In this document: positions 1-7,622 of the stretch, in pieces
How positions within the stretch are numbered: position 1 is the first letter of the stretch
How the letters are laid out: each line of letters begins with the position of its first letter
Source: a virus
Lineage: Duplodnaviria > Heunggongvirae > Uroviricota > Caudoviricetes
Reading direction: 5' to 3' (one strand)
Virus record (IMG/VR): IMGVR_UViG_2690316142_000009
Length of the DNA stretch: 7,622 bases
Made by a program: the position numbers and the translations under genes
Notes under the pieces: generated by a model
Database searches by the model: none
What the model was told of the DNA's origin: nothing
What the model saw: only the letters and a program-made list of their open reading frames with translations

Positions 1-34
1 AGGAAGGAGTGTCCGTTAAACTCAGGCTACCTCA
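1..34 (-). mobile_element. Terminal inverted repeat (orfA-proximal end) of a second IS3-family copy whose body lies upstream of the window
   Basis: Bases 1-34 (AGGAAGGAGTGTCCGTTAAACTCAGGCTACCTCA) are identical 34/34 to 5645-5678, the orfA-proximal end of the complete IS at 4425-5678. Identity stops at 35 (GGTTATTCGC versus AAAACACGAT at 5679). Same orientation as the complete copy. Confidence 0.6.
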
Positions 35-711
35 GGTTATTCGCTTCTGGGCATGGGCGGATCAACAAATGATAGACGGTAATGCAGATTGTAACGCTCG
101 CGGCGTTACAAAAAGTGCAATAGATCGCATCACTTTTATGTCTGGTTTTGCTGATGCGTTAATTCAGGTTGGATGGCTGGTCGAAAATGACGGAGGGCTT
201 TCTCTACCTAACTTTGAACGTCATAACGGAAAAAGCTCTAAAAAAAACGGGCGGTTACAAACGAGCGAGTAACAAAAATACGCGAACTGAAACGAAAAGG
301 TAACGCTGCCAGCGTTACACAAACGGATCAAAAAGCGTTACCAGAGGAAGAGGAAGAGGAAGATCTAAATACTGATCTCCCCCTCGCCAAAAACGAGCGT
401 CTAAAAAATTCGAGCCGGAGGCTATTGAGCTGCCCGATTGGTTGCCGGAAACACTCTGGCATGAGTGGGTCCGGTTCAGACAGGCATTGCGAAAACCGAT
501 TCGAACGGAGCAGGGCGCTAACGGGGCGATACGGGAACTGGAAAAATTCCGTCAGCAGGGTTTTACACCTGAGCAGGTGATTCGACACAGCATCGCCAAT
601 GAATACCAGGGCCTGTTCGCGCCGAAAGGTGTTCGGCCTGAGACGTTGCTCCGACAGGTTAACACCGTCTCGTTGCCGGACAGTGCGATCCCGCCAGGCT
701 TCAGGGGGTAA
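35..711 (+). pseudogene. Remnant of a phage replication-initiator / replisome-organizer gene, 5' end removed by the IS and reading frame broken twice
   Basis: Three consecutive protein-like open stretches in different frames: frame 0 (35-272, ...FWAWADQQMIDGNADCNARGV...), frame 2 (open 242-577, KIRELKRKGNAASVTQTDQKALPEEEEEED) and frame 1 (open 376-711, ...KKFEPEAIELPDWLPETLWHEWVRFRQALRKPIRTEQG...). No ATG/GTG with an SD begins the frame-1 segment. Lies directly upstream of the DnaC-like gene, as initiator genes do in lambdoid phages. Family identity not verified. Confidence 0.45.
344..361 (+). repeat. (GAGGAA)x3 hexanucleotide repeat, encoding an acidic EEEEEE run in frame 2
   Basis: Direct reading: gaggaagaggaagaggaa at 344-361. 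Confidence 0.5.
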
Positions 712-717
712 CGGACC

Positions 718-1464
718 ATGAAAAATATTGCGACAGGCGGCGTTCTGGAACGCATCCGCCGACTGACCCCGCCACATGTAACCGCCCCATTCAGAACGGT
801 AGCGGAGTGGCGCGAGTGGCAACTTGCTGAAGGCCAGAAACGTAGCGAGGAGATCAACCGCCTGAATCGCCAGTTGCGGGTGGAAAAAATTCTGAATCGC
901 TCAGGCATCCAGCCGTTGCACCGTAAATGCTCGTTTGCGAATTACCAGGTGCAGAACGACGGCCAGCGATACGCGTTAAGCCAGGCGAAATCCATCGCCG
1001 ATGAACTGATGACCGGGTGTACAAATTTTGCGTTCAGCGGAAAACCTGGTACCGGGAAGAATCACTTAGCGGCAGCTATCGGGAATCGCCTGCTGAAAGA
1101 CGGTCAGACAGTGATTGTGGTTACCGTGGCTGATGTTATGAGCGCCCTGCACGCCAGCTATGACGACGGGCAGTCAGGCGAAAAATTTTTGCGGGAGCTG
1201 TGCGAAGTGGATCTGCTGGTTCTTGATGAAATTGGCATTCAGCGCGAGACGAAAAACGAGCAGGTGGTGCTGCACCAGATTGTTGATCGCCGGACAGCGT
1301 CGATGCGCAGCGTGGGGATGCTGACAAACCTGAACTATGAGGTGATGAAAACATTGCTCGGCGAGCGGGTGATGGATCGCATGGTCATGAACGGCGGGCG
1401 CTGGGTGAATTTTAACTGGGAGAGCTGGCGTCCGAATGTTAGCCATTCGAGGGTTGTTAAGTAG
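718..1464 (+). CDS. DnaC-like AAA+ helicase loader (functional analogue of lambda P; compare Rac YdaV, also 248 aa)
   Basis: 248-aa ORF. Walker A-like FSGKPGTGKNHLAAAIG and Walker B-like LLVLDEIG in DnaC-like spacing. G-rich SD-like stretch (GGGGG) 9 nt upstream of the ATG. Positioned after the initiator remnant. Confidence 0.85.
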   Translation: MKNIATGGVLERIRRLTPPHVTAPFRTVAEWREWQLAEGQKRSEEINRLNRQLRVEKILNRSGIQPLHRKCSFANYQVQNDGQRYALSQAKSIADELMTGCTNFAFSGKPGTGKNHLAAAIGNRLLKDGQTVIVVTVADVMSALHASYDDGQSGEKFLRELCEVDLLVLDEIGIQRETKNEQVVLHQIVDRRTASMRSVGMLTNLNYEVMKTLLGERVMDRMVMNGGRWVNFNWESWRPNVSHSRVVK

Positions 1465-1478
1465 TTTCAGGAGGATTT

Positions 1479-1901
1479 ATGGCGAAACCTTTTACTCCCG
1501 AACAGCGGGAAGAACTGAAGACGCGAATTGTGGAACTCGTGCATCAGGACGGTCGGGTCACGATTCGGCAGTTGTCAGATGAAACAGGTATCAGTCGTGC
1601 GTCTGTCGGTCGCTTATGCATAGAACTGGTCGCAAGTGGTGATGTATATAATTCTGGCTACGGCTTATTCCCGTCTGAACAGGCTCGCAAGGACTGGCAA
1701 AGCGCCCGCAAAAAACTCTCGAGAGTAAAGGTGAGGAAACCGGTTGTTGTTGATCCGGACCTTATCTGGTCATTACCTGACGGAGAAATACGCCGCTACG
1801 ACAGGCGCCTGAATATAATCTGTCGCGAGTGCCGGAAGAGCGAAGCTATGCAGCGTGTACTGGCTTTCTATCAGGGTAATTTTCAGGAGGCGATACTGTG
1901 A
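1479..1901 (+). CDS. Hypothetical protein with N-terminal winged-HTH-like segment (140 aa)
   Basis: GGAGG SD 5-6 nt upstream of ATG 1479. HTH-like stretch VTIRQLSDETGISRASVGRLCIELVASGDV. Starts 15 nt after the DnaC-like gene and is immediately followed by the next gene. Function not recognised. Confidence 0.6.
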   Translation: MAKPFTPEQREELKTRIVELVHQDGRVTIRQLSDETGISRASVGRLCIELVASGDVYNSGYGLFPSEQARKDWQSARKKLSRVKVRKPVVVDPDLIWSLPDGEIRRYDRRLNIICRECRKSEAMQRVLAFYQGNFQEAIL

Positions 1902-1958
1902 ATGAAATTAGCTATCAGGCTTCAATTACCGCTGGCATTCGCATCAAAGGAGAGGAGC

Positions 1959-2315
1959 ATGGAAATAAAACCAGAAGATGAGTTAAGCAATATCGTTTTA
2001 TTTCCGGTAAAAGAGGATGACCCTCGTAATCAGGTTAATTTTCTTTATGAGCCATCGGAAAGACCATATTGCCATCACGCCTCTGTACGGGTTGACGAAA
2101 AAGAGCGTCAGGTCCGCTGTAAAATCTGCGGTGCGGTTGTGGAGCCGTTTGACTGGATGCTCTCTGTGGCAAAAAGAGAAACCAGACTGGCAGATGATGT
2201 AAGGCTATTGCGCCAGGAGGAACAGGAAAGGCGGAGAAATATAGAAAAGCTGATACAGATTGAGCGTAACGCGAAAGCGCGGATACGCAGGGCGACAAAA
2301 TCCAGAACTGAATAA
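1959..2315 (+). CDS. Hypothetical Zn-ribbon-like (C-H-H...C-x2-C) protein with basic, coiled-coil-like C-terminus (118 aa from ATG 1959)
   Basis: The ORF track starts at ATG 1902, which directly follows the upstream stop (TGAATG). The in-frame ATG at 1959 has a much stronger SD (AAGGAGAGGAG ending 4 nt upstream), so 1959 is preferred. Cys/His cluster YCHH...RCKICG, then an Arg/Glu/Lys-rich tail. Confidence 0.55.
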   Translation: MEIKPEDELSNIVLFPVKEDDPRNQVNFLYEPSERPYCHHASVRVDEKERQVRCKICGAVVEPFDWMLSVAKRETRLADDVRLLRQEEQERRRNIEKLIQIERNAKARIRRATKSRTE

Positions 2316-2462
2316 TTAAATTTAGCACTGTTAAAAATTTAATCCTTAACCGGAGGGATTTCTGCACCCTCAAATCATCAGGAGACCACCCGAAAGGGCG
2401 GGGAGCAGTCACACATCTGTTTCCGATAGCCCCGTTCTAATGCTACACTCTTTGATATTTTT

Positions 2463-3149
2463 ATGACCCCAATAAACATATTTATGACAGTTGCTGATTT
2501 CAAACGGCCCAAATTGGAGCTCCCAAACGGGGCAAACAAACTACTACTGCACTCTTGCTGTGCTCCATGTTCCGGTGAGGTGATGGAGGCGCTTCAGGCC
2601 TCGGGAATCGACTACACCATCTTTTTCTACAACCCGAACATTCATCCTCAGAAAGAGTATTTAATTCGTAAGGATGAGAATATTCGCTTTGCTGAACAAC
2701 ACGGCGTGCCGTTTATTGATGCTGATTACGACACAGACAACTGGTTTGAACGAGCCAAAGGAATGGAATGGGAGCCCGAACGAGGGATCCGTTGCACCAT
2801 GTGTTTTGACATGCGTTTTGAGCGGACAGCGCTGTACGCCGCTGAAAATGGTTTCAGTGTGATCAGCAGTTCACTGGGCATTTCACGCTGGAAAAATATG
2901 CAGCAGGTTAACGACTGTGGGCGGCGAGCCGTCGCGCATTATCCGGGCATGGTGTACTGGGATTATAACTGGCGCAAGCAGGGCGGCTCGTCCCGTATGA
3001 TTGAAATCAGCAAGCGCGAAAAATTCTATCAGCAGGAATATTGTGGCTGTGTGTATTCTCTGCGCGATACCAATCTACACCGCAAATCTCAGGGACGCCC
3101 TCTTATCAAAATTGGTCAACTCCACTACGGTAAAGAAGAGAAGGAGTGA
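2463..3149 (+). CDS. queH: QueH-like (DUF208) Fe-S protein, putative epoxyqueuosine reductase
   Basis: 228-aa ORF with Cys motifs [24 protein letters not shown] and YCGCVY, which I recall as characteristic of the DUF208/QueH family. No HMM run. Start uncertain: neither ATG 2463 nor in-frame ATG 2485 has an SD. Confidence 0.55.
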
Positions 3150-3204
3150 TTTTATGGGGCACCTTTCTGATTGATTTCATATTGGCGAGGTAAGTAGAAT
3201 GACT

Positions 3205-3218
3205 GCGGGTGCTTGAGG
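3205..3218 (+). promoter_or_regulatory. hok mRNA 5' fold-back-inhibition (fbi) element
   Basis: GCGGGTGCTTGAGG at 3205-3218 is the reverse complement of CCTCAACGCACCCGC at 3590-3604, apart from a 1-nt bulge. This 5'/3' long-range pairing is the known hallmark of hok-family mRNAs. Confidence 0.5.
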
Positions 3219-3261
3219 CTATCTGCTTCAGGCATGAACACCAAAAGGCAGATAGAGAAAA

Positions 3262-3328
3262 GCCCCAGTTAACATTACGCGTCCGGCAAGACGCTTAACA
3301 TTAATCTGAGGCCAATTTCATGCTTTGC
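3262..3328 (-). ncRNA. sok: Sok-like antisense RNA (approximate extent), antisense to the hok leader
   Basis: Minus-strand sigma70-like promoter: -35 TTGCCT (reverse complement of 3358-3363), 17-bp spacer, -10 TAACCT (reverse complement of 3335-3340). Transcription would start near 3328 and run antisense across the upstream ATG/leader region, as expected for Sok. 3' end not defined; no clean terminator found. Confidence 0.3.
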
Positions 3329-3376
3329 ACATGTAGGTTAGCCTCTTACATGCCGAAAGGCAAGGAGAAGCAGGCT

Positions 3377-3532
3377 ATGAAGCAGCAAAAGGCGATGTTA
3401 ATCGCCCTGATCGTCATCTGTTTAACCGTCATAGTGACGGCACTGGTAACGAGGAAAGACCTCTGTGAGGTACGAATCCGAACCGGCCAGACGGAGGTCG
3501 CTGTCTTCGTAGACTACGAATCCAGGAAGTAA
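3377..3532 (+). CDS. hok: Hok/Gef-family type I toxin (51 aa, membrane peptide)
   Basis: MKQQKAMLIALIVICLTVIVTALVTRKDLCEVRIRTGQTEVAVF... is a near-match to the Hok/Gef family as I recall it, closest to HokD/RelF. AAGGAG SD 10 nt upstream of ATG 3377. The 70-aa ORF-track entry (3320-3532) is the same frame extended to an upstream ATG. Confidence 0.9.
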   Translation: MKQQKAMLIALIVICLTVIVTALVTRKDLCEVRIRTGQTEVAVFVDYESRK

Positions 3533-3589
3533 GAGTGACCGGGCGGGGAGCTGATCCCATCCCCGCCCACCTCTGATGTGTCAGGCATC

Positions 3590-3604
3590 CTCAACGCACC
3601 CGCA
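3590..3604 (+). promoter_or_regulatory. hok mRNA 3' fbi partner element
   Basis: Complementary to 3205-3218 (see that feature). A perfect 9-bp GC-rich hairpin (GGGCGGGGA at 3541-3549 pairing with TCCCCGCCC at 3560-3568) lies just upstream of it in the 3' UTR. Confidence 0.5.
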
Positions 3605-3610
3605 CTTAAC

Positions 3611-3659
3611 CCGCCCATCGCTGTGATCTCTCAGCGTTTCGGCGGGTTTTTTGTTGTTT
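3611..3659 (+). terminator. Intrinsic terminator at the 3' end of the hok transcript
   Basis: Composite helix: CCGCC 3611-3615 pairs with GGCGG 3641-3645, and CGCTG 3619-3623 pairs with CAGCG 3632-3636. Followed by T-rich tract TTTTTTGTTGTTT (3647-3659). Confidence 0.6.
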
Positions 3660-3672
3660 ATTTCCGGTGAAT

Positions 3673-3700
3673 TTGATTCGCGCACCTTCGCAGATAGAAT
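3673..3700 (+). promoter_or_regulatory. Candidate sigma70 promoter for the 95-aa ORF
   Basis: -35 TTGATT (3673-3678), 16-bp spacer, -10 TAGAAT (3695-3700), about 80 nt upstream of ATG 3782. Sequence match only. Confidence 0.35.
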
Positions 3701-3781
3701 CGACTCACTTAAGTAGCGCGCAGGGAGAAGAGGGATGGACCCCGAACAGGGGAGAGCTATTTATCTGGAAGGATTCTGAAG

Positions 3782-4069
3782 ATGAAAATCGAAGAATTGC
3801 GTGAAATTTTTAGTGAAAATGGCCTCTATGCTGTGCGCGTTGAGAATGGAGCGATTGTCAGCCATTGCCGCATTAGATGTTTGCAATCTCAACAAAGGAA
3901 GAGCGGTGCTGTGTTATTTTATTTTTGTAATGGACTTCTGACGGACGGTTTTATTTTGCGTGAGGACGAATTTGTCACATCATTACGGGTTTTGAAAGAG
4001 ATTGGTTTTAAGGCTGGTTTTCTGCTTTTGCTGAAGAATAAACTCATCTACAATCTTGAGCAGGATTGA
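3782..4069 (+). CDS. Hypothetical small protein (95 aa), AT-rich moron-like gene upstream of DUF1367 copy 1
   Basis: ATG 3782 with AAGGA about 8 nt upstream. Visibly more AT-rich than its neighbours. Weak N-terminal similarity to the 70-aa ORF at 5773-5985 (EELREIFSENGLYAVRVENGAIV versus KKLFSSKYAVIRRDDLSVIV). Occupies the same position relative to hok as rem does next to hokD in the Qin prophage; identity not verified. Confidence 0.5.
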   Translation: MKIEELREIFSENGLYAVRVENGAIVSHCRIRCLQSQQRKSGAVLFYFCNGLLTDGFILREDEFVTSLRVLKEIGFKAGFLLLLKNKLIYNLEQD

Positions 4070-4107
4070 ACTCCTGCTGTGTAACACCGTGCCACCGGAG
4101 AAAGCCG

Positions 4108-4424
4108 ATGGCACATATACAACTGGTCAAACAAACCTCTTCCGGATTACTTCTCCCGGCGACGCCGGAGAGTTGCGATTTTCTGCATCAAATCAAAACA
4201 GGTGAGTGGATACACGCAGACTTTAAGCGTGTGCGTAACTACGCATTCCACAAGCGTTTTTTCAAACTCCTGCAACTGGGATTCGATTACTGGACTCCGG
4301 TCGGTGGGGCGATCACGCCTCGCGAACGAAAACTGGTGTCCGGTTTCGTTGATTACCTGTGTGAATCAGTAGGCCGGGAACATACGCCAGCTCTGAGCGA
4401 AGCCGCAGAGCAATTGAGGTGTAC
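4108..4424 (+). pseudogene. DUF1367-like nin-region gene, copy 1, truncated after about codon 105 by the IS
   Basis: 4106-4424 is about 97% identical to 6055-6363 (the intact copy at 6057-6656). Identity ends exactly at the IS end (4425, TGAGGT...). The ORF then runs into IS sequence (LRCTGNSGHYHLFFF) to a stop at 4461. GGAG SD upstream of ATG 4108. Confidence 0.7.
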
Positions 4425-4457
4425 TGGCAATAGCGGACACTACCATTTGTTCTTTTT

Positions 4458-5276
4458 TTAAGCAGCCATCTGATGATATTTTTCCCTGAAGGCTGCCGGG
4501 GAGATATTCCCCAGACGAGAGTGACGACGCTGACGATTGTAGAAAATCTCAATGTATTCCCGTATTACTGAGATGGCTTCATCCCGGTTATTAAAACGAT
4601 AGTGGCTCAGGCTCTCATTTTTCAGCGTTCCCCAGAAGCTTTCCATCGGAGCGTTGTCGTAACAGTTACCTTTACGCGACATTGATGTTTTCAGACCAGA
4701 CTGCTCCTGTATGACCCGGTAATCGTATGCGCAGTACTGTGAACCTCGATCAGAGTGGTGGATTAGCCCGGCAGGTGGGCGCTGGCTCCTGAGCGCCATA
4801 AACAGGGCTTTACCTGTCAGCTCTTTTGTCATGCGCTCTCCCATGGCGTAGCCGACAATTTCGCACGTATAAACATCTTTGATGCCAGCGAGGTACAACC
4901 ATCCCTCCTGTGTGGCAACATACGTCAGGTCCGCCACCCAGACCTGATTTGGTGCTGTAGGAGCGAACGTCTGGTTCAGCAGATTTGGCGCAACTGGCAG
5001 ATTGTGGTTCGAGTTCGTAGTCGCTCTGAACTTGCGTTTCTGCTTACAGCGTAGCCTTAGCTCCTTACGAAGACGTGCCAGTCGGTCACGACCAACGATG
5101 ATGCCATTCTCTGCCAGCTCCGTCTGGAGCCGCCGGGTTCCATATGTTTCGCGAGTGCGGATATGTGCCACCTTAATCTCCAGTTTTAGCCGCTCATCAC
5201 TTTGTTTTCTGTCTGAGGGTTCATGCTGTACCCAGTTGTAATAACCGCTCCTGGATACACCAAATACCTGACACAT
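4458..5276 (-). CDS. IS3-family transposase OrfB (DDE catalytic domain), expected to be made as an OrfAB fusion
   Basis: 272-aa ORF. Its frame stays open upstream through the slippery site, and is -1 relative to orfA (manual translation: ...ILKK then SNSVFCTGVAEKYALIEQWRQQFPIEAMCQVFGV..., no stops). Confidence 0.85.
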   Translation of the reverse strand: MCQVFGVSRSGYYNWVQHEPSDRKQSDERLKLEIKVAHIRTRETYGTRRLQTELAENGIIVGRDRLARLRKELRLRCKQKRKFRATTNSNHNLPVAPNLLNQTFAPTAPNQVWVADLTYVATQEGWLYLAGIKDVYTCEIVGYAMGERMTKELTGKALFMALRSQRPPAGLIHHSDRGSQYCAYDYRVIQEQSGLKTSMSRKGNCYDNAPMESFWGTLKNESLSHYRFNNRDEAISVIREYIEIFYNRQRRHSRLGNISPAAFREKYHQMAA

Positions 5277-5311
5277 CGCTTCAATGGGAAATTGTTGTCG
5301 CCATTGTTCGA

Positions 5312-5614
5312 TTAACGCGTATTTTTCAGCGACTCCTGTGCAAAATACGCTGTTGCTTTTTTTAATATATCTCGCTCAAGGCGAGCTTCATTTAACGCCT
5401 TACGCAGTTGCAGAATTTCAGATTCCAGTTCAGCCACCGTGCGGGAACCAGGAGTACCGAGCCCTTTTCTGGCGGCGGTAACCCATTGTCCTAAAGTGCC
5501 TTCAGGAAGAGATAATCGGGAAGCGCCTTCACTGATCGAAAGTTGATTTTCAAGAACCGTTCTGACAGCTTCGGCTTTGAACTCTTTAGAGTAACGTTGG
5601 GTTTTTCTGCTCAT
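5312..5614 (-). CDS. IS3-family transposase OrfA (HTH DNA-binding / leucine-zipper component)
   Basis: 100-aa ORF starting about 30 nt inside the IS end. Heptad-like LxxxxxxL region (ELESEILQLRKALNEARLERDILKKA). Ends 15 codons after the slippery site. Confidence 0.85.
   Translation of the reverse strand: MSRKTQRYSKEFKAEAVRTVLENQLSISEGASRLSLPEGTLGQWVTAARKGLGTPGSRTVAELESEILQLRKALNEARLERDILKKATAYFAQESLKNTR
5357..5363 (-). other. Programmed -1 ribosomal frameshift slippery heptamer (A_AAA_AAA then G) joining orfA to orfB
   Basis: Minus strand reads TTA AAA AAA GCA in the orfA frame. The -1 frame from this point is open into orfB. Classic IS3-family arrangement. Confidence 0.6.
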
Positions 5615-5772
5615 TATTAGCTCCTTCTGATGCCATTCTATTTCAGGAAGGAGTGTCCGTTAAACTCAGGCTACCTCAAAAACACGATCATACACTAAAT
5701 CAGTAAGTTGGCAGCATCACCTTTTGTCTCTATGTTGATATAACCGTTTGTACTTATAAACCTGGAGGCATC

Positions 5773-5985
5773 GTGGAAAAAATAAAGAAACTATTTAGTA
5801 GTAAATACGCAGTCATACGTCGTGATGACCTGTCAGTTATAGTCGAAATGGATTACTTCCCTGAAACCAAAAAATCAATGATGTATCGTAATGGTCGAAA
5901 GGCAATTTTTTTACCGATGAGGGTAAGTGACATTATGGGAAATGATAAACTGCTGGATGAATTGCGAGTCAGAGCATCCTGTTAG
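5773..5985 (+). CDS. Hypothetical small protein (70 aa, GTG start), AT-rich, upstream of DUF1367 copy 2
   Basis: GGAGG (5764-5768) 4 nt upstream of GTG 5773. Begins about 95 nt after the IS end. Weak similarity to the 95-aa ORF at 3782. Function not recognised. Confidence 0.45.
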   Translation: MEKIKKLFSSKYAVIRRDDLSVIVEMDYFPETKKSMMYRNGRKAIFLPMRVSDIMGNDKLLDELRVRASC

Positions 5986-6056
5986 TATTGGCATTAATTC
6001 TGGTATACTACATAACGGGCTGAACACCCATTCTACTGCGCCAGCGGAGAACTACG

Positions 6057-6656
6057 ATGGCGCATATACAACTGATCAAACAAACCTCTTCCGGATTACT
6101 TCTCCCGGCGACGCCGGAGAGTTGCGATTTTCTGCATCAAATCAAAACAGGTGAGTGGATACACGCAGACTTTAAGCGTGTGCGTAACTACGCATTCCAC
6201 AAGCGTTTTTTCAAACTCCTGCAACTGGGATTCGATTACTGGACTCCGGTCGGTGGGGCGATCACGCCTCGCGAACGAGAACTGCTGTCTGGTTTCGTTG
6301 ATTACCTGTGCGAATCAGTAGGTCGGGAACATACGCCAGCTCTGAGCGAAGCCGCAGAGCAATATCTGAATACAGTTGCGACACGCAGAACCCGGGATAC
6401 GGCATTGCTAAAGTCGTTTGAGGCTTTTCGCGAGTGGGTAACCATTCAGGCTGGATTTTACACCGAACATTTTTATCCGGACGGTAGCCGCGGGCGTCGG
6501 GCAAAATCCATCGCTTTTGCGAATATGGACGAAACCGAGTTTCAGCAGGTTTATAAATCTGTTCTGAATGTGCTGTGGAACTGGATTCTGTTCCGTAAAT
6601 TTTCCTCTCCGGAACAAGTCGAAAATGTGGCCGCGCAGCTGCTGGAGTTTGCGTAA
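6057..6656 (+). CDS. DUF1367-like nin-region protein (199 aa), intact copy
   Basis: GGAGA SD 7 nt upstream of the ATG. Stop overlaps the next start (TAATG). N-terminal 105 codons duplicated at 4108-4424. Family label from memory of nin-region proteins (YbcN-like), not verified. Confidence 0.7.
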   Translation: MAHIQLIKQTSSGLLLPATPESCDFLHQIKTGEWIHADFKRVRNYAFHKRFFKLLQLGFDYWTPVGGAITPRERELLSGFVDYLCESVGREHTPALSEAAEQYLNTVATRRTRDTALLKSFEAFREWVTIQAGFYTEHFYPDGSRGRRAKSIAFANMDETEFQQVYKSVLNVLWNWILFRKFSSPEQVENVAAQLLEFA

Positions 6657-6946
6657 TGGTGGATTTACGTAAAGCGGCGCGGGGGCAGATGTGCACCGTC
6701 AGAATTCCTGGCTACTGCAATCACGATCCGGAAACGTCTGTGCTGGCGCATTACCGACTGGCGGGAACGTGCGGAACAGCGATAAAGCCACACGATATGC
6801 AGGCAGCGATTGCCTGTAGCTCGTGCCACGATTTAATCGACGGGCGGGTAAAAACCAGCGATTACACCAAAGAAGAATTACGCCTGATGCATGCAGAAGG
6901 TGTTTTTCGCACACAAGAAATCTGGAGAAAGGAGGGATATTTATGA
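6656..6946 (+). CDS. DUF1364 / YbcO-like Cys-rich nin-region protein (96 aa), putative metal-binding nuclease-like protein
   Basis: 96 aa with Cys clusters (CTVRIPGYC, CSSCHDLIDG). Same length and position as YbcO in DLP12-type nin regions. Translationally coupled on both sides (TAATG upstream, ATGA downstream). Confidence 0.6.
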   Translation: MVDLRKAARGQMCTVRIPGYCNHDPETSVLAHYRLAGTCGTAIKPHDMQAAIACSSCHDLIDGRVKTSDYTKEELRLMHAEGVFRTQEIWRKEGYL

Positions 6947-7497
6947 TTTACCCAACGAATACAGGAAAAAGCGGAGAACACCTTCGTCTCACCACGCTGG
7001 AAAGTGTCTGGATTCAGGGAAAACTACGTATGTGGGGGCGCTGGTCGTATATTGGTGGCGGTAAGACGGGGAATATGTTTAACCTGATGTTGACCTCTAA
7101 AAAGCTGACAAAAACGGCAATTAACGAGGCGCTCCGGAGGATGAAAAAAGCAGGTCTGAACAAGTCTGAACTTGAGGCTTTTTTGCGGGATATGATTAAC
7201 GGTAAGCAAAAGAGCTGGCTGGCGCATTGTACTGATGCAGAGGCGTTATGTATTGATCGGGTCATAAGTGAGGTGCTGGCAGAGCATCCAGGATTGATTA
7301 GCGTCCTTCGGCAACGGTATGAGGGGCGGGGGATGACCAAACGCAAAATGGCTGAACTGCTGAATGATGCACACCCGAAATGGAGTTTAAGAACCTGTGA
7401 AAGACGCATTGAGCATTGGCTAAAGGTGGCAGAATTTATTTTGTACAAACCAATGGTTATGGCTTTTGGTATAGAGAAAAAAGTTATTGCTTTTTGA
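6943..7497 (+). CDS. Putative late-gene antiterminator Q-like protein (184 aa from ATG 6943)
   Basis: Strong SD AAGGAGGG 6 nt upstream of ATG 6943, which overlaps the upstream stop. Last gene before a promoter-like TTGACG and a strong intrinsic terminator, the canonical Q / pR' / tR' arrangement. Assignment rests mainly on position; the ORF-track entry 6823-7497 is an upstream extension overlapping the previous gene. Confidence 0.5.
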   Translation: MIYPTNTGKSGEHLRLTTLESVWIQGKLRMWGRWSYIGGGKTGNMFNLMLTSKKLTKTAINEALRRMKKAGLNKSELEAFLRDMINGKQKSWLAHCTDAEALCIDRVISEVLAEHPGLISVLRQRYEGRGMTKRKMAELLNDAHPKWSLRTCERRIEHWLKVAEFILYKPMVMAFGIEKKVIAF

Positions 7498-7574
7498 CGT
7501 AAAAACTGCTTCAATTCTTGTACGCTTCGCAAAGCTGTACCGCGAGGCGAATAGCAGACATGGACATTTGAAAG

Positions 7575-7599
7575 AGCCCGCTTTATGCGGGTTTTTTTA
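7575..7599 (+). terminator. Rho-independent terminator (candidate tR' of the late-operon leader)
   Basis: Stem AGCCCGC (7575-7581), loop TTTAT, stem GCGGGTT (7587-7593), then a T7 run (7592-7598). About 80 nt downstream of the Q-like stop. Confidence 0.65.
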
Positions 7600-7622
7600 T
7601 ACCTGAAAAACGGCACAGGACG

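Follow-up and report, generated by a model that had tools for sequence, protein, structure and literature searches.

An IS600-bridged junction between two prophage remnants in a Shigella sonnei draft contig is probably a short-read scaffolding chimera

The locus considered here raises the question of how a complete insertion sequence, flanked by bases that do not match and standing between two sets of prophage genes, came to lie where it does. The window, meaning the whole 7,622-bp stretch of DNA that was analysed, is the entire draft contig CXBN01000199.1 of assembly GCA_001251235.1, which represents the Shigella sonnei isolate ShIB2013, a member of the Holt 2012 collection (PMC5447701). A sequence-only reading had interpreted its central junction as either the product of IS-IS recombination joining two prophage nin regions or a composite-transposon-like unit. 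Judged by comparison with other genomes, the join across this IS600 element is probably a short-read scaffolding chimera of two loci ~1.11 Mb apart, designated locus A (left of the junction) and locus B (right of the junction), while the underlying biology is the ordinary, already documented IS-driven decay of two prophages. The features of the window are collected in Table 1, in which L numbers denote loci fetched for comparison.

Table 1. Features of the window and sequences of the junctions discussed in the text.
Feature	Position	Strand	Evidence or remark
orfA-proximal terminal 34 bp of IS600	1–34	-	Cut by contig end; full 1,264-bp copy in complete genomes
3' remnant of YdaU/O-like replication-initiator gene	35–717	+	Interrupted by left IS600
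ydaV, DnaC/IstB-like ATPase	718–1464	+	Pfam IstB_IS21 1e-19; ydaV annotation in L001
DUF977 winged-helix protein	1479–1901	+	Pfam DUF977 1e-33
Hypothetical protein, weak Zn-ribbon match	1959–2315	+	Zn_Ribbon_TF under curated cut-off; gene calls
QueH homologue (epoxyqueuosine reductase family)	2484–3149	+	Pfam QueH 2e-65; L001 annotation
hok/sok type I toxin-antitoxin locus	3207–3532	+	sok 3207–3382, hok CDS 3377–3532
95-aa Rem-family protein	3782–4069	+	PF27490 Rem
DUF1367 gene, 5' 102 codons	4108–4414	+	Broken after ...GCAGAGCAAT; Pfam DUF1367 profile positions 1–102 of 198
IS600 (IS3 family), 1,264 bp	4415–5678	-	orfA 5614–5312, orfB 5276–4458; A-run slippery site near 5357–5365
IS1 left-end stub, IS1 positions 43 to 1	5679–5721	-	49-bp match to annotated IS1 end
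nin/Q region of second prophage remnant	5722–7622	+	100% identity to S. sonnei loci
70-aa ORF	5773–5985	+	In second prophage nin/Q region
Intact DUF1367	6057–6656	+	In second prophage nin/Q region
YbcO/DUF1364	6656–6946	+	In second prophage nin/Q region
DUF1133 Q-like	6943–7497	+	In second prophage nin/Q region
Junction DUF1367'/IS600			GCAGAGCAAT/TGAGGTGTAC
Junction IS600/integrase fragment (complete genomes)			GGCTACCTCA/GTTCGGCCTTTGC
Junction IS600/IS1 stub			GGCTACCTCA/AAAACACGATCA
Junction IS1 interior/IS600 (predicted)			...GGAGCACCTCAAA(A)/TGAGGTGTAC

The complete element in the window shares 99.4–100% identity with annotated IS600 copies, including 99.4% with the L002 copy annotated as “IS3-like element IS600 family transposase” and 99.8–100% with copies in S. 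sonnei genomes. Pfam matches were obtained to HTH_Tnp_1 for orfA (1.5e-20) and to rve for orfB (9e-26), and the A-run on the minus strand in the overlap of these frames is the site of a predicted programmed -1 frameshift, as annotated by RefSeq. The terminal inverted repeats are imperfect and of the form TG...CA (left end TGAGGTGTACTGGCAATAGCGGACAC; reverse complement of the right end TGAGGTAGCCTGAGTTTAACGGACAC). A complete IS3-family element had been recognized from the sequence alone, but with a start at 4425 rather than 4415; as the left flank quoted with it, CAAT, occupies 4411–4414, that start was a 10-base slip. The mismatch of the flanks held up, with AAT on the left, AAA on the right and no 3-bp target-site duplication (TSD) after re-alignment of the ends. 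The same DUF1367-side IS600 in complete genomes is flanked by AAT and GTT, also without a TSD.

At the other end of the cargo, positions 1–34 are 100% identical to 5645–5678 and lie on the same strand. Because the window is a whole contig, this fragment is a real IS end truncated by the end of the contig and not a solo inverted repeat. Complete genomes do have a full IS600 in direct orientation upstream of position 1 (L017–L024), where it is bounded by the TSD GGT and reads GGT-IS600-GGT within the replication-initiator gene, as compared to the intact site GGGAAGGTTATTCG. The remnant of this gene has also been frameshifted by two added A residues and a 10-bp deletion, and shares 99.6% identity with its intact counterpart in E. 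coli FDAARGOS_944 (L001, 5898–6686). The cargo genes had been listed correctly as DnaC/IstB-like, DUF977 winged helix, Zn-ribbon, QueH, hok/sok, Rem and DUF1367; the sok region scores 117 bits with Rfam RF01794, for which the gathering score is 59, and hok is supported by PF01848 and a hokD annotation. As a prophage retained intact at the same chromosomal site (ybhA/mod) in E. coli FDAARGOS_944 is collinear with the cargo at 99.6% identity, the cargo represents resident prophage DNA that was entered by two IS copies.

This origin of the cargo bears on the proposal that IS600, cargo and IS600 form a composite transposon mobilizing QueH, hok/sok and the replication genes as a unit, which we consider highly improbable. 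Two full direct IS600 copies surround the 4.4-kb segment in complete genomes, but the left copy has its own GGT/GGT duplication in the initiator gene and therefore arrived alone, and the outer flanks of the unit, GGT and GTT (...AAGGT and GTTCGG...), form no TSD around the whole. The unit was found at a single mod-proximal site in all complete genomes examined, other contexts being confined to N-containing draft scaffolds. One such draft, L026, has the unit apparently inside the ydaV gene of another prophage, but 37 Ns mark one border of this placement and one N marks the other, and the IS600 there lacks its last 125 bp. Of the composite-transposon-like unit suggested earlier, the IS pair is thus what was found, with neither an outer duplication nor multiple sites.

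Complete S. sonnei genomes show the 4.4-kb segment bracketed by two full, directly oriented IS600 copies (8763–10026 and 14407–15670 in L017), and window positions 1–5678 are 99.9% identical to L017 and L018. In these two loci and four others that were checked (L019, L020, L023 and L024), the right IS600 is followed by GTTCGGCC..., an integrase fragment and then modCBA. Locus A is therein a decayed lambdoid prophage beside modABC whose IS600-bounded segment is inverted with respect to both of its flanks, and at its right breakpoint the 5' half of DUF1367 stands on one side and a 3' integrase fragment on the other. The DUF1367'/IS600 junction is a TSD-less rearrangement breakpoint in every complete S. 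sonnei genome examined, in agreement with the earlier view that simple insertion does not account for the complete copy. An uninterrupted DUF1367 site, GCAGAGCAATATCTG, is present in L001, and the sequence to the right of the IS in the window indeed does not continue the interrupted gene. We also rejected the possibility that IS600 had simply inserted into DUF1367 and that its boundaries had been misplaced, as the re-aligned ends show no duplication and the integrase fragment lies on the right. Since rearrangement of S. sonnei chromosomes is common, this isolate may itself be arranged unusually.

The right part of the window begins with a 43-bp IS1 end that the sequence-only reading had overlooked, and which extends to 49 bp if the six bases shared with the IS600 tip (5673–5678) are counted. 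The IS1 terminal sequence GGTGATGCTGCCAACTTACTGAT... is present, with the window read from 5721 back to 5673 corresponding to IS1 positions 1–49; the window holds this stub only and no IS1 element. The stub matches the annotated IS1A end in L002 at 48 of 49 positions and the locus-B IS1 in L007 at all 49, and its SNP, a C at IS1 position 36, was found only in the IS1 copy at locus B (six complete-genome loci). On account of this restriction of the SNP, we rejected any other IS1 copy, and with it a second false join, as the source of the stub; the restriction also indicates that the IS600/IS1 junction itself is probably real, as is, probably, an isolate-specific insertion of IS600 into the locus-B IS1. 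Positions 5673–7622 are 100% identical to L007–L009, L011 and L013 over 9617–11566, where a complete IS1 precedes them, and in the ten loci displayed for locus B at least 55 bp of IS1 are present in every case and IS600 occupies that point in none. The stretch 5722–7622, identical throughout in S. sonnei, is a mosaic in E. coli, in which no prophage matched it at more than 95% over the full length. The two DUF1367 copies of the window, 96.6% identical over the 5' duplicate (4091–4414 and 6040–6363, the latter in the region of the intact copy), come from separate chromosomal loci in complete genomes. The earlier proposal of IS-IS recombination between two nin regions therefore retains its rearrangement breakpoint and loses its partner, as complete genomes have the integrase fragment and modCBA at that place and the window's nin region is located 1.11 Mb off, behind a complete IS1. 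The nin-nin join in the window, moreover, passes through a collapsed multi-copy IS600 with an N in the public record.

The join could instead be real if, in the ShIB2013 sublineage, recombination took place between two IS600 copies, one inserted in prophage B's IS1 and the other at the DUF1367 breakpoint of prophage A, producing a hybrid IS600 between DUF1367' and the IS1 stub; such a hybrid could, for example, form the new joint of a large tandem duplication or belong to a transposed segment, or earlier inversions could have altered the geometry. We regard this as unlikely. In two genomes with both loci (CBDDMI010000001.1 and JBQRUS010000005.1), B lies upstream of A on the same strand at a distance of ~1.11 Mb, and a real A-to-B join between these direct repeats could then arise only by a tandem duplication or circle of 1.1 Mb or by deletion of 3.7 Mb. 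The probable reality of the IS600/IS1-stub junction, with its locus-B-specific SNP, speaks for such an event, as does the frequency of IS-mediated rearrangement in S. sonnei, in which strain-specific IS insertions occur in 75% of genomes (PMC7373316). Against it, the complete genomes that were compared have the integrase fragment and mod operon on the right without exception, although they belong to sublineages other than that of the window. Neither DUF1367'/IS600, nor IS600/IS1-stub/70-aa ORF, nor IS600/IS1 alone was found in any complete E. coli genome searched, the one 100% match in this junction search consisting of two pieces ~310 bp apart that do not cover the junction. The exact IS600/IS1 junction returned 0 matches in IMG/VR viral contigs and, among 26 fetched loci, occurred only in the record of the window itself.

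Further evidence comes from the public record and from related drafts. In the public record, position 5553 within IS600 is an N, where the window carries the letter A; IS600 alignments from complete genomes have A at the equivalent site in 13 cases and G in 20, and as the site is thus polymorphic between copies, the IS of the contig appears to be a mixed consensus, which counts against a real join. In sister drafts from the same source, this cargo is attached to different sequences and Ns stand at the borders of IS600, and these joins at the same IS are mutually inconsistent: in L026 an N at the position equivalent to 5553 is followed by a ydaV paralogue, and the joins in L022 and L025 are inconsistent as well. 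The 117-aa DUF1367' variant of the window was found in six draft contigs only, and two other drafts that carry it end 45–51 bp into IS600, which also argues against the join. On the other side, the truncated DUF1367 of locus A carries three alleles of the intact locus-B copy, in the window and in two other drafts; if these reflect real gene conversion, loci A and B have interacted. Slightly less probable still is a fusion of both prophage remnants by recombination of IS600 copies 1.11 Mb apart, with an IS-bounded duplication or a transposed segment of megabase size as its outcome. Were this fusion true, the DUF1367 gene conversion would be a trace of contact between the copies, and the join would show that IS600 had rearranged the chromosome of one S. 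sonnei sublineage on a megabase scale, a result of modest interest.

In the Sanger pipeline, repeats longer than the fragment size of 300–500 bp are not resolvable, and the combination of SSPACE and GapFiller is greedy and capable of false joins, which are marked by N (PMC5320598). From its origin and N pattern, we infer that CXBN01 was assembled by this Velvet/SSPACE/GapFiller pipeline. For the preferred explanation, a scaffolding chimera, a further IS600 copy would have inserted in this isolate into the locus-B IS1 at IS1 position 43–49. The assembler would then have seen the left flank of A entering IS600 and the right flank of B leaving IS600, and the scaffolder and gap filler may have bridged A and B via the collapsed consensus of IS600, an element with numerous near-identical copies, with one base (the N at 5553) left unresolved at a site that varies between them. 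The missing TSD and the non-continued DUF1367 would both follow from a real IS-mediated breakpoint on the left and a false join on the right. A complete multi-copy IS with mismatched flanks in a short-read contig is therefore no proof of recombination or of a composite transposon without reads longer than the IS. The underlying features, namely IS600 and IS1 insertions, a TSD-less breakpoint and an inverted, deleted prophage by modABC, are standard for Shigella and are already contained in published complete genomes.

Compared with IS600 of Shigella and EIEC, the element in the window is alike in length, orfA/orfB domains, A-run overlap and TG...CA termini, and shows no difference in itself; the IS600 that entered the initiator gene is bounded by a 3-bp TSD, whereas the complete copy in the window has none, since its flanks derive from different events or different loci. 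With Tn9-type composite transposons (IS1-cat-IS1) the locus shares two direct copies of one IS around a few kb, but differs in having no TSD around the unit, one IS with its own TSD, a single known location and resident prophage cargo. The IS-driven Shigella prophage decay of Hawkey et al. 2020 (PMC7373316) is alike in its multiple IS1/IS600 insertions, TSD-less breakpoints, inverted segment, deletions in lambdoid remnants and isolate-specific IS insertions; that study is not known to give a specific account of locus A, which was reconstructed here via the intact prophage of FDAARGOS_944 at ybhA/mod. Finally, the use of the pipeline for CXBN01 is deduced here, in contrast to the Velvet/SSPACE/GapFiller false joins described by Page et al. 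2016 (PMC5320598), but the two are alike in a repeat longer than the fragment size, a residual N and inconsistent partners in sister assemblies.

The window corresponds to one complete draft contig, CXBN01000199.1 of GCA_001251235.1 (7,622 bp), from Shigella sonnei ShIB2013, a lineage IIIc isolate from the collection of Holt et al. 2012 (PMC5447701); the 34-bp "IS end" at its start is therefore where the contig breaks off within an IS600 copy. Aligned with annotated IS600 copies, the full copy begins at 4415 instead of 4425, a 10-base slip in the sequence-only reading, and with corrected ends its flanks are AAT and AAA, so that a 3-bp target-site duplication (TSD) is still absent. The intact DUF1367 gene reads GCAGAGCAATATCTG, a continuation that was not found to the right of the window's IS600. 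That reading was right about direct IS600 copies and a missing TSD, but not about coordinates, and it overlooked both an IS1 stub and an N.

Features of the window and their positions
Feature	Position	Remark
IS600 end	1-34	identical to 5645-5678, same strand
Initiator remnant		prophage early gene between IS600 ends
ydaV		DnaC/IstB-like
DUF977 protein		winged-helix
Small Zn-ribbon protein
QueH homologue	2484-3149	epoxyqueuosine reductase
hok/sok		Rfam sok, 117 bits
Rem-family ORF		95 aa
DUF1367 gene, truncated (DUF1367')	4108-4414	first 102 codons kept
IS600, full copy	4415-5678	1,264 bp; TGAGGT... termini
IS1 stub	5679-5721	first 43 bp of IS1
70-aa ORF		right of IS1 stub
DUF1367 gene, intact
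YbcO/DUF1364
DUF1133 gene		Q-like

Positions 1-5678 are 99.9% identical to one locus (locus A, a decayed prophage beside modABC) of S. sonnei chromosomes that are complete or nearly so (L017-L024). There, as had been proposed, the cargo lies between two full-length IS600 copies in direct orientation, and the sequence upstream of position 1 is a full copy with a TSD. This left copy entered the initiator gene by simple insertion (GGGAAGGT, IS600, GGTTATTCG; TSD GGT, 3 bp), and the intact site, GGGAAGGTTATTCG, is present in E. coli FDAARGOS_944. The right copy lies between DUF1367' (...CAAT, left) and GTTCGGCC... (right), the latter being the 3' part of an integrase gene; beyond this come ybhA, most of it deleted, and modC, modB and modA. 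Lacking a TSD and bordered by integrase sequence, this copy is indeed not a simple insertion. FDAARGOS_944 carries an intact prophage at the same ybhA/mod site, 99.6% identical across the cargo, in which int and DUF1367 lie on opposite strands. The S. sonnei block running from DUF1391 to DUF1367' is inverted with respect to the sequence on either side, with material lost at both ends; the absent TSD at the right copy is therefore real and reflects IS-mediated inversion and deletion inside one prophage. The IS-mediated rearrangement suggested earlier holds for the DUF1367' breakpoint, but probably not for the fusion of two nin regions.

The proposed cargo content of prophage early and nin genes was confirmed, including the sok match. 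Compared with the intact FDAARGOS_944 gene, the initiator remnant has an A-run (241-248) longer by two A and a 10-bp deletion (about 404), both also found in complete S. sonnei genomes, which indicates that the pseudogene decayed further after IS600 insertion. The QueH homologue lies within a lambdoid prophage nin region, and a QueH gene is annotated at the same position in many E. coli prophages. At 4199, 4234 and 4281, DUF1367' carries C, C and A, the alleles of the intact DUF1367 copy; every complete S. sonnei genome has T at all three positions, one draft (L005) matches the window and another (L006) has C, C and T. Two of these differences change the encoded residue. The alleles represent gene conversion over a short tract between the 96%-identical paralogues, or else a collapse of de Bruijn bubbles during draft assembly.

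Positions 5673-7622 are 100% identical to a second prophage remnant (locus B) of complete S. sonnei genomes (L007-L009, L011, L013), in which a complete IS1 stands ahead of the 70-aa ORF; the IS1 end lies 52 bp upstream of this ORF in those genomes and in the window alike. The stub has a C at IS1 position 36, seen among 24 IS1 left ends compared only in the locus-B IS1 (six genomes). The stub therefore derives from that IS1, and its link to the IS600 tip must have been present in the reads. The simplest reading of these sequences is an isolate-specific IS600 insertion into the locus-B IS1, which is probably real and agrees with the strain-specific IS insertions reported in 75% of S. sonnei genomes and with IS600 activity (PMC7373316). 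Its other junction would lie between two collapsed repeats and would probably be lost in short-read assembly. The hexamer at the IS600 terminus, TGAGGT, is the same as IS1 positions 44-49; the IS600/IS1 junction is thus ambiguous across 6 bp (ACCTCA, 5673-5678), and IS600 adjoins a copy of its own tip. IS3-family elements are known to insert beside end-like sequences. Another IS600, with TSD TAA, occupies the opposite IS1 tip in L016 (CP064376.1, 4120-5383).

The complete locus-B IS1 (L008 8870-9690; window 5722 onward) has no 9-bp target duplication (left GGTTTTTTT, right TTTTGTCTC), and an E. coli relative without IS1 (L003) differs on the left side of the site; this IS1 may thus also mark a deletion or mosaic boundary. 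The contig ends at 7622, ~65 bp short of the tRNA-Ile/Arg/Thr/Gly cluster of related prophages (L001 11713 onward), and S. sonnei has another IS600 558 bp beyond the equivalent point (L008 12124); a further repeat that prophages have in common is the probable cause of the break.

The public record and the window differ at one base only, 5553 inside IS600, which is N in the public record. IS600 is a multi-copy element: among 37 alignments to it in eleven 20-kb loci, 13 have A and 20 have G at the equivalent base, and an N exactly at this copy-variable site indicates that the IS600 of the contig merges several copies into one consensus. In two genomes with both loci, B lies upstream of A on the same strand, ~1.11 Mb away. 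In this orientation, a junction from A's end into B's start would take a tandem duplication or circle of 1.1 Mb, or a deletion of 3.7 Mb. A real isolate-specific rearrangement is unlikely. Neither the DUF1367'-IS600 nor the IS600-IS1-stub junction was found in any complete E. coli genome, and the latter was also absent from viral contigs and other compared loci.

Sister drafts from the same source disagree at the same element. In L026, the base equivalent to 5553 is also N, the partner after it is a different one (a ydaV paralogue), and the other IS border holds 37 Ns. An N directly adjoins the IS600 start in L022, and L025 contains three single Ns. The two further drafts that share the window's DUF1367' variant end 45-51 bp into IS600. 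Repeats beyond the 300-500 bp fragment size are unresolvable in the Sanger pipeline, whose SSPACE and GapFiller steps are greedy, can make false joins and mark joins by N (PMC5320598); we infer that CXBN01 was built by this pipeline. The N at a copy-variable site, the inconsistent sister drafts and the distance between loci argue against recombination joining two nin regions, and the fusion is most likely a scaffolding chimera.

In other drafts from the same collection (L026 8736-15922; L022 8762; L025 8928, 14123, 17546), the IS600-cargo-IS600 loop is placed within a ydaV gene of a Rac-like prophage or has parts repeated, and Ns stand at the joins. Such N-marked placements could be mistaken for composite-transposon insertions. 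A composite-transposon-like unit, the other earlier proposal for IS600-cargo-IS600, failed its tests and is highly improbable. Everything observed here falls within what is known of IS biology or of assembly artefacts.

Follow-up and report, generated by a model that had tools for sequence, protein, structure and literature searches.

Phage lambda carries its replication initiator gene, O, in the early right operon, immediately before the gene for the helicase loader. The O protein includes two domains separated by a charged linker, repeated palindromes occur within its coding sequence, and ori-lambda lies inside the O gene. Its partner in the lambda system is lambda P. YdaU, from the Rac prophage of E. 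coli K-12, is encoded after cro/ydaS-ydaT and before ydaV and matches DUF1376 (PF07120) at 2.7e-26; we found no mention of an initiator function in the literature on YdaU. As regards gene inactivation, Shigella provides the closest described class, that of pseudogenes with multiple lesions. Five insertion sequences (IS), IS600 among them, have expanded in every Shigella species, and in 12% of interrupted S. sonnei genes an IS is accompanied by another inactivating mutation (Hawkey et al. 2020, PMC7373316).

The stretch of DNA analysed here (7,622 bp, referred to below as the window) belongs to a remnant lambdoid prophage of the S. sonnei type. Positions 35-711 almost certainly represent one interrupted gene, a dead copy of a prophage replication initiator. 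This gene resembles lambda O in its early-right-operon position just upstream of a helicase-loader gene, in its two-domain layout with a charged linker and in its internal palindromes, and it resembles K-12 ydaU in its position relative to cro/ydaS-ydaT and ydaV. The features of the gene and of its downstream neighbour are as follows.

35-239, plus strand: initiator pseudogene segment 1, residues 36-103 of the 262-aa protein; codons begin at positions divisible by 3.
240-247, plus strand: A8 homopolymer; A6 (Lys-Lys) in intact E. coli genes, hence +2; the upstream frame stops at TAA 270-272.
248-376, plus strand: initiator pseudogene segment 2, residues 106-148, charged linker.
378-384, plus strand: the one TCCCCCT copy left of the TCCCCCTAAATCCCCCT of intact genes; stop of the middle frame at TGA 578-580.
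379-711, plus strand: initiator pseudogene segment 3, residues 153-262 and stop codon, C-terminal domain.
718-1464, plus strand: ydaV, DnaC-like helicase loader, 248 aa, intact (NCBIfam PRK12377, 8e-154; Pfam IstB_IS21; PHROG 50).

Homology to the initiator starts at window 35. From the 34/35 boundary onwards the sequence matches E. coli prophage DNA with identities reaching 99.1%, and in these E. coli records the matching region is a single 789-bp CDS of 262 aa. The annotation given is 'hypothetical protein', except in a single record that has 'phage replication initiator YdaU family protein'. About 680 complete E. coli genomes contain 80% or more of the region, and in them the gene is annotated as a single CDS. 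Intact 789-bp/262-aa genes from four loci (L001, L002, L004 and L006) served as references, and alignment with these homologs identifies window 35-711 as the 3′ 227 codons of the 262-aa lambdoid initiator gene. Translation of the forward frames shows one frame open from the IS to the TAA at 270-272, a middle frame open from about 248 to the TGA at 578-580 and a last frame open from about 377 to the TAA at 709-711. At the amino acid level, segments 1 to 3 agree at 100% with the intact protein (residues 36-103, 106-148 and 153-262, respectively), a match far beyond chance. When the gene was repaired in silico by removing AA from the A run and putting back the missing 10 bp, the resulting 685-nt sequence differed from the intact gene of L004 at only one synonymous base (T-to-A, window 194), and its translation corresponded to residues 36-262 of the intact protein with zero amino acid changes. 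A full-length product is precluded three times over, by +2 at 240-247, by −10 at 378-384 and by IS600 at 34/35, and a full-length initiator cannot be made from this locus.

A preliminary description of this DNA had recognised three frame segments and two frame changes in 35-711, both of them −1, and had proposed to align the segments with intact homologs. The segments and changes are present, and +2 and −10 each equal −1 modulo 3. The alignment now locates both causes to the base and returns one gene, not separate genes. Placement of the first change at the A8 run (240-247) is confirmed by the A6 found in intact homologs. The second change had been placed within 376-578, with a C5 run noted at 378-382. 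The change itself is real and the run is there, at 379-383, one base further on; its length is unaltered, and the cause is instead a 10-bp repeat deletion. The overall reading, that of a decaying pseudogene, is borne out by the homolog alignment and by the recurrence of the lesions across assemblies.

In PHROG the intact protein hits entry 2509, 'replication initiation protein', along residues 1-262 (1.2e-89), with further matches to PHROGs 9474, 3926 and 678 ('O-like'). It gave zero Pfam matches even at E values up to 10, and NCBIfam assigned it to no family, the DnaT model scoring 16 bits against a cut-off of 201. In intact loci the gene order is HTH repressor, Cro, YdaT, initiator, ydaV. 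The gene can thus be labelled a putative lambda O-like replication initiator on the basis of PHROG and RefSeq names together with synteny. The only match to lambda O at the sequence level was the PHROG 'O-like' hit to the C-terminal part, and the partner encoded here is a DnaC-like ATPase in place of lambda P.

Comparison with K-12 Rac YdaU (L017 2120-2974) divides the protein in two. The C-terminal 124 residues of the intact protein are 81% identical to YdaU, whereas by BLASTP its N-terminal ~135 residues are unrelated to YdaU. Unlike YdaU, the intact protein has no match to the N-terminal DUF1376 model, and it possesses the YdaU-type C-terminal domain. Since this domain is all that is shared, the protein is not a DUF1376 member and is best described as a mosaic with a YdaU-type C-terminal domain. 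The module boundary falls within the repeat-rich linker, and relative to K-12 YdaU the presumed origin-recognition domain appears to have been swapped as a module. The RefSeq labels 'YdaU family' and 'DUF1376 domain-containing' on relatives rest on the C-terminal module only. Residues 170-262 also weakly match the C-terminal domain of DnaT (primosomal protein I; 2ru8, E 9.5e-5; 9zbt, E 3.2e-4), the similarity being confined to that domain. A DnaT-like C-terminal domain would fit a role in recruitment of the helicase loader.

Intact loci carry three GTAACGC-N(3-5)-GCGTTAC palindromes, one located 12 nt upstream of the ATG (L004 2173-2193) and two within the gene. The latter two are retained in the window, together with an extra half-site.

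91-109, no strand assigned: palindrome GTAACGC-N5-GCGTTAC, candidate initiator binding site (iteron or operator), with zero chance matches expected.
300-318, no strand assigned: second palindrome GTAACGC-N5-GCGTTAC, candidate site in the linker between the two indels.
335-341, no strand assigned: extra half-site GCGTTAC, in the same inter-indel linker as the second palindrome.

Of the six GCGTTAC heptamers present across the window, five fall within 91-341, where 0.76 would be expected. These palindromes are candidate origin iterons or autoregulatory operators, and their location within the gene is arranged like that of ori-lambda. The IS insertion parts the upstream palindrome from the other two.

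The second frameshift results from the loss of 10 bp, TCCCCCTAAA, which comprise one TCCCCCT repeat plus AAA and lie between two 7-bp direct repeats. A loss of this kind between direct repeats is typical of replication slippage, which is presumably how it arose. The deletion junction was absent from all 5,426 complete E. coli genomes: the 117 full-length matches were all 80-90% identical, that is, gapped. The linker also includes a second repeat.

343-363, plus strand: AGAGGA hexamer tandem repeat (Glu-Glu), in frame; 3 copies here, 3-7 in related assemblies.

This repeat is a fast-evolving in-frame VNTR. Three copies are present in the window and in L007, L009, L010 and L012-L014, four in L005, six in L003, L011, L015 and L016 and seven in L008.

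The first frameshift lies in an A run whose length is polymorphic among intact and Shigella-type loci (A6, A8 or A9). A9, which encodes Lys-Lys-Lys and is in frame, occurs in HE616528.1 (L008), the finished chromosome of S. sonnei 53G. An intact 261-aa S. dysenteriae protein (P0043) reads SSKKKR at this place, corresponding to A9 in frame, and its gene is without the 10-bp deletion. In the scored assemblies A8 was seen only in company with that deletion, and the A8 allele was absent from the 5,426 complete E. coli genomes (186-bp megablast query; no match of at least 99% among 684 full-length matches). A8 probably arose from an in-frame A9 by a −1 slip, along a path A6 to A9 to A8. The first step would be the in-frame gain of a Lys codon and the second a −1 slip, once lengthening had made the run less stable. 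The records for strain 53G conflict, since HE616528.1 has A9, yet a 113-aa A8-type product (P0002) is tagged SS53G_2911, from another assembly. This may reflect true variation of the run within 53G or else a homopolymer miscall in one of the assemblies; an A-run length taken from a single assembly may thus be off by one. In L008 the gene is called as a 224-aa product, which gave no entry in exact protein look-ups, and A9 alleles were counted by other means than such look-ups.

The 5′ boundary of the pseudogene is formed by an insertion sequence.

1-34, minus strand: terminal 34 bp of IS600, the same as window 5645-5678, the end of a full copy; its transposase genes are on the minus strand, outside the window.

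The full copy (4415-5678, 1264 bp) has TG...CA ends and orfA/orfB transposase genes and matches, at 100% identity, elements of S. sonnei plasmids that carry the annotation 'IS3-like element IS600 family transposase'. IS600 interrupts the initiator gene between codons 35 and 36. In sister loci with the identical junction (L003, L009-L012), a 3-bp target duplication, GGT, is found at both junctions. Sister loci keep the first 107 nt of the gene on the far side of the IS; L014 has since lost that far side together with the 5′ gene piece. The preliminary description had the gene losing its 5′ end to the IS. It was correct as to the insertion, while in sister genomes the 5′ end was not deleted; here the far side lies beyond the window. 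The IS event was a simple insertion, later than the indels. In the 5,426 complete E. coli genomes the IS junction was not found, no place covering at least 80% of the query.

The complete IS600 at 4415-5678 is oriented like the copy that ends at 34, so that the segment 35-4414 is bracketed by direct copies. It is without a 3-bp target duplication (ATT on the left flank, AAA on the right). A comparison of its flanks (4091-4414 and 6040-6363) showed that it truncates one copy of a DUF1367/NinB-like gene, and this truncated copy shares 96.6% identity with the beginning of the full copy at 6057-6656. To the right of this IS600, four other S. sonnei assemblies instead have an integrase fragment followed by modABC. 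This arrangement points to an IS600-mediated rearrangement in the genome from which the window comes.

The recurrence of the three lesions was scored in assemblies encoding either the identical YdaV protein or a chimeric 87-aa IS/ydaU ORF, which ends at the stop caused by A8. L002, whose ydaV start differs from the anchor, was not in the multi-locus alignment and was covered by the separate alignment of intact genes. The alleles are listed below.

L001, L002, L004, L006: A6, 10-bp unit present, IS600 junction absent; intact 262-aa gene.
L003, L007, L009-L016 (n=10): A8, 10-bp unit deleted, IS600 junction present, like the window.
L005: A8, 10-bp unit deleted, IS600 junction absent.
L008 (HE616528.1): A9, 10-bp unit deleted, IS600 junction absent.

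A8 and the deletion occur together in 11 of the 12 independent Shigella-type assemblies, ten of which also have the IS junction. The deletion is common to every Shigella-type locus, including both that are free of the IS, and the IS junction is always accompanied by A8, the deletion and the synonymous SNP at 194. Exact copies of the 87-aa chimeric ORF are found on 492 contigs named S. sonnei (481 index blocks), and the 113-aa product, which combines the native N-terminus with the A8 stop, is found on 159 contigs. Because L005 and L008 carry the deletion without the IS, the indels predate the insertion, and because the IS junction is found only with A8, the deletion and the SNP at 194, IS600 hit a gene that was already dead. 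Decay proceeded stepwise, through ordinary mutational processes. One TCCCCCT repeat and its spacer were deleted (−10 bp), probably by slippage, the run of Lys codons shifted in length to A8, out of frame with respect to both A6 and A9, and IS600 afterwards entered at codon 35/36 with duplication of GGT.

This reading has to be weighed against several others. Gene callers report 87-, 74- and 41-aa ORFs in S. sonnei assemblies, as would be expected if the three frame segments were separate small genes. The segments are however colinear and identical throughout to consecutive parts of one 262-aa protein, the 87-aa ORF takes its GTG start from within the IS, and the frame of the last segment lacks an ATG. 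That they are genes in their own right is therefore vanishingly improbable. A crude scan of window positions 1-1500 revealed no promoter-like sites. We give next to no credence to the suggestion that the frame changes are homopolymer sequencing or assembly errors, the gene being truly in one frame apart from the IS. Both sites do touch homopolymers (A8 at 240-247 and C5 at 379-383), and the two 53G assemblies disagree on the length of the A run. The second lesion, however, is the loss of a 10-bp repeat unit with no change in homopolymer length; A8 and the deletion recur in 11 independent assemblies, the A8-dependent 87-aa and 113-aa products are spread over hundreds of contigs, and with an A9 run the gene would remain broken by the deletion and the IS. 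With the same alleles in 11-12 independent assemblies and on 492 contigs, the lesions are genuine and lineage-specific and not errors of reading.

A decaying gene might still be read through. Transcriptional slippage on A runs of 8-9 is known in enterobacteria, segments 1 and 2 would be rejoined by just such a shift of −1 at the run, and the run is naturally polymorphic, which would suit a programmed or phase-variable slippage site (+1 A transcriptional, or −1 ribosomal on A AAA AAC) from which some functional initiator is made. In orthologs, however, the gene is a single ORF with A6 or A9, so that recoding is not conserved. Slippage would leave the other two lesions in place: the site of the 10-bp deletion offers no slippery heptamer, and the IS600 insertion deprives the gene of its first 35 codons, the start codon among them. 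A8 is seen only alongside the deletion. We regard productive slippage as exceedingly unlikely. The preliminary description had also ranked slippage at A8 as the less likely alternative, and rightly so, since it is unsupported and cannot fix the other two lesions. Very unlikely, too, is a related idea, in which a hypermutable tract of the initiator linker, made up of the A run and the hexamer repeat beside it, acts as a reversible replication switch in Shigella or E. coli lineages without the other lesions; switching would then occur by phase variation or transcriptional slippage and A8 would be a frozen 'off' state. The interpretation we retain is that of one initiator gene inactivated by two indels and, later, by IS600.

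The downstream gene is intact, as had been noted previously. In E. coli records ydaV, annotated 'ATP-binding protein', follows the 262-aa CDS by six bases, and the 248-aa protein encoded in the window is identical to the copies beside intact initiators in L001 and L004. Here ydaV stands behind an IS and two frameshifts, which may have a polar effect on its expression. Upstream and outside the window, ydaT is shortened in L005 and L008-L012 (101 or 131 aa, compared to 140 aa in intact loci), apparently a further step in the decay of the same operon. Genes for a QueH-type epoxyqueuosine reductase (2463-3149) and a Hok-family toxin (3320-3532), named QueH and HokD by the E. coli record that matches here and located between the replication genes and the nin region, are apparently intact. 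In S. sonnei assemblies the wider region includes several IS of different families, inverted lysis genes upstream and a truncated integrase by modABC. Given a heavily rearranged remnant and a dead initiator, this prophage is probably unable to start its own replication, which is consistent with its general decay.

The practical consequence is one of annotation: the 87-, 74- and 41-aa ORF fragments should be merged as a single pseudogene, and beyond this the locus is of little import. It does provide an example of Shigella genome decay in which a repeat-mediated deletion, homopolymer slippage and IS600 have piled up in a dispensable prophage gene and in which comparing strains reveals the order of the lesions. 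Both the A run and the hexamer repeat differ among strains and could serve as typing markers.

The locus illustrates ordinary gene decay of a class already known in Shigella. It shows the same combination as the multi-lesion pseudogenes described there, an IS600 interruption together with frameshift indels (PMC7373316), and does not differ from them in any essential respect. What it adds is base-level detail, the order of events and the A6/A8/A9 polymorphism.

Follow-up and report, generated by a model that had tools for sequence, protein, structure and literature searches.

The closest described relative of the first of the two genes analysed here is ren of phage λ, which is co-transcribed with O and P and whose product interacts with the Rex proteins in a two-hybrid assay (10.1101/2021.04.19.439022). 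Escape from Rex exclusion is the activity of λ Ren, a protein of 96 residues that matches PHROG 142, 'Ren-like exclusion protein' (1.6e-41). A second point of comparison is YdaW of the K-12 Rac prophage, which belongs with Salmonella 'LygF' under the Pfam model DUF977 and was recovered in a screen as a blocker of the retron-Sen2 toxin RcaT (10.1101/2020.06.22.160242). K-12 ydaW is a truncated copy, unlike the gene described below (PMC9308461), and the allele that scored in the retron screen was this truncated one. The name 'LygF' is a mere label from a prophage region of Salmonella Enteritidis, and a literature search on DUF977 returned essentially nothing. For the second gene the comparison has to be made with architectures: the TFIIB-type zinc ribbon, and the DksA/TraR proteins, in which a zinc module and a long helix are combined.

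Setting of the two genes

Both genes lie in a stretch of 7,622 nucleotides (the window; IMG/VR record IMGVR_UViG_2690316142_000009), which belongs to a defective, IS600-riddled, Rac/Qin-like prophage of E. coli/Shigella. The features at the head of the region are as follows, with both Shine–Dalgarno sequences read from the sequence.

718–1464, + strand: ydaV, DnaC-type helicase loader, the last replication gene, directly upstream of gene A
1469–1474, + strand: Shine–Dalgarno sequence AGGAGG of gene A, 4 nt before the ATG
1479–1901, + strand: gene A, DUF977 / YdaW / LygF protein of 140 aa (Pfam DUF977, PHROG 142, RefSeq)
1949–1957, + strand: Shine–Dalgarno sequence GGAGAGGAG of gene B, within the 57-nt spacer between A and B
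1959–2315, + strand: gene B, predicted zinc-ribbon and long-helix protein of 118 aa (PHROG 1621, function unknown)

The loader is annotated as ydaV in RefSeq and matches NCBIfam PRK12377 (8e-154), the DnaC equivalog model (1.7e-91) and PHROG 50, 'DnaC-like helicase loader' (1e-82). Its stop codon occupies 1462–1464 and gene A begins 14 nt later, running from the ATG at 1479 to the TGA at 1901. Inspection of the window sequence revealed no promoter-like or terminator-like site between ydaV, A and B up to the end of gene B, which follows A on the same strand. A preliminary description of this DNA had seen two real, tightly packed genes here, each with a good Shine–Dalgarno sequence and together filling the slot where lambdoid phages carry ren and nin genes. 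We confirm each of these points, both genes lying in the early operon directly after the ydaV loader. The locus itself is not unusual, being typical mosaic early-region content of a decaying prophage.

The start of gene B requires comment, since its frame is open from an ATG at 1902 (137 aa), which is used in some phage records. RefSeq places the start at the ATG at 1959, the block of DNA conserved with Stx2a phages does not start before about 1930 and includes the Shine–Dalgarno sequence of gene B, and the N termini of all protein homologues fall within 2–4 residues of the methionine at 1959. We therefore take this conserved ATG, and not that at 1902, as the start.

Gene A and the Ren family

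The product of gene A is a member of Pfam DUF977 (PF06163; 116.5 bits against a cutoff of 22.1, E 1.1e-33), its residues 1–136 aligning to positions 1–134 of the 134 in the profile. RefSeq calls it 'DUF977 family protein', and RefSeq and phage records between them use the names DUF977, YdaW and LygF. Besides the full-length match to this family, gene A has the ydaU/ydaV-ydaW neighbourhood in common with it. The preliminary description recognised neither protein as a named family, which holds for B, for which we find no Pfam or other named family, and fails for A. Homologues of A form 848 clusters at 90% identity and are conserved far beyond chance, and the present allele is only 75–83% identical to the common E. 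coli alleles. Three parts can be distinguished in the protein, of which two are listed here.

1497–1670, + strand: winged helix-turn-helix domain of gene A, residues 7–64 (HTH profiles, AlphaFold, Foldseek)
1806–1874, + strand: C-terminal Ren motif of gene A, residues 110–132, RLNIICRECRKSEAMQRVLAFYQ (BLASTP, hhalign, conservation)

Gene A thus begins with a winged helix and ends in an 'ECRxSxAMxRVLAxY' helix, the two being joined by a linker. The HTH-like N terminus proposed for A in the preliminary description is borne out by profile matches over residues 11–54 (HTH_24, 7e-6; HTH_IclR, 6e-5; MarR_2) and by an AlphaFold model with a confident winged helix at residues 7–64 (pLDDT 91–95 over residues 11–70). 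A weak profile match to the Z-alpha domain of PKZ (E 0.0025) was also considered. Z-alpha domains contact Z-DNA through an Asn and a Tyr in the recognition helix and a Trp in the wing. The N and the Y of PKZ correspond to G and C/I in gene A, and we therefore regard this likeness as generic winged-helix similarity.

A further comparison is that with λ Ren itself. Gene A matches PHROG 142 (2.7e-44), as does Ren, and on this sequence evidence it is a Ren homologue of the prophage and not merely an occupant of the ren slot. Both proteins have an N-terminal winged helix, and common to both is the C-terminal motif N-[IL]-[IV]-x-[RK]-E-C-R-x-S-x-A-M-x-R-V-L-A-x-Y, which aligns by BLASTP to λ Ren residues 73–92 with 12 of 20 positions identical (E 3e-7) and by hhalign over 23 columns (probability 88%, E 3e-6). 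This region contains residues invariant in 29 DUF977 sequences. The gene order is also comparable, in that λ has P-ren-ninB and gene A, too, immediately follows its helicase-loader gene within the pR operon, although the loader upstream of A is of the DnaC type and that upstream of λ ren is P. In the sampled loci, Ren-like genes follow DUF1627 (62) or a replication gene of the O type (41), DnaC type (34), λ P type (10) or DnaB type (4). The two proteins nevertheless differ in several respects. Gene A is 44 residues longer than λ Ren, with an extra helix (67–83) and a low-confidence segment (about 85–113) between the winged helix and the motif; outside the motif of 20–23 residues BLASTP finds no similarity between them, pairwise identity is low, and λ Ren, unlike gene A, falls below the Pfam DUF977 model.

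We tentatively propose that gene A most likely acts, by analogy with λ Ren, as a small adaptor during lytic replication, whose contacts with other proteins would protect the phage against exclusion or abortive infection by systems of the Rex type and possibly the retron type. Escape from Rex exclusion can only be extrapolated to DUF977 proteins, and we infer a Ren function for gene A at a distance, because the similarity beyond the winged helix spans some 23 residues and pairwise identity is low. The preliminary description had also raised the idea of an exclusion component. The models of PADLOC-DB lend this no support for either protein; gene B matches none of them, for A there is no significant match, and the weak similarity to Csa3 (E 0.0017, 16 bits) is of a generic winged-helix kind.

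It could be argued that gene A is instead a conventional, sequence-specific transcription factor of the prophage. Its confident winged-helix fold has IclR, GntR and MarR regulators as nearest neighbours (Foldseek probability 1.0, E 5e-3 to 4e-2), and YdaW is included in a survey of uncharacterised and predicted E. coli transcription factors (PMC9308461). However, gene A has no dimerisation or effector domain of the kind usual in IclR, GntR and MarR proteins, its best-conserved, family-defining element is the C-terminal Ren motif and not the recognition helix, it is embedded in a lytic replication operon as ren is, and no repeated operator-like sequences are found near it. We consider it unlikely that gene A is such a factor and not a Ren-type anti-exclusion protein, and the role of a classical operator-binding repressor is the less likely one.

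Gene B, a predicted zinc-ribbon and long-helix protein

Gene B belongs to PHROG 1621, which it matches end to end (3e-56 over residues 1–117). Of its 48 remote homologues, all match PHROGs 1621 and 8538 and 47 match 4865. There are 148 clusters of homologues at 90% identity in Enterobacterales, and 1583 distant representatives, so that B too is conserved as a protein well above chance expectation. Three elements recur in the family.

1974–2006, + strand: N-terminal motif of gene B, residues 6–16, EDELSNIVLFP (family pattern E-L-x-N-[VI]-[VI]-x-F-P)
2070–2129, + strand: predicted zinc-ribbon core of gene B, C38-x-H40 ... C54-x2-C57 (conservation, AlphaFold model)
2145–2309, + strand: predicted long C-terminal helix of gene B, residues 63–117 (AlphaFold model, conservation)

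The N-terminal motif lies in an acidic segment modelled with low confidence (pLDDT about 60) and is still recognisable in remote homologues; E6, F15 and P16 are invariant in our alignment (A1), and E8, L9 and N11 are at least 90% conserved. For the ribbon, the preliminary description had noted a C-HH...C-x2-C cluster. The 48 remote homologues all retain C38, C54 and C57, and 96% of them retain H40, so that the cluster stands as C38, H40, C54 and C57, but H39 is not conserved and drops out. The model places a beta-hairpin at 43–46 and 51–54. The highly charged tail remarked on earlier proves to be the predicted helix 63–117, which holds 16 K+R and 10 D+E, is modelled confidently over residues 81–110 (pLDDT 89–92), and carries a leucine heptad (L84, L/R91, L98, A105) as well as an invariant basic motif, E102-R-N104-A-K106-A-R108-I-R110. 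The monomer model as a whole has a pTM of only 0.42. Judged by sequence, the invariant hallmarks of the family are the C-x-H...C-x2-C putative zinc ribbon, a predicted helix of about 55 residues and the ERNAKARIR motif. The fold would then be a small Cys3-His zinc ribbon, with zinc binding predicted, followed by one long helix. This helix may dimerise as a leucine-zipper-like coiled coil, and its invariant basic E-R-N-A-K-A-R-I-R surface may be where nucleic acid or a conserved host protein is contacted.

Searches of Pfam, NCBIfam, PADLOC and the PDB with gene B gave nothing above threshold; the matches below threshold in PDB and Pfam are coiled-coil noise (ZapB, DivIC, keratin), and Foldseek searches of PDB and BFVD with the model gave generic zinc knuckles only (E at least 0.29). 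They include, as a best match, the TFIIB ribbon (E 0.31), and the corresponding Pfam profile (PF08271) scores gene B at 21.5 bits, below its cutoff of 29, so that gene B falls outside that family; a TFIIB match of any kind appears in only 6 of 48 family members. Gene B is likewise modelled as a small beta-hairpin ribbon with four candidate ligands, but its first knuckle is C-x-H, giving C-x-H...C-x2-C where TFIIB has CxxC...CxxC. The combination of zinc module and long helix predicted for gene B recalls DksA/TraR, although these have a helical hairpin and then a finger, in place of a ribbon and then a single helix, and the Pfam profile search gave no DksA/TraR match. A comparison of the helix with bZIP and arginine-rich motifs is a loose analogy only, since the spacing departs from the bZIP N-x7-R signature. 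The searches made thus returned no sequence or structure relative of known function, and a literature search with the RefSeq accessions of proteins A and B found no paper.

Synteny of genes A and B

The preliminary description went on to suggest that A and B form a pair, a DNA-binding protein with its zinc-ribbon partner. We classified the gene upstream of gene B in 272 non-redundant loci with upstream sequence, grouped by whether gene B is at least 90% identical to that of the window (176 loci, the E. coli-type subfamily) or less than 90% identical (96 divergent loci). In the E. coli-type group the upstream gene is DUF977 in 82 loci (47%), Ea22-like in 76 and another gene in 18, and all cases with DUF977 directly upstream fall in this group. 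Among the divergent loci it is NinG in 64, RusA in 13 and YbcO in 11; DUF977 is directly upstream in none of the 96, the nearest Ren-like gene lying a median of 3.65 kb upstream of gene B. The expected co-occurrence is therefore real within E. coli-type prophages and does not extend to adjacency in the divergent loci, nor is the A-B adjacency present in the sampled phages of Klebsiella, Serratia, Hafnia, Providencia and Morganella. The remote relatives of gene B (metagenome contigs, lytic or temperate phages) lie in runs of small early genes and show no recurring partner.

These data bear directly on whether A and B are a dedicated two-protein module, be it for the control of replication or of transcription or for superinfection exclusion. 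A and B lie side by side on one strand, 57 nt apart with no intervening signals, the same adjacency recurs in the 82 non-redundant viral and prophage loci and in complete E. coli genomes, and a Ren-like gene precedes 89% of the E. coli-type copies of gene B at a distance of no more than a few kb. However, the adjacency does not go beyond a single subfamily of closely related gene B sequences, and within it copies of gene B that are 97–100% identical adjoin DUF977 alleles that are 54–100% identical, so that divergence is not correlated. Neither adjacency across divergent homologues nor correlated divergence, the marks of a conserved two-gene module, was found. The genes also differ in abundance, DUF977 DNA occurring at 5014 places in 3617 complete E. 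coli genomes and gene B at 2135 places in 1679, which makes DUF977 more than twice as frequent, and in ArgO145 and other Stx2a phages gene B follows ea22 in an exo-side (pL-type) region without DUF977. Significant PADLOC matches are lacking for both. Three apparent A/B 'fusions' in the database (P0040, P0042 and P0060) are chimeras of a B N terminus and an A C terminus, the reverse of the gene order, each on 1–3 contigs, and we treat them for these reasons as deletion artefacts. A dedicated module is already largely refuted by the synteny and we hold it to be very unlikely, while a lineage-specific functional link between A and B may exist within E. coli-type prophages.

What can be said of A and B from observation concerns their gene identities, family membership, domain architecture, conservation and synteny statistics. 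The explanation that fits best overall, and the one we think probable, is that a Ren homologue (A) and an independent mobile cassette (B) have become mosaic neighbours. The two would be independent accessory genes of the early-right (pR-type) operon, co-transcribed with the replication genes, their proximity having presumably arisen by mosaic recombination and not from joint action. At all 2135 places the DNA of gene B is 90–99% conserved over its full length and the flanks vary, and gene B would be a self-contained cassette that changes place within early operons, being sited behind ren, behind ea22, or in the interval from NinG/RusA/YbcO to Q. Genes A and B are in this sense ordinary mosaic early-operon content, a Ren homologue with an independent accessory cassette, and gene B is a mobile, uncharacterised phage gene for a predicted zinc-ribbon/coiled-coil protein that has other neighbours in most phages.

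Possible roles of gene B

Two functions for an independent gene B deserve consideration. It might be an accessory of the early-to-late switch that binds nucleic acid or RNA polymerase and acts with Q or on the Q transcript. A Q antiterminator lies directly downstream in 89 of 98 loci with gene B below 90% identity, and these Q genes belong to three unrelated Pfam families, PF06323 (45 loci), PF03589 (25) and PF06530 (19); in some loci (L014) the stop codon of gene B overlaps the next start codon. The sole fold or profile resemblance of gene B, sub-threshold as it is, is to the RNA-polymerase-binding zinc ribbons of TFIIB type, and its arginine-rich invariant helix would, from its sequence, resemble nucleic-acid-binding peptides. 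Yet the position before Q is the end of the nin region, home to many unrelated accessory genes, as ninH and ninI are in λ. In the window, moreover, gene B is unlinked from Q, a DUF1133-type gene at 6943–7497 some 4.6 kb away, and it is unlinked from Q in all E. coli-type loci as well; the Stx2a copies next to ea22 are in an exo-side region, the distant members sit among assorted small early genes with no adjoining Q, and the TFIIB match is below the Pfam threshold. Such a role in the late switch seems to us quite unlikely.

It is also conceivable that gene B, and possibly all of the variable block that follows ren, serves as a cassette for counter-defence or host takeover, in which gene B would neutralise a conserved host or prophage immunity or housekeeping protein via its invariant helix. 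Its moron-like distribution, with a conserved body and variable flanks at so many places, its presence in three early-operon positions, and its frequent bracketing by shuffling cassettes (Ea22-like, HNH, and homologues of ArgO145 gp15 and gp16) would all be in keeping with this, as would its position beside a Ren homologue, given that λ Ren, the prototype, acts against Rex exclusion. The C-terminal helix is conserved on every face, which suggests a close-fitting interface with protein or nucleic acid. Against this, no characterised anti-defence protein is homologous to gene B, and the same argument from position could be made for most small early genes of phages. We judge the proposal improbable as it stands.

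A broader and more speculative model, doubtful but in our view worth stating, is that the nin region opens with a counter-defence island, starting at the Ren homologue, and that gene B founds a hitherto unrecognised and very widespread class of zinc-ribbon/leucine-zipper proteins of phages, with about 1600 representative clusters. The invariant E-R-N-A-K-A-R-I-R helix of gene B would serve to bind either nucleic acid or a host protein that is conserved, and abortive infection would thereby be disarmed, or the Q-dependent late switch assisted. The latter option is consistent with the position of gene B directly before three unrelated Q families in divergent phages.

Implications

Returning to the preferred reading of a Ren homologue beside an independent cassette, the zinc-ribbon gene B should not be annotated as the partner of the DUF977/Ren-family gene. 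It defines a large and sharply conserved phage family of its own, for which our searches returned no Pfam model, structure or phenotype. Proteins now annotated as DUF977, YdaW or LygF can be labelled Ren-family proteins, and these mark the end of the replication module whatever the type of loader that precedes them. Two-thirds of complete E. coli genomes encode Ren-family proteins, and the interaction of Ren with Rex, taken together with the recovery of ydaW as a retron blocker, suggests a general anti-abortive-infection role for the Ren family.

Prophage setting

The stretch covers the early-right part of a lambdoid prophage, Rac/Qin-like, from the E. coli/Shigella group, and its features run in the following order.

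Features of the window in gene order
9-272 and 442-711: remnants of an O-like initiator (leftmost)
718-1464, plus strand: ydaV, DnaC-type helicase loader
1479-1901, plus strand: gene A, 140-aa DUF977/YdaW/LygF protein
1959-2315, plus strand: gene B, 118-aa zinc-ribbon and long-helix protein
2463-3149: QueH, epoxyqueuosine reductase (Pfam, 1.9e-65)
3207-3532: hok/sok type I toxin-antitoxin locus (Rfam and Pfam matches)
4415-5678, minus strand: complete IS600 of 1264 bp, inside a DUF1367 gene
Between IS600/DUF1367 and the Q-like gene: YbcO (DUF1364)
6943-7497: DUF1133-type Q-like gene, putative late regulator (rightmost)

The closest complete genomes, FDAARGOS_943 and FDAARGOS_944 (99.7% identity), contain the same block, annotated there as 'ydaV / DUF977 family protein / hypothetical protein / QueH / hokD'. 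One IS600 copy contributes its terminal 34 nt to the left edge (positions 1-34, identical to 5645-5678) and truncates the 5' end of the O-like initiator gene, of which 35-711 remains. Compared with the intact copy in FDAARGOS_943, this remnant has gained 2 nt in an A-run near 240, which shifts the frame, and has 6-bp and 10-bp indels besides. Truncated and frameshifted in this way, the initiator is a pseudogene and the prophage is defective for replication; ydaV, gene A and gene B are all intact despite this decay. The second IS600 (4415-5678; 99.4% identity to an annotated IS600) lies between two direct copies of a 300-nt sequence, the 5' part of DUF1367, that share 96% identity (4086-4385 and 6035-6334); the repeats also enclose about 360 bp of unrelated sequence (5679-6039, with an ORF at 5773-5985). 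This layout suggests that an IS-mediated rearrangement took place between two related prophages, and not simply an insertion.

Further along the window, the sok family of Rfam matches 3207-3382 with 117 bits (gathering score 59), and the HokD-like toxin ORF at 3380-3532 matches Pfam HOK_GEF (4e-23). QueH, a tRNA-modification enzyme carried here as a prophage accessory gene, lies in the nin region immediately 3' of gene B, an order found in 17 non-redundant loci. The product of 6943-7497 matches DUF1133 (2e-107) and, more weakly, Phage_antitermQ (8e-7), which suggests that DUF1133 proteins are Q-type antiterminators.

Gene starts and transcription

Both ORFs exist as drawn in the preliminary description, which had claimed an uncharacterised pair of a winged helix-turn-helix (wHTH) and a zinc-ribbon gene at 1479-2315. 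Gene A starts at ATG 1479, with an AGGAGG Shine-Dalgarno sequence 4 nt upstream and the ydaV stop codon 14 nt before it. The gene B frame is open from ATG 1902; its true start is ATG 1959, giving 118 aa, as determined by four observations: a Shine-Dalgarno sequence, GGAGAGGAG, precedes this codon, RefSeq uses it, the DNA block common to the window and Stx2a phages begins only at about 1930, and all homologues, down to 45% identity, start within a few residues of Met 1959. The intervals between ydaV, gene A and gene B are without promoter-like or terminator-like signals, so that the three genes are most simply read as lying on a single transcript. A 125-aa ORF antisense to gene B (2035-2412, minus strand) found no backing in any annotation or homology search and is probably spurious.

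Gene A belongs to the Ren family

Pfam DUF977 covers the whole of gene A (116.5 bits, cutoff 22.1), and residues 11-54 match HTH_24 and IclR-type HTH models. Gene A also matches PHROG 142, 'Ren-like exclusion protein' (2.7e-44), the same PHROG that takes in the lambda ren product (1.6e-41), and was therefore wrongly described as unrecognised. A C-terminal motif is common to gene A (NIICRECRKSEAMQRVLAFY) and lambda Ren (NLVFKECRQSAAMKRVLAVY), with 12 of 20 residues identical (E 3e-7), and profile-sequence alignment gave 88% probability over 23 columns. The AlphaFold model comprises a confident wHTH (7-64), a helix (67-83), a poorly defined segment and then the motif helix; Foldseek returned only generic winged helices (IclR, GntR, MarR) for it. 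A weak sequence match to PKZ raised the possibility of a Z-alpha domain, which was rejected as the Z-DNA contact residues are absent.

The placement of gene A directly 3' of ydaV parallels that of lambda ren directly 3' of P, and Ren-like genes in the collected loci follow DnaC-, O-, lambda-P- or DnaB-type replication genes, or DUF1627. This position after replication genes makes gene A a ren-slot gene and no chance occupant, and the ren/nin slot proposed earlier was right. With Rex-escape function set aside, gene A has every testable feature of the DUF977 and Ren families: it is a Ren-family wHTH protein of the replication operon. Phage records name it LygF or YdaW, 'LygF' being no more than a name carried over from a prophage region of Salmonella Enteritidis. 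DUF977 is very common: it forms 848 clusters at 90% identity, and of 5426 complete E. coli genomes 3617 carry its DNA, at 5014 places in all.

Gene B family and architecture

No Pfam, NCBIfam or PADLOC model matched gene B above threshold. It belongs to PHROG 1621 (3e-56), with weaker matches to PHROGs 8538 and 4865, all three catalogued without function, and phage records always call it 'hypothetical'. Its close relatives form 148 clusters, whose named sources are Enterobacterales, and when 1.84 billion representative proteins were searched with a profile, 1583 relatives came up at E <=1e-3 (261 at <=1e-10); the family is thus large. C38, C54 and C57 are invariant, conservation of H40 reaches 96%, and further conserved positions are R50, D62-P63-F64, A71, L84, L98 and the motif E102-x-N104-x-K106-x-R108. 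Among Enterobacterales relatives, LRxEExxRRxNIEKLIQIERNAKARIRR is almost invariant.

The AlphaFold model (pLDDT 76) has three parts: an acidic, poorly ordered N-terminal third with a conserved E-L-x-N-V-V-x-F-P motif, a middle beta-hairpin ribbon bearing the four candidate ligands, and a single C-terminal helix (residues 63-117). L84, L91 and L98 stand in heptad spacing, which fits a predicted coiled coil. In remote relatives (~30% identity) the N-terminal motif is retained as E-L-x-N-[VI]-[VI]-x-F-P (residues 6-16; 1974-2006), and it resembles a short linear interaction motif. Solved and predicted viral structures offered nothing similar beyond a generic zinc knuckle; gene B falls below the family threshold for the TFIIB zinc ribbon and does not resemble DksA/TraR. 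Defence-system models matched neither gene A nor gene B.

Gene B as an independent cassette

Viral contigs and species-representative genomes supplied 320 loci with a gene B homologue; 281 remained once redundancy was removed, and in these the ORFs on either side of gene B were classified. Of the 176 loci that have E. coli-type gene B (>=90% identical to that of the window) and enough upstream sequence, 82 have DUF977 immediately upstream, 76 an Ea22-like gene and 18 another gene. Divergent gene B (<90%; n=96) follows NinG in 64, RusA in 13, YbcO in 11 and DUF977 in none. A sensitive Ren/DUF977 HMM did detect a Ren-like gene upstream in many divergent loci, at a median gap of 3.65 kb, and adjoining gene B in 0 of 95. 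Together with the allele, genome and phage comparisons below, these results fail the synteny test proposed earlier, and a paired module is not supported: co-occurrence is confined to neighbours inside one recombining lineage, and gene B is an independent cassette.

Downstream of divergent gene B lies a Q antiterminator from one of three unrelated Pfam families (PF06323 in 45 loci, PF03589 in 25, PF06530 in 19). Gene B may act in counter-defence, host takeover or a late switch; the most telling hint is its location immediately 5' of three unrelated Q families in divergent phages, but this location is also just where the nin region ends. Across loci with <90% identity (L010-L016, L097-L324), gene B stands directly 5' of Q in 89 of 98.

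In E. coli-type loci, gene B copies 97-100% identical lie beside DUF977 alleles 54-100% identical to that of the window. Gene B DNA occupies 2135 places across 1679 E. coli genomes, in every case at full length and 90-99% identity. Matches that span most of the DUF977 query number only 87 in complete E. coli genomes. This is the signature of a conserved cassette amid mosaic flanks. ArgO145 and other Stx2a phages carry gene B after an ea22-like gene, between exo/ssb genes and a DNA-methyltransferase end, with no DUF977 nearby, and phages of Serratia, Hafnia, Providencia and Morganella carry relatives among assorted small post-replication genes. In the database 'fusions' the N-terminus comes from gene B and the C-terminus from DUF977, the opposite of the gene order, in 1-3 contigs each; they were rejected as domain fusions and resemble deletion products. 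Chimeric ORFs that involve gene B show that recombination or deletion in prophage remnants often has its junction at this cassette. They comprise P0002 (Ea22 N-terminus and gene B), P0015 (gene B and DUF1133), and P0040, P0042 and P0060 (gene B N-terminus and DUF977 C-terminus).

Proposed roles

The observation in the preliminary description is confirmed and its interpretation partly supported. The locus is ordinary: both proteins are 99-100% identical to RefSeq entries, and comparison with known families revealed nothing outside known kinds of phage early-region genes.

The ren gene reportedly allows lambda to escape Rex exclusion (Toothman and Herskowitz, 1980). By analogy, we infer that gene A works like lambda Ren. 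A Court laboratory preprint describes a Ren-Rex protein interaction in a two-hybrid assay and judges ren likely to be involved in replication (10.1101/2021.04.19.439022), and the Rac gene ydaW emerged from a genome-wide screen as a blocker of the retron-Sen2 toxin RcaT (10.1101/2020.06.22.160242). Our best guess is that gene A would be a small adaptor that shields replicating phage from abortive-infection systems through protein contacts, with the conserved C-terminal helix as its putative active part.

For gene B, we propose that a Cys3-His zinc ribbon would cap a dimeric coiled coil, with nucleic acid or a conserved host protein as the putative ligand of its basic, invariant end. There is a slim chance that gene B is the founding member of a class so far unrecognised, made up of zinc-ribbon/zipper proteins that act as regulators or in anti-defence.

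Follow-up and report, generated by a model that had tools for sequence, protein, structure and literature searches.

The window, that is, the whole 7,622-nt stretch of DNA that we analyzed (IMG/VR record IMGVR_UViG_2690316142_000009), contains on its plus strand an ORF of 228 aa at 2463..3149, as given by the six-frame list of its open reading frames, and this ORF carries the gene queH. The genes of the window follow each other in the order IstB/DnaC-like ATPase, DUF977, a small zinc-ribbon ORF, queH, hok/sok, DUF1367, YbcO and a DUF1133/Q-type antiterminator. The original prediction had placed the gene in a lambdoid prophage, and this location is borne out by the early-right gene order (replication, nin-like region, Q antiterminator) together with the RefSeq annotation of near-identical prophages. 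The window is a Rac/Qin-type lambdoid prophage, collinear with prophages of E. coli FDAARGOS_944, 042 and a B-lineage strain and also with the isolated phage HannyBb; the annotated collinear prophages carry cI/Cro-like regulators, YdaT, YdaU, YdaV and lysis genes. An intact queH is likewise found in a derivative of E. coli B (NZ_CP115180.1), at 4001-4666 of the extracted locus, within a Qin-like prophage with the order dicC, ydaT-family, DUF977, queH, hokD, rem and Q. Analysis of composition revealed no anomaly marking queH as foreign to the prophage.

The neighboring toxin-antitoxin locus that had been proposed was recovered both as RNA and as protein. The hok/sok type I locus (3207..3532, + strand), a feature of the context that is separate from the enzyme, matched the Rfam sok family RF01794 with 117 bits at 3207-3382 (gathering score 59), while the Pfam family HOK_GEF matched with 79.9 bits a mok-like ORF at 3320-3532, within which the hok CDS occupies 3377-3532. 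RefSeq annotates "hokD" at the equivalent position in near-identical prophages. This neighborhood is largely stable among the 80 IMG/VR prophage contigs considered: DUF977 lies upstream of queH in 66 of the 73 contigs with sufficient flank, and hok is found no more than 600 nt downstream of it in 64 of 78.

We also looked for genes and RNAs that could connect queH with a larger pathway. None of the Pfam assignments of the window corresponds to another 7-deazaguanine gene, as already remarked in the original prediction, and TGT/DpdA or que genes, which would define a DNA-modification system, were neither found in the window nor annotated in the complete HannyBb genome. An Rfam search of the whole window (E≤0.1) returned only sok, with no preQ1 riboswitch or other RNA element. 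The window has no tRNA genes. Two related prophages, in the region beyond that covered by the window, have a tRNA cluster downstream of the Q-like gene (L001 9439-9749, L002 9382-9535) with Met/Ile-CAU, Arg-UCU, Thr-UGU and Gly-UCC, and no Q-substrate tRNA was present in the clusters of the related prophages inspected.

The prophage itself shows signs of decay and rearrangement. A full IS3-family element of about 1264 bp, which resembles IS600, occupies 4415-5678, with orfA at 5312-5614 (-) and orfB at 4458-5276 (-). The first 34 positions of the window (1-34) repeat 5645-5678 exactly, which places the start of the window at the end of another copy of the IS, and this copy truncates a YdaU-like replication-initiator gene. 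The IS copies suggest that the DNA stems from a Shigella-like or otherwise IS-rich E. coli. The initiator gene (35-711) is a pseudogene compared with the intact 263-aa gene of FDAARGOS_944, as a 2-nt poly-A expansion near 240-247 and a 10-bp deletion near 377 leave the ORFs 9-272 and 442-711; the prophage is therefore probably unable to replicate. Despite the destroyed initiator gene, queH matches its counterpart from the intact FDAARGOS_944 prophage with 100% identity. Moreover, the 5' part of DUF1367 is found twice, at 4091-4414 and 6040-6363, with 96.6% identity, the first copy being cut by the IS and the second belonging to a full gene (6057-6656), and the sequence between the IS and the second copy is unrelated and includes an ORF at 5773-5985. 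This duplication looks like the product of IS-mediated recombination between two different lambdoid prophages.

The QueH protein and its cysteine ligands

QueH enzymes bind a [4Fe-4S] cluster together with an extra iron and convert oQ-tRNA into Q-tRNA. The assignment of the ORF to the DUF208/QueH family (COG1636), originally proposed from its cysteine motifs, was confirmed by an HMM search, in which the Pfam profile PF02677 (QueH) matched the ORF with E=1.9e-65 and 220.6 bits, compared with a curated cut-off of 23.5 bits, covering positions 1-174 of the 175 in the profile, a match well outside what chance would give. In the PDB, a search by sequence retrieved Thermotoga maritima QueH (7LC5, E=5e-22, aligned residues 27-203), and other T. 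maritima QueH entries, namely 7LC7, 9DEU and two mutants, matched at about 5e-22. The three motifs are all present in the translation; on the 228-aa form, HSCCAPC spans residues 30-36, RCTMC residues 110-114 and CGC residues 194-196.

The queH coding sequence proper, encoding the epoxyqueuosine reductase QueH (PF02677), occupies 2484..3149 on the plus strand (221 aa and a stop), and the residues below are numbered on this 221-aa form. Alignment with 7LC5 revealed that HSCCAPC (2550..2570, +) provides His23, Cys25, Cys26 and Cys29, equivalent to T. maritima His7, Cys9, Cys10 and Asp13; that RCTMC (2790..2804, +) provides Arg103, Cys104 and Cys107, the cysteine pair being equivalent to Cys87 and Cys90; and that CGC (3042..3050, +) provides Cys187, Gly188 and Cys189, with its cysteines equivalent to Cys169 and Cys171. 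To place these residues in the family, we aligned the T. maritima sequence with 64 diverse near-full-length representatives, drawn from 1.84 billion cluster representatives that gave 4755 matches at E≤0.001. Results showed that the six cysteines (T. maritima C9, C10, C87, C90, C169 and C171) are invariant in 64/64 and that the prophage protein has all six, as well as the Asn, Arg, Lys, Gln, Gly and Ser found at invariant positions of the family. The arginine and both cysteines of RCTMC, and also CGC, are invariant in every one of the 64 representatives.

The position of T. maritima Asp13 deserves attention, as it is Cys in the prophage protein and in 60/64 representatives and Asp in only 4/64, including the crystallized T. 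maritima enzyme. The PDB contains D13N and C9S mutants of QueH, which signals that both residues matter. Cys29 thus places a thiol at this position next to the cluster, where an acidic or thiol residue is expected, on the assumption that Cys and Asp are functionally equivalent there. Because the crystallized enzyme has Asp, details of the metal site are an extrapolation when applied to the majority (Cys) subtype.

The fold was modeled with AlphaFold2 from 26 sequences, giving a model of moderate confidence (mean pLDDT 72.7, pTM 0.73) that is weakest in the loops expected to hold the metals. When this model was compared with the PDB using Foldseek, the best five matches were all QueH, with probability 1.00 and target-normalized TM-scores of 0.74-0.76, followed by other enzymes of the adenine-nucleotide-alpha-hydrolase fold. 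With moderate confidence, the predicted fold thus agrees with the solved QueH structures. The NCBIfam profiles, in turn, contained no model matching the protein; the PGAP name QueH must then stem from another rule, and this null result is not evidence against membership. By every computational test of membership that could be applied, the protein belongs to the QueH family, an identity that was already known, considering that exactly this protein already bears the name QueH in RefSeq for nearly a thousand E. coli genomes.

Start codon, leader and predicted promoter

In-frame ATGs are found at 2463 and at 2484, the second of which the original prediction had given one nucleotide too far downstream (2485). 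Its observation that no Shine-Dalgarno can be recognized at either candidate was correct, as there is none upstream of 2463 or 2484. We compared orthologues and alleles, and the comparison indicates that the true start is almost certainly the ATG at 2484 (221 aa) and not the one at 2463. Chromosomal orthologues start at the Met equivalent to 2484 (the N-terminus of the Erwinia protein is MTNPAFKRAKLELP), and the RefSeq/PGAP CDS in near-identical genomes has 666 nt. In addition, 3 or 4 of the 7 codons between 2463 and 2483 differ in phage HannyBb, all of them non-synonymously, and 1 differs in strain 042, unlike the remainder of the gene, which hardly varies between prophage alleles. Finally, a 1-bp insertion carried by one prophage copy (L153) in the stretch separating these ATGs leaves the 221-aa ORF from the second ATG intact. 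On these four grounds, the start at 2463 was rejected.

A third possibility, a start at Met41 of the 228-aa numbering (2583-2585), which would give a 188-aa form, was also rejected, as the Pfam domain and the invariant CCAPC lie ahead of this Met, in a region whose protein sequence all orthologues conserve. The Met41 ATG is directly preceded by the Shine-Dalgarno-like GGTGAGGTG, which probably misleads gene callers. In the PHROGs collection, the protein falls into phrog_3217, labeled "unknown function", whose profile begins precisely at residue 41. Many phage annotations appear to be too short at the N-terminus and devoid of CCAPC, considering that this profile starts at the internal Met, and such shortening may explain the missing function label in phage databases.

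The segment 2450..2483 (+) constitutes an AU-rich leader without Shine-Dalgarno, including the in-frame ATG at 2463 that is probably not a start codon. Leaders of the same type, AU-rich and without Shine-Dalgarno, precede the chromosomal genes of Scandinavium, Kluyvera, Enterobacter, Symbiopectobacterium and Erwinia, while queH of Serratia and Photorhabdus has a clear Shine-Dalgarno. As the closest chromosomal orthologues have the same leader type, the lack of a Shine-Dalgarno is an inherited trait of the lineage and not the sign of a dubious gene.

Upstream of this leader we identified a predicted extended -10 element, TGCTACACT (2441..2449, +), composed of TG at 2441-2442 and the hexamer TACACT at 2444-2449 and located 43 nt upstream of the ATG at 2484. 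The prediction relies on conservation across genera: every prophage copy has the pattern TGnTAnnnT at 40-45 nt before its start ATG, and the pattern recurs at the same distance in the chromosomes of Scandinavium, Kluyvera, Symbiopectobacterium, Erwinia, Brenneria and 2/3 of the Enterobacter sequences listed, that is, in at least 6 genera besides the prophage copies. By our own estimate, about 0.006 such patterns per sequence would be expected by chance for a 6-position window. Transcription is accordingly predicted to start near 2455-2457. A generic two-hexamer promoter scan found nothing upstream of queH, with counts at the level of shuffled sequences, and it missed TGCTACACT because the -35 is poor; a scan for terminator-like sites found none between 1850 and 3700. 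In most E. coli genomes, homology to the window starts at 2413, about 70 nt upstream of the start, so that the predicted promoter element travels with the gene.

Conservation, distribution and chromosomal relatives

We asked whether the prophage gene is maintained as a coding sequence. The 221-aa ORF is intact in 84/84 prophage copies examined, in which 52 codons are polymorphic, 44 of them purely synonymously. The only amino-acid changes are V3I, N18K, E71K, D144E, K180Q, G211S, E219G and K220Q, and all are located outside invariant positions. Pairwise dN/dS among prophage alleles was 0.02-0.05, at dS up to 0.29, and this pattern of substitutions indicates strong purifying selection on the prophage queH.

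The gene is common in E. coli. A queH CDS is present in 995/5426 complete genomes (about 18%), 985 of which retain at least 80% of it, and queG is present in 5426/5426. Carriers include ST131 EC958, one O157:H7 isolate and an E. coli B derivative, in which PGAP names the product "epoxyqueuosine reductase QueH"; K-12 is not known to carry queH. Among 50,697 GenBank phage records, a close copy was found in 1 isolated phage, HannyBb. A QueH homologue is carried by 25 GenBank phage records, most of which are unannotated fecal-virome fragments or oversized "phage" assemblies; only HannyBb being convincing, the others were set aside as evidence.

Homologues with 76-92% identity are widespread in Proteobacteria. 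The chromosomal protein of Scandinavium is 92% identical and encoded among metabolic genes, that of Enterobacter 89% and near rluE-icd, that of Erwinia 86% and between purL and a glrK-like sensor kinase (6001-6666 in L008/L009), and that of Providencia 84% and adjoining tmcA and purC. The phage neighbors are shared only by HannyBb and the loci of E. coli and E. albertii, and they are absent at these chromosomal loci. The prophage alleles form a tight group with at least 97.7% protein identity, and their nearest chromosomal relative stands at 92% with a dS of about 0.9. These sequence relationships are most simply read as one capture event, in which a lambdoid phage took up a chromosomal queH of Enterobacteriaceae along with its promoter. 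That a captured host gene brought its own promoter is supported by the 86-92% identity to the chromosomal proteins of Scandinavium, Kluyvera, Enterobacter and Erwinia together with the shared extended -10 and Shine-Dalgarno-less leader. In K-12, purL presumably adjoins glrK with no queH at that position; if so, Escherichia lacks or has lost a chromosomal queH and some strains have regained one via prophages.

Possible function and comparison with known systems

Taken together, we consider it likely that the gene encodes a functional, captured QueH that would make the last queuosine step B12-independent in E. coli. According to this model, a Rac/Qin-type lambdoid phage would have taken queH, with its extended -10 promoter and leader, from the chromosome of a relative among the Enterobacteriaceae, and the gene would now be carried as an accessory, flanked on one side by the replication module with its DnaC-like ATPase and DUF977 and on the other by the hok/sok and nin-like region. 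Its product, a cobalamin-independent iron-sulfur reductase, would convert oQ34 into Q34 in tRNA-Asp, -Asn, -His and -Tyr. E. coli cannot synthesize cobalamin de novo, and as QueG needs B12, the prophage enzyme would free the completion of queuosine from external cobalamin. On this view, the enzyme would be active in E. coli, its gene would be transcribed in lysogens from the predicted promoter, and it may bring a fitness benefit. One of the two roles suggested by the original prediction, a boost to the queuosine modification of the host, would fit well with the 86-92% identity to housekeeping QueH, the retention of all invariant residues and the purifying selection. Since QueG is universal in E. 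coli, QueH would be redundant whenever B12 is available. At most a small difference in phenotype is known to us between oQ- and Q-tRNA, and the selective advantage is therefore conjecture.

This redundancy is also an argument for regarding queH as a neutral passenger, a true QueH by descent but useless in E. coli, hitch-hiking beside the addictive hok/sok. With queG in all 5426 genomes, with queH tightly linked to a hok/sok locus that can stabilize the surrounding DNA, and with the prophage of the window degraded, such a passenger is conceivable, but one would expect it to accumulate non-synonymous changes and frameshifts. On the contrary, dN/dS is 0.02-0.05 at a dS reaching 0.29, all 84 prophage copies are intact, 985 of 995 genomes keep at least 80% of the CDS and the promoter-like element upstream is retained as well, making this explanation unlikely. 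Alternatively, the gene might serve the phage itself, being expressed in the lytic cycle by early-right read-through and keeping GUN-anticodon tRNAs Q-modified for phage translation. Such a role would agree with the place of queH in the rightward early region, where it is oriented like the replication and Q genes, with the lack of a terminator-like site from 1850 to 3700 and with the presence of queH in HannyBb, an isolated and apparently viable phage. We nevertheless regard it as very unlikely, considering that queH has its own conserved promoter element, typical of cargo expressed in lysogens, that it is intact in a prophage no longer able to replicate, that the tRNAs of related prophages (Met/Ile, Arg, Thr and Gly) are not Q substrates and that only 1 isolated phage among the 50,697 records has a close copy.

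The second role raised by the original prediction, co-option of the QueH fold for another substrate such as a modified DNA base or another epoxide or nucleoside, found no support in our results, and we give it hardly any credence. In its favor, queH stands alone in the window, unaccompanied by further queuosine-pathway genes, and the diversion of 7-deazaguanine enzymes to DNA modification is known from phages (PMC6884629). However, the protein is nearly identical (86-92%) to housekeeping orthologues and keeps every invariant residue, and the eight substitutions among prophage alleles all lie outside invariant columns. Diverted chemistry is made unlikely by this near-identity together with the lack of TGT/DpdA or que genes in the window and in the annotated HannyBb genome and of Q-substrate tRNAs in related prophages, and the window has no preQ1 riboswitch in Rfam either.

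Returning to a functional QueH that would act for the host, a broader proposal is that Rac/Qin-type prophages, by carrying QueH with a promoter of its own, confer B12-free queuosine completion on about 18% of E. coli strains, that is, a lysogenic conversion of the tRNA epitranscriptome; we hold this tentatively, at somewhat less than an even chance. If true, strains devoid of QueH, for example K-12, would get no further than epoxyqueuosine under B12 scarcity, and the carriers would include ST131, the E. coli B lineage that serves for protein expression and some O157:H7 isolates. Strain-level tRNA modification would then be determined by phages and could affect NAU/NAC decoding as well as metal and oxidative-stress phenotypes, and past oQ/Q measurements could need reinterpretation. 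Cells might also come to rely less on BtuB, a protein that E colicins and phage BF23 use as their receptor. Provided that queH is expressed in lysogens, the prophage would supply a cofactor-independent isoenzyme to a host unable to make the cofactor, and the B and K-12 laboratory lineages may differ in the B12 dependence of queuosine completion.

As an enzyme, QueH is nothing new; it is its prophage context that is under-described. Earlier reports describe QueH as a cobalamin-independent, iron-dependent replacement of QueG for the step from oQ34 to Q34 (PMC5372724; PMC6461909; PMC13443448), state that E. coli makes queuosine de novo (PMC5372724) and attribute to the QueG step a need for a cobamide (Payne 2015, PMC4646009, citing Frey 1988). 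A 2019 survey reported no QueA, QueG or QueH homologues among the viruses it analyzed (PMC6884629), and in the literature that we searched no paper discussing a prophage-borne QueH was found.

Compared with T. maritima QueH (7LC5, 7LC7, 9DEU), the prophage protein shares the full-length Pfam match, the six cysteines, the adenine-nucleotide-alpha-hydrolase-like fold and the length class. It differs in being only about 30% identical, in having CCAPC where T. maritima has CCAPD (Asp13), in a basic C-terminal tail of about 25 residues common to other proteobacterial QueH, and in being carried by a prophage. The chromosomal QueH of Enterobacterales (Scandinavium, Kluyvera, Enterobacter, Erwinia, Providencia and Photorhabdus) is much closer, with 80-92% identity and the same N-terminus, and the closest genera also have in common with the prophage gene the leader without Shine-Dalgarno and the TGnTAnnnT located about 43 nt upstream; the difference lies in the surroundings, as these copies are found amid housekeeping genes (purL-glrK, tmcA-purC, rluE-icd) and the prophage copy between phage replication genes and hok/sok.

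Phage 7-deazaguanine DNA-modification systems are built on DpdA/TGT with preQ0 genes, a combination that is absent from the window and from the annotated HannyBb genome. The gene resembles the "morons" or auxiliary metabolic genes of lambdoid phages in that it derives from a host, has a predicted promoter element of its own, lies between conserved modules of the phage and is found in some related prophages but not in others. It differs from lambdoid morons in that no downstream terminator and no compositional anomaly were detected. QueG (YjeS) of E. coli carries out the same reaction with a fold unrelated to that of QueH and with cobalamin and two [4Fe-4S] clusters as cofactors (PMC4646009). 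It is part of the core genome, being found in 5426/5426 genomes, compared with 995/5426 for queH. A parallel to a cell with both enzymes is Staphylococcus aureus, for which QueG and QueH have been described in one genome and their differential use ascribed to differing cofactor availability (PMC13443448). There the pair is described as a feature of the species, whereas in E. coli QueH is strain-variable and borne by prophages.

Follow-up and report, generated by a model that had tools for sequence, protein, structure and literature searches.

The window, by which we mean the whole 7,622-nt stretch of DNA that was analysed, contains all the sequence elements of a hok/mok/sok locus between positions 3171 and 3654 (Table 1). 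The neighbouring genes are ydaV-like, DUF977 and queH upstream and a rem-like ORF followed by DUF1367 downstream, and genes for DUF1364 and DUF1133 proteins are also present. An IS600 element of 1264 bp occupies 4415-5678 and is 100% identical to annotated IS600 copies. It interrupts the DUF1367 gene 760 bp past the hok T-tract and is thus located outside the hok transcript, in agreement with an earlier note on this DNA that had placed the nearest IS about 800 bp downstream and beyond the transcript. IS600 is followed by a multi-copy repeat fragment and then by a second nin-type module. The same hok region occurs without the IS in FDAARGOS_944, and the IS600 junction of S. flexneri is situated 62 bp further along than that of the window. 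Positions 2177-4414 show 99.6% identity to Shigella flexneri SFBU1023 and to ECMA0423, a Shigella-sized "E. coli". Judging from IS600 and the 99.6% identity to S. flexneri, the lineage of the window is of Shigella type, not laboratory E. coli.

Table 1. Predicted elements of the hok/mok/sok locus, numbered from the first nucleotide of the window.
Feature	Position	Strand	Description
Putative hok/mok promoter	3171-3200	+	TTGATT, 18-nt spacer, TAGAAT; promoter scan, 9/12 matches
tac element	3207-3218	+	Predicted 5' end of hok mRNA; complementarity in the DNA reaches 3205; GGGYGCUU invariant or covarying in 34 homologues
Metastable-hairpin partner of tac	3225-3235	+	3209-3219 with 3225-3235; MFE of 3'-truncated RNA
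sok antisense RNA gene	3258-3328	-	71 nt; coordinates mapped from annotated sokW of 933W
ucb (anti-SD box) AAGCCCC	3260-3266	+	Closed form: covers mok SD; open form: paired with tac; mapped via R1 numbering (PMC9841398)
mok Shine-Dalgarno GAGG	3308-3311	+	8 nt before mok ATG; invariant in 34 homologues
mok leader ORF	3320-3532	+	70 aa, in frame with hok (N-terminally extended Hok); layout as in annotated mokW
Sok target loop CUUUGCA	3323-3329	+	Tops the mok SD/dcb stem; MFE of 3207-3350; complements Sok nt 1-6
sok promoter	3335-3363	-	TTGCCT (3363-3358), 17-nt spacer, TAACCT (3340-3335); hexamers are those of 933W sokW
dcb-type box GCCUCUUAC	3341-3349	+	Open form: paired with mok SD; closed form: paired with 3529-3535 (hok stop region)
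hok Shine-Dalgarno GGAG	3364-3367	+	9 nt before ATG; read from the sequence
hok toxin ORF	3377-3532	+	51 aa + stop, MKQQKAMLIALIVICLTVIVTALVTRKDLCEVRIRTGQTEVAVFVDYESRK; Pfam HOK_GEF; identical protein is HokD WP_014532198.1
GC-rich stem-loop	3541-3568	+	9 bp, 3541-3549/3560-3568; expected 3' end and exonuclease block of processed mRNA
fbi (fold-back inhibition) element	3589-3603	+	Pairs with tac in the MFE fold
Composite intrinsic terminator	3608-3654	+	Outer stem 3608-3615/3641-3648 (8 bp), inner 5-bp stem, T6 3649-3654

The earlier note had described a complete Hok ORF with a good Shine-Dalgarno (SD) sequence, and both were recovered. The encoded 51-aa protein matches Pfam PF01848 (HOK_GEF) over profile positions 1-42 of 42 with a score of 81.1 bits (cut-off 22), and it differs from HokW by a single residue, R50 in the window and E50 in HokW. 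With the NCBIfam Hok models, the protein scored under the curated cut-offs (NF007279, a Hok subfamily, 55.0 versus 73 bits; NF007290, HokA, 38.9 versus 89 bits). These two models represent other Hok subfamilies, and PGAP still names the identical protein HokD. Tyr47 lies within a TadA editing motif (PMC12214031), so full Hok toxicity may depend on RNA editing. The SD sequence of the mok leader ORF corresponds to GAGG 105-108 of R1 (PMC9841398).

Upstream of the leader, the -10 hexamer of the putative hok promoter (TAGAAT, 3195-3200) is kept in hokW of phage 933W, while the -35 region is not the same. Based on the -10 box and the start of the Rfam model, the 5' end of the hok RNA is probably G3207. 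In the MFE fold of 3205-3652, the 5' end pairs with the 3' untranslated region through 8 bp (3205-3212 with 3596-3603) and 6 bp (3213-3218 with 3589-3594), leaving C3595 bulged. The earlier note had proposed a 14-bp pairing of 3205-3218 with 3590-3604, interrupted by a 1-nt bulge. The pairing and the bulge are retained in our fold; the 3' arm is instead 3589-3603, and the helix in the RNA probably comprises 12 bp rather than 14, because transcription probably starts at G3207 and the outermost pairs at 3205 and 3206 would then be outside the RNA. These two pairs are also poorly conserved, the equivalent positions being unpaired in 21 of 34 homologues.

Folding the region, which the earlier note had named as the way to check the fbi helix, supported the pairing. 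As RNA, 3205-3652 folds with -195.4 kcal/mol (z = -8.3 against shuffled sequences), and the tac/fbi pairs are part of this MFE structure. Each of them has an ensemble probability of 0.97-1.00, irrespective of whether the RNA begins at 3205 or 3207 and whether the terminator is included. We compared every 24-nt stretch on both strands of the window as a partner of the 5' element. The fbi element was the top plus-strand partner (-27.7 kcal/mol, the next reaching -21.6), and across both strands only the trivial antisense of the 5' element itself scored better. When the 3' UTR was shuffled, none of 2000 shuffles reached the energy of the real tac/fbi pairing.

The pairing was further examined among homologues. 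A scan of one genome per species yielded 47 loci from Escherichia, Shigella, Kluyvera, Citrobacter, Photorhabdus, Pantoea, Erwinia and others, and 34 distinct, 5'-complete loci, spanning Escherichia, Kluyvera, Citrobacter, Photorhabdus, Pantoea and Erwinia, were aligned so that pairs could be counted for the window's fold. Over the whole structure, 82.0% of cells are paired, versus 38-43% when the partners are slid by 1-3 columns, and 159 cells are changed on both sides, versus 75 ± 8 in shuffles. The pair equivalent to U3210-A3598 occurs as UA in 20 homologues, CG in 11 and UG in 2, and is unpaired in 1. In the alignment (A2), Photorhabdus is off by one column in the outer part (half) of fbi, such that counts at columns 11-16 understate the pairing, and duplex folding was therefore performed per sequence. 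The tac of each locus forms a duplex with its own fbi in 34 of 34 homologues, with energies of -18.5 to -31.2 kcal/mol (window, -27.9). Cognate combinations of tac and fbi averaged -23.2 kcal/mol versus -22.3 for non-cognate ones, a comparison of low power since tac is so conserved. The conserved pairing repeats the family knowledge summarised in PMC9841398. Complements of 12-14 nt can in general arise at random, but the idea that the two ends match by chance and that the region contains nothing more than a Hok-like ORF, lacking an RNA switch, retains practically no probability here, being already refuted by covariation, duplex folding and shuffles, with fbi as the best plus-strand partner in the window, a pairing kept in 34 homologues through compensatory and wobble changes, and a score of 117 bits for the Rfam structural model.

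That model, RF01794 ("sok"), covers 3207-3382 with all of its 157 positions (1-157; gathering score 59, E = 6.6e-27). It has the orientation of hok and extends up to the hok AUG, and therefore supports a structured hok leader rather than transcription of an antisense Sok RNA. According to PMC9841398, a metastable 5' hairpin arises during hok transcription, full-length hok RNA is closed by tac/fbi while ucb sequesters the mok SD, and after 3' trimming tac pairs with ucb and the mok SD with dcb, whereby translation and Sok binding become possible. Both states were found in the predicted folds of the window. In the closed full-length fold, the ucb region contacts the mok SD region (3262-3264 with 3310-3312, 3266-3268 with 3306-3308), and CUCUUAC at 3343-3349 forms a helix with GUAAGAG at 3529-3535 that is close to invariant across the 34 homologues. 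The MFE structure of the 5' domain alone (3207-3350) is the open form. In this structure, tac (3207-3214) is bound to ucb (3260-3266), the mok SD at 3308-3312 forms a stem with dcb at 3341-3345, and the Sok-complement hairpin is present as well. As the bases of the tac/ucb helix do not vary among the 34 homologues, they give no covariation signal.

When the RNA was cut after the GC hairpin, the MFE structure contained the local 5' hairpin (3209-3219 with 3225-3235) and not tac/ucb, and the open form of the whole truncated RNA was 2.7 kcal/mol above the MFE. This does not count against the locus, since the control from an R1-like IncF plasmid behaves likewise (3.3 kcal/mol). As modelled, the window sequence supports the closed and open states as well as the paradigm does. 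A different assignment of ucb, AGCCUCUUAC at 3340-3349, was also considered and rejected: forcing it to pair with tac gave a structure 7.4 kcal/mol worse than the MFE, and PMC9841398 assigns ucb to the anti-SD box that precedes the mok SD and corresponds to 3260-3266.

The 3' region contains the two structures that had been described before, a 9-bp GC hairpin in the 3' UTR and an intrinsic terminator. The hairpin appears in the fold with a loop of 10 nt, and all homologues have one at the same position, that of hokW being different in sequence. In R1, the role of the GC stem-loop in stabilising the processed mRNA has been described (PMC9841398). The terminator is composite. Relatives have a simple one, AACCCGC-TTCG-GCGGGTT-T6, whereas the loop of the window's terminator contains 23 extra nt that include the internal 5-bp stem. 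A simple terminator scan of the window missed it for the sole reason that the loop exceeds 8 nt.

On the minus strand, the earlier note had pointed to a promoter-like site for Sok and to an antisense gene near 3262-3328. Mapping from sokW gives a slightly longer candidate gene of 71 nt, and its putative promoter has the hexamers of sokW and one substitution in the spacer. Judging from the sequence of primer YO-421, the mutation in the "pro-less" construct of PMC8621323 probably affects the sok -10. A consensus promoter scan of the window did not call the sok promoter. We rejected this miss as evidence that a sok promoter is lacking, as the hexamers equal those of sokW. In the predicted Sok RNA, an unpaired 5' tail of 15 nt precedes a long hairpin, which is followed by a UUUU tail (-31.9 kcal/mol, z = -5.8). 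Going by homology and sequence, Sok would thus be encoded in cis by a gene that overlaps the translation start of mok and has a promoter and a terminator of its own.

Sok and SokW differ at 7 positions, all of them within the first 16 nt, and the other 55 nt are identical. Comparison of the window locus, 933W and two co-resident S. flexneri loci showed that 10 of 17 columns in the Sok tail/target are variable, versus 1 of 54 in the body. The three hok loci of one S. flexneri genome have three different target-loop sequences; two of them are intact over the aligned region, and the copy of the window's own allele, a near-duplicate, was not included in that alignment. We tentatively suggest that co-resident prophage hok/sok loci may face diversifying selection for orthogonality, in which each Sok guards only its own Hok and the prophages are guarded independently, although the odds are against it. 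The variation of the Sok tail and target loop is compatible with such selection and equally with relaxed constraint.

The module is widespread and already known. Homologues were found in 4713 of 5426 complete E. coli genomes (median 2 per genome), and 3889 of the 5426 possess a copy covering at least 80% of 3195-3660. Loci that are 90-95% identical occur in 3195-4443 other E. coli records, the number being set by the query used. E. coli FDAARGOS_943 and 944 carry loci with 100% identity, annotated hokD by PGAP. Such identical RefSeq loci already bear the hokD annotation, and the toxin-antitoxin family is among the best studied. Compared with annotated hokD/hokW loci, the window locus reaches an identity of 90% or more throughout leader, CDS and fbi, and it has a prophage setting, which assigns it to the hokD/hokW subfamily.

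Direct support for the locus comes from its sequence elements, from the closed and the open fold, from conservation with covariation among homologues and from its near-identity to a system that has been validated; its transcription, processing, toxicity and physiological role are what we infer. The structural reading as an intact hok/sok is supported by the family models, homology to a validated locus, folding and covariation. The proposal that had started this analysis, an intact hok/sok locus with its end pairing preserved, therefore agrees with the Pfam and Rfam models, the homology to hokW-sokW, the fold and the covariation. Taken together, 3171-3654 very probably constitutes an intact type I toxin-antitoxin module, hok/mok/sok, that belongs to the hokD/hokW subfamily, is located in the nin-like region of a Rac-type prophage and is expected to work like the R1 and hokW paradigms. 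The points that speak against this explanation are the hok -35 region unlike that of hokW, the 23-nt insertion in the terminator loop, the scans that missed the sok promoter and the terminator, the NCBIfam scores under the cut-off, the possible dependence of toxicity on editing at Tyr47, and the earlier finding that intact chromosomal hokA, hokB and hokC gave no post-segregational killing.

In this mode of operation, the weak promoter would start transcription at G3207 and yield a stable mRNA about 446 nt long. Its 5' tac would pair with the 3' fbi, and ucb would mask the mok SD. Owing to this pairing and the masking by ucb, the full-length hok RNA would be neither translated nor bound by Sok. 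Slow trimming of the 3' end back to the GC hairpin (about 3569) would remove fbi. The freed tac would then pair with ucb, and the mok SD would enter a hairpin whose loop, CUUUGCA, is offered to Sok. As long as the unstable 71-nt Sok is made, it would pair with the target region, and RNase III would cleave the duplex. Once the supply of Sok ends, mok would be translated, hok would be translated by coupling, and Hok would depolarise the inner membrane.

The closest characterised relative provides a view of the possible role. hokW-sokW encodes a toxin and an RNA antitoxin whose action depends partly on RNase III and Hfq (PMC8621323). Upon treatment with mitomycin C, SokW disappears and HokW is made, and deletion of hokW-sokW delays growth arrest and halves phage release (PMC8621323). 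Hok toxicity, neutralisation by Sok via RNase III-dependent decay, and the combination of an unstable Sok with a stable hok mRNA have been shown for hokW-sokW (PMC8621323) and R1 (PMC9841398). By analogy, the most likely role of the window locus is to help kill or lyse the cell when the prophage is induced, and it may also cause addiction to the prophage. That it is functional and stabilises or defends the prophage region, as the earlier note had raised, is a guess. A literature search on the expression of Shigella hok/sok found nothing specific.

As an alternative to prophage maintenance or help with lysis, we considered abortive-infection defence against incoming phages as the main role, with host transcription shut-off stopping Sok synthesis and freeing Hok. 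A phage-defence role of Hok has been reported, hok is enriched about four-fold in prophages (bioRxiv 10.1101/2025.08.07.668861), and the mechanism would require only elements present in the window. On the other hand, hok is not enriched beside defence systems (bioRxiv 10.1101/2025.08.07.668861), and hokW-sokW, the sole tested prophage relative, altered lysis timing and phage yield in a study that measured no defence (PMC8621323). Nothing in the window content bears on a defence role, and we consider it improbable that this is the main one.

A locus that is intact in sequence may also be physiologically silent, a passenger in a decaying, IS-ridden prophage that causes no killing upon loss of Sok or arrest of transcription. 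The intact chromosomal hokA, hokB and hokC showed no post-segregational killing (bioRxiv 10.1101/2025.08.07.668861), the prophage here is scarred by IS600 and the multi-copy repeat fragment, and other hok copies in the same Shigella-type genomes have decayed, one with a mutated tac (L007) and another with a frameshifted hok (L042). A relic, however, should gather lesions like those of L007, L042 or the K-12 hokD, whereas in the window the regulatory elements are all conserved and the locus is 92% identical to the toxic, Sok-regulated hokW-sokW. We regard silence as rather unlikely.

As a discovery, the locus has little weight, since most E. coli genomes carry the module and experiments have already been done on its nearest relative. 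In practice, the locus is useful as a clean and complete representative of the form that gave rise to the truncated K-12 hokD. As one of several co-resident variants, it could be used to test whether the Sok 5' tails confer orthogonality on such modules, and these variants could also be used to ask whether prophages employ hok for lysis timing, addiction or defence.

We compared the locus with known hok systems. The loci of plasmid R1 and R1-like IncF plasmids have the same order of elements, namely tac, ucb, mok SD, Sok target, dcb, hok, GC hairpin, fbi and terminator. R1-like loci also give the same closed and open folds in silico and belong to the same Pfam and Rfam families. Their nucleotide alignment with the window is limited to about 47 nt around the sok promoter/dcb region. 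Further differences concern mok, which in the R1 type is out of frame and ends inside hok and in the window is in frame, and the Sok hairpin, which is longer in the window, where Sok has 71 nt and the hairpin exceeds the Rfam consensus by about 16-18 nt. The R1 system is plasmid-borne, whereas the window locus is located in a chromosomal prophage.

Among chromosomal loci, hokC (gef)/mokC/sokC and the others sampled have an identical tac, keep the fbi pairing and encode toxins about 78-80% identical to that of the window. They differ in the Sok target region, in a shorter Sok-complement hairpin and in the chromosomal site. In the hokC of K-12-type genomes (L016), the fbi region is replaced. The MokC ORF is also in frame with hokC. 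The protein of K-12 hokD (relF, Qin prophage) is 90% identical to the window's Hok, and the nucleotide match, 3363-3614, includes fbi. K-12-type genomes match this interval only, so K-12 hokD is devoid of the promoter, tac, ucb, mok start and sok. Nothing upstream of the hok SD is kept there, and the window copy represents the complete form. This fits the earlier remark that hok loci of laboratory E. coli are often inactivated: in K-12, hok loci other than hokB are reported to be inactivated by insertion elements or rearrangements, hokD through rearrangement and hokC through an insertion element (PMC12214031).

The highest likeness is to hokW-mokW-sokW of 933W and Sp5/VT2-Sakai, with 92.0% nucleotide identity over 3187-3611, from the -10 box to fbi. 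In both loci, mok encodes 70 aa in frame with hok, and Sok is 71 nt long with the same hairpin and tail and the same promoter hexamers. The differences comprise the Sok 5' end (7 of the first 16 nt) and the target loop, the GC hairpin, which in the window has another sequence and a larger loop, and the terminator, which in the window is its own, as the similarity to 933W stops just past fbi. The surroundings also differ: hokW is near the end of the 933W record among other genes, and the window copy lies between queH and the rem-like ORF. The differences from its nearest relatives remove no defining element of hok/mok/sok.

Sequence variation in the hok/mok/sok module is concentrated where the 5' tail of Sok, the target loop and the start of mok coincide. 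An alignment of the locus with hokW of Stx2 phage 933W and a further pair of S. flexneri loci shows this segment to vary at 10 of 17 columns, and the adjacent Sok body at a single column of 54. All 7 differences between Sok and SokW, the antisense RNA of 933W, fall within the first 16 nt. Rfam RF01794, the family called 'sok', aligns to 3207-3382 on the hok-sense strand, and its consensus stops at the hok AUG; this model therefore represents the hok mRNA leader, not the antisense RNA.

The heptamer surrounding the hok Tyr47 codon includes the TadA editing motif UACG, and TACGAA at this site is unchanged in all 34 homologues aligned with the locus. Editing of the mRNA from Tyr to Cys has been published for hokC, hokD and hokE at the position equivalent to Tyr47 (PMC12214031). 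Given the motif and these precedents, the toxicity of Hok encoded here may depend on editing.

Features of the window and their coordinates
Feature	Position	Remark
queH, epoxyqueuosine reductase QueH gene	2463-3149	Pfam 220 bits
Variation hot spot	3311-3328	Sok 5' tail / target loop / mok start
hok Tyr47 codon	3515-3517	inside CUACGAA, 3514-3520
Terminator loop insertion	3616-3640	~23 extra nt in window allele
Second promoter-like site, TTGATT-16-TAGAAT	3673-3700	hexamers equal those of the hok promoter
IS600, complete, 1264 bp	4415-5678	100% identity with annotated Shigella sonnei copies
43-nt multi-copy fragment	5679-5721	directly after IS600
GC hairpin and U-run	7513-7600	after Q-like gene

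The queH gene lies immediately upstream of hok, and the surroundings consist of prophage replication and nin-type genes. Just past the hok terminator, the second promoter-like site precedes a 95-aa ORF (3782-4069), which matches a phage Rac region annotated rem/irsA.

Further downstream, IS600 breaks a DUF1367 gene (4066-4414), of which a second, complete copy is present at 6057-6656. The IS600 junction of S. flexneri SFBU1023 sits 62 bp deeper in the DUF1367 gene, and E. coli FDAARGOS_944, unlike the window, lacks the IS in the corresponding hok region. Taken together, the interrupted gene, its second copy and these differences point to an IS-mediated rearrangement through which two nin-type modules were joined. 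The 43-nt fragment adjoining IS600 is repeated in E. coli at a median of 9 places per genome. Its sequence corresponds to the inverted repeat at the ends of IS1 (GGTGATGCTGCCAACTTACTGAT...), and it looks like a truncated IS1 end. The hairpin following the Q-like gene gave weak Rfam matches below threshold (isrK, 19.9 bits; Trp_leader, 23.1 bits), and it may be a lambdoid-type late-promoter-proximal terminator or small RNA.

The hok terminator of relatives is a simple AACCCGC-TTCG-GCGGGTT hairpin, whereas the loop of the window allele carries an insertion with a 5-bp inverted repeat of its own (CGCTG...CAGCG), and only S. flexneri-type loci and the pair of E. coli genomes with 100% identity have this insertion too. 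The window copy of hok is intact, in contrast to decayed copies in related genomes: of two loci in E. coli ECMA0423, one has a mutated tac region (L007) and the other a frameshifted hok (L042), and in the K-12-type hokC of K-12-like ECDA1023 (L016) the fbi region is replaced.

Follow-up and report, generated by a model that had tools for sequence, protein, structure and literature searches.

A rem gene of the Shigella type with a putative promoter of its own and a strongly conserved leader in a broken Rac/Qin-type prophage

The DNA analyzed here, a stretch of 7,622 nucleotides that we call the window, comes from a lambdoid prophage of the Rac/Qin type that insertion sequences have broken, and it covers the early-right region (Table 1). 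The left edge of the window is an IS600 end within the replication region, and the cognate repressor region lies outside the window. Positions 34 to 4414 are collinear with, and 99.4% identical to, an intact prophage of E. coli FDAARGOS_943 (L001), in which the gene order is repressor, Cro-like, YdaT, replication genes, QueH, hokD, rem ORF, DUF1367, DUF1364, and DUF1133. The gene of interest is the small open reading frame (ORF) found 2.3 kb downstream of the DnaC-like gene, which in this broken prophage is flanked by two IS600 copies. Our comparison set comprised more than 80 related prophages. Hok is encoded no more than 500 nt upstream of the ORF in 65 of 82 loci, and 17 of the 82 are without hok upstream; the gene that follows is DUF1367 or the pair hyp92 and DUF968 in all 76 of 76 loci. 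The neighbors vary on both sides. In the layout of a lambdoid prophage, the slot follows hok (or the replication genes) and precedes the Q-proximal genes.

Table 1. Features of the 7,622-nt window and their coordinates
Feature	Position	Strand	Remarks
IS600-type element end (second copy)	1-34		
Replication gene remnant	442-711		
DnaC-like helicase loader	718-1464		
DUF977	1479-1901		
phrog_1621 protein	1902-2315		
QueH	2463-3149		
hok/sok locus	sok 3207-3382; hok CDS to 3532		sok by Rfam
Intrinsic terminator of the hok transcript	3608-3660	+	Outer stem 3608-3615/3641-3648, nested inner hairpin, then U-rich tract
-35 hexamer TTGATT of putative P_rem	3673-3678	+	4/6 consensus matches
16-bp spacer of putative P_rem	3679-3694	+	Hypervariable among prophages
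-10 hexamer TAGAAT of putative P_rem	3695-3700	+	
Predicted 5' leader of rem, ~75 nt	3707-3781	+	GTAGCGCGCAGGGAGAAGAGGGATGG...
Small upstream ORF, 14 codons	3735-3779	+	MDPEQGRAIYLEGF, then stop; Shine-Dalgarno GGGAG 3723-3727; stop 2 nt before rem ATG
Shine-Dalgarno sequence GGAAGGA of rem	3767-3773	+	Read from sequence; invariant in alignment
rem ORF	3782-4069	+	ATG start, 95 aa
T4 run (T5 in homologues)	4018-4021	+	1-nt deletion; alignment A1
Frameshifted C-terminal tail	4022-4066	+	LLLLKNKLIYNLEQD, in place of SAF(A/E)(E/D)E
DUF1367 gene (irsA/ninB-like), 5' part, cut by IS600	4108-4414	+	Pfam DUF1367 positions 1-102 of 198; collinear with L001 up to 4414
IS600-type element (IS3 family), 1,264 bp	4415-5678	-	NCBIfam transpos_IS3; 99.4% identical to the L001 element called IS600 by PGAP
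Short unrelated stretch with 70-aa phrog_1813 ORF (5773-5985)	5679-6039		
Second DUF1367 copy, YbcO, DUF1133/Q-like gene	6040-7622		

The first-pass annotation of this DNA had described an AT-rich ORF of 95 codons in the position that rem holds next to hokD in the Qin prophage, with a sequence that it could not assign. The ORF is indeed AT rich: its GC content of 39.6%, against 48.8% for the window, is the second lowest among the window's genes. The hunch about its position was right but understated, because a homology search assigns the ORF itself to rem. BLASTP aligned its product with Rem of the K-12 Qin prophage at 68% identity over 80 aa (E value of 2e-34), and the product is 79 to 80% identical to 86-aa "hypothetical proteins" encoded after hokD in other E. 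coli prophages. It also matches phrog_340 (E value of 6e-20) and is identical to WP_000687440.1 and to member P0001 of our protein set. The Pfam family PF27490 (PF27490.1) is precomputed for P0001 and for all 77 database homologues; scans of the ORF with our local Pfam copy, which is older than PF27490, and with NCBIfam gave no matches. Phage records name the homologue rem, one of them (MN652886.1) calls it "prophage antirepressor," and the records share the gene order dicA-dicC-ydaT-ydaU-ydaV-...-hok-rem-DUF1367-ybcO-Q. By homology, then, the ORF is rem and not merely a gene in the rem position.

Whether the ORF is conserved as coding sequence in related prophages had been put forward earlier as a way to refute the gene. 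It is open in all 54 unique homologous segments and is under purifying selection, with a pooled pN/pS of 0.39 and a median dN/dS of 0.26. The family is narrow, with only 57 clusters among 1.84 billion representative proteins, and the named Rem homologues come from Escherichia or Shigella throughout. A scan of species-representative genomes yielded only 3 rem loci, and the family therefore appears to be confined to these two genera. Proteins of 56 to 99 aa have only the C-terminal core of Rem in common, G-x-L-(I/L)-Y...GF-x-LR-x-(D/E)EFVTSL...AG. In an alignment of close and distant relatives (alignment A6), the invariant core residues are L45, Y47, G56, F57, L59, E63-F64-V65-T66-S67, A78, and G79, and the window protein has all of them. 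An AlphaFold2 (AF2) model of Rem predicts a helix, a five-stranded sheet, and two helices (pLDDT of 67.6, pTM of 0.55). Searches of BFVD and the PDB with this model found no significant structural neighbor, and the PDB holds no sequence relative. At this moderate confidence, the predicted fold adds nothing on the mechanism of Rem.

The C terminus of the window protein differs from that of most relatives. The run of four T residues in the gene shifts the reading frame after F80, so that the last 6 residues are exchanged for a 15-residue tail and the native acidic C terminus (SAF-x-x-E) is absent. Run length and protein length go together among the loci, with T4 accompanying 95 aa in 27 loci and T5 accompanying 85 to 86 aa in 47. 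Such a lesion could mean that the gene is a decaying remnant, that is, rem by descent but a frameshifted allele that is stranded, inactive or without a target, and persisting as neutral DNA. The loss of the acidic C terminus through a single-nucleotide deletion would fit this explanation, but every invariant core residue precedes the frameshift and is kept, and the new tail is predicted to be disordered, with pLDDT below 50 for residues 87 to 95. Similarly, the IS600 copies on both sides, the cut DUF1367 gene, and the position of the immunity region outside the window give the locus the look of a relic, yet intact prophages whose DicA-type immunity region is complete (L001, L014, L020, L025, and L033) carry the same 95-aa allele. 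The family does include other relics, which are truncated or fused (P0030, P0043, P0078, and P0084). In contrast, the 95-aa allele is carried without further lesions on about 1,000 contigs, mostly from S. sonnei and S. flexneri, and a separate frameshift has given rise to a similar tail in a K-12-like lineage (P0044/P0045). We consider decay rather unlikely on this evidence. The 95-aa allele is probably functional as an antirepressor, judging from its intact core and its distribution, and by analogy the window allele would have the activity of K-12 Rem, a 68%-identical protein with a normal C terminus. In this particular window, rem may have no target nearby.

The function of rem is known from K-12. 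Rem came to light in the work of Ragunathan et al. (2023, J Bacteriol; PMC10448788) when searches seeded with the Gifsy and Fels antirepressors were iterated. Ectopic expression of rem from Ptet increased dicBp-lacZ activity 165-fold and caused filamentation that depended on Qin, DicB, and DicF, and the native ribosome-binding site in K-12 sufficed for Rem activity (PMC10448788). The authors concluded that K-12 Rem acts as an antirepressor against DicA; the condition that induces it was, by their account, unknown (PMC10448788). According to Lemire, Figueroa-Bossi & Bossi (2011; PMC3121763), short repressors of about 135 aa, including DicA, are non-cleavable, and small antirepressors inactivate them.

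The same kind of repressor accompanies rem across our comparison set. Among the loci with at least 7 kb of upstream flank (n = 50), 45 encode a DicA-family repressor and a DicC-like partner 4.6 to 8.0 kb upstream of rem. The linked repressors are about 135 aa in length and fall into four main types, R1 to R4, with 53 to 65% identity between types, plus two distant types; each repressor is short and has the C-terminal segment LLxLFxxLPxSEQ. We saw no co-variation of Rem with repressor type: a single Rem variant co-occurs with R1, R2, R3, and R4. This suggests that Rem recognizes a part of the repressor that is common to these types. Rem is presumed to bind the repressor directly.

How rem might be expressed is addressed by the DNA in front of it. 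The hok transcript ends at an intrinsic terminator whose fold (stem 3608-3648) has a free energy of -24.7 kcal/mol (z = -5.4), a stability reached by none of 200 shuffled sequences. Its loop carries an insertion of about 23 nt relative to the K-12 type, CCCGC-TTCG-GCGGG. This terminator insulates rem against transcription from upstream. The first-pass annotation had proposed that rem has an independent promoter, TTGATT-16-TAGAAT at 3673-3700, directly past the terminator, and had called this near-consensus site the best sigma70 match in the window. The site is where it was said to be, and it begins 12 nt past the U-tract. Its quality was overstated, however. It scores 9 of 12 positions and is tied with five other sites in the window, among them the hok promoter, which has the same two hexamers. 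The window contains 6 such sites, and shuffled sequence contains 7.5 ± 2.5. From the sequence of the window alone, the match is no more than expected by chance.

Comparison across loci gives the proposal a firmer footing. The -10 hexamer TAGAAT is invariant in 53 of 54 unique loci; in the remaining one, L010, the leader contains a rearrangement junction. We aligned the upstream regions of 53 unique loci and calculated the mean per-column diversity of each element. The value is 0.000 for TAGAAT, 0.57 for the spacer, 0.38 for the 9 nt that follow the -10 hexamer, and 0.16 for the -35 hexamer, in which TTG is invariant. The spacers fall into 7 to 8 unrelated classes, and every class has TTGnnn at a distance of 16 bp, or of 18 bp in the K-12 type; the -35 variants across classes are TTGATT, TTGAAG, TTGCTT, TTGATA, TTGAGG, and TTGAAC. 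The hexamers are thus kept amid unrelated upstream modules, with or without hok. Two invariant islands at the correct spacing in unrelated surroundings lead us to accept the site, which we call P_rem, as probably a real sigma70-type promoter that belongs to rem. By its distance from the -10 hexamer, the transcript is predicted to start at about A3707.

Alternatively, rem might have no promoter of its own and be expressed only on the delayed-early PR transcript, antiterminated past the hok terminator, with the conservation of TTG and TAGAAT due to something else. The gene lies in a nin-like region between the replication genes and Q, and in lambdoid phages such as lambda this region is transcribed from PR. 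The chance-level frequency of 9/12 hexamer matches in the window would also be in keeping with this explanation, as would our survey of five start-site supplements. Those of Cappable-seq, ROSE, Adams 2021, S. flexneri M90T, and EDL933 have no entry at the predicted K-12 start (~1,644,972-1,644,977, minus strand), and the same five supplements have no match to the P_rem sequence; our literature searches on rem expression turned up only Ragunathan et al. (2023). Transcription from PR alone would nevertheless leave unexplained why TAGAAT shows zero diversity when the spacer on one side and the start region on the other are variable, and why TTG recurs at 16 or 18 bp in 7 to 8 unrelated upstream modules, including those of the 17 loci that have no hok. 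Furthermore, the Gifsy antirepressor units have the same layout, a terminator followed by a promoter (PMC3121763). Expression from PR alone is, in our judgment, very unlikely. PR read-through and P_rem are not mutually exclusive, and read-through could add positive feedback.

The putative promoter is followed by a leader that is more conserved than the synonymous sites of the gene. Diversity is 0.025 at 3710-3741 and 0.056 at 3757-3781, far below the 0.144 of third codon positions in rem, and the stretch GCGCGCAGGGAGAAGAGGG is invariant. RNA structure was ruled out as the cause of this conservation (minimum free energy z = -0.6, with 0 compensatory pairs among 21), and an Rfam scan detected the hok/sok element only. 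The leader also contains a small ORF that ends immediately before rem. Its start region is invariant, and its frame is broken or altered by indels in several lineages: in K-12, a stop follows after 3 codons, in L073 the frame is shifted by -1, and in L074 and L075 a +1 shift joins it to Rem (P0049). Because of these indels, which break or re-fuse the frame, we ruled out conservation of a leader peptide. Possible explanations of the conservation are translational coupling and a site on the leader to which a protein or small RNA binds. We regard the invariant leader as the leading candidate for where rem is controlled.

We considered the two control modes described for related antirepressors. 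The Gifsy antirepressor unit lies downstream of the replication genes, has a terminator-like palindrome in front, and is controlled by LexA; FsoA of Fels-1 is exceptional in being controlled by the Fels-1 repressor (PMC3121763). No LexA core (CTG-N10-CAG) occurs within 600 nt of P_rem, and the spacer classes and the conserved leader are all free of it, which rules out LexA control of P_rem. Nor is there support for control by the repressor of the prophage itself: the operator repeats of K-12 DicA (TGTTAGTCAT...) and those of L001 (ACTTAGGTTT) lie between their own promoters and are absent from P_rem. An immunity-specific operator hidden in the hypervariable spacer was likewise ruled out, as spacer class does not track repressor type; classes A, B, C, and F each co-occur with several repressor types. 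With no LexA core, no repressor operator, and spacer classes that are independent of the repressor, neither known mode of antirepressor control applies to P_rem.

The region downstream of rem suggests what else its transcript might carry. The gap between rem and the next gene is 38 nt, the genes between rem and the Q-like gene overlap in the intact prophage, and between rem and the Q-like gene of L001 we found no convincing terminator, only terminator-like sites at the level expected by chance. The P_rem transcript probably extends into Q in an intact prophage. Given this likely read-through, P_rem must be weak or tightly controlled, and a self-contained moron is disfavored. That rem is a moron in the full sense, cargo with its own expression that serves the lysogen and stays outside phage regulation, is most improbable: its low GC content, its own promoter, the terminator upstream, and the variable neighbors on both sides would suit such a gene, but the target of K-12 Rem is the repressor of the prophage itself and its expression is toxic via prophage genes (PMC10448788), rem is linked to DicA-family repressors in 45 of 50 loci and kept in functional temperate phages such as mEp460_ev081, and the unit is not closed by a downstream terminator, the upstream one belonging to hok.

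The first-pass annotation had called the gene moron-like and had supposed that it is expressed independently in the lysogen. The first of these descriptions holds for the upstream terminator, the promoter, and the low GC content and fails on the missing downstream terminator and on the function of rem in the induction circuit (PMC10448788). Of the second, the promoter is supported by its conservation among loci; constitutive expression in the lysogen is unlikely, given the prophage derepression and toxicity seen with ectopic Rem in K-12, and the promoter would have to be weak or controlled.

Taken as a whole, the locus is likely to be the rem gene of a Rac/Qin-type prophage, coding for an antirepressor of a DicA-family repressor, organized as a unit with its own promoter, and present here as a Shigella-type allele with an intact core. 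In the mechanism that we propose, the terminator would block transcription coming from hok, and P_rem would start a transcript made up of the leader of about 75 nt and then rem. The small antirepressor Rem would inactivate the short non-cleavable DicA-family repressor, and the early promoters would be derepressed as a result. In intact prophages, DUF1367 and YbcO would follow on the transcript, which would run on into the Q-like antiterminator gene. The input signal of P_rem would differ from those of the Gifsy and Fels-1 antirepressors, with the leader as a candidate control point. More tentatively, P_rem and the leader could possibly be the signal-input module of an SOS-independent induction pathway of DicA-type prophages of E. 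coli and Shigella, in which a host factor (a protein or small RNA) acting on the leader gates Rem synthesis and the Q-like antiterminator is made from the same transcript. If this is true, one promoter fires both repressor inactivation and late-gene activation.

The rem gene and the antirepressor role of its product in K-12 were published in 2023, and homologues are already labeled in phage records. What is new here is the comparative sequence evidence for a putative dedicated rem promoter and for a leader that is constrained far more strongly than neutrality predicts, a modest but usable advance. It bears on the question left by the 2023 paper, namely, which signal induces Rem. The lack of a LexA box and of a repressor operator sets P_rem apart from the promoters of the Gifsy and Fels-1 antirepressors, and positions 3673-3781 constitute a defined DNA/RNA target region for rem regulation. 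Prophages of the DicA type are widespread in E. coli and Shigella, and PPompW prophages, which have been found integrated with Stx2a-converting phages, belong to them. Their induction trigger is therefore of some practical interest.

The closest known system is Rem of the K-12 Qin prophage (b1561), to which the window protein is homologous over the whole functional core. In Qin, rem has the same place, past the hokD terminator and ahead of the Q-proximal genes, and the immunity region is likewise of the DicA/DicC type. The promoter region of Qin rem reads TTGAAG-18-TAGAAT and is followed by nearly the same leader, whereas the spacer in the window is 16 bp long and unrelated in sequence. The two proteins differ in length (95 aa in the window and 83 aa in K-12). 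The window protein has the extra loop residues QSQQ, as do most non-K-12 alleles, and it has the frameshifted tail where K-12 Rem has SAFSGE. The small upstream ORF is complete in the window but has only 3 codons in K-12, and the downstream neighbor is DUF1367 in the window but the DUF968 gene ydfU in K-12.

Next closest are GfoA, GftA, and GfhA of the Salmonella prophages Gifsy-1, -2, and -3. Like Rem, these are small proteins that inactivate short, non-cleavable CI-like repressors of about 135 aa (PMC3121763). The Gifsy antirepressor genes and rem are both separate from the immunity region and situated past the replication genes, with a palindrome or terminator in front and a promoter of their own, a putative one for rem. 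The co-occurrence of one Rem variant with several heteroimmune repressor types recalls the cross-reactivity of GfoA and GfhA (PMC3121763). The sequence relatedness of Rem to the Gifsy proteins is remote and was reported via PSI-BLAST intermediates (PMC10448788). Unlike the Gifsy units, the rem unit has no LexA box at its promoter and no dinI homologue and is not visibly wired to the SOS response. Rem is longer than the 56- to 73-aa proteins with the same core by an N-terminal segment of about 35 aa.

More distant counterparts differ in their control. FsoA answers to the Fels-1 repressor, whereas P_rem is without prophage operator repeats, and Tum of phage 186 and AntC of N15 are controlled by LexA, with Tum measuring about 146 aa and having a DinI-like half (PMC3121763). 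FsoA, Tum, and AntC are all antirepressors that are encoded away from the repressor gene and act on the repressor protein (PMC3121763).

The DicA-family repressors encoded next to rem, at positions 4585-4992 of L001 (the intact prophage of E. coli FDAARGOS_943) and in the comparison loci L012-L084, comprise at least four heteroimmune types, whose mutual identity is 53-65%, and two distant ones. All of these rem-linked types have kept a similar C-terminal LLxLFxxLPxSEQ...R segment. This segment is a candidate for a common surface for Rem.

A 70-amino-acid ORF lies directly 5' of the second DUF1367 copy, in a slot equivalent to that of rem. The database protein P0119 bridges the Rem and phrog_1813 families: it aligns over its full length with Rem (34%; E value, 7e-11), and the N terminus of the 70-amino-acid ORF aligns with it in turn (38%; E value, 2e-7). 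Profile-profile comparison with hhalign was suggestive only (37% probability; E value, 3.6e-4). The ORF is possibly distantly related to Rem, which would make it a second antirepressor-like gene.

Coordinates of features in the window and in rem-bearing comparison loci
Feature	Position	Remarks
QueH (epoxyqueuosine reductase) gene	2463-3149	Pfam E 1.9e-65
Upstream ORF in rem leader, 14 codons	3735-3779	strong SD; stop 2 nt 5' of rem ATG
Predicted hairpin around rem start codon	3772-3777 paired with 3793-3798	start codon enclosed
70-aa ORF	5773-5985	phrog_1813, E 1.6e-32; GC 37.1%
Two IS600-type copies, same orientation	1-34 and 4415-5678	flank 4.4-kb rem-carrying fragment
(TATTTGTTG)n repeats, L036-L041	about 40-110 nt upstream of rem promoter	

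Two copies of the 5' part of DUF1367 occur, at 4091-4414 and 6040-6363 (96.6% identical), which indicates that two related prophage fragments were joined at the IS. The sequence ...CACTAAATCAGTAAGTTGGCAGCATCACC at 5679-5720 resembles the terminal remnant of another IS, which we take to be IS1-like, and nearly the same motif is found immediately 5' of the rem promoter in locus L087.

In the alignment of 53 unique rem loci, the rem leader (3707-3781) is much more conserved than the third codon positions of rem, with a mean per-column diversity of 0.025-0.056 versus 0.144. RNA structure does not account for this conservation, nor does a conserved peptide. Several Rem homologs are natural variants. 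In P0049, a +1 indel joins the upstream ORF to Rem, giving a protein of 98 amino acids, and in P0044 and P0045, from a K-12-like lineage, an independent frameshift has produced a similar ...KNKLIYNL... tail. In the 127-amino-acid P0078, Rem is preceded by ~50 residues from the N terminus of DicC; such a fusion implies that everything between dicC and rem was deleted in some cryptic prophage.

The tRNA-modification gene encoding QueH occupies a cargo position between the replication genes and hok. The probable hok promoter (3171-3200) has the same two hexamers as the putative rem promoter, TTGATT and TAGAAT, separated by an 18-bp spacer. In L036-L041, tandem 8- to 9-nucleotide repeats, (TATTTGTTG)n, replace hok directly 5' of the rem promoter. 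The loop of the hok terminator (3616-3640) carries an insertion of ~23 nucleotides that folds as a nested hairpin, whereas the terminator of K-12-type loci has a tetraloop, CCCGC-TTCG-GCGGG, at this position.

Follow-up and report, generated by a model that had tools for sequence, protein, structure and literature searches.

Two lambdoid prophage segments joined across an insertion sequence, with a predicted antirepressor slot upstream of DUF1367

Introduction

Rem, from the Qin prophage of Escherichia coli K-12, has been shown experimentally to be an antirepressor of DicA, and it derepresses a DicA-controlled promoter 165-fold (Ragunathan et al. 2023, PMC10448788). In the Gifsy phages, an antirepressor slot has been mapped just upstream of irsA, a DUF1367 gene, and the antirepressor activity of GftA and GfoA is taken here from that work (Lemire, Figueroa-Bossi and Bossi 2011, PMC3121763). 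The gene order at this point in Gifsy-2 is dinI, a 73-aa ORF with a GTG start, and STM1020.

The window analysed here is a complete draft contig of 7,622 nucleotides (CXBN01000199.1). It contains two small ORFs, of 95 and 70 aa (ORF95 and ORF70), each followed by a DUF1367 gene, on the two sides of an insertion sequence (IS). The original prediction regarded these as one module, duplicated and diverged around the IS, in which DUF1367 has the small ORF as a rapidly evolving partner with a role in specificity, immunity or anti-defence. Our own reading, which we consider probable, is that the same early-right (“nin”) stretch from two lambdoid prophages has been joined through IS600 and 43 nt of IS1, that the small ORF fills an antirepressor slot (with Rem in the case of ORF95 and a sister family in the case of ORF70), and that DUF1367 is a neighbour only. 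The host of both prophages is most likely Shigella sonnei.

Results

The window opens at the contig edge with the right end of an IS600 copy (1–34, minus strand; identical to 5645–5678), at a position where the closed relatives L332 and L333 have a full IS600 inserted in a replication gene. A hok/sok toxin-antitoxin locus (3207–3532, plus strand) forms the conserved left border of a variable cassette; sok is matched in Rfam at 3207–3382 (117 bits) and Hok in Pfam (PF01848, E 1e-22), and the Rfam scan returned sok and tRNAs and nothing else. The cassette of the first prophage, 477 nt long (3614–4090, plus strand), lies between hok and the ribosome-binding site of DUF1367, and holds ORF95 (3782–4069, plus strand). 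The DUF1367/irsA-type gene that follows (4108–4414, plus strand) keeps its 5′ 102 codons, corresponding to positions 1–102 of the 198 in PF07105, and is cut by a 1264-bp element of the IS3 family (4415–5678, minus strand), which we take to be IS600, carrying orfA and orfB on that same strand (ORFs at 5312–5614 and 4458–5276). The IS boundary is at 4414/4415, not at 4424 as first placed, and the IS does not directly adjoin the second copy as had been implied, with a 43-nt terminal remnant of IS1 (5679–5721, minus strand) intervening; E. coli matches to this copy begin at 5722. ORF70 (5773–5985, plus strand) is followed by the intact DUF1367 gene of the second prophage (6057–6656, plus strand; PF07105, E 3e-96; phrog_319), a homolog of irsA that is 53% identical to STM1020 of Gifsy-2 (E 1e-73); comparison of DUF1367 with the PDB sequences gave nothing relevant. 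Downstream in the same operon are a YbcO nuclease gene (6656–6946, plus strand; PF07102, E 8e-45) and a DUF1133 Q-like antiterminator gene (6943–7497, plus strand; PF06576, E 2e-107), in an order that is kept in all intact relatives. The repressor genes are outside this contig.

The two “copies” are corresponding segments of two Shigella prophages, joined across an IS. Positions 1–5678 are contiguous, at 99.6–99.9% identity, in L332 and L333, closed or near-closed relatives that have both IS600 insertions in common with the window and other sequence to the right of the IS600 at 4415–5678. Positions 5673–7622 are 100% identical to positions 9901–11850 of L322, a separate locus (L322/L327) with a full IS1 at the place of the remnant (insA/insB, 9197–9894). 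Identity over the whole of this segment rules out a crossing back of the second copy to the first prophage near 6670, a possibility raised by the identity of 6670–7622 to L001. In the closed genome HE616528.1, presumably that of S. sonnei 53G, the Rem module is found at 0.77–0.79 Mb and the ORF70 module at 1.94–1.96 Mb, 1.17 Mb apart, each with its own repressor, hok, DUF1367, YbcO and DUF1133 genes. The original prediction is right that two module copies flank the IS, but they did not duplicate and diverge in place: a tandem duplication does not agree with copies that are not adjacent in closed genomes, nor with the IS600 flanks, AAT and AAA, which lack a 3-bp target duplication. The IS600 at 4415–5678 matches numerous IS600 copies of closed genomes at 99.8–100% identity, and it represents a recombinant or chimeric junction.

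The second of these terms has to be weighed, as the contig may have been assembled through a collapsed multi-copy IS600, taking the left flank of one copy and the right flank of another. The missing target-site duplication is consistent with this, as is the nature of the window, a whole 7.6-kb draft contig that starts inside another IS600, and the sister assemblies L319 and L320 end at this very IS600. Where closed relatives share the DUF1367/IS600 junction, their sequence runs on into an integrase fragment and modC, and the joint of IS600, the 43-nt IS1 end and ORF70 is absent from all five closed or near-closed relatives compared (L332, L333 and three genomes holding the copy-2 locus). Among all loci compared, the IS600/IS1 junction occurs in the window's own contig only, and searches for the joint returned no match in species-representative genomes and no full-length match in complete E. 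coli genomes. Against an artefact, the junction coincides exactly with the terminus of IS600, lies within IS1 and has only 6 nt in common, and so resembles a true transposition joint more than a k-mer join; recombination between IS600 copies is common in Shigella, and the strain itself may differ from its relatives. We rate an assembly artefact at slightly below even chances. Its bearing is on the arrangement only, not on gene functions.

Mosaic cassette exchange is well established in the nin region of lambdoid phages. Similarity of the window to prophages of the copy-2 type, which is 91–92% in the hok region, ends at 3613 and returns at 4091. The DUF1367 parts, which had been put at about 97% identity, agree at 313 of 324 nt (96.6%; 4091–4414 versus 6040–6363), and this repeat starts 17 nt before the DUF1367 ATG, at the ribosome-binding site; on its side of the cassette, the 5′ fragment matches the intact L001 prophage at 99.6% identity as far as 4414. 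Among 80 loci, the slot has at least four alternative fillers. The small ORFs are AT-rich, each with its own Shine-Dalgarno sequence, as originally described: their GC content is 0.37–0.40 versus approximately 0.51 in DUF1367, and AGGA lies 8 nt upstream of the ATG of ORF95 and GGAGG 4 nt upstream of the GTG of ORF70.

Neither small protein had been placed in a recognised family, and both can be. Judged by its sequence, ORF95 is a homolog or ortholog of Rem, with 68% identity to the K-12 protein over 80 residues (BLASTP, E 2e-34), a match to phrog_340 (E 6e-20) and an assignment to PF27490 (“Rem”) that was precomputed on the exact protein. It is thus a member of a characterised family, an outcome that had been named in advance as speaking against the original prediction. 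Agreement with the Rem family over the full length fails at the C-terminus, where a 1-nt deletion near the 3′ end of the gene changes ...KAGFSAFEDE to ...KAGFLLLLKNKLIYNLEQD and an acidic tail to a hydrophobic/basic tail of 15 residues. This frameshifted tail may impair ORF95; the AF2 model has pLDDT below 50 at residues 84–95.

ORF70 belongs to phrog_1813 (E 2e-32) and is without a match in Pfam, NCBIfam and PADLOC. It lies 51 nt downstream of the IS1 end and 71 nt upstream of DUF1367. BLASTP finds no similarity between ORF70 and ORF95, direct comparison of ORF70 with Rem or GftA gives nothing significant, and neither BLASTP nor a first round of hhalign on shallow alignments connected ORF95, ORF70 and GftA with one another. 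A signal linking ORF70 to Rem became visible only once the ORF70 family was widened: its members match the Rem family phrog_340 with library-wide E-values of 3e-5 to 1e-3, and alignment of the two families by hhalign gives E 0.0017 over 89 columns, full length, at a probability of only 16%. The links run through intermediates in Salmonella. BLASTP relates ORF70 to a 79-aa protein from the arrangement LexA box-dinI-X-irsA (E 2e-13) and to an 82-aa slot protein with a TTG start (E 4e-5), and the latter matches phrog_340 (E 8e-21), phrog_1813 (E 4e-11) and phrog_4847 (E 0.04). From its position and TTG start, the 82-aa protein is probably GfoA/GfhA. The profile comparisons and the bridging protein therefore bear out the suggestion that ORF95 and ORF70 are homologs that have diverged, and ORF70 appears to be a remote homolog within the GfoA/Rem superfamily, of the sister family phrog_1813. 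Predicted structures are of low to moderate confidence (AF2 pLDDT 72 for ORF70 and 66 for ORF95), and both models have a beta-meander and a C-terminal helix; no fold is assigned, because Foldseek matched neither of them to a BFVD entry at E ≤ 0.001.

The type of small ORF follows the clade of the short, non-cleavable repressor of its prophage, and not DUF1367. All Rem-long loci in which the repressor was identified (L281, L282, L289, L330, L331, L333, L334 and L001) have a 135-aa repressor of the DicA clade, in four alleles that are 53–93% identical, and the Rem-bearing Qin prophage of K-12 likewise has DicA. The five of these loci where relatives of ORF95 are intact (L001, L330, L331, L333 and L334) carry a 135-aa repressor that is HTH-only and 61% identical to DicA. 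In 11 of 11 ORF70 loci, the repressor is either that of clade A, with 139 aa, or its allele of 129 aa (60% identical). The repressors of Rem-short loci are mostly of 153 or 154 aa, and one Rem-short locus (L280) has the ORF70-type repressor; loci lacking a small ORF have other repressors. Pfam finds HTH_3/HTH_31 only in the 139- and 129-aa repressors, and HTH domains only in the 135-aa repressors, with no S24 peptidase in either set. All the short repressors except the 158-aa type have a C-terminal LLxLFxxLPxSEQ-like motif in common. The association could stem from the common ancestry of the sampled prophages rather than from function.

In an alternative reading, ORF95 is Rem, and the small nin-region protein ORF70 has another function and resembles antirepressors only through a shared small fold or position. 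The failure of the direct comparisons and the low hhalign probability are what would be expected in that case; ORF70 is also free of LexA control, and an experimentally studied member of phrog_1813 exists only if the 79- or 82-aa protein is GfoA. Other evidence is harder to accommodate, namely consistent cross-family matches with library-wide E-values of 3e-5 to 4e-11, phrog_1813 members sitting in the mapped Salmonella antirepressor slot, and the strict linkage of ORF70 to one non-cleavable repressor clade. We consider a different function for ORF70 unlikely, at about one chance in several, and retain a predicted antirepressor activity, together with the identity of its repressor target, as the better reading.

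The co-occurrence counts weaken the model of a DUF1367 partner. ORF70-family genes do have DUF1367 directly downstream in 74 of 80 loci, the remainder being IS1 insertions or short contigs, and the order antirepressor-irsA is conserved from Salmonella to Shigella. Of 80 Rem-family loci, however, 48 have the unrelated DUF968/YdfU as the next gene and 28 have DUF1367, and no ORF of at least 31 aa precedes near-identical DUF1367 genes in 39 of the 77 loci with enough upstream sequence, so that a small ORF does not always accompany DUF1367. Non-polar deletions of irsA, the DUF1367 homolog, left Gifsy induction unaffected (PMC3121763). The PADLOC defence models match none of ORF95, ORF70 and DUF1367, which gives the proposed immunity or anti-defence pattern no support, and the modules come from separate prophages. 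The small ORFs do evolve fast, as proposed: dN/dS is 0.15–0.27 for ORF95 and 0.11–0.23 for ORF70, three to four times the 0.06–0.07 of DUF1367 at similar dS, although still well below 1. A role in specificity is plausible, but the inferred partner is then the repressor, whose clade the ORF type follows, and not DUF1367. Taken together, we regard a DUF1367 partner as improbable.

The same substitution pattern refutes the idea that the small ORFs are chance reading frames in AT-rich spacers, which we find barely credible. The ORFs are short and AT-rich and one starts with GTG; nevertheless, dN/dS stays at 0.11–0.27 at dS values reaching 2.4, conservation of the families extends over Escherichia, Shigella and Salmonella, a Shine-Dalgarno sequence precedes both ORFs, and the function of Rem has been demonstrated experimentally. 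ORF95 and ORF70 are coding genes under purifying selection.

Gifsy-type SOS control does not apply here, since neither a LexA box (CTGT-N8-ACAG, at most one mismatch) nor dinI is found near ORF95 or ORF70, which hok precedes; the intact upstream region of L002 has no such box either. Promoter scans gave consensus-level matches only.

Discussion

We propose that, in a stretch ordered hok/sok, small ORF, irsA/DUF1367, ybcO and Q-like gene, the position upstream of irsA/DUF1367 would be an antirepressor slot wherever the repressor is short and uncleavable, as in the DicA/GfoR/GtgR type. The small protein would bind the repressor dimer encoded by the prophage to which it belongs, and perhaps those of co-resident prophages, taking the repressor off its operators and so derepressing the early promoters. 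ORF95/Rem would be paired with the 135-aa DicA-like repressor and ORF70 with the 139- or 129-aa repressor, with DUF1367 as no more than a conserved downstream neighbour. ORF95 and ORF70 would look almost unrelated because the antirepressor lineages from which they descend diverged long ago and go with different clades of repressor. Within the Rem family, activity and repressor target have been demonstrated for K-12 Rem and DicA only; those of ORF95 and ORF70 are predicted. Much of this is ordinary: Rem is already characterised, ORF70 is predicted to be a further antirepressor of a familiar kind, and the “duplication” is a routine case of two prophage remnants brought side by side across an IS, perhaps by the assembly alone.

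In Enterobacteriaceae, phrog_1813 falls into approximately 27 clusters when grouped at 50% identity. Whether it is an unrecognised branch of the GfoA/Rem superfamily, and the slot of approximately 470 nt an exchangeable “induction key” that varies together with the non-cleavable repressor clade, we judge to be evenly balanced. If ORF70 is an antirepressor, it is a candidate induction factor for the widespread Rac/Qin-like prophages of E. coli, Shigella and Salmonella, whose repressors RecA cannot cleave. If the slot does act as such a key, polylysogenic Shigella and E. coli hold several keys and could cross-induce or cross-silence prophage remnants in response to a non-SOS signal. For annotation, we suggest that a small ORF just upstream of irsA/DUF1367 (or DUF968 in Qin-like phages) be treated as a putative occupant of the antirepressor slot.

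Comparison with known systems places the locus among familiar ones. As in other Shigella genomes where IS600 and IS1 rearrange prophage remnants, the IS ends are exact, no target is duplicated, both prophages contain several IS600 and IS1 copies and related closed genomes are arranged differently; the junction here differs in being known from one draft contig only. With lambdoid nin-region mosaicism the locus agrees in having a swapped cassette with sharp borders (the hok terminator and the ribosome-binding site of DUF1367) between flanks that are 91–100% identical, and in this respect nothing is out of the ordinary. ORF95 occupies the same place as Rem in the Qin prophage of K-12, between hokD and the final nin-region gene preceding Q. 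That final gene is DUF1367 here and DUF968/YdfU in Qin, and ORF95, whose activity is predicted, differs from Rem in its deletion and altered tail. Like GftA, GfoA and GfhA of the Gifsy phages (PMC3121763), a group of 70–82 aa with non-ATG starts, ORF70 is a small protein whose gene lies immediately upstream of an irsA/DUF1367 homolog, away from the immunity region, and the repressors of its prophages are likewise short and non-cleavable. Members of phrog_1813 and phrog_340 occupy the same slot in Salmonella, and hok/sok lies upstream here in place of the LexA-controlled dinI. ORF70 has the position that GftA has in Gifsy-2, while its similarity in sequence to GftA is only remote.

Organization of the window

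The gene content of the window is that of the early-right region of a lambdoid prophage. Its left part carries a DnaC-like gene (718-1464), DUF977 (1479-1901), hok/sok (3207-3532; Rfam sok, 117 bits; Hok, PF01848), the 95-aa small ORF that we call ORF95 (3782-4069) and a DUF1367 gene reduced to its first 102 codons (4108-4414). Next come an IS3-family element of 1264 bp (4415-5678), which we take to be IS600 and whose orfA/orfB lie on the minus strand, 43 nt of an IS1 end (5679-5721), a second small ORF, of 70 aa and with a GTG start (ORF70, 5773-5985), an intact DUF1367 (6057-6656), YbcO (6656-6946) and a DUF1133 Q-like gene (6943-7497). At its left edge (1-34) the contig carries the final 34 nt of another IS600, an insertion also present in the closed relatives L332 and L333; this IS600 interrupts the replication (O-like) gene, whose C-terminal stump is the 87-aa ORF at 9-272. 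A prophage-borne gene for the epoxyqueuosine reductase QueH (2463-3149; PF02677, E 2e-65) sits between the replication genes and hok.

The DUF1367 repeat (4091-4414 versus 6040-6363) starts at the ribosome-binding site of that gene and is identical at 313 of 324 positions, bearing out the roughly 97% given in the original prediction. The coordinates proposed there also hold, except that the IS boundary lies at 4414/4415 and not at 4424, and the IS1 remnant between the IS and the second copy had been overlooked. The IS600 at 4415-5678 has AAT on one side and AAA on the other, and hence lacks a 3-bp target duplication. In the closed genome CP061527.1 (L329, 10327-11140), the right end of an IS600 abuts the last 3' bases of a Rem-linked DUF1367, at 11129; together with the cut in the window, this means that IS600 has struck DUF1367 at two different sites.

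Origin of the two halves

The arrangement had been read as a duplicated module flanking an IS. However, window positions 34-4414 are 99.6% identical to an intact E. coli prophage (L001) with the order hokD, the same 95-aa ORF, intact DUF1367, DUF1364/YbcO and DUF1133, while the window from 5722 on matches a second prophage type (L002) with Hok, the 70-aa ORF, DUF1367, YbcO and DUF1133. In the closed genome HE616528.1, presumably S. sonnei 53G, the ORF95 module (771-791 kb) and the ORF70 module (1.94-1.96 Mb) lie in separate prophages, each with its own repressor, and the protein collection lists the exact small proteins under Shigella sonnei. As the modules occupy separate prophage loci in relatives, the two copies do not represent a local duplication; we hold with great confidence that the halves of the window are equivalent segments of two prophages.

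They may have come to be joined in either of two ways. Positions 1-5678 are unbroken in L332/L333, both IS600 insertions included, but there the IS600 is followed on the right by an integrase fragment and modC, unlike in the window. Positions 5673-7622 are 100% identical to the second-prophage locus (L322/L327), where a full IS1 lies just upstream of ORF70. An exact-protein look-up showed the window to be the whole of a draft contig, CXBN01000199.1 (GCA_001251235.1). Recombination between IS600 copies in the strain of the window would join the two segments. Alternatively, the join could be an artefact that arose when the assembler ran through a collapsed IS600, to which we give a little less than an even chance. 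The IS600/IS1 junction is absent from every other fetched locus, with no match in species-representative genomes and no full-length match in complete E. coli genomes, and two sister draft assemblies (L319, L320) end at the same IS600. Under recombination or artefact alike, the segments are those of two prophages.

Identity and kinship of the small ORFs

Neither small protein had been assigned to a family in the original prediction; each of them matches one. ORF95 is 68% identical to Rem, the antirepressor of DicA from the E. coli K-12 Qin prophage (E 2e-34), falls into Pfam PF27490 'Rem' and matches phrog_340, which makes it almost certainly Rem, by direct family membership. Our own Pfam scan of ORF95 was empty because PF27490 is missing from the release scanned. 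Rem relieves DicA repression of dicBp 165-fold, and was found by PSI-BLAST seeded with the Gifsy-1 antirepressor GfoA (Ragunathan et al. 2023, PMC10448788). Relative to the usual 86-aa Rem, ORF95 has lost 1 nt from a stretch of Ts (window 4015-4069), a deletion that swaps the acidic tail ...KAGFSAFEDE for 15 other residues, ...KAGFLLLLKNKLIYNLEQD. This 95-aa form is present on about 1000 contigs and is therefore fixed in a lineage. In a 57-aa 'short Rem', found in L018 (2765-2941) and at 16 further loci, the first 26 residues and the C-terminal helix are retained but the central hairpin is missing.

ORF70 matches phrog_1813 (E 2e-32). It has just 19 close clusters, and all those with a named source come from Escherichia or Shigella; searching 1.84 billion representatives in full with HMMER enlarged the family to 27 clusters, with the consensus gYAVIRCdD..VA..d.FP..eRalMYR.G....F.PL..dEI.GTP.L...L..RAGY. 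The suggestion that the small ORFs are diverged relatives finds no support when ORF70 and ORF95 are compared directly, but it does through this widened family: hhalign aligns it with the Rem family at E 0.0017 over 89 columns, spanning both proteins end to end. In a PHROGs scan of 10 diverse ORF70-family members, phrog_340 was the sole second family for nine (library-wide E 3e-5 to 9e-3), and both families share the C-terminal pattern [DE]-E-[FI]-[VI], 11 residues, [KR]-A-G-[FY]. Judged from these profiles, the two families are remotely related. AF2 models, of low to moderate confidence (pLDDT 72 for ORF70, 66 for ORF95), place strands before a C-terminal helix in both; Foldseek searches of the two models against viral models gave no match at E <= 0.001.

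Both ORFs are genuine genes and evolve under purifying selection, with dN/dS of 0.11-0.23 for ORF70 and 0.15-0.27 for ORF95/Rem. DUF1367 in the same loci has dN/dS of 0.06-0.07 at similar dS (0.49 versus 0.46). The small proteins thus change 3-4 times faster than DUF1367; this agrees with the fast evolution that had been proposed, but there is no positive selection. The exchanged cassette, about 470 nt long, is sharply delimited by the hok terminator on the left (3613/3614) and by the ribosome-binding site of DUF1367 on the right (4090/4091). The near-total dissimilarity of ORF70 and ORF95 reflects old family divergence and cassette exchange, not divergence after duplication.

DUF1367 and the repressor as candidate partners

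The original prediction made DUF1367 the conserved partner of the small gene, and proposed checking whether a small variable ORF always precedes it. We surveyed 80 viral contigs whose DUF1367 shares 96% identity or more with copy 2, and clustered the 450 nt upstream in 77 of them, three having too little upstream sequence. AT-rich filler without an ORF of 31 aa or more precedes DUF1367 in 39 of the 77, the 57-aa Rem variant in 17, the ORF70 type in 10 and the ORF95 type in eight; an IS lies upstream in two and hok directly adjoins in one. Conversely, the Rem family is followed by the unrelated DUF968/YdfU in 48 of 80 loci and by DUF1367 in 28. DUF1367 comes next after ORF70 in 74 of 80, with IS1 in between in five and one contig too short. 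Co-occurrence is therefore strict in neither direction. The filler is itself conserved, about 470 nt long and found ahead of roughly one in two near-identical DUF1367 genes (L007, 2590-3000; L016, 2535-3000). It has no Rfam match in L007, where a 754-aa uncharacterised ORF (323-2587) directly upstream replaces hok. A PADLOC search of defence models gave no match for the proposed immunity or anti-defence module.

Small-ORF type instead tracks the repressor, as compared across loci with 10-kb flanks and closed genomes. Full-length Rem always occurs with a 135-aa DicA-clade repressor, in all loci with a repressor identified and in K-12 Qin, and these repressors comprise four alleles, 53-93% identical. 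ORF70 is always accompanied by a 139-aa repressor or by the 129-aa allele of it (60% identity), in 11/11 loci. One of these is in PP818812, a deposited phage genome in which the repressor has been annotated as DicA. Short Rem is found with 153- or 154-aa repressors in eight loci and with the 139-aa type in one, and where the small ORF is missing the repressor is of yet another sort, be it a 158-aa type, a 132-aa type or a different clade of 139 aa. Apart from the 158-aa type, all carry a C-terminal LLxLFxxLPxSEQ-like motif, as in DicA and GtgR; in the repressors linked to ORF70 and full-length Rem, HTH domains are the sole Pfam domains, with no S24 peptidase. This pattern fits antirepressor-repressor pairing, with the prophage repressor, rather than DUF1367, as the putative partner, although the association may reflect shared ancestry of the sampled prophages. 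Of the original interpretation, diverged homologs with a likely specificity role survive; DUF1367 as partner and local duplication do not.

Sequences upstream of the small ORFs

No LexA box was found near ORF95 or ORF70, nor where the sequence upstream of the ORF70 type is intact. There is a consensus-level promoter match upstream of ORF95 (TTGATT-16-TAGAAT, 3673-3700). Another consensus-level match, TTGGCA-17-TATGTT at 5708-5736, lies partly in the IS1 end and partly in the native sequence ahead of ORF70, and could be a hybrid promoter made by the IS. In S. sonnei, IS1 (closed genomes; L322/L326/L327, 9197-9949) or its remnant (the window) lies 51 nt upstream of ORF70; in five viral contigs, IS1 is inserted just after ORF70 instead (for example, L194, 2715-3300). 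IS1 seems to favour the spacers between hok, ORF70 and DUF1367 as insertion sites.

The antirepressor slot

The Gifsy operon has been described as dinI, antirepressor and irsA homolog, with non-polar irsA deletions leaving induction unaffected (Lemire et al., PMC3121763). Gifsy-2 has the order dinI, a 73-aa GTG-start ORF and STM1020, and STM1020 is 53% identical to the DUF1367 of the window. From this likeness and the operon order it follows that DUF1367 is the irsA family, and that the small ORF directly upstream of it stands in a known antirepressor position.

We surveyed this slot in 80 Salmonella contigs with Gifsy-type irsA (L337-L416; slot about 300 nt upstream of position 1501). There are three main alternatives, the GftA type (73 aa), an 82-aa TTG-start type and a 79-aa type, and each locus checked for these three has a dinI homolog upstream, together with a perfect LexA box; a fourth, ORF70-like type (three loci) is preceded by hok, without a LexA box. 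The 82-aa type, probably GfoA/GfhA from its position and start codon, matches phrog_340 (E 8e-21), phrog_1813 (E 4e-11) and the GftA family phrog_4847 (E 0.04), and the 79-aa type matches phrog_1813 (E 3e-38). This suggests that the slot alternatives form one superfamily with swappable members. Since ORF70 aligns with the 79-aa (E 2e-13) and 82-aa (E 4e-5) slot proteins, ORF70 and ORF95 would belong to one small-antirepressor superfamily, ORF70 through a chain of homology. We therefore lean towards ORF70 being an antirepressor, as a prediction from sequence. Rem was already known; ORF70 is a predicted addition to the small antirepressors. Like the Gifsy-2 slot ORF, ORF70 is small, has a GTG start and lies upstream of irsA/DUF1367; whereas dinI precedes the antirepressor in Gifsy, hok/sok and not dinI comes before the small ORF here.
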